Shown: positions 1 to 64,000 of the stretch, one piece after another
Layout: each line of letters starts with the position of its first letter
How positions within the stretch are numbered: the stretch's first letter is position 1
Made by a program: the position numbers and the translations under genes
The notes under the pieces: generated by a model
The model's database searches: none
Seen by the model: only the letters and a program-made list of their open reading frames with translations
Told to the model about the DNA's origin: nothing
Assembly: GCA_965153355.1 (NCBI GenBank)
Contig: OZ231126.1
Span: 21,762,001-21,826,000 of the forward strand
Direction: 5' to 3'
DNA from: Flaccisagitta enflata
Lineage: Eukaryota
DNA length: 64,000 nt

Positions 1-394
1 CTAAAGTATCAATATTTTGAGAAATTGCGAGGAGCATTGCTTATTAATTTTCTTTCCCATGTTATGTTCTGTAAGAATGTAACTCATTGCTGGGTTGCTA
101 AGGTTGTCACACATGAATACGCTCCCTAGCAACGACCAAACGAGCGATATTCTTACAGAACATACTGTGGGAAAGTTTTAGCGAATCTAATTTTAAACAA
201 TGTTCCCTCAAAAAAATTTTCAAAATATTGATATTTTAGCGTAAATACATGAAAATGCGTTTCCATGGCAACCAAGTATCATGGGGAATGAATCATTCCT
301 TTATTAATTTTTATTCCAAATATCAACCCTCTAGTTTCATTTGTTTTTCCATAATGCTCGCCCCCGTTATCTCAAGTCTAGACGAGATCTACTG
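1..394. mobile_element. Right part of a TA-flanked foldback MITE (same family as 508-1288)
   Basis: Ends ttatctcaagtctagacgagatctactg|TA; internal sequence is nearly repeated at 770-1288. Confidence 0.65.
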
Positions 395-507
395 TACTCT
401 TTGGATAGCTGCAAGATTCATCGAAATCATATCGATCCATACCACTGTGGAGCAACCCTAGAGCGCACCCGCTACTCGCCTATAAGGCATAAAAATTTTT
501 TCAGTTA

Positions 508-1288
508 CAGTAGATCTTGTGAAGACTTGAGATAAGGGGGCAAGCATTATTGAAAAACACATGAAGCAAGGGAATTTATATTTGAAATCTAAACTTATAA
601 AATTATGATTTGTTGCTCATAACGGTCAGTTGCCATGGAAGCACATTTTCAAGTATTCTCGATATGATATGAATATTTTGAGTGATCTTTTAAAGAACAT
701 AGTCTAAAATCCAATTTGCTACAACTTTTTTTTCCGAAACTATATCCTGTAGTGATGTCATTTGCTTAGCCATTGCTAAGGGTTGTCACACATGGATACA
801 TTCCCTAGCAACCGTCAAACAGGCAGTATTCTTACAGAACATATTGTGGAGAAATTGTAGCATATTTGATTTTAAGCAATGTTCCCTCAAACAAGGCCAG
901 ATACACAGCTACCCCAGTTGCGTGCGGGTGGGCAGGGGCCATAATTGAGGTCACCAGATAATTTGGGCAGGAGCAGTGAAGCCAAAAATCCCAAAAACCC
1001 AAAAAAAGTAAAGTGTAACGGACGGACGGATGGACCGACAGACGGACCGACGGATGGACCAATGGACGGACGGACCAACGGACTGGCAAAGCGCGGTGTA
1101 GAGTCGCCGAGCACGCGACTAAAAATCTCTCAAAATATTATTATTTCAGCTGGAATACAATGAACTTGGTTTCCATGGGAATAAAATATTCTCTTATTAG
1201 TTTATATTTCAAATATCAACCTTTTGGCTTCAATTGTTTTTTTCATAATGCTTGCCCCCATTATCTCAAGTCTAGACGAGATCTGCGG
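508..1288. mobile_element. TA-flanked foldback MITE (Tc1/mariner-type) with a nested HINE
   Basis: TA|cagtagatcttgtgaagacttgagataa ... ttatctcaagtctagacgagatctgcgg|TA, long imperfect TIRs. Confidence 0.7.
890..1124 (-). mobile_element. HINE/DINE-1-like non-autonomous Helentron
   Basis: acaaggcc..., (GGAC)n tract, terminal hairpin agtcgc..gcacgcgact. Inserted in an A-run that is uninterrupted in the copy near 205-225. Confidence 0.7.
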
Positions 1289-2487
1289 TATATGAACTCA
1301 TTTCTAAATTTATTTGTGTTTCGAGCCTGTAGGGTTGTTCGCATTCTGTGGCTTACCTTGATATCATCTAGATGTTTCATGTACCTTAATGAATTTCCCC
1401 CTATTTATTCGGATGACGTTAGGTCGGTCTGTCCGTCACTGCGTCTCATTCTGATGTCGATTGCTTTATTTGAAAAGATCTCTTCGGTCGTGGGCTCGCG
1501 ACTCCATGAGAGGCTTTGTCCATCCACTGGTCCGTCCACTGGTCCGTCCATTGGTCTGTCATAATCAAGTTTGAAAGTAGGTGTGTTTAGTATTTATGTG
1601 TGAGTGTAAAGAGGGGGAACTATACGTTGACCTCGCGTCCGCGACGATATTGTAACCCCGCGTTACTAGTTTTGAGGATAGTGGATAGAATTTTGTGTTG
1701 GCGTGGAAACACTGCCCATTTTTTACATGATGTTGGTACTTTGTAGCTCAATTTTCAGATACGTCACATTAAGAAACGTAAGCAGTTCAGATACATTAGA
1801 ATAAGGAATGTAATTATTCCATCCTCATTTAGTTATTAGGGCGTGTAAATAGTTTGAATTCATCCGTGCTAGTTTGCAGCCTTTTTGTTATGTTCTCGAG
1901 GCCAATGGTGAGATATTCGGGCCGTAGGACATGACTCTTGGCCAGTTCCAATGCGCTGCCATGGAGCCAGTATGGCGATACATCGGACAATTTCAAAAAC
2001 TTGAGAGATCCTCTGCTATTTATAGATGGACAAGTAATATGATACATTGACTGTTTCATTGACAATTTTCTTATCAAGCATGATAATTTTTTGTTTGTAA
2101 GGATCTTTTTCTTGTAGAATCAACAAAAGTAACCTACGACTAACCAATGGACGCTCGATTAATTCGAGATAAAAGGTGACAGTTGGAATAACGTAATTCG
2201 TATGAAGATGCTACAATATGCAAATGAGTTAAGAAAGATTGTAATTGATTTTCATTCCTTTTCCAATGGCCTTAAACTCACATGGCCGAGCGAACTAACA
2301 GTTCTTGAACGGACAACATCATTTCCGGACCTAGGATTGGGACTCGTTTGACCAGACCAACGGACGTCAACAATTTCCTGAGACGAAAAAGTGAAAGATT
2401 TTTTTCAGCCAATCAGAGAATCGAATTCCTTCACGCGAATCCTTGGCATCGACCCGGATTCGATGATGCGGCCACGCGAACGCGTTC

Positions 2488-2530
<43 letters not shown>

Positions 2531-2968
2531 AAGTGTATGGAAACGGGAAGAAGGAGAGATGGAGAGAAAGAAAGAGAAAGAGAGAACTATTTTGAAGTCG
2601 TATAGTGTTCCCTCTCGAGCTGTCAACGCCGTCATCGTCGGCGTCGTCGTCATCGTCGTTATCATCGTCGTTATGGTCGTCACGTTGTCGTAATCGTTCT
2701 CATGATTTTTCTCACAGCTTCAACCTGCGACGTTTTTGTCGTTTCCAATTTCTTTTTTTTTGCTGCGATAGTCGCGTCAAATTTCTATTAGTCTTTTTTT
2801 TTCTCTTCATTTCTCACACCTTCATTTTTTAAATCTCGTTTCCTTCGCGTCATTTTCGCTTTCAGCTTTTACTCCCGGTCTTGGACGGTGAAAGATGCCA
2901 AGATTACGGTGACGATGACGATTTAAGATGACGAATGAAATGTTTTTGACGATGACAAAGACAATGAC

Positions 2969-3047
<79 letters not shown>

Positions 3048-3367
3048 GTGATGGTGATGGTGATGATAATGACAAGAATGATAATGATGATGGTGATGGT
3101 GATGGTGATGGCGATGGTGATGGTGATGGTGATTGATAATGACGATGGATGAAAAAGATGATAAAGATTATCAAAATGATTGCAACAACTCTAAATGTGA
3201 TACAAATGACAATTATATGTACGATCTTGTCAAGCATATTTGAAAACGACTGATAGGGCCTCCTCGATTTGTAAATTTGAATACAAGATCACAAAAGTTC
3301 CACAAAATTATTGCTTCAAAACAGTGTCATTCTTCGCCAACCACAATTGACATAACAACTTAACTGC

Positions 3368-3441
<74 letters not shown>

Positions 3442-3496
3442 CTATCATCACCATCATCGTCATTAACACACGTCATCATCATCATATCATTTTACA

Positions 3497-3538
<42 letters not shown>

Positions 3539-3553
3539 CACATCACATCATCA

Positions 3554-3585
<32 letters not shown>

Positions 3586-3645
3586 CACACACATCACACA
3601 CACACATCACACATCATTCACACATCATCATCATCATCATCATCG

Positions 3646-3679
<34 letters not shown>

Positions 3680-4907
3680 GAATGGACTTTTCAACTTTGC
3701 TGCCATCTCCATTTTCTCACGTTTTCACACACAAAAAGAAGTGTTTCCCGCCAAAAAATAGTTCCGACTTGATTCCTATTCATTTCAGAGTCATTGTCCT
3801 CCACTTTTGAAATGACGGAAAAATGGTTGTTTTTCCCCCTTCCGAAGCTACTTTTCAGCTTGACTCTTTTTCTTCGTGCTCGAATTAGATATGAATTCTG
3901 GTGCGCCAATTAAGTACAACCCGGCGGTACTTGGGTCCATCGGTTCGTCCGTTGGTCGGTCAGTCGTGCGGTTACGCTGTATTTTCAGTCACCGGGTGCG
4001 GTTTTCCTAGTGCCCTTTATTGTCTTGTTTCACAACGTACATCCGTCCGTCTGTCCGTCCGTCCGTCTGTCCGTCCGTCTGTCCGTCCGTCTGTCGGGAA
4101 CACATTGTTCTTTAACAACTGTCAACTCATAATGGTTTTGCTTTAACTTTCGCCTAAAGTTGGTTCAATCTTTTAGTAAACAGTTACACCCGGCTAATGC
4201 TGAACCAAGAAATGGGAATCCGGCAATAACGGGTAGGATATCTTTGTTTCTTCATGTCAGTTCTTTTTTATCTTGTTTTGGTAATAACATAAACTTGCCT
4301 GTAAAAGATCAAACTTTTTAGTCCCTAGACAGCCGTTGTTGCAGGGTTCATCTGTACTTCTGCTGTCTTGCTTTTTCTCTCCATCGCCGACGAACATCAT
4401 CATTTGCATTAATTGCATAACCATCACCATCTCCCTCCACTTCTCATACTCTGTTTTCCGCTCCTTTCATCATCATTTCTCCGTCATACAGCATAAGGTA
4501 AAAAACGCCATATTTGTAACAAAAGAGATTTTACCTAAGTTACTGTGTCTCTCTCTTTTGTACAATATTTTTGTTGTCTTTACTTGACTATTCCTGACCT
4601 ACCTGATTGTGTGATTGTCTATCATATTAACTAATAAATGTCCCTTTACCGTAAACAAGATATCATTTACTGGTTTTCAAAAAGTCTTTTTGTCTATTTC
4701 TCGTTTTGTTCTTAATATCTCCCTCTCAGTCTGTCTGTCAGTCTGTCTGTCTGTCTGTCTGCCTGTCTAATTGTCTGTCCGTCTATTTCTTTATGTCTTC
4801 CTGGCTGTCTACCTGTCTGTCTTTCTGTCTGTCTGTCTTTCTGTCTGACTGTCTTTCTGTCTGTCTATCTGTCTGTCTATCTTTCTGTCTGTCTTTCTGT
4901 CTGTCTT

Positions 4908-4954
<47 letters not shown>

Positions 4955-4986
4955 TTCTGTCTGTCTTTGTCTGTCTGTCTGTCTGA

Positions 4987-5056
<70 letters not shown>

Positions 5057-5093
5057 GTCTGTCTGTCTATCTATCTGTCTGTCTGTCTTTCTA

Positions 5094-5157
<64 letters not shown>

Positions 5158-5279
5158 TCTCTCTCTCTCTCTCTGGTTTGACCTGTAAAACAAAAGAGCG
5201 TGACCCTATTGCATGCGAATTGTCGCGTGGGCCTTATGGGAGTTGCCCCTCCAGCCTGGTTTGCCGGTCAAACACGCCC

Positions 5280-5898
<619 letters not shown>

Positions 5899-6374
5899 CT
5901 AAGACTTGGAAACTGTGGAGGAAATCAAGAATTACCAACTGATATTATTCTATGAACTTTTGACAATCAATTTCAAGCATTCATTTATCATTTAATTCAA
6001 AAACCATACCCTAGAGACTTAGTCTTACTAGTTATCAAGCCGTCTTACCTGCCAATTTTAGGGTTTTTCTTCTCCTTTTTTTTTCTTTGATTATCTTTCC
6101 TCATTTGCTCTCATTTTCTTCTTGGTCTATTCATTTCCTCATATTTCCTCCCATTTCTTTGCCTTCCGTTTTCCTCCCGTTTTTTTCCTCCTTTTTCTGG
6201 AACACGCAATATATCCATGAATGTCTTCTTTAATCTTCGAACTTTCCTTCGAATATGCTTACCATTTGTGATTTACTTTCCTTTATTTGCTTTTGTGCTT
6301 CCTTTCTTTCAGTCTTTTTTTTCTCCTCTTTCATTGCTCTTTCACGTTTTTCGTTTTCTTTTATCTCCCTCTGT

Positions 6375-6627
6375 TTTTAGTTGCGGACACGCCACTCTAT
6401 AAGAGGCTTTGTCCGTCCGTCGGTCCGTTGGTCCGTCAGTCCGCCGTTCCGTTGGTCCATTGGTCCGTAACGATCGAGTTGAAAAGTGCGAAAACGCGCA
6501 TTTTGGATGCTGCAGTTGAATTGTTCTGTGTTTCTGAGTGTGTATGGGGTGGGCGAGGGTGCGGATGGTCGTTGCATGCCCCTGCCCATCCGTCCGCAAC
6601 GACATTGTGACCCCCACGTCACTTGTT
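6375..6627 (+). mobile_element. HINE-like element (AGTTGCGGAC subfamily; relatives at ~1487-1670 and 54275-54530)
   Basis: ttttt-agttgcggacacgccact, GTCC repeats, 3' gtccgcaac and a gtgac..gtcac stem-loop, then ttgtt. Confidence 0.7.
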
Positions 6628-6701
6628 ATCAGATCACGTTTTCTCTTCTCTGCACTAGCAAATGTTCCATCAAATTTCTAACAACACGATCTTCAATTTA
6701 A

Positions 6702-7310
6702 GACGGCGTTCCTCCGGAGGCAACATTTGTGTTTCAGCAGGAGCCAAAGTTAAAAATTAAAATCATTGAAACTGAATGATGAAACTAAAATAATCATTGT
6801 GATATATCATGATTGATATTTTTTGGCATATTTTGCATTCAAACATGAAAAAGAACCAAATGAAGCTAAAATAAATGAAGAGAATATAATGCAAATTATT
6901 GAAAATTTCATTTTTGGTAACTGACAGGGGGCTCGTTGAAATTCTGAGATTGCTTAAAAAATAAAAAAATAACAAAACAAAAAACATAGTTCTCTTCAAA
7001 AATTGATTACAAAGAGAACCATTTTTTTGGAAATGCAAAATTTCCCAGCATTTGAGAGTCTTAGAATTTCAACGGCAAGAACAAAAAAAATTGTAAGCAA
7101 AATTTCATTAAAAACCTTGATTTTCTTGATTTTCTCATGTGAATTGCATAGTCAAAATTACTTTTGCGGTCAGAATATAATAATAATGTATACAACAAGT
7201 GTCTTTAGATACAAATTATCTTTTAAAATCACTCTGGCACCATTTTTGTCCAAAAAAATCATGCAAAAAGTATGGTGAAACACTTAGTTTTCCTTTGAAA
7301 ATTTGCCGTC
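6702..7310. mobile_element. TTAA-flanked non-autonomous DNA transposon (Kolobok-like ends)
   Basis: TTAA|gacggc ... gccgtc|TTAA with a subterminal inverted motif (gtgtttca/tgaaacac) and an AT-rich interior. Confidence 0.45.
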
Positions 7311-9408
7311 TTAAGGAAGGAGAAACAATTCCTCAAGAAGTTAGAATTTCCAATGTTTAAGCTAATAGTGGGAAGGGGCAGTTATGAAAAGAACATTATA
7401 CGGCCGATTTACCAATGGACTTTACAACCTATAGAATGCAAACCTAACTCCATGTCGAAACTACGTAAAATTCCATCCGCCATTCTAAGTGCATTTTCCC
7501 TTCTTACTATACCAGGGATGTGGAAGCGATTGACCGGTTCCAATTTGGAGGATGGGATAGCTACTACTGTAGTATTTGAACTGAAAAATGGAAGCGGAAG
7601 CGGAAACGGAAGCTGTGGAAGCGGCATAAATATCGACCCCTTTCACATCCCTTCTTCTTACTCTCCACTGTCGGTAAACATCCCTTCACGTTTATGCTCA
7701 TTTATTTCTGTTATCTTTCTATTCGTAAATATTTCGAAACTGTCTCGGTTAAGAATTGATTTAAGATCCATGTTTCTATTTTTTCCCTCTGTGTATGTTG
7801 GCCTTTATTCCCCCCATATCTTCTTCTTCCATCTACGTAATTGTCGTTGTCATCATCATCGTTTTCATCATAATCGTCGTCATCGTCATCTTTGTCATCG
7901 TTGTCGTCTTTGTCATCACCGTCGTCGTTATCTTTTTTTTTTCTACTTTTCTGGTCCTGCTTTTTATGGTCATATATCGATAATTCTAAAACGACTTTTT
8001 ACGTTTTGTTTACGAGCGACCATCATTTACTTTTTCTCATCTCTTCCTTCAATAGCTATAAACGTCTTTAGGCTGCGGCTTTGAATAATCGCACGGTGCC
8101 CTAGATCGGGTCATTTAGTCAAGAAGAGGTAGTTCTTGAAGCTTGATAAGGTCAGCGGAGTACAGATTTTCAAAGTTGAGAGGTGTTGGGGAGATCGAGA
8201 AGTTGTATGAGGGAAAATGATCCAGGAGGGACTGACGACCTTAGGGTTTACTCATGGATACAACCAATCATGATTTAAGTCAAAATTGCATTAGTTTTCA
8301 GGAAGGGACTTGAGCTTGCTCAGGAAACAGACATAGCCAAATACTCCTCCCATATTCAATTTCATCTTTTTATCCATAACTTGTCAGACAGTCAATAATA
8401 CCCGTTGCCTAAGAGAGGGTGTGTGTGTGTGACATAGTGAGAGGGGCAGCAGCCCATGAGGGGCCTAAAACTTCTTCATTTTCACAGTGGATATCGAAAA
8501 TCACCCTGCACATTCAACAGTTTTTTTTCTTTACATAATCAAACTATCAGTCAAATATAGCCATTTAGAAAAGGTTTTTATAGAATCAAAAGGTTTTTGT
8601 TCAGGCTAGAATTATACAGAAACATGTTGATCGTAAAGAGGATCATCTCGAATACACTAAAGCTAATGAAGAGCCTGATTTAAATAGCTAAAGTGTTCCT
8701 GACCCTTGAGAATTCACCGGATGGCCGATTGATATGATTTGAGTCGCATAATTGGGTACGACTTTTAACTACTCTTTTGCGTTTTTGCCTAGAACTTACA
8801 ACAGTTTATCGGTATGTATTGTGTTAGATATAATATCAACGTACTTGGAAGTATTTGATCAATCATTACTTCATCTTCAGATTTAGAAGATTGTGTGTCG
8901 ATGTTTCTAAAAGACCTTCCCTTTAAGCCGGAGCAAACTCGTAAAAAAGGTGGACTATCAATTGGTCATCGAACTCCGTTTTATGATAGTTTTATATCTA
9001 TATTTTATTTCATGCTCTAATAGCTCATTAACTTGTAAAGGTGGGCGACATCTCCGCATTGTAACTCATTATCTCCAATCATAATCGTCGGTTATATTAC
9101 ATTTAAACGTGTCCTTTACAAGCATTGACAATCATTGCCATATATATTTTTTTAATTTTGAATATGTTGCCATTTTAGTGGCTTGTTTATCCGTTTTTCT
9201 CAAACTGGAAAACTTTTTCACTGTCTGTACATGTGTCAGTCAGTCAGTTTGTCCTTTTATTCCTTCAGTCTGTCTATGCTTTGTCCATTGTGTTGGTCAC
9301 ACTGATGTATACCTTGTCATAAGGCCCTCTGTCGCACGTAAACTGTGTCCATGGCTGTGTCCATGTCAGTGCAATGTGTCTGTCTGTTATTCCGTCCAAA
9401 ATTTGCAT

Positions 9409-9547
<139 letters not shown>

Positions 9548-10377
9548 CTTTTTTTTTATTTCTCTCCCTTCCTCTTTCCCTCTGTGTTTACGACATTTTT
9601 TACTGCTTTTGGAGGATGAAGAAGGTTTTTACTTTTTATTTGAAAGCAGAGACGAAATGAAATTTGAATGATATTCATTCGTATACATTTCTCCCAAACA
9701 TTCATTCTTGCTTCTTTTTTCCCCCTCGTCTCCCAGAAGGAAAAAATAACGGGAAGCTTATTTTTTCCCGGCTTCCAAAGAAACTAATTGAGAAAAAGTG
9801 TGAACCGAACAAAATGTCACAAACTGAATAAGCAAAAAAAAAAAAAACAAAAAAAAAAAAAAAAACTATGGCATCTGAAATCTAAGATTAAATCCATACT
9901 TGAAAGATTATAGATGTAGATTAAAACAATAACCTCCATCGCGATGCCTGGGCTCGTTCGCACACTAGTCCAATATCGATGCTTCTAGCTTCTACTAGTC
10001 CTTGCGTCACGTCAACCTCCGTGTAGCAGAGCTCTTCAAAGCCCGATTCGCATTCACTTGGAAATTCCGACTTCTACGCAAATGATAAACGAACAGAAAT
10101 CTAGTCATCTTCCTTTATGAAAAACGTTTTTCATTTGCCAAACACCGGCGACGAGCAAGAAATCCGGAGCCTGTCAAAGCGCTGAGCGCCATTTCTCCGG
10201 TAGAAGCGCCAACCGGGGTGACGCCACGAAAGCTCAAATCGGCGCGTCATCATTGCCTCCTTTTTAAGGAATCCTCAACACTAACAACTCCTGATCCTCG
10301 ATCATCTGCCTATCCTCTCTTCCTGATTCAACTTGAAGTTCAAGCGTCTTGTTCTTCTTCTTTTCCGTCATCTTCCA

Positions 10378-11021
10378 ATGTTGACGTCGCTTTCTTCCAC
10401 CGCCGAAGGCTTCGCCGCTCCCTCAGCGGCTTCTTCCTCCTCCTCCTCCGCGGTGGCTGCAGCGGCGGCGGCGGCGGCGGCAGCGGCGATGGCGCCGGCG
10501 GCAGCTGCTTCCCCGACGACAATCACGACGACGACGTCGCCGACGTCAACGTCGGCGTCGGAAACTGCTTCCAAACTGTCTCCATCTGCCGCGGCGGCGG
10601 CGATGGCAGCGGCAGCGTCGGCGGCGTCGGCGGGCGTTTCACCGCCTTTGTCAACAGCATCTTTGTTGGCGGACTATTCGAGGTCAGCTGCGGCGATGGC
10701 CGCCTCATATTTCCCACATTCGATGTACGCGGCCGCGGCCGCGGCCAACTCTTTACCCAACAGCGCGCAGGCGGCCGCGGTGGCCGCGGCCAAACAAGCA
10801 TCTTCCGTCTCGTCTTTAGCGGCCGCCGCCGTTTCTTCCTCCGAACTCAACAGTTATCATTACAAAATGTTCAATTCATTGACGGCGGCTGCAGCGGCCG
10901 CGGCTTACAGCAAATATCAGACATCCCCCGTGGCGGCGGCGGAGGCGGCTACAGCGGCGGCCGCCGCAGCGTCGCTTTCCGGCAGCTATCCTTATCCGGG
11001 ACTTTCTTGTTCGGATCTCAG
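10378..11021 (+). CDS. Posterior Hox gene, coding exon 1 (Ala/Ser-rich N-terminus, MLTSLSS...CSDL)
   Basis: GC-rich open frame from ATG 10378 with poly-Ala tracts and Tyr-Pro motifs typical of Hox N-termini. Ends at donor CAG|GTGATG (GT 11022-11023), phase 2, matching the next exon. Confidence 0.85.
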
Positions 11022-11264
11022 GTGATGATTACCTTCGTTTGTTTTTGTTTTTGTCTTTATTTTTGTTTTGTAGCCAACTTCTGAAACCAAAGGCAAAGCT
11101 ACCAAAACTATTCATCACATGGAAAACATAGTGGGTTGTGACCGTAGAAAAAAAATGTTGAAGTGGCTTTTTTGGTACTTCAGAAATGGATGATGGCAAA
11201 GCTTACACGTACAGAATGACTAATAGGGTCACAATTTAACTAGGCTTAAAAGTACTACAGCCCT

Positions 11265-11885
11265 CGTCGATGAGGCATCATAGTGCGTAATGGTGCGTCA
11301 TGGTGTGGCCCAAGAAACAGACTGACCAACAAAATTTTTGAATTTCTTTGAGAATCAGTCCAAACAGTACTTTACTACTTTAGAGAGTACAGGCTGATGA
11401 AGCAAGTCCATGCATCTCCATAAGAACCATTCTTAACCGTGCTTAAGAGACAGTCGATGGTGCGTCATGGTGCATCCTAAGATACAGGCTGATCGACCAA
11501 GTCCATGCATCTCCTTAAGAATTAGTCCTCGCAGTACTTAACTCTCAAGATACAGTCGTTGGTGTGCCATGGTGCTGCCCAAGATACAGGCTGATTGAAC
11601 AAGATCATACATCTCCTTAAGAATTAGTCTTAACAGTACTTAAGAGAGGGTCGATGGTGCGTTATTGTGCTGCCCAAGATACAGGCTGATCGAGCAAGTT
11701 CATACATCTCCTTAAGAATCAATCTTAACAGTACTTAACTCTCAGGATACAGTCGATGGTGTGTCATGGTGCGGCCCAAGATACAGGCTGATCGAGCAAG
11801 TTCATACATCTTCTTAAGAATTAGTCTTAACAGTACTTAAGAGAGGGTCGTGATGGTGCGTCATGGTGCGGGCCATGATGCGTTA
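11265..11885. repeat. ~95-102 bp tandem minisatellite, about 6 units, Hox intron 1
   Basis: gatacaggctgat recurs at ~11481, 11583, 11678 and 11780. Confidence 0.85.
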
Positions 11886-11944
11886 TTCGTCCGAGGGTCA
11901 GCAGAGTCGTTAATTTGGCGCAGTCGTTGGCAAACGACTATCGA

Positions 11945-12017
11945 GGGTCAAAGGGTCAGAGCATAATGATCAAAAGAGGATCATAGTACAAGAGATCGCG
12001 AAAGGGTCACCCGGTCA
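11945..12017 (+). promoter_or_regulatory. Two DR2-type nuclear-receptor elements in Hox intron 1
   Basis: GGGTCA-aa-GGGTCA (11945-11958) and GGGTCA-cc-CGGTCA (12004-12017), plus an extra half-site at 11895. Confidence 0.4.
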
Positions 12018-13001
12018 ATCGGACTTAGGATTGAAAGGGAAAAAAGAGTGAGCCGTCAGAGAGATGGGAATTACGAAAAAGAGCTGAGATGTACAAATGG
12101 GCAAACATGATATCAAGAGATGAGATGGGCAAATGTTGAGATGGAGATAAAGAAATGGTTAGGCTATTGAAACGCAAAATATCCTTGAGAGAGACGTTAG
12201 TCTCTCTGCGGAAATAGAATTTATCAAACTAAAAAGCGTTTGAGGCATAGTGGTGCTCGCTTTTCCGTAGGCAAAGTGATATTGTTTTGTTTCTGAAGCA
12301 ACCAGTTAAATTGAAATAAGTGAGTGATTTAGGATGGTCACAGCTGATGATATCTCATAGTTTTAAAGATTATTTTTTTCAATCGTTTGTTGCTCATTGA
12401 TTCTTTCCACTCACATCTGCTTTCGAAATAACACAAGACTTAACGACTGTTATGTTTTGTTACACTAGTTGACCAGTATGGGCTGTGAGAAATGGCTGCC
12501 GCCGCGTGCGCTAACCTGCTCTCCCGCTGAGGCACCACTAAGCCCCTCAATCAAAATGTAAGGGATAACTTTCATATTCTACCCAAAATGGATAAATCGG
12601 GAATATATAATTTAATGTCCGATCTGCTAATTTCAGCAGTAAGGATGAATTGATTGAAACCAAATATTGATATAAGGATTAAGGCATCTGTAAGTGATGA
12701 CTTACCCTGCAATCATTTAGATTCGAGGTATTGACACTGCCGTCTCAAGCATACTCTTTTGTCATATAATATTATAGAATCAATTATTAAGTGATTTTTT
12801 TTTACTGCAGTAGGCAAATCAGTCAGAAAGGGGAATGCGAACTTTGGTTGTGGCGAAACCGTCTGATATCCGTTAGAGATTGAACCAACTTCCTCGACAA
12901 CACTGTTGGACCTCGCTTAACCGGATATCAAGGAACAAAAAAAATGTTATCCGTACTGGTCAGATTTCTGCGATTGCCAATACATGAAATAAAACGAATT
13001 A

Positions 13002-13954
13002 CACTTTTTTTTTTATAAGAACCTAGTTTATAAGAACATCAAGGCTTCAAATGACCCCAAAATTAAGAACATCTTAAGAACACACGAAGGCTTCAAATCT
13101 TGAGAAAAAAATTTCGCTTAGAATAACATTCAAAGAACATTAACAAAACGCTAATATTTTAGTATAATTAAGCTTAAATTTCCTAATTTCTAATATAAAA
13201 ACCAAGAAAATACCCTCAGACATTAATGTTAAGCACTTGTTTTAATAATATTCAATAGAAATATATATAATATAATCAAGTAATAGTATATTATAAGGTT
13301 CCTTATAGTTTATGTAGCATTTTAAATCAAGAACGCTCTAACAACATTGAAGGCTTCATTTGACCTTGAAAATAAGAACATGAAGCCTTCAAAAAAAAAA
13401 TGACGTTCTTACAGAAAAACAAGGCCAGATAGGCCAACGATGCGTCCTCTTCTTTATTTATATGGTCTTTCTTTATATGGTCTTTCTTTATATGGTCTTT
13501 CTTTATATGGTCTTTCTTTATATGGTCTTTCTTTATATGGTCTTTCTTAATATGGTCTTTCTTTATATGGTCTTTCTCTATATGGTCTTTCTTGATATGG
13601 TCTTTCTCTATATGGTCTTTCTTTATATGGTCTTTCTTTATATAGTCTTTCTCTATATGGTCTTTCTTTATATGGTTCTACTTTAATCTCACTAAAAATG
13701 TCTTCTTTAATATAATCTGATTTTAAGCTATGTGGCTCTGCTTTATTGATCCAGTTGTGATTCATGTGTAATATGGCATAGATATAATGGATTATGATAA
13801 ATGTGTAACCGACCGACCAACCGACGGACGGACATGCCCTCTTATAGAGATGCAAGGACGCATCTAAAAAAAAACAATGATAATGATGATGTTGAATGAT
13901 GACAACAATGACGAATGTAGCGATGACGCTGATATTGGTGACGATGAATATGAC

Positions 13955-13986
<32 letters not shown>

Positions 13987-14436
13987 CGATGATGATGATG
14001 ATGATGATGAACATGACGATGATGATGATGAACATGACAATGATGATGAATATGACGATGATGATGATGACGACAGAAAAAAGACTACGGTAATGATCAT
14101 GTTGATAAATGATGACGATTGTAACGATGATGCTGATGACAACCACGACGACGACGCTGATGACAATGATGATGATGGTAAAGATGATGACGATGGTAAC
14201 AATGATGATGATGATGATGATTATGATGATGACGGGAAAGAAACTATGATAATGATGATGTCGATGGAAATGATGATGATGATTATGATGACGACGCTGC
14301 TGATGATGATGGTAACAATGATGATGATGCTGATGATGATGATGATGACGACGACGATGACGACGACGATGATGAGGACGACAATGTTTACGATGACTAT
14401 GATGGGGACGACGATGATGATGAAGACAAAGACGAC

Positions 14437-14468
<32 letters not shown>

Positions 14469-14496
14469 TGTTGATGGTAATGATGTTGATGATGAA

Positions 14497-14551
<55 letters not shown>

Positions 14552-14786
14552 TCAATGATGATTACGATGATGATGATGCACTTTTACATCGAAATCATGA
14601 CGAGTTTTGCGATATTGACGTATGCGTAACCAACCGACGGACGGACGGACATGGCCTATTATAGAGATGCGAGGACGCATCTAAAAAAAACTGGTAATGA
14701 TGATGTTGATGAATGATGACAACGATGTGGATTGTAACGTTGACGCTGATGATGACAACTTTGACGACGACGCTGATGATGACGAC

Positions 14787-14866
<80 letters not shown>

Positions 14867-15055
14867 CGATGACGATGACGATGATTATGATGACGAATAT
14901 GTTGACGATGATGATGCTGATGATTAAGATGCAATATTCTGTAAAGATATCGTGGATTTCTCGATTTGGACGAATGCGTAACCAACCGACCGACCAACCG
15001 ACCAACGGACGGACATGGCCTATTATAGAGATGCGAGGACGCATCTAAAAAAGTG
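13002..15055. mobile_element. TA-flanked MITE whose right TIR is split by a 1.6-kb composite HINE (13419-15046)
   Basis: Left TA|cacttttttttttataagaac; right gttcttacagaaaa...[insert]...aaaaaagtg|TA. Confidence 0.6.
13419..15046 (-). mobile_element. Composite HINE (GATGCGTCC subfamily) with a 15-bp array, (GAT)n tracts and three tandem termini
   Basis: Starts acaaggccagataggccaacgatgcgtcc; (atggtctttctttat)n at 13455-13680; the terminus gagatgcraggacgcatct occurs at ~13850, ~14665 and ~15030. Confidence 0.65.
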
Positions 15056-15356
15056 TATTGAAAGTATGCGGGATTTTTTGTTGTTGTTCGCCGATTTCTG
15101 TTACCCTTGTACCCTTGCACCCTTGCATTCTCGTACCCTTGTACCCCGGTGCTCAAAATAATCTTTGACCAACAATTGCAATGGTGTAGGTTGATCATCA
15201 CCTTAAAATTGTAGTGAATTTTGGTTGGTTGGTTGGTTGATGGTCGTTTGGTTGGTTGGTTTCGTTTAATGACTCACTCAAAAACTCTACCCCTCCATCA
15301 TTTTCATGTCAGATTGTTTGATAAATATCACATCTCTCCAACTCTCAGAAGAAAAA

Positions 15357-15578
15357 ACAAGGCCGGATACACGGCTACCCCAGTCGCGTGCGGGTGGGCA
15401 GGGGCCATAAATGAAGTCACTCCATCATTTGGGCAGGAGCAGTGAGGCCAAAAACCGCAAAAACCCAAAAAAGTAAAGTGTGACGGACAGATGGACGGAC
15501 CGACGGACCGACGGACGGACGGACCGACGGACGGACCGACAAAGCGGGGTGTAGAGTCGCGTAGCACGCGACTAAAAA
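15357..15578 (-). mobile_element. HINE-like element
   Basis: acaaggccggatacacggc...agtcgcgtgc...(GGAC)n...gcacgcgact-aaaaa; lies about 60 bp upstream of Hox exon 2. Confidence 0.75.
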
Positions 15579-15635
15579 CGTTTTTTTTTCTTTAAGATTG
15601 ATTTATATCAAACACATTTCATTGCGTCCTTGCAG

Positions 15636-15853
15636 ACGTTACGCGGCGGCGACGTCTCTCAACCCTCATCACCCTTCGTCCTTCGAAAATCCGTCTTCCT
15701 CCATCTATCCGTCGGCGGCCGCCGCAGCCGCAGCCGCCGCAGCAGCCGGACTGACTTCGACTCAACAGTACCTGGCGGGGGTGACAGCCGGGGTGACGGG
15801 GTACTCGTCCCATCGAGGACTCGACTTCAACAAGATTGACAGTAACTGCTTAG
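15636..15853 (+). CDS. Posterior Hox gene, coding exon 2 (RYAAATSLNPHH...IDSNCL)
   Basis: Acceptor tccttgcag| at 15635 and donor TAG|GTGAGA at 15854. Phase 2 in, phase 1 out keeps exons 1-3 in one frame; contains a poly-Ala tract. Confidence 0.85.
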
Positions 15854-15918
15854 GTGAGAATGGAGAAAGGAGCCTTTCATCCCAGCCGCCCCGAAACGCA
15901 GACGAAGCGCGGGACTGA

Positions 15919-15994
<76 letters not shown>

Positions 15995-16076
15995 AGATAG
16001 ACAGAGAGACACAGTCACCGTCAGACAGACAGACAGACAGGCTGAGACAAACAGCCAGACGGACGGACAGACAGGC

Positions 16077-16135
<59 letters not shown>

Positions 16136-16407
16136 GATGAGGGAGAGACAGACATTTGCACATGTCAAATATACATAGATACATCAGCCAACAAGACAAA
16201 TTGTAAAACACTTATAAAATTTCAACAAAAAAGTTGTCAGGGCTGGCTAAGAAAGTACAACATTATCATATCGGGGTTAAAAATGCACCAACACTCAAAC
16301 AGAAAAAAGATTTATGCAAAATACAGTTGGTACAAACTGGGACAAAATGCACATTGACAATAAAGCATACATGTGTATGAACAGGAGTAGAGTGCACGAA
16401 GGGATAA

Positions 16408-16593
16408 ACAAGGCCGGATACACGGCCATCAGTTGCGGACGGGTGGGCAAGGGCGGAAATGCAACTGTCGGCAACTAAAGATAATCTAAAACGCTCATTT
16501 CCTCACTTTTCGACCCGTGTCCACGGACCAACCAACCGACCAACGGACGGACGGACAAAGCCTCTTATAGAGTTGCGTGTCCGCAACTAAAAA
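16408..16593 (-). mobile_element. HINE-like element
   Basis: Subterminal AGTTGCGGAC / terminal GTCCGCAACT inverted pair. Confidence 0.75.
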
Positions 16594-16762
16594 GAACAAA
16601 ATGCATACAGAAAAGTGAAGACAAAAGGCACACATTTGGGGGATGGAAAAACCTTTGGCCGAAAAGTCGAAAAGCGAATTTCGATGTTATCGACTTTTCC
16701 CCCCTCAAAGGCAAAAAGAATTATTGCCTGACGCATGTAATAACGATCAGAAAAGAGACTAG

Positions 16763-17240
<478 letters not shown>

Positions 17241-17351
17241 GTTTTTCGGCTTTTCTGTGTAATTGATCTTGTCTATTTTTCTTTTTGTCCCAATGACTTT
17301 ACTGACGGCATGTCTGTCTCGTCTGTCTGCATGTCTATCTTTTTCCGTAAT

Positions 17352-17459
<108 letters not shown>

Positions 17460-18658
17460 ACCTCTTTGACAATAAATACTAATGCTTAACTGCATGGGTT
17501 GGGCCTTGGGCTTTGGGCCTCCTTTTTGGGGTCCGGCCCGACCATCCGACGATTACAGAGGAGGGCCCTGTAATAAGCTCAGACTTCCTCGATCTTGCCT
17601 CATCTTTGTGGTTTGTTTTATTTCTTTTTTCTGGCCGTAAATATTTCCCTCTTGATTAGCGGTGTAGGATCGTTAAAGATGATGTTTTTACGATACCAGT
17701 TTCTTTTTAATTATTTTCTTTTCTTTACAGCTTTTTTTTCAAAATTCGTCATTTTACGTATGTTTTTACATATCTATTTTAGTAAACATCTTTCGGCCGT
17801 CTTTCTGTCTGTTGCTTGGTTACATTTTCGCTCAACCTATCATCGGGCACACATCATGGCCTGATTGTCCTGGTTTTTGTTTTTTGTTTTTTTGTGTTTT
17901 GTGTTTTGTGTTTTGTGTTTTGTGTTTTGTGTTTTGGGTTTTGGGTTTTGTGTTTCGTTTTGTTTTGTTTTCAAATAGCTCTCTTTCTTTTTTACTTTTT
18001 TTTGCCGCAAAAAGAAAAAAGAGAGCTGGACTTTTCCCATTTCACCGGCACGGTCAAATGGTTTCGAAACTCGAGCTATCCATAAATCGTGGCTCTAAGC
18101 TTGGTTTATGTTTTGAGTTGGAAATCATAAATCTCAATTCAAACTTTTTTTCCCCGCATCCTCACCCCCCCTCCCACCCGTCTTCCCCTCTTCGAGTTAA
18201 TGGTCAGCCAGAGGATGAGTCATAATGAATCTTTGGTCACTCTTGACCATCCTCATTTCCCATCCTATCTGAATCATCTGCTGCCTTGTCTCATTTGTCA
18301 AGGGGGAAAAATCCACTACGTTGGACACCTGTCAAATAAGCGAAATAAATGCATTGCAATACAAAGGCCCATATTTTACTCGAAACCCCGTGATTTTGCA
18401 ATGAAAGTTTTATGCAATATTTTTCCGTTGGTTGATATGTTTAAACTATTACTAACACAACTTAGTTGGATGAAATCGGAGAGTTTTAGTGTGACAGCCC
18501 CCCAAAATTGGATTTTTTTTTGGCTTCAATTGATCACCTGGCCTCGAGTGGGGATGGAAGACGATATTCATTGACATAATAAGTATATCGTAAAATGTAA
18601 CGTCCTCAATCTAAAAGGCAAATATGAAATTGAAATTTTGCTGATATATATATATATT

Positions 18659-20342
<1,684 letters not shown>

Positions 20343-20849
20343 CCCTCTCATCCCCGTCCTTCGTCGGGATGTTCGATTAAAAGGCCATCATTCTTTCCAG
20401 TTCTTCGTCAATTTGGGCTCTCGAGTTAGTCTCATCCACGTTTTGGTTTGACATGAAATGGCCGATAGATCAACATCGCCTTCTTTAATGTTCTGATGCA
20501 GATCGTGCCGCGCATTTTAGGGCGTAAACGCGGCTTACTTTGATGCATTTTCGGCTGCTCTTTAGGCCTTTGGGTGAACATTGTCCCAGTAAATGGAGGC
20601 CGATGGGTGTGGATATGTTTGGCTTTTTATGTTTTACTCATCGAGGCATTGTATCTTTTGCTACCCGATACCAACTTGATATTTTCTATTTCTTGGCGGG
20701 AACAAGTACATTTAATAACCCTTAGGCGAATATCGCTGTACCATTTGAAAAAGAATTGCTAGTATGAACAACCATCAGAGTAGATTGAACATTTGAAATA
20801 ACATTAAAGTAATGTGGTACAAAATAGCGTATCATTCCAAAATCACGAA

Positions 20850-21010
<161 letters not shown>

Positions 21011-21018
21011 TCTTTCAT

Positions 21019-21093
<75 letters not shown>

Positions 21094-21336
21094 CTCTTTC
21101 TTTCATTCTTTCTATCTTTCTTTCTGTCCTTCTTTCATTCTTTCTATCTTTCTTTTTTTCTTTCTTTCGATGGCAATGAAACCATGATCTTCACACTGCT
21201 AAGCGAACCAAACTGACCGACAAGGTTTGTCACAAGCCGATGATCCCAAAGAATTCTCAAAGATGAGTGAGATTGCACGTAAAATTGAGAGGAAATCAAG
21301 GGAGCATCATGATCGATGCGGTGATCGAGTGAATAG

Positions 21337-21396
<60 letters not shown>

Positions 21397-21930
21397 TGTG
21401 TGTTTGTGTGTGTGCTAATTTGCATGTTGTAGCATATCACGTTTATACAATCGCAAAATCATATGCAAAAAACGATTCTTTCCCAAGTTACTTGACAGAT
21501 ATAGGCTGATGGAAGTCAAAGATTCTGCTATTTGAACTGAGCTAGATATTGCTTTTTTATTTGAACAGCTTCGATACTTTTTGCATTTGTGAGCGAGACA
21601 TCTTTTCATTACGGATTTAATCAGTGAAAAAAAGTACCTGTCTTTTCTTACCTTTACATGGTTGCTGTAACAGTAGCTCACATTAAATCTCTAAATTTTA
21701 GGGCATCCACAAACTGAGATCTCTCGGTTGTAAGCTGGTTGCCTCCTTATTGGACCAAGCCTCTACATCAGCTTGAGCAGGCGTAAACGAGTTGAAAATG
21801 AAATATTTTTTCACATGTAAACAAGGTGTGAAAAATCATTTCACAAAAACCTTGGTATCCTAAGCAAAATCGTTAAACTAGGTTTTTTCTCATTTCTTCA
21901 TCGTCCCCCCCCCACTTCAATTTTCAACAG

Positions 21931-22784
21931 ACCCGACAAACTTCTTCCACGCGTGTACTTCCGGCGGAAAATGCCGGACAAAGCGGAAGCCCTACGAGAA
22001 ATGGGTCACTTACTTGCTCGAGGAAGAATATCTTTCCAACACTTACATCACCAAGCAAAAGCGTTACGAGCTCTCATACAGAACCAGTCTCACAGAACGG
22101 CAAGTGAAGATTTGGTTTCAAAACCGTAGGATGAAAAGCAAGAAACTGCGAGAGAGATCGACTTCCGGCGCCACCGGAAATGAAGATGACGACTCAGATG
22201 ACGACATCGACGACGCAGATGACGACGATATTCGAGGTGGAGCGCCCCCTCCTCCGCCACCGCCGCCACAACAGCAACAATTACACCAACAGTTACAACA
22301 ATCACAGCATCATCAACAGCAACCTTCGACGGCGCCACCACAACCATTGGCGCCCAATGGAATCCCAGCGCCCTCGATGGCAAGTTTCGTAGCATCTACG
22401 TCACCAACGCCACCTCATGAATCAGCGGCGACAGCGGCGGCAGCGGCGGCGGCGGTGGCGGCAGCGGCAGCTTCAGTAGCGGCCTCGTCTTCAACCCCGT
22501 CATTATCATCGACGCCGCCAAAAGCCCACGTCGGTTCCTCTCCCCACTCTTCCTTGGAGCCCCGCCCACCACCCGCCCATTCGACCAACCTCAACCACGT
22601 CCTTAACAAAACCGGCGCTCCTTTTGGCTCCTTGGCGCCGGCTACGACTTCCTTGGCGCCGATTCCCGGCCTCATGACGCCGTCGGCGATGTCGATGGCG
22701 TCGCCGGAAACGCTGGCGGCCGCCGCAGCGGCCATTTCCGCTCTTTCAAATGGACACGCCAGAAATGGCGACATTGAAAGGTGA
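21931..22784 (+). CDS. Posterior Hox gene, coding exon 3 with homeodomain (Abd-B/Post/Hox9-13 class) and long C-terminal tail
   Basis: Acceptor ttttcaacag| at 21930. Encodes [14 protein letters not shown], then the homeodomain [60 protein letters not shown] (21972-22151). The KRxPY arm and [16 protein letters not shown] are diagnostic of posterior Hox. Stop TGA 22782-22784; spliced CDS 1716 nt = 571 aa. Confidence 0.95.
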
Positions 22785-22944
22785 AGGAGGAAATGGCGTC
22801 AAACTGACATGAAAGGACAATCAACACTGTTGACAACAGTGGATAGGTTTCTTCTCATTCTTCTTGAGCAAAGAGAAGAAGGAACAAAAACAAAAAAAAG
22901 ACCAGAAGAAGTAATCATTGTTATTTGTCTGCAACGAGGTACAA

Positions 22945-23051
<107 letters not shown>

Positions 23052-23215
23052 TCCTTTTTCTACTCAAATATCTTCGCCGCCCCTCATGATGCAAACTGCC
23101 GTTAGAGATTTTCTGTTTTGTTTTGTTTTTTTTTCCCTACGCTGTTTCTATGCTTCCTTTTCATTTCCATCTTGCATTCTTTTATTTTCTTTCTTTCTTT
23201 CTTTCTTTCTTTTTT

Positions 23216-23263
<48 letters not shown>

Positions 23264-23267
23264 TCCT

Positions 23268-23311
<44 letters not shown>

Positions 23312-24410
23312 TTTCTTTCTTTCTTTCTCTCTTTATTTCCTATTTTCTTTACTTCATATATTTTGATCTATATCCTTTTATTCTTGCTTCAAGGGTTTCA
23401 TTCTTTCATCGGTCAATAGGTTGATTTATTCGCGCATTCATAAAATCATGTGTTCTTTTATTCTTAATCAAGTCTGTTTTTATTTTCTAGTGCGTTGCTC
23501 AATTACGTTTCAAACCATTCATTCTCATCATGAACAATATATTCTTTTATGTGACGTTTGGTTGTGATACTTCATTTTTGCCGTTTCTAAGTCAATATTT
23601 GGTTCCCTTGATCGAACTGTTTATTTCGTTCTGCCTAGTCATCAAACTTGCATATTCAAAGAATTAGATATAAGTTTTCTGATTTGCTTTTAGAAATCTG
23701 TTCCTTAAATTTTGATTTATTCTCAAATTGTATGATGAAGTACTCTTTCTTTTACTTTTTGCTCTGCTAAGGAAACCAATGACAGAGGTACAACATATCG
23801 TATAAGTGTTCGTCTATATGCACATGTTACATGTTTCTTTTTTCTTAATAAAAAATCGTGTCCTCCCCTCATTCCTATTTTCATTGAGCGTAGTGTTTTA
23901 AATGAGTGATGTGACCGACCTAGTGGTCGATAAAAAGATTGTCCGTCTTCTGTCAAATAAACAAACTATCATATGTACTGACGGACAGACTGGAAAGAAG
24001 CATTACCCTATTTCGACCATCGGCCTGACCATGAACTTTGCCCCCTACAAAGATCCGAGGAATCGCATTGGTTGATTCGTTCAATATCGGACGGGATGTC
24101 TGTTCTCGATCGAGGTAGTTTAAAAACAAAAACAAACACTTTGAAACATTCAAATATGTTTCCTCTGAGGTACAATTTTAGTCTCTCTGTCTCTATCGAT
24201 GCCATGCGTTCTTATTAAACTTGTGATAATTTACATTTGCATTGAATCAATGAATTCAATTTTTTGCTCGTACTCAGAAACGTAAAAAAAAAAGATGAAG
24301 AAATTGTCCCGTTGCGTAATCCATTCCTGTACTACTTACCATTGTATACAAGTATGTACATCCTATCATTTACACATTCTTATTACAATTTGTCTCCTGT
24401 CATTATTGAG

Positions 24411-24416
24411 AATAAA
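24411..24416 (+). promoter_or_regulatory. Candidate polyadenylation signal of the Hox gene
   Basis: AATAAA followed by a GT/T-rich stretch (aatgtgttcttttg), about 1.6 kb after the stop; sequence changes to tandem repeats soon after. Confidence 0.45.
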
Positions 24417-24699
24417 CCTGGTTAATTTATTCAGTCTACCAATGTGTTCTTTTGACCCTAGAAGATGGATTTAAAAATCCTTGTCGTGATGTTCATTATT
24501 GATCATTGATAGAATAATGGATAACGAATAATGGATGGATGAGATAAATCAACCACTGATATCGATGAACAAATCACGAATCACGAATCACGTCAGAGAG
24601 CAGTGTGGTAAAATTAAGTTTTTCATGATTCGTCTAATGCAGTTAGTAAAGACAGACCGCGTGCGTTAGACAGTTTGCGTTTAACATCGGTTATTGAGT

Positions 24700-25170
24700 C
24701 CAACAGCGTTTCGTGCACTAGTCATTTATAAGTTACAAGTTGATCATTCCGTCCACCATGTGAGCCCATACAGATAGACAGACCAACAGACCGAAAAAGT
24801 AAAATACAGTGTGTCATGTACAAGTTACATGTAAATTCCATGTGGGCCCATACAGATATACCGACAAACAGACTCATAAAGTGAAGTACAGTATGTCATG
24901 TACAAGTTACTTGTAAATTCCATGTCGGTCATTTCGTGCACCATTAGGGGCCCATACAGATAAACAGACCAACAGACTGACAAAGTGAAGTACAGTGTGA
25001 CGTGTACAAGTTACTTGTAAATTCCATGTCGGTCATTCCGTCCACCATGTGGGCCTATATACAGAAAGACAGACGGACAGAACAGCATGGTGAAGTATAG
25101 TATTTCGTGCACGAGTCATTTGTGAGTTTTATGTCGGTCATTTCGTCCACCATATGGGTCCATCACATTC
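24700..25170. repeat. ~90-bp degenerate tandem repeat
   Basis: Recurring ggcccatacaga, tacaagttac and gtaaattccatgt. Confidence 0.75.
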
Positions 25171-25652
25171 AAAAAATCACGAGGGCATCAAAAAGTCGTT
25201 TGGTGAAAGGAAGGAGAAGCTAATATCTTTTCCTATTAGGTCTCCTCCTTCTTAGTCCAATAAGCTTTCTTCCCAGTTTTATTAGCCTAGTAAAAAGCTC
25301 CACTTACTCCCTTTTTTCCCCAAAGGCGACGGCGAGACTTTTTCCCTCCTTTGGCTCACATTCTCTGTCTCTGTCTTTAACTGTCTGTCTGTCTGTCAAT
25401 CCGTCTGTCTGTCAGTCTGTCTGTCTGTCAGTCTGACTGTCTGTCGGTCTGTCTGTCGATCTTTCTGCCTCTCGGTTCTGTCTGTGAACTACTTCACTTT
25501 CTTTTTATCTGCTTCTTTTCCTGTCTGTCTGACCATTCATTAGTCTGTAGGCTGTTCCCCTCTCTGCCCAACTGTCTGACTATAGTACAGCTGATAGACG
25601 CTGTTTGTTGGAATGTCCGCCAGTCGCTCTGCCCATCTATCTGTCTCTCTGT

Positions 25653-25756
<104 letters not shown>

Positions 25757-25996
25757 TCATTTTTCTTAATCATGTTTAATGTTAAGGGCGATATACTGTC
25801 GGTGTAATGGAATGAGATGAAAATTCATGGCAAAATGATGTAGCACCCATTTCCAAGCTTTGATGCAAAGAACCCGTGGGAGGAAAGCATGACACCTAAG
25901 TAATATTGCCATATTTTTTGTCAAAAACTACCTGGACAAAATTGACAACATTTCATGAAATGCGTTGATAACTTTCCCTGGATATTGACGCACAGC

Positions 25997-26379
25997 TTTT
26001 TAGTCGCGTGCTACATGACTCTACAAACTGCTTTGTCGGTCGGTCGGTCGGTCGGTCGGTCGGTCGGTCGGTTGGTCAGTCACATTTTACTTTTTTTTTT
26101 CGTTTTATTCCTATGAAGTCATTTTATGTCAATTAAGTCATTTAAAGTCAATTAGGTCATTTAAAGTCATTTTAAGTCAATTTAAGTCATTTTTGTCACT
26201 TGAGTCATTTTGGGTCAATTTAAGTCAATTTAGGTCATTTTAAGTTATTTTAGGTCATCAAAATCATTTTATGTCATTTTTAGTCATATAAATTCAATGA
26301 AAGTCATTTTGATCATGTGGTTATATAATAAGGCACTAATGTAAGTCTAGCACACGACTTTTAGGTGTTGCCCTTGTTT
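25997..26379 (+). mobile_element. HINE-like element with an internal aagtcattt array
   Basis: ttttt-agtcgcgtgc, (GGTC)n, 9-10 bp array, 3' gcacacgact...cccttgttt. Confidence 0.65.
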
Positions 26380-26524
26380 AAAGAATTCGTGATTGATTCT
26401 TTCATTTCAGAAAATAAGAGGATTGATTAACGATACATTAGGCTCGGGCATCAAGCTCCAAGGTAGAACCATGAAAGTAGCTCGCTATCGACAAAAGAGC
26501 CCACGAGGTACATTGAACAAGTGT

Positions 26525-26587
<63 letters not shown>

Positions 26588-26930
26588 TAGAGAGAGAAAT
26601 TGAACGAGAGGCGTTGTCGTTGGGGGATTTATGTCGCGGCAATCAGTCTGAATTACGAGGGAAACGGCGCTTAACTCTGCTGCAAATGGCTTCGCGCACC
26701 TCGTTTACTTCCCTTATGTCATCCAATCCAAGAGCTGGCCTCAATCTCGAAACGCCGCAAACTGCCAAAGCCATCTAACGGCGACGAAAAGCAATGTCGT
26801 AGAGAAAAAAATCGAACAACGAGAATTTCCTGCACTACCTTTCTTTCTCTCTTTTTTTCTTTCTTTCTCTTTTTCTTTTTCTCTTTTTCTTTTTCGTTTT
26901 TTTCTCTCTTTTTTTTTCTCTGTTTTTTTT

Positions 26931-27006
<76 letters not shown>

Positions 27007-27917
27007 TCATTTCTTCTCTCTTTCTTTCTTTTTTTTCTTCTTTCTTTTTCTTTTCTTTTCTTTCAATTCCTTCATCCTTTCTCGTTTTCGTTCTTTTATA
27101 GTTTCATTCTTTGCTTGTTTCCCTCTTTATGTCTTTTTTCCTCTCTTTTTCAGGGACAGCACGCCGTCGGTCCGTTCGTCCGTCCGTCCGTAATATTTTT
27201 GAATTGCAAGCGGATTTTGCATTACTGCTCCTGCCCAACCGTCCGCGACTGGACTGCCGTGTATCTGGCCTTGTTTCTGTCAAATGAACATCCGATGCAC
27301 TGAACGATTAAAACAGAATCTGTGAAAAGGCCTCATTATTAAAAGTTAGAGACGTTGTCACTAGTTACGGTCCATTACCTTGGCGAAGAGGCCGATGTCT
27401 CATATAAACGTGAAGTGAACGTGCATGGATTGGATTGGATCGGATTGCACTGCATGTTACGTGCCTACAGAGTAAGAGGGAAAGACATTGTGTCTTGATC
27501 GGATTTCAAAACCTATTCAGATTTTTTAAACGGTAAATTATGGTACCCAGAAACACAGCTCAATTTTTAATGTCCACTGCCAATCATATAAAGTGCAAAT
27601 GCAAATATTCAACATAATTTTCCATTTACCACACCATGGTTTCACTCAGGGGGTGCCTAGGAGTCATTCAATATGCCGTTTCCCTTTAGCATTCCTTTCC
27701 CTTAATGTCATTGACTTATACGTTAACCTATACGACATGAAATAGTAACACTCGATAACGCTGTATGAAGCAAAATGCAATATGCAATATGCAATATGCA
27801 AACAATCTCTATAACCACCCTTTCCTCCACCTCTGCTTCTCCTCCCTACTCAGCTTATCTCTCATGAGCTGTTGATCTGTGTGAAATTCAGCGAACATGG
27901 GTTTTATGTGTGTGAGA

Positions 27918-28007
<90 letters not shown>

Positions 28008-28461
28008 CATTCGCGACAAAATGTTCCCGCGTAAAGATGGAGTGACGTTCATCGATATGGGATATGACCAACAAAAGGCAGCGACAGAAACCACGATGAG
28101 TGAAAACTGATTTCTGATGTAGGGAGTTGGAATGGTGAAGCTTCGGAAAATTATAAATAAGAATAGAGCAGCACGAAGTTTTAAGAAATATTTTCTTTAA
28201 AACAAATGATCAAATGTTCAGATATAAATGAAGTCTTTCTGGCAGAAAAAAAAAGAAGAAGAAACTCTTGTGATATCATGGTTGTTTTTTTTTTATGATC
28301 AAGTTAAGGCACGTTATGAAGGCGTCGAAGCGATTTTATATAACTTGCTTTTGCTGCCTCTGCTTAATGTATGGTAAGAAAGACCTTGATGCCGTCATAA
28401 AATCACGGTACTAAACATAAAAGAGAAACTGGATCGCTCCTTGCCTCCCAACCTTCGACCT

Positions 28462-28544
<83 letters not shown>

Positions 28545-28689
28545 ATTTCTTTTTGAACGTTGTTCATACCCCTCACTCGTTATGCTACGTATTGGTCGAT
28601 CAGTCCTTTCAATGAGCAAAATTTGAGTGCCCATCATCCTAGGTTTTGGTCATATCCATGTACTTTGTAATCAATATATCAAACGGACC

Positions 28690-29100
28690 TGAATCAACAC
28701 TAGGTTTGGCAAGCGCTTGTTTTGAGTCCAGTCAACATGACTTCTGACCGGATTGAATGCATAACTAACGTACAGATACCTCGCAATCTGGAGTGAGTCA
28801 AGTATTAAATTAGTAAGGACATACGGGCTGTCATCGCTGACTGCAATTGATGCCTTGCAAACTGGATTGACTCAATCATCGAATGAATATGGACATACAG
28901 ACTGTCATCACCAACTGGAATCCATGACTTGCAAACTGGAATGACTCTTTCACCATTAGCAACATTGACATACGGTTTGTCATCGCTAGCTGTATTCTGT
29001 AATTGACGACTCGTGAACTGAAATGAATCAAACACCAGATGAATATGGACATACCGACTGTCACGACTGACTTGAATCGATGACTGGCAAACTGGAGTGA
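28690..29100. repeat. Degenerate tandem repeat
   Basis: Recurring gacatac..ctgtca..gcaaactgga. Confidence 0.6.
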
Positions 29101-29296
29101 CGATGGTTTGGCTTTTGTTGTCTTTTTATTTCTTGTCTCGTTTCTTTTATGGCCGTCGTAAAAGATGGCGCTCATGGCGTCGCCGTCGAATGCGGAGGTG
29201 GCTAAAACATGAAGAGAAGAAGGGTTGGAACAAGGAGGCAACGTGATGTGGCGTAAACATGGGTCGATGAAGGGCTGAAATGGAGAGGTTGAGATA

Positions 29297-29846
29297 CAGT
29301 ATGCTTCAACTCGATTGTACATTATACCACGGTGTAATTCAATAAGTTATAAAGATAACTAAATTCTGAAAAAAATACCTGAAAGGTTATTGTTTGGCAT
29401 TTAATACAAAACAATTCTCAGGGATTTTCTATGAAAGTTTGCTGCATTTTACACCCTGAGCAGCTGTGGGTCAAATTATGCAAAAAAGGTTATATTCCTC
29501 TCTTTTTTTAAAAAAACTACATTCATAGACAATTTCCCCTCTCTATTTAAAATATCTTAAAATTGAAACCTACCTGGAATGAAAATCTCGAAATTCTTTT
29601 AAAATAAGAGCAACATAAGAAAACATTTTTTTTAATTGAACAACATAATAACTTACTTTGCAAAGCATTATTTTTAGTCTATGAAATTTAAAGGGGATTA
29701 GATTTTTCCAGAAAATCACTGGAATAAATTGTCTTAAAATGCCAAACTATTACCTATAAAAGGTTTTTTTTTCCAGATTCAAATTATCTCTATTACTTCT
29801 AGAGTTATGCCGTCATATAATGTTACAAACGAGTTGAAACATACTG
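29297..29846. mobile_element. TA-flanked MITE, inverted copy of 47612-48173
   Basis: TA|cagtatgcttcaactcg ... cgagttgaaacatactg|TA. Confidence 0.8.
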
Positions 29847-30268
29847 TAGTAGAAACATGGAGAGAAGGGTTGGTACAAGAAGGCTAGGCGATGTGGCTAA
29901 GACATGGACCGATGAAAAGTAGGAATGGGGAGGAGGCCGTTTTACGTAGAGGTAATGGAGGGTTTGAACGTGAAGGGGTAGGAGAGAGGTCGTTATACAG
30001 AATTTGTATGCAAAAGTGCTCGAAACATGATCAGGATCACTGCACTAGAAAATGTATCTGTCAAAATGGGATAGGCTAAAAATAACATCAAATGATCCAT
30101 AGTTGGAAAAATAAGAGCAGGATCACTAGAAAGTGTATCCGTAATAAAACGTCAAAATGAGATAGGTTAAACATAACATCAAATGATCCATACTCGGAGT
30201 GAAAGAGAATCGAATGCTATGTATCATGGATGTGGTCTCATCAAGAAGAGATGAAGAAAACGACCCAA

Positions 30269-30841
30269 TTTGGGCAGCGGCCCCGAAGGGGTCGATGACC
30301 TAGGCTTTCACACAGGGGAATATTCTCCTTCTCCTCCTTCTCCTCCTCCTACGTCCATACCCGCCCCCTCAAAGCTCAGTCTCGAGGCCCAAATTCCAGT
30401 CTCGAGGCCCAAATCCCAGTCTTGAGGCCCAAATCCCAACCTCAAGGCCCAAATCCTAGTCTCAAAGCCATAATCCTAGCCTGGAGCTCAGATTTCAGTC
30501 TTGAAGCCTAAATCTCAGCCTCAAGGTCAAAATCTCAGCCAAGAGGCTCAGATCTCCGCCTTAAGGCCCAAATCTCAGCCTCCAGGCTAGGATTTAGGCC
30601 TTGAGGCTAGGATTTGGGCCTTGAGGCTGGGATTTGGGCCTCAAGACTGGGATTTGGGCCTTGAGACTGGGGTGGGCCTCGGACTGAGGAATGGATGGGT
30701 AGGAGGAAGGAGGAGAAGGAAAAATACCCTGTGTGAAAAGCATATCGACCCCGGGGCCCTCACCTCCCCCCTCAACTTCAACCACAACCTACTTAGGCAG
30801 GACACGGGTACCGCTGACCATCTAACGCTTTTGCGACTATT
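30269..30841 (+). mobile_element. Non-autonomous repeat with ~21-bp gaggcccaaatcccag arrays (second copy at ~63020-63530)
   Basis: Both copies share the 3' end cgggtaccgctgaccatct.acgcttttgcgactatt. The 5' gggcagcggcccc is complementary to the subterminal ggggccgctgccc. Confidence 0.7.
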
Positions 30842-31309
30842 TTCAATTTTGTTACGGTTTTCAAGTGGTTCAAATGATTGTCAATGAGCGAAAATCACTG
30901 ATAACAGAATTATAAATGTCCCCATTTTAGGGGAAATGAATTTAATGTGATTGTGTGCAGAATATTTTGCCCGTTTGTTTCAGTCATTCGGCCAAATCCT
31001 GCAAAGTTATGAAGGTAATGGATATGAATTATCATCCACGGTATTTCTTCAAGTCAAGATTGAAACCTAGAAGCTCATTTTGAGACAGATATATTTGAGC
31101 CTAGGCCCTAGATCTTAACTCCCATCGATGTCAGCTGCAGTCAGTTACGACTTCTCAAGTCGTCAGGCAATTATGATCCTTTTAAGCTTTCATTTGATGC
31201 TTTTCCTATGTTCGCACTTGAAGAGAAAACCTCTTTTAAATGAATTAAGAGAATAGGTCACACCTTTCAGGTCTATAATGTACCATCAAATTCCCGTATT
31301 GATCTTTTG

Positions 31310-31399
<90 letters not shown>

Positions 31400-31530
31400 C
31401 TCTCTCTCTTTTCTTTTCCGGGTCATGTTTTATTACTGGTGATGTCCGGGTCTTCCCAATGAAGTAGTCCAACTAGCACTTGGGTAATCGTTCATCGGTG
31501 ACCACTCCTCTGCTTTTCTCTCTCTCTTTC

Positions 31531-31653
<123 letters not shown>

Positions 31654-32177
31654 TGTCTGATATTCAACTGCTCGTAAAACAGTTACCAGGCCGTATCTAT
31701 TCGTAACATCACCAGTTTAATAGTTAACTTTATTCCTGAAAATTTGATGTACGATGTAAATTTGGAATTCTGTTTAAGCTGGAAATGAATTGTCTCTAAT
31801 TTCTCTAATCATTAAGACATTAGGTTGGAGTAAGTGCGTCCTTAACCCTACATTTAGCTTATTGTAAGTTCATGAGAGTTGGGACATTGATGGAGGTTGG
31901 GATGGCGGCTATACAGGAGTCAACTATCGGAGATTTCCCGATTTGTCTAAATTGATCAAGATTTGTCTTGATTTCTCTTGATTTGTCTAGGTTAGGCTAG
32001 ATTTAGCGGTCTGCATCAGTAGGTATTTTCTGTAGCTAAAAAAGTAAACTGCTTAAGCTTCTATCTCTTTGGACAGGTGAAACACACGTTTGCTATTCAC
32101 ACAAAGTCCGAGTATTTTCTGACTTAGAGTCAGCAACAAATAATACAAGGTCTTTAGACCAAAGATTGAAGAACCAG

Positions 32178-32372
32178 AGGCTAGATCTGGCCAGATCTGA
32201 CTAGGTTTGGCTAGATCTGGCTAGATTGGGATAGATCGAGCTAGATCAGGCTAGATCTCGCTAGATTGGGCTATATCTGGCTATATCGGGCTATATTGGG
32301 CTATATCGGGCTAGATTTGGCTAGATCTGGCTAGATCTGGCTAGATCTGGCTAGATCTGGCTAGATCTGGCC
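32178..32372. repeat. 10-bp tandem repeat (gctagatctg)n
   Basis: Direct inspection. Confidence 0.9.
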
Positions 32373-32603
32373 ATGTCTAACACACGCGACATTGTCCGTT
32401 TTAACGATAGTTTGGCCATCTGAAATCCAAGATTTGATGGGCAAGGAAGCGTTGATATTTTCAGGCGCCTAATGAATTTGTTCTCCAGCGACGGATCGCA
32501 TGGGCAATGATTGCGCATGGCCTTTCGGAAAACAATATGCCGATTCATGCTCATCAAGCCCGGGTAGACCTCCCCGGTTAACAACAACAACAACAACAAC
32601 AAT

Positions 32604-32687
<84 letters not shown>

Positions 32688-32834
32688 AGGGAGTATGAAT
32701 GTAGTGAGGAATGTATCCCTTGTTTGTCTGTTGGTTTTTCTGTCTCTATCTCTCTGTCGGTTTGTTTATCTGTCTATATCTGTCTCTGTCTGTCTGTTAC
32801 TGTCTGTCCGTCTCTCTTCCTCTCTATCTCTCTT

Positions 32835-32942
<108 letters not shown>

Positions 32943-33191
32943 ATATCTCATCGCATATCCAAAATGACGTTGCCTTGAACGGTGCAATAAAATTAGTCAA
33001 GTTCAATCAAATGTATTTTTACTGTTCACGGTCAGCGCGCTGCACCAACGGGAACTGAATGAGACTGACTGAGACTTGCCGATATCGAAGGCGAGCGCCT
33101 CTGAAATACCATTTACGACGACAGATATCATTTCTCACCACGGCTATGGAAACCGCCGCTGTATATGGGCACTCACTACGGTGCGTGTACG

Positions 33192-33254
<63 letters not shown>

Positions 33255-33306
33255 GAATATCTATGGTGTCCACCTCATGCGGCCGGAATCATTCTCCGTC
33301 TCTCGT

Positions 33307-33347
33307 TGGCGGCGTTGATCAAAGGCAGCTTCAAAGGTTCGCCGCCG
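33307..33347. promoter_or_regulatory. Candidate Wnt/TCF response element (2 HMG sites + 2 Helper sites)
   Basis: TGGCGGC-gt-TGATCAAAGG-cag-CTTCAAAGG-ttc-GCCGCCG, within non-repetitive DNA. Confidence 0.5.
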
Positions 33348-33984
33348 TCATAGACTTTGTGTGGTCAAGCTCCGGACTATTCATGGGCCAACAGTCCGAC
33401 TTGGATCCCAATCACTCCAATTGAACCCTAACGGGAATCATATTGCCTTCTCAATTGCCCCTCATTGTCTCAACGACAGTCTAGACGATGGGGTAAATGA
33501 CCTTTCGGTAGCTTTCATCTTCGCCGCTCTGCTGTAAGTCACGATGGAAGGAAAGAGGACTTTGGTTTGTGGACGTTACATTCCTTCTTATTCTCTCCTC
33601 TCGATCTACGATATACAGGAGGAAAGGAGATTGCGTGAGAACGGTTTGAGCCATTGCGTAATGCGGAATAGATTCACGGTGATACTACAGTGGAGCACCG
33701 CTAAAGTGAACCCGCTCATAAAGAATGCCAACCTGTAAAGCATGCAACCCACTGCAGTTTTGCAGTTATTTCTACATTGGCAATGAGACAGCTTCAGTAT
33801 AGAGCATAATTTTGCTCAGTCCCTTGAAATGCGCTCTAGTGAAGCTCAACTGTATCCAAATTTGTTACATAGTTAATACATTTCCTGTTTTGATTGTGGG
33901 TCTGCAATATTTGCGCAATTGTGATCGGCACTCTTCGATTGTCTTCGTTACATAGATGCAGAAATCAGAGAGCCGATTTAGCGA

Positions 33985-34200
33985 TTTTTAGACGCGTGCT
34001 ACGCGACTCTACACCCCGCTTTGTCGGTCCGTCCGTCGGTCCGTCCGTCCGTCCGTCCATTGCACTTTATTTTTTTTTAGTTTTTGCGGTCCATGGCCTC
34101 ATTGCTCCTGCCCAAGTGATCAAGTGACCTCAAATGCGGCCCCTGCCCACCTGCACGCGACCGGGGTAGCCGTGTTGGCCCGTGTATCCGGCCTTGTTTT
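33985..34200 (+). mobile_element. HINE-like element
   Basis: agacgcgtgctacgcgact, GTCC repeats, 3' gcacgcgacc...gtgtatccggccttgttt. Confidence 0.75.
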
Positions 34201-34322
34201 TTTACCAGTTTTACCCAGATTCTATCGAAAAATTCATTTTCATTTCCATGTTTGCCGTTTTCTTACTTGACGTTACTGATCCTCCACTTAGCGTGGTGTG
34301 TATCCTTTTATTTCTTCTCTCA

Positions 34323-34421
<99 letters not shown>

Positions 34422-34668
34422 GTTGAGAAAAGTTCATTGAGAGTCTTGAAAGTAATTGATATTTGTAAAGGAGGCACCGACTTTCATAAACGCACCAATG
34501 ACGGTGGAGACTTTTGAGCCAACAGCCAATGAGAATCCAGGATGCTGAAATATTGTCCATTACAGTTAAAAATCCGTGACGCGAGAGATTGAAATCTTCG
34601 CTTTACTGTCTAGACAGACTGACGTTCATATCCCGTCTGACCACCGATGAGAACATGAAAGAGAAGAT

Positions 34669-34718
<50 letters not shown>

Positions 34719-35461
34719 ACATGTACAACGTCGGTCTTTCAGTCTCATTTGCATACAACTTCACGCTAACCTCCATCATTGATTGAATGTGCGAACTCGG
34801 TGGGGCGTTGGACAAACCTCGATGATACGGGCACATTGAACAAAGTGGAGAGACGAGGAGAGATATATATTCATTTTAGTCATATTTACTTTTTTTTTTT
34901 TCTTTTTGAAATTTTACGTCACTTTTGACTTGATCTGTTTGTGTATACATGTATACATAGATTTGTGGGGTGCAGAGATAGTTGTTTGTATGGCTGTCTA
35001 CATCGTCCCTTTGTACATCGCTTCTTCTTTTTGTTGCCTGTACAATAAACCTGTTTCATTCATTCGAGGAGAGATAGAGAAGGATGAAAAGGAAAGATAG
35101 CGATGGAGGTTTGGGGGTACACAAGGAAGGAATGATTTGAATATGGAGTAAAGAGAAGGTGATAGACAGGATGGAGGAACAGAAATCAAGTACTTTAGGA
35201 AGATACAAAATGTTACGGAATAACATTATAGTGGGCCTGTAAAAAAATTCTCCAATAAAATTCAAACAACCAAGGGGAAAACTGAGTGGAGAAGGAGGTG
35301 GTGGATTGAGGCAATGCACATCAGTTGCGCAAGAGAAGCGTGGAGATCAGCAGATAATTGCAAGGGCAGGTTTAGCGGGAAAGAAACTGAGTGTGGCCTA
35401 TGTGAAATATCAGAAAGCAAATGGAAGGCAAAAACGGTAGCAACAACCACAACAACAACAG

Positions 35462-35509
<48 letters not shown>

Positions 35510-35546
35510 CCAATATCGCAAATGTCATATCAATTTATTATGACAA

Positions 35547-35581
<35 letters not shown>

Positions 35582-35604
35582 GCAACAACAACAACAACAA
35601 CAGC

Positions 35605-35692
<88 letters not shown>

Positions 35693-35750
35693 GCAACAAC
35701 AACAACAACAACAACAGCAAAAACAACAGCGACAATAATGACAACAACAA

Positions 35751-35781
<31 letters not shown>

Positions 35782-35878
35782 AGCAACAACAACAACAACA
35801 ACAACAGCAACAACAACAACAAGCAGCAAAAACAGCAGCGACAACGACAAACGACAACAACGACAACAATACCAATAA

Positions 35879-35919
<41 letters not shown>

Positions 35920-35921
35920 GC

Positions 35922-35974
<53 letters not shown>

Positions 35975-36328
35975 CTACAACAACAATAACAATAACAATA
36001 ACAATAACAACAACAACAACCGAAAGCAGCAGCAGTTGAAACGCAGCATCATGAACACAAAACAAAAATGATACAAGAAAAAAATGATAACGGCCGACGT
36101 TTTACGCCATTGCCGATAACGAGGGAGAAGTCGAAGAAAAGAAATTAAAGCCGTCAGTAAAAACAGCAACAAAACCGATTCAAAGCGTCGTTTTAAAAGC
36201 TAACTCGTTTCTTCTGTCTTTATGGCGATTGCCTCGCTTGGTTGGTTAATTTGTTTCTGCTATTGCATTGGTTGAGTTGTCTGTTCGTACTGTAAATCTA
36301 TGAACGAAAACGTGCGTATCGGTGTGTG

Positions 36329-36621
<293 letters not shown>

Positions 36622-36684
36622 TTGTGTGTTTGTGTGTCTATGTGTGTGTGTATGTGCCTGTGTGTCTGTGTCTGTGTGTCTGTG

Positions 36685-36783
<99 letters not shown>

Positions 36784-37575
36784 CTCTAACTTTTTTTCTT
36801 CGATTTGAAGTCACAAAACAGATTTTTATGACATCTTCTCCTTCTTTTTTTCTCTCTTCGCATTTCTTTTTTTCCCCAACCCTGGCGGTGCTGCCATCAG
36901 AACAGAGTGGCAACGCTTCTTACTTCTGCCTCCATTCTCCCCCTCTTCATCCTTCTCCTCCTCCTTTTACTCCTTCTCATCATAGAATGTCACCTTCCTC
37001 TTCCTCTTCTTTTCTCTTTTTTCCCTTTTCAAACGAAACGACATCCTCTCTCAGTTTCATTCTCCTCCTCCTACTGTTTCAATATGCCTTTCTACTTCAT
37101 TCAGCGGTTTCCATCCTCCTCCTCTTCTTCCTCTTCCCTCTCTTCCTCCTCTTTTTCTCAATGCTTCTTTTCTCCTCTCTTTCAATTCTTTTCTATCTGT
37201 GTCTCCATGCTCCATCCTAAAGTGACATCTGGGGGAAAGAGAGTGAAATGAGAGAGACAGAGAGCGACAGAGAGTCTGGGTTTGTTTCATTGATTGTCTT
37301 CCAATTTTATTTTCTTCCAACATTCTGTCTTTTGCTCTTTCTTACCTTCTACCTTTTCTGTTATGGTGTAAGTGCCGGGAAGTAAAATGACGACACAGCA
37401 ATATGATGAGGAGACAATTTACTATCTGTGGGATGTAATGTGATATTATATTGTATCCAAGGATATGATTTGATATCAAAGGAGATATTAACATCATAAC
37501 ATGTCCATCGAAATAGGAGCTATTCAAAACAATAATGATTTACTAGGCAAAGCGTAACCAGTCGGTAGTCCTGAA

Positions 37576-37778
37576 ACAAGGCGGGATACACGGCTACCGA
37601 AGTCGCGTGCGGGTGGGCAGGGGCCACATTTGAGGTCACTAGACCATTTGGGCAGGAGCAGTGAGGTCAAAGAAATAAAATCATAAAAAAAGTAAAATGT
37701 GACCGACCGACCAACCGTCCAACCGACCAACCAATCGACGGACAAAGCAGGTTGTAGAGTCGCGTGCACGCGACTAAA
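37576..37778 (-). mobile_element. HINE-like element
   Basis: acaaggcgggatacacggc...agtcgcgtgc...agtcgcgtgcacgcgact-aaa. Confidence 0.75.
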
Positions 37779-37932
37779 GATTGAAAATTTCAGGGATTAT
37801 CAACTTATTCGATACAAGCAAGTATCACTCAATTTAACACGTCCGCACCATGTAACAGACCTGCGATGTCATGATAAGAAGGTTCTTGAATCATGAATCG
37901 AGCATTGTCCTTGATTTTATCCTTTTAGGGTA

Positions 37933-38681
37933 CCCTGTTTTCAAAAGCAACTGCAACCAGCAAAAACCTCTATTGTGCCCAAAGTATTCACATTTGGAAA
38001 TTCAGATGGGTTCTGTCTAGAAGCACATGACCTACCATACATTCATGCAAAGTTTCATAGTAGTGCTCCAGTAGTTTGGCTTCCACATAATTTTGAGTAA
38101 AAATGTAGTAAGCCCCATAAGAGACTCGTCAAAAATTTGATTGAATGACCCCCATTACTTTAACATAATGTCATTTCTCAATTCTCTAAGAATCAAATGA
38201 AAATTGCCAGGTTGGTCTTTAAACATGGATAATGATCTTTTTTTATGCATCTTAAGAAAAAACAATCAAAATTGTAATATTTATGTTTTTTTTATGTGGC
38301 AAATTTGATTTTTCCTCTGATTTTTCTAAGTCTGAAAAGGTTTTTCACCCCATCAAATGTCATAAAAGGCCTCAATTTGTTACAAAAATCATGAAAAATT
38401 ATAATTGATGCAAAAGAGGGGTGAATTAATATCCATTTATGTCCAACATGGTCATTTTAGCTCAATTCTTACAAAGATAACAACAGTTTATTGATGTTAA
38501 TTTCTGTAAAAATGCTATCTTTAAGTAAAACTTCATCAAATTTCAGCATATCTCAAAAATATGCAGAAGGTAAACTACTTGAGCCACCGCTATGAAATTT
38601 TGCTTTTAGACAAAACAAATCCGGATGTCCAAATATGATTACTTTAGGTTTTGCTGGTTGCAGTCGCTTTTGAAAACAGGG
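37933..38681. mobile_element. TA-flanked MITE (Tc1/mariner-type)
   Basis: TA|ccctgttttcaaaagcaactgcaaccagcaaaa ... ttttgctggttgcagtcgcttttgaaaacaggg|TA. Confidence 0.85.
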
Positions 38682-38900
38682 TATGGTTTCTTAAAAAATG
38701 TTGCCCTCGGGGGAATCATAGAATTTTTCGGCCCTATCTATTTCTTGAGAGCAATAGGGTTTTGAGTTACACTCAGAAGAGACATTGGCCTAATTAGTTT
38801 TGCAAAAAAGAAAACCAGGAGTGATGCACGTAATAACTGATTAGAACACTTTCCTTTAAAAGTGAGGGTCATAGGAGAGAACCCAGGGTGTACAATTGTA

Positions 38901-39504
38901 ACAGGGTGTCAAATGAATTTGGTAAAAACATTTTTGTACAAACACTCTACTTCTAAATGGTCCAGTAAGCTGTCATTTGGTATGTACCCTCCTAATTAGT
39001 TCTATTACATGTTCGAATGCAGCTTTTCATGAGGACTCTCCGGGTTTAAAAAGAAAGGAGTTATGCATGAAACCAAATTTCCAAATCTATGGGATTTTTA
39101 CCGGTAAAAAAAACGTTATGGATGGTAACCATATGGTTAACTATGACAACAAGTTTGGTATCCCAACCAGGTCAACAAATAGGGGGATATACATAATTAT
39201 TGAACCAGGACTGCCCTACTGTCACAAATTTGGATTAAGGTATTGAAAAAATCCGCTGAAATAATCCTAAAGATACCATCTATTTACGTTTGTCTATCAA
39301 AACCAATTTTCTCAAGATCACTGCAGAGGAACCTTTCCTGCCGAGTACAGATCTCATTTATTGAATTTTTGCTGCCTGTGTGAGAATGAATATTCTTTGA
39401 CAACCAATCTTTAAACTTGACTCTTTTTTCAACAGAAATAATCATTTAGGAATAGTTTTTGGATGTTCCCTATCAAATTTTACCAAATTTATTGGACACC
39501 CTGT
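38901..39504. mobile_element. TA-flanked MITE (Tc1/mariner-type)
   Basis: TA|acagggtgtcaaatgaatttggtaaaa ... tttaccaaatttattggacaccctgt|TA. Confidence 0.8.
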
Positions 39505-40212
39505 TATATGGACCCCATGGACTTATGGACTCATGGAGGTAACACAGGAGTTTGAGGGGGCGCTTAAAACGCTGAGTCGGTCCCGAGTCCAACAACTGCG
39601 ATGATTGCTATGCTGCGTTAAAACAGGTTGCCATATTGCCAAATCCCTTGGGGTGCGCTTGATTGAAGCTCAAATGTACCTATAAAGAAGCATCAACTGT
39701 AAAGAGTTGCAACAAAATGTGTTACTACCTAGGACATACGTCTACGTTCACTTAAAGAATAAGTGCATTTATGCAAAAATATCAACAAAGAGAGGTGCTT
39801 TTTTTTATTAAAAGTTCATTGGAAGTCCCGCCTAGGCAGTAACTACTTCCATTTGGCATAGTAATAATTTGCGAAGCCTCATTACGATTTCAATCAAGAT
39901 ATGTCACAAGAACTTTTTTTTCGCATATTCAGTTGATAAAACTTTTACTTTCTACTCTCTACTTATCTTTGCTAGAAGTGTGGTTATCACTACTTGTCCT
40001 CCAAAGAGTTTCACTAGATGATATTGGATACTGCTCTTCACTATCTTTCCCTCGCAGTCCCTCAAACGAAAAATTGAGACAACACTATTATTGTGATGGT
40101 ACGTAAATGATAATTTGATTACTTTTTTTAAAACACTTCATTTTTACATATTTTGAGAACATCCACCGATTGCGGGAAAAATGTGAGTGACGTGGGAACG
40201 CGATCATAAGCG

Positions 40213-40797
40213 CTAATCAGAGGTAACATAAGATCCGCACCCGAGGGCTCTGTCGTGACAAGTGCACAAAATTCCCCTTTCAAGAAGCCGGTTAGGAGGC
40301 TCAATGCCGCCGGTTCCATCCAATTCCAAACGAAGGCCGAGCTCAGACCCTTGAATCCATTTGTTGCTCGATTTTGCTTTAGAGCTCACCAAATCCGGAT
40401 CCACAGGCTTGTTACCGTTAATAAACTGCGGCTGAACTTCGAAGTTCCCGTTTTCCAGCCGAACTCGATTTAGTTGTGCACCGATATAGTAATAATTGAC
40501 ATCGTTATACTTGTGTTGAACATCCCGGCGCTCGGTCCACAGAATATCGGCCATTATGTTCATGGCTTCCTTGTCAATTCATCAAATCGAAGCCATTGCC
40601 CAACTTCTTGCACTCACCTTTCGCCGCATCCCATCTAATTGGCCACTCCAATCTCTTCCAAATAACGAAATCATTGACATCATCACTAAAATCTATCACT
40701 CCCATATGCTCCTTATCGGACAAACTGATCCATTTGCTGTCGATATCCTTTATCCAGTTTTGAAACTGTTTCGAAATCATATGTATCCATTCATCCA
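40213..40797 (-). CDS. Secreted Cys-rich/lectin-like gene, terminal exon: divergent C-type-lectin-like domain with one frameshift near 40576 (possible pseudogene or assembly error)
   Basis: Branch-like tactgac, pyrimidine tract and ttcag| acceptor, phase 1. Reads WDAAKGECKKLGNGFDLMN[shift]DKEAMNIM...YYYIGA...FINGNKPV...RGILC, resembling the CTLD pattern W-x-x-A-x-x-x-C...L...WIG...IC. Joins the track ORFs 40574-40798 and 40213-40563. Confidence 0.6.
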
Positions 40798-40973
40798 CTG
40801 AACAAAAAATGGAAAAAGTTTAAGTCAGTAAAACAATTTTGATCCAAGGAGTTTATGACAAGTGGAACAATATCTATCTACCAAAAAAGTAGACCAATAA
40901 AGGCGGCTAATCGCCGACTGTAAAAAAGTCGTAAATTGGTGTGTCTTTTTTTCAGTGCATGTTTTTCTGTGTG

Positions 40974-41822
<849 letters not shown>

Positions 41823-42957
41823 GAATAAAATATCAAAGCTACCGTCATAAAACTTAGGGTCAATTTGCCTAACATCTTTAGTATATCCTAGTGTTACATA
41901 AGGCTAAAAAATGGGATCTATGAAAAATATCATTTTTTTCAAAAATGCGAAAAGATAAAAAAAGATTCAAAAATTCATAACGCCAAAACTAACGATCGTA
42001 GAGACTTCTGGTTGGCGCCATTTGAAAGAGAAAAATAAGTTCTTTCTTAGCTGTGAGTATCCAAAAATGTATCATCCCAGCCCAAAAACTGCACAACTTT
42101 CAAAAATTGCTGCAAACCGAAAATGGAAAAATTTATTTCTCCCCTACATTTCAAAAAGTCGAATTACGTAATTCGACTTTTTTCCAACTATTGTCTTGCG
42201 AGCCCTCACTGACTACTTACAAAGGGCATCACTCCATCTTGCGAACCTAAAATAGCAAACATCTGACCCAAAATACTATCTATAACCAAATAGATACGGG
42301 CAGACGATTGTTACCTCTGTTACCAAAATTCAACAAGTAACCCGAGAGCAACATAGTTGATTTTTATATACCATTATTTTTTTAGTTGTATCAGTTTTGT
42401 CGTGGCTCTTATTTCTAAATGCTTACATCACAGCAATGTGAATGGTGTTTTTCAAAACAAATGTGATGTACTGATGTAAGTCTAGACTCTCGCCAATATC
42501 TACATGGTTGTGGCATATTTTTTTAGAATTCATGACAAGTGGAACTATATCCCTCACTATACCCAAACTGAAAAAATTGGAAGAGGGCCGTGTGAACCCT
42601 CATTGACTAGTTTATTCGCGCACCATTCCTAATTTTCCTAAAAACAGAATCTGAAAAACAATCTGCCTCACGTAACCAAAAAGCGTACTGCTCACCAGAA
42701 GTAGTTGAAGGCAAATGATTGTTACTTGTGTTACCAAGATTTGATAAATCACCCAAGGGCAACATTGTTAAGAAACCATACCCTCAAAGGATTGAATCGA
42801 GGTCAAGCATAATACGACCGCCGGACATTCTAATCCAAGGTAATGAGTAGTTTGATAAGTGGAACAATATCCCTTACTAAACCCAAACTGAAATAAATGG
42901 AGTGTCTAGTTGAGCTCGCCGATCAACTTTTTTTTCATGGTTGAAGGTTGTACATAC

Positions 42958-43182
42958 TTGGAGCGAGTTGCCAATTTACGAACCGCGTTGAGCGTTGATT
43001 ATCAACCGACTTTTGGTCGAATGGAATCATAACGTAGCTTTTACCATTCAACTTCATCCCATTTATATGATTTTCCAACTTTTCTTTGACGATGACATTT
43101 AATTCTGCATCGAGAGAGGACGCAACGATAGTAACAAAGGGTGAAAGACCTTTTGATGAGAGGGTATGCCTTTGCTTTGCAC
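42958..43182 (-). CDS. Secreted Cys-rich/lectin-like gene, exon 4 (spacer AKQRHTLSSK...VNWQLAP)
   Basis: Acceptor cctttttaag|, donor A|GTATGT; 225 nt, open frame, phase 1-1. Confidence 0.7.
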
Positions 43183-43258
43183 CTTAAAAAGGTTCTTTCT
43201 CCAAATTCTTTAGAGCGATTTCAATGACTGCCTTTCTTTTGAGGAATATCAACAGTTC

Positions 43259-43566
<308 letters not shown>

Positions 43567-43666
43567 CTGGTTACTTGCGCAGATTTGAAGCAATACCAAG
43601 ACAATATGAGAAATTTTTTTCAAGATTTTGATGTAAAAGCTCTAATGTGAGATCAATAAGACGTAC

Positions 43667-43852
43667 TTTTTACGCAACAATGTTTGAATTTGCAGCCATT
43701 AATGCCAACGCATTCTCGACCATTCGTCCATCCGCGTCTACAACAAACGCCGATTCCACAGTAGGGACACTCTCCTCCGCGTCCTCTACATCCTCCTTTA
43801 TTCCAGCATTCCTCGTTTTCATGACGTAGGTAATCATAATGTTCGAGAATTC
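43667..43852 (-). CDS. Secreted Cys-rich/lectin-like gene, exon 3: 10-Cys module
   Basis: Acceptor aacccag|, donor A|GTACGT; 186 nt, phase 1-1. Translates ILEHYDYLRHENEECWNKGGCRGRGGECPYCGIGVCCRRGWTNGRECVGINGCKFKHCCVK. Confidence 0.8.
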
Positions 43853-44039
43853 CTGGGTTAAAAATTCATATCCAAATTAATTTGCTTGACTTCTAAACAA
43901 GCCCGACCGGGCAACGATGCGTCCGGACTGTGTCTCTGCGTGTATTGACTAAATACGTGACATATATGGAGATACAGATGGACAGACAGATGAAGCGACA
44001 GAATAGTGCATGAGGCTCTCAAAACACGTTTGTTGATCA

Positions 44040-45747
44040 TTAGATTCAGTACGGGATCTCACCGTGGCCTAATCAGTCGAGAAACGCGGTTTTCGCACAG
44101 GCGTTACGGACGGACGGACGGACGGACGGACGGACGGACGGACGGACGGACGGACGGACGGACGGACGGACGGACGGACGGACGGACGGACGGACGAACG
44201 GACGGACGGACCGACGGACGGACCGACCAGGCTCAAACCAGGCTCAAACCAGGCTCAAACCAGACTCAAACCAGACTCAAACCAGACTCAAACCAGACTC
44301 AAACCAGACTCAAATCAGAATGAAACCAAACCAAAACCAGACCAAAACCAGACCGAAACCAGACCTAAATCAGACCTAAATCAAACATAAACCAGACAAA
44401 AACCAGACATACACCAGACCTAAACCAGACCTAACCCAGACCTAAACCAGACATTAATCAGACATGAACCAGTCTTAAACCAGACCTTAACCATACTTAA
44501 ACCAGACTTAAACCACACTTAAACCAGACTTAAACCAGACTTAAACCATACTTAAACCATACTTATCTTTAATATCATTTAAACCAGCAGACTTAAACCA
44601 GCAGACTTAAACCATAGATTTAAACCAGCAGACTTAAACCAGATTTAAACCAGCAGACTTTAACCAGCAGACTTAACCCATTAGATTTAAACCAGCAGAC
44701 TTAAACCAGCAGATTTAAACCAGCAGATTTAAACCAGCGAGCTTTAACCATCAGACTTTACCCAGCAGACTTTAACCAGCAGACTTTAACCAGCAGACTT
44801 AAACCAGCAGACTTTAACAAGCAGACTTTAACCAAAAATGACCAAAAATGACCAAAAATGACCAAAAATGACCAAAAATGACCAAAAATGACCAAAAATG
44901 ACCAAAAATGACCAAAAATGACCAAAAATGACCAAAATGACCAAAATGACCAAAATGACCAAAAATGACCAAAAATGACCAAAAATGACCAAAATGACCA
45001 AAAATGACCAAAGATGACCAAAAATGACCAAAATGACCAAAAATGACCAAAAAGACCAAAAATTACCAAAAATTACCAAAAATGATCAAAAATGATCAAA
45101 AATGACCAAAATGACCAAAATGACCAAAAAATGACCAAAATGACCAAAAATGTCCAAAAATGACCAAAAATGACCAAAAATGACTAACAATGATCAAAAT
45201 GACCAAAATGACCAAAAATGACCAAAAATGACCAAAAATGACCAAAAATGACCAAAAATGACCAAAAATGACCAAAAATGACCAAAAATGACCAAAAATG
45301 ACCAAAAATGACCAAAAATGACCAAAAATGACCAAAAATGATAAAAAATGGCCAAAAATGACCAAAATGACCAAAATGATCATAATGACCAAAAATGACC
45401 AAAAATGACCAAGAATGACCAAAATGACCAAAAATGACCAAAAATAATTAGAAATAATCAAAAATAATAAAAAATGACCAAAAATGACCAAAAATGACCA
45501 AAATGACCAAAATGACCAAAATGACCAAAACTGACCAAAACTGACCAAAAATAACCAAAAATAACCAAAAATGACTAAAAGCAACCAATGATTCCCAAAA
45601 ACATCAAAAAAATGATTCAAAATAACTCCAGACGACCCAAAAAGACGAAAAAAAGCAAAGTGTTACGGACCGACCGACGGACCGACGGACCGACCGACGG
45701 ACCGACCGACGGGGCGGGTTGTAGAGTCGCGTGCACGCGACTAAAAA
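44040..45747 (-). mobile_element. HINE-like element(s) carrying stacked tandem arrays
   Basis: (GGAC)n, then aaaccagact-type and aaaccagcagactt-type arrays, then (aaaatgacca)n at 44830-45580; ends agtcgcgtgcacgcgact-aaaaa. Left boundary uncertain. Confidence 0.6.
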
Positions 45748-59516: not shown

Positions 59517-61072
59517 CTTTTTGTCCGCGACGGAATACCATTCCGACGCGGACTATAATTCGAGGCGGGTGGGTGTCGTCGTTGTCGTCGTCGTCGTCGT
59601 TGTCGTCCACACTTTTAAAAATGGGCTAACTTTTGAACGCCTTGACCGATTTGCTTCATATTTGGAGGGAAGTTGTATTAGGGTAAGCCGCTTTGCAGCC
59701 TATGCGTATGTTATGATCCGACCCACCCAACCGGCCCAACCAGCCTACCAGCCTAAAAGTGAAAAACGTACATAACTTCGGCATTTTTCAACCGATTTGG
59801 TTAAAATTTGGTATGTAGTCCCTAAATGGAAGAACTCAACATATGTATTTGAATTGTAAAGATTTTAGCATGCTAACCGGCCAAACCGGCCTACCAACCA
59901 ACCAGCCTACCAGCCTAAAAGTGAAAAATGTGCATAACTTTGGCATTTTTCAACCGATTTGGTTAAAACTTGGTATGTAGTCTCTAAATGGAAGGACTCA
60001 ACATATGTATTTGATTTGTAAACATTTTAGCATGCTAACTGGCCAAACCGGCCTACCACCCAACCAGCCTACCAGCCTAAAAGTGAAAAACGTGCATAAC
60101 TTTGGCATTTTTCAACCAATTTCTTAACTTGCTTGTATGTAGTCTCTAAATGGAAGGACTCAACATATGTATTTGATTTGTAAAGATTTTAGCATGCTAA
60201 ACGGCCAAAACTGCCTACCACCCAACTAGCCTACCAGCCTAAAAGTGAAAACGTGCATAACTTTGGCATTGTTCTACCGATTTGGTTAAAATTTGGTATG
60301 TAGTCCCTAAATGGAAGAACTCAACATATGTATTTGAATTGTAAAGATTTTAGCATGCTAACCGGCCAAACCGGCCTACCACCCAACCAGCCTAAAAGTG
60401 AGAAACGTGCATAACTTTGGCATTTTTCAACCAATTTGGTTAGGACTTGGTATGTAGTCTTTAAATGGAAGGACTCAACATATGTATTTGATTTGTAAAG
60501 ATTATAGCATGCTAACTGGCCAAACCGACCAAACAGCCATTTGACAACGCCATTTGACAACGCCATTTGACAACGCCATTTGACAACGCCATTTGACAAC
60601 GCCGTTTGACAACGCCGTTTGACAACGCCGTTTGACAACGCCGTTTGACAACGCCGTTTGACAACGCCGTTTGACAACGCCGTTTGACAACGCCGTTTGA
60701 CAACGCCGTTTGACAACGCCGTTTGACAACGCCGTTTGACCACGCCGTTTGACCACGCCGTTTGACCACGCCGTTTGACCACGCCGTTTGACCACGCCGT
60801 TTGACCACGCCGTTTGACCACGCCGTTTGACCACGCCGTTTGACCACGCCGTTTGACCACGCCGTTTGACCACGCCGTTTGACCACGCCGTTTGACCACG
60901 CCGTTTGACCACGCCGTTTGACCACGCCGTTTGACAACGCCGTTTGACAACGCCGTTTGACAACGCCGTTTGACAACGCCGTTTGACAACGCCGTTTGAC
61001 AACGCCGTTTTACAACGCCGTTTTACAACGCCGTTTGACCCCAGTCGCGGACCCATACTCTTTCAAGATTTT
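59517..61072 (+). mobile_element. HINE-like element with a ~162-bp x5 array and a 13-bp x ~38 array
   Basis: 5' ttttt-gtccgcgac-ggaat-acc-attcc-gacgcggac hairpin; 3' gtcgcggac; arrays at 59720-60535 and 60536-61040. Confidence 0.65.
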
Positions 61073-61209
61073 TTTACTTTACTTCTTTTTTTTTCTTTCT
61101 TCATAATTTTTTTCTTTCCTTCTTTTTTTTTCTTTCTCCATTATTTTTTTCTTTCCTCTCTCTGTTTCTTTCTTCCTCCCTTTCTTTTTCTTTTTCTTTT
61201 CCTTTCTTG

Positions 61210-61286
<77 letters not shown>

Positions 61287-61443
61287 TTCCTTCCTTTGTT
61301 TTTTTCCCTGTCTTCCTTCCTTCCTTCCCTTCCCTTTCCTTCCGACAAGCTTCCATCCCTTCCAAGGAGCGGCGCTCCTCGCTCCTCCATAATGTGTATG
61401 TCTGGTTGGTAATGTTGTTACTGCTGTTGTTGTTGTTGTTGTT

Positions 61444-61524
<81 letters not shown>

Positions 61525-61763
61525 GCTGTTGTGGTTGTTGTTGTTGTTGTGTGGTTGATATTGTTGTTGTTGTTGTTGTTGTTGTTTTGGTTGTCGTTTT
61601 GTTGTAGTTGTTGTTGTCGTTACTGTTGTTATTGTTGTTTTTTTTTTTTTGTTATTGTTGTTGTTGTTGTTGTTTTTGTTGTTGTTGTTTTTGTTGTTAT
61701 CCAGAGGTGCTGATTTTGTGAAGCATGATAATGGAAGGGGTCAGGAAGGAAGGAAGGAAGGAA

Positions 61764-61828
<65 letters not shown>

Positions 61829-62422
61829 GAAGGAAGGGAGGAATGAACGAAGTGAGGAACCAGAGAAAGAATCCCTTGGCAACACTTGCGCAGGTAATTG
61901 CACATTCCACTACTATTTCATTTGTAATCTAAGTGGATAAAACCTTATTTGCATATTGCAGTTTTTTTAATCATGCACGCCAAAAACTTCTTTAAACAAG
62001 AAAAGAATCTTTCTCAGCCTCCAAAAACTTCGCTATTCTAATGACTAAAGAAAAACCATAATAACCTTGCGAATAAGCAAGTATGAACGAATATATTTAG
62101 AAATCATTCAATTTCTTAGCAGGGTTTTGTTTTGTCAGAAGGGATGAAAAAATTTTCGTTGTTAGTTGGATTGGTAAAATCTTGCTGGCCTGGGTCTTGC
62201 AGAGGATACACGTCGGCGGCCTTGAAGCCTAGACCATCAACTGGGTGGAGGCCCCTGGCCCGGCTATATTTGGTCAACGCTACGCAAGGGAGCTGAGATC
62301 TATCTTTGCTTAAGCACTCTTACACAGAGGAAAATATCGCAGCCCCAATTCCATAATCAGGCAAGGTATATGTGGAGGGGATTGCAAATGCCGCCCCTTA
62401 AAAATGAGCAGTTTGTTCACTA

Positions 62423-62809
62423 CAGACGGGCCACTAATTTAGCGTGTGGAGGCACATAAAGTTTTAGCCCCACCCCATACAGCTCAAACCCAATAACCAA
62501 TTTTTTTACTTGGAAGTGTTCTGGATACCTTGGGGCAATACAAATGGCGCCACCGTGGCGATTTTGGAGTTTCCACTTTTACACCCCCAATTTTGCGATT
62601 TTTCTCCCACGGGGGTGGTTCAGGGGTGGGAAAAAAGTGGTCATTTGGAGGGGTTAAAAGTGGAAACTCAAAAATCGCCATGGTGGCGCCATTTGTATTG
62701 TCCCAAGGTATCTTAAGTTGTTCCCAGTGTAAAGATTGGTTAATGGGTTTGAGCTTTAGGGGTAGGGCTAAAAAATGTGCCTCCACACGCTAAATTAGTG
62801 GTCCTTCTG
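62423..62809. mobile_element. Fully palindromic TA-flanked MITE
   Basis: TA|cagacgggccactaatttagcgtgtggaggcacat ... atgtgcctccacacgctaaattagtggtccttctg|TA; the arms pair almost to the centre. Confidence 0.85.
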
Positions 62810-63658
62810 TATAGACACAAGGAGAAGAGACTTAAGTCTAAATTCAGGGAAGGGAATAATAGCCTACAAATTAAACAAAAGTGCGGCAGCTTTTGTCGGA
62901 TTTTTCATGCCACACAGCAGCTTGACGGAATCGGCACCTCTGTTTTGTTATCCTTGTTGTTATTTTTGTCTCTTTTTTTTTTCGTTGTTATTTCATTTCC
63001 CCTGTTAAGCAGTCGTTTTTGGGCACATATAGGAGATTTTCTCCTCCTCCTTCTCCTTCTCCTTCTCTTCCTCCTCCATCCCCCTCCCACACCTGGGGGC
63101 TCCAAACCCAGCCTCCAGGTCCTAATCCTAGCCTTGAGGCTTGTATTCAACCTCGAGGCTCAAATTGCGACCTTGAGGCTCCAATCCCAGCCTTGAGGCT
63201 CCAATCCCAGCCTCAGGGCTCACACTCCAGCTTTGAAGCATTCCCAGCCTTGATGCCCCAATCCCAGCATATGGCCTCTAATCCCCCTCCTGGCTCCAAT
63301 TCCAGCCTTGAGGCTGGGACCTTTGCCATGAGGCTCTATCCCCAGCCAAGAGGCTCCAATCCATGCCTGATGGTTCCACGTGGCTCAAATCCCAGCTCCA
63401 ATGCTCAAATCTTAGCCCAGCATAGGTCATTGGCTCCTTTGGGGCCGCTGCCCCTCTCACTTTCACATCTTACATATACTAACTTAGGGGCAACGGGTAC
63501 CGCTGACCATCTGACGCTTTTGCGACTATTGTGGTTGTTGCCGTTGTTTGGATCATTGAGGGAAACTGGAGCCCATTACGACATCATCTAGAAGGGGAAT
63601 CTCAGAGAAGAAGTGGACTCCTTGAAAGGTAAAGGATGTTATGACCCGCTGAGGGCAA

Positions 63659-63779
<121 letters not shown>

Positions 63780-64000
63780 CAGAGAGAGACAGAGAGAGAC
63801 AGAGAGAGACAGAGAGAGACAGAGAGACAAAGCCTCTGTTGGTCTCTGTCACAGAGGCACACAGACAAAGACATTACAAAAGTGAGACCTAAATAGAGAG
63901 AGCAACCGATGGCGACAAAAACAAAAAATGATAATGAGAGGATGCAGATAGAATGACAAATATTTGGACAGATATTCCGACAGCGAGACATTCAGACAAG

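Follow-up and report, generated by a model that had tools for sequence, protein, structure and literature searches.

A transcribed exon in a microsatellite-rich stretch of animal DNA encodes a single copy of an unnamed disulfide-rich module with a putative knottin-like fold

Hevein-type chitin-binding domains (CBM18; Pfam Chitin_bind_1) are glycine-rich, eight-cysteine domains of the knottin class, often present in tandem, in which a CC pair is followed by sugar-binding aromatic residues. The inhibitor cystine knot (ICK) is characterised by the disulfide connectivity I-IV, II-V, III-VI, and ICK peptides such as lambda-MeuKTx-1 (8f2f), Hc3a (8uwf) and delta-atracotoxin-Hv1 (1vtx) are secreted binding modules of 37–42 residues, at times arranged in tandem, with a small disulfide-locked beta-hairpin core and a central CC pair. 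The ten-cysteine fold of Dickkopf, colipase and prokineticin combines five disulfides with the local hairpin motif C...C-G-x-G-x-CC-R-x-x-aromatic...C. As described in the relevant preprint (Daugavet et al. 2026; bioRxiv 10.64898/2026.06.07.730663), CysRReps are short cysteine-rich repeats ending in CC, with six cysteines in the spacing Cx6-9Cx5-7Cx8-11Cx7-8CC; within secreted proteins of eukaryotes they adjoin domains active on carbohydrate or peptidoglycan, have 1,246 matches in UniProtKB, and exhibit a patchy distribution discussed there as a mark of horizontal transfer. Secreted cysteine-rich repeat peptides (SCREPs), as set out in PMC6262176, consist of small disulfide-rich domains whose tandem arrangement gives avidity.

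The locus considered here lies on the minus strand of a 64,000-nucleotide stretch of DNA (the window, to whose first letter all positions refer), and encodes one copy of a cysteine-rich module of about 55 residues. The family to which it belongs is new and unnamed, but of a familiar type, that of the small cysteine-rich modules resembling knottins. Like the ICK peptides, the module is predicted to have a small beta-hairpin core that is locked by disulfides and includes a central CC pair; it differs from them in its greater length, in its complement of 8–10 cysteines, in an ordered extension at the N-terminus that includes a conserved L-x-N/H, and in its occurrence within large multidomain proteins. 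With hevein-type domains it shares, by general resemblance, a CC-R-x-G-aromatic stretch and the proximity of carbohydrate-active domains, but its cysteine spacing is different, none of 40 family members matched that domain in Pfam at E ≤ 10, and the domain was absent among the structural matches. The hairpin motif and potential for five disulfides are likewise reminiscent of the Dickkopf/colipase/prokineticin fold, but the second half of the module differs, no structural match to that fold was obtained, and a faint Pfam match to DIKK1-2-4_C-subdom1 in one of the 40 members (E 0.29) was far below significance. The spacing of the module (Table 1), compared by eye with the published description, does not fit that of the CysRReps, and whereas the latter have their many UniProtKB matches, none of 30 module relatives looked up came from NCBI or UniRef. 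The SCREP description fits several tandem relatives of the module (P0002–P0005, P0008, P0010 and P0013), but denotes an architecture rather than a homologous family, and the window has a single copy.

Translation of the window DNA identified a 70-codon open frame, the closing residues of which (...HENEECWNKGGCRGRGGECPYCGIGVCCRRGWTNGRECVGINGCKFKHCCVKSTSY) are followed directly by TGA. The ten cysteines within 45 residues, two CC pairs included, that had been quoted by the first-pass annotation were found exactly in this translation, and its exon (43667–43852) was this stretch truncated at a potential GT donor; the coordinates and phases that it gave (AG at 43853–43854, GTACGT after 43667) were a correct reading of the DNA letters. 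Starting at 43852, the exon is in phase 1 with a codon split as N|GA, and it must be preceded by another exon, as no ATG occurs in frame between the module and the stop upstream of it. The core retains the W, G, G, R, G, G and H of the family in their conserved positions. When 44 proteins were deployed as tblastn queries, all matches with E < 1e-3 fell within 43608–43865, confirming that the window holds a single copy.

Table 1. Positions in the window of the exon, its signals and neighbouring features.
Feature	Position	Strand	Content	Basis
Open frame, 70 codons	43653..43865	-	IFNPGILEHYDYLRHENEECWNKGGCRGRGGECPYCGIGVCCRRGWTNGRECVGINGCKFKHCCVKSTSY, then TGA	Translation of window DNA
Coding part of exon	43656..43852	-	(G)ILEHYDYLRHENEE + 45-residue 10-Cys core + VKSTSY	Translation, RNA contigs, homology
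Module core, first to tenth Cys	43674..43808	-	C-5-C-6-C-2-C-4-CC-9-C-5-C-4-CC	
AG splice acceptor, exon phase 1	43853..43854	-		X2 record 9; ATG absent in frame
TGA stop codon, probable protein end	43653..43655	-		X1 contig collinear through 43640; module often C-terminal in relatives
GTACGT, donor assumed by first-pass annotation	43661..43666	-		Sequence; sole covering contig reads through
Stretch of high contig depth	43893..43950		About 55 nt	Contigs of both metatranscriptomes
Open frame with homeodomain	21882..22781	+	Homeodomain at ~21975–22145, then poly-Q/Ala-rich sequence	Pfam Homeodomain, E 1.6e-16
Open frame, 114 codons	53391..53732	+		
Open frame, 541 codons	54533..56155	+	Microsatellite start	
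Tandem-repeat examples	35441–36020, 41230–41820, 44831–45580, 50275–51533			
Recurring ORF repeat copies	835–1137, 6272–6677, 15331–15602, 37527–37796, 45604–45864, 46374–46625, 54269–54496		...FLVACTRLYNP...SVRRSVG...TLLFF...	By eye

Transcription was assessed with contigs from two RNA runs of a single marine metatranscriptome study (X1 and X2; the two runs contained 44% and 31% of 16 sampled words), which were aligned to the repeat-free stretch 43569–44105. Near-identical RNA was present in both runs, the contigs covering 43640–43853 to a depth of 3–4 with 0–3 mismatches, and falling to zero depth at 43857–43892. Record 9 of X2 (246 nt) matched 43761–43853 with its first 93 letters without a single difference, while its remaining 153 letters matched nothing in the aligned stretch; it departs from the genome exactly at the AG and thereby supports the phase-1 acceptor, and the one extra matching base (43853) indicates G as the last base of the upstream exon, so that the split codon specifies Gly. 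Record 1 of X1 (183 nt, depth 3.2) was collinear with 43640–43822 with three mismatches, two of which are listed: one synonymous, in a Cys codon, and the other an R to S change at a variable position of the family. This record was the sole contig covering the proposed donor and extended 27 nt beyond it, and use of the GTACGT donor was seen in none of the X1 or X2 contigs. In the sampled portion (about 6%) of a raw polyA run, X3, no read matched this stretch, a result that carries no weight either way. The contigs of X1 and X2 support a real coding exon, transcribed from an animal gene and spliced on its 5' side to at least one upstream exon. Of the prior description of one phase 1-1 exon, the acceptor has RNA support and the donor has none, and the reading as an internal exon with those phases is probably wrong.

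The exon is probably the last coding exon of its gene, because the donor is read through, the stop falls five codons after the end of the module, and the module lies no more than 15 residues from the C-terminus in 9 of 13 single-copy relatives; the protein would then most likely end here, with the tail VKSTSY. The terminal position nonetheless hinges on one short, shallow contig that could have originated from unspliced RNA or from DNA in the library, and is preferred to an internal one by a modest tilt of the balance. Neither AATAAA nor ATTAAA occurs within 550 nt of the stop.

Searches of the window for the upstream exon or exons, by tblastn with relatives, by a heuristic scan and by inspection of open reading frames, yielded none, and no partner domain or signal peptide for the gene was found within the window. 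The heuristic scan for first-exon candidates (Met plus hydrophobic residues, ending G|GT in phase) on the minus strand from 43853 to 56000 returned only microsatellite translations, which were rejected, and the open reading frames at 45600–50300 offered no upstream-exon candidate by eye. A pair of C-type-lectin-like open reading frames at 40216–40819 on the minus strand was also rejected, there being no Pfam match and no tblastn match with lectin-bearing relatives. Rfam and tRNA scans around the exon gave nothing above threshold.

When the window peptide was searched with phmmer against all 1.84 billion representatives, 43 proteins were recovered at E ≤ 1e-3 (range 3.6e-19 to 9.9e-4), including 8 at E ≤ 1e-10, the best being P0002 with 58% identity. 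The cysteine pattern was shared by 39 of the 43, which also had W, G, R, G and H in constant positions; P0016 (a bacterial fn3/GDSL protein), P0027 and P0038 (SprB repeats) and P0037 (devoid of cysteines) were discarded as false family matches. A local iterative profile generated from the relatives assembled 87 full-length copies in 40 proteins, the window copy included, at one to six copies per protein, with the consensus xxxxLxNxxxxCWxxCxxxGGxCxFCGxGxCCRxGxxxxxGCxGxxGCxxxHCCV. Against this profile the window copy scored 70.4 bits, a value within the span of the highest-scoring genuine copies, and on these sequence comparisons the similarity is judged to be more than chance. No candidate emerged from protein word-index searches with the window peptide in either the longer or the near mode, and searches of the ESM Atlas with the window peptide and P0005 produced no usable match.

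Whether homologues would conserve the cysteines had been put forward as a check on the module, and the core cysteines proved to be kept in 81–87 of the 87 copies (C1 87, C2 81, C3 86, C4 84, C5 87, C6 86, C7 86 and C10 85). Conservation extended well beyond them: the W after C1 was present in 82 copies, the G before C3 in 86, the G after C4 in 87, the R and G of the R-x-G following CC in 79 (plus 6 with K) and 84, respectively, the G before the C8 position in 83, and the H two residues before the last cysteine in 82. Profile position 7 was N in 59 copies and H in 17, and aromatic residues occupied position 25 in 80 copies and position 36 in 64. All eight core cysteines and every one of the non-cysteine signature residues are carried by the window copy. 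The two other cysteines behaved differently from the core, C8 and C9 being both present in 36 copies and both absent in 50, with C8 alone in a single truncated copy. Gain or loss as a pair argues that they form a disulfide together, although kinship among the copies would inflate any statistic placed on this covariation. Two subtypes can thus be distinguished, an eight-cysteine core without, and one with, a putative fifth disulfide C8–C9, the window copy being of the latter, ten-cysteine form.

The absence of a domain name, asserted in the first-pass annotation from the letters alone, was borne out by profile searches. Pfam returned no family at E ≤ 10 for the window peptide and, for 40 aligned members, only single-member matches to unrelated families (best E 0.099); no profile for EGF, Kunitz, WAP, ShK, CBM14, Chitin_bind_1, TIL, granulin or others matched the module, and in the 26 of 39 relatives searched at full length Pfam named flanking domains only. 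Sequence searches of the PDB found only conotoxin GS (E 1.5), a profile search of the same database found nothing, and a limited search of literature text with motif strings and keywords located no description of the module. All 30 relatives looked up belonged to environmental or transcriptome collections, with merc, JGI/IMG, Logan, ENA or eukprot source labels; none had an informative name or a taxon label, the two record labels encountered being an assembler contig identifier and 'hypothetical protein'. These attributions fit the earlier suggestion of a similar motif in uncharacterised proteins of marine plankton. Searches of JGI metagenome contigs with patterns from the window peptide, and of metagenome, IMG/VR and GTDB contigs with patterns from a seq-alignment of seven sequences, confirmed no relative, a result that, with few exact patterns deployed, constitutes weak evidence of absence. 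Within the scope of these searches, the module is a conserved family that lacks a Pfam name and has not been described.

Structure prediction with AlphaFold2, using the window copy and a 40-sequence alignment, gave a confident model (pLDDT 88.6, pTM 0.75; pLDDT 90–95 over the cysteine core) with two short strands, VCCR and KHCCV, and several bridges. With an eight-cysteine relative as the query the corresponding values were 87.3 and 0.72, the two models being built on one alignment and hence not independent. Foldseek comparison with the PDB and BFVD gave no matches at E ≤ 10. When 48,161 representative PDB chains were scanned by VIA-align with both models, the only chains at Z ≥ 2 were in each case the same three ICK toxins: 8f2f (Z 2.5 with both models; 35/37 residues at 2.0 Å with the window model and 2.2 Å with the eight-cysteine model), 8uwf (Z 2.2 and 2.3, respectively) and 1vtx (Z 2.2 with both). 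Sequence identity to these peptides was 14–18%, and as VIA-align Z values under 8 may reflect only a common arrangement, the knot signal provided by values of 2.2–2.5 is consistent but weak. On the basis of these models, the module may fold as a compact knottin-like (ICK-like) mini-domain, in which an ICK core formed by C2–C6, C3–C7 and C5–C10 would be supplemented by C1–C4 and the covarying C8–C9.

The relatives place the module in many different settings, in keeping with the prior characterisation of it as a mobile mini-domain, if mobile is taken to mean present in many architectures. Pure tandem arrays with short linkers were found in P0002, P0004, P0005, P0009 and P0013, arrays with Pro-rich linkers in P0003, P0008 and P0010, and small single-module proteins of 76–90 residues in P0015, P0017 and P0031. 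Pfam identified the partner domains as Lectin_C (C-type lectin; P0020, P0029 and P0041), CBM_6/CBM_35 plus WSC (P0025), DUF642 (P0033), lysozyme-like SLT_3 (P0007), matrixin plus hemopexin (P0036), kringle plus EGF (P0039), hEGF (P0043; 25.0 bits, under the 29.3-bit cut-off) and EF-hand (P0032). Carbohydrate-related domains accordingly featured in 6 of the 10 partnered proteins, and the matrixin/hemopexin, kringle/EGF, EGF and EF-hand partners of the other 4 are not related to carbohydrates. A signal-peptide-like N-terminus was recognised in at least 7 of 39 relatives by a crude test applied to a set that includes many fragments, and by extension from these relatives the window protein would be secreted. 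A stretch of about 100 residues adjoining the module is shared by P0035, P0039 and P0042 (…LPVYWWM…IAFEE.Y.GATFEF…YASLKNFQF…); it had no Pfam match and could represent another unnamed domain that accompanies the module.

The reading preferred here, at somewhat better than even confidence, is that the window exon encodes a single copy of an extracellular disulfide-rich module with a knottin-like fold and a binding role. The module would act as a binding or avidity unit of secreted proteins, either singly or in tandem arrays, with the invariant Trp, Arg and His and the two aromatic positions forming a putative ligand-binding face, the near-invariance of these residues across unrelated architectures being suggestive of just such a conserved face. 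The preponderance of carbohydrate-related domains among the partnered architectures favours, by analogy and tentatively, a glycan or cell-wall polymer as the class of ligand, although co-occurrence with such partners does not by itself show what the module binds. A more ambitious and rather doubtful proposal is that it represents a new lectin-like mini-fold, a five-disulfide elaboration of the cystine knot whose Trp/Arg/His face would serve for marine cell-wall or mucus glycans, and which would have spread among unrelated planktonic lineages, animals as well as protists, by exon shuffling or horizontal transfer; spread across planktonic lineages would explain its presence in environmental transcripts and its absence from NCBI- and UniRef-sourced records among those looked up.

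Near-invariant non-cysteine residues, a confidently predicted fold, reuse in ten or more architectures and tandem arrays that reach six copies are the marks of a functional domain. Naming and modelling the module would annotate a slice of the 'dark proteome' of plankton and provide a handle on secreted proteins in which it is paired with lectin, CBM, lysozyme-like and protease domains; were it true that the module binds glycans, it would constitute a new small lectin scaffold.

An alternative role as a knottin-type antimicrobial or channel-blocking peptide would make the arrays polyprotein precursors cut into peptides of about 50 residues and the window gene a short secreted pre-pro-peptide. 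The fact that ICK toxins were the sole structural neighbours is in accord with such a role, as are the pure tandem arrays with short linkers, the small single-module proteins, and the recognition of tandem secreted cysteine-rich repeat peptides as a class (PMC6262176). The window core, with a net charge of +6, is also at the top of the range for ten-cysteine copies, but the 87 cores range between −7 and +9 and average close to +0.9, so that there is no family-wide cationic character, and antimicrobial activity as a property of the whole family was rejected on this spread. Since, in addition, the Z scores are too low for a claim of kinship with toxins, no conserved dibasic or other processing motif was noticed, and the module is also found as part of large multidomain proteins that contain lectin, protease and CBM domains, a defence or toxin function is considered unlikely.

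Equivalent consideration was given to the module as a structural spacer of the extracellular matrix, or a protein–protein interaction spacer, used for rigidity or oligomerisation in the manner of EGF domains and with no ligand of its own. A small, Gly-rich, disulfide-locked module would suit such a purpose, and it does lie beside EGF, kringle and matrixin/hemopexin domains and in long arrays with Pro-rich linkers; the near-invariance of W, R, H, the N/H of position 7 and two aromatics across very different architectures is, however, at odds with a purely structural use, which is accordingly thought improbable. Least credible of all is a decaying or non-functional exon, whether a relic copy or an exon-like open reading frame subject only to background transcription, since despite the lack of identified upstream or downstream exons in the window, the kilobases of tandem repeats on both flanks, the limitation of the RNA to two short, low-depth contigs from one study, and the want of any identical or close database protein (best identity 58%), the frame is open, all family-defining residues are intact with a score in the bona fide range, one contig shows splicing exactly at the AG, and of the two listed variants one is synonymous and the other at a variable site.

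The window as a whole is eukaryotic and extremely rich in microsatellites. Tandem repeats between 34000 and 54000 include (CAT)n at about 420 copies, (TC)n at about 295, a 10-mer at about 77, (CAA)n at about 191 and many more, and the exon is situated in a 2.3-kb island between such arrays. Within the intron upstream of the exon, the stretch of about 55 nt at 43893–43950 attained a summed contig depth of approximately 390–1,600 in the two metatranscriptomes, as against 3–4 for the exon. Many contigs diverged on both sides of it, with loose ends at 43895/43896 and 43948/43950 and low agreement; it had no second copy in the window and no Rfam or tRNA match, and possibly represents a short RNA element, conserved or repeated, that is common to many transcripts or organisms.

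The homeodomain encoded on the plus strand (Table 1) had its best matches among Abdominal-B and posterior Hox proteins, at 66–69% identity over the homeodomain (tardigrade, insect and nematode Abd-B), with no close orthologue in the searched database, and its Abd-B-like character indicates that the window adjoins a posterior Hox gene of a bilaterian animal. For the source genome the significance of the exon is modest, namely one real, incompletely resolved gene some 21 kb from that posterior Hox gene. About 10 kb from the exon, the two plus-strand open frames of 114 and 541 codons had no significant Pfam match, the only one being a sub-threshold STATB_N (E 0.0087), and possibly represent another gene of unknown family. 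Elsewhere, a recurring wording was discerned by eye in open reading frames beside (GACG/GTCC)n runs, and looks like a dispersed SINE- or MITE-like repeat accompanied by a tetranucleotide microsatellite.
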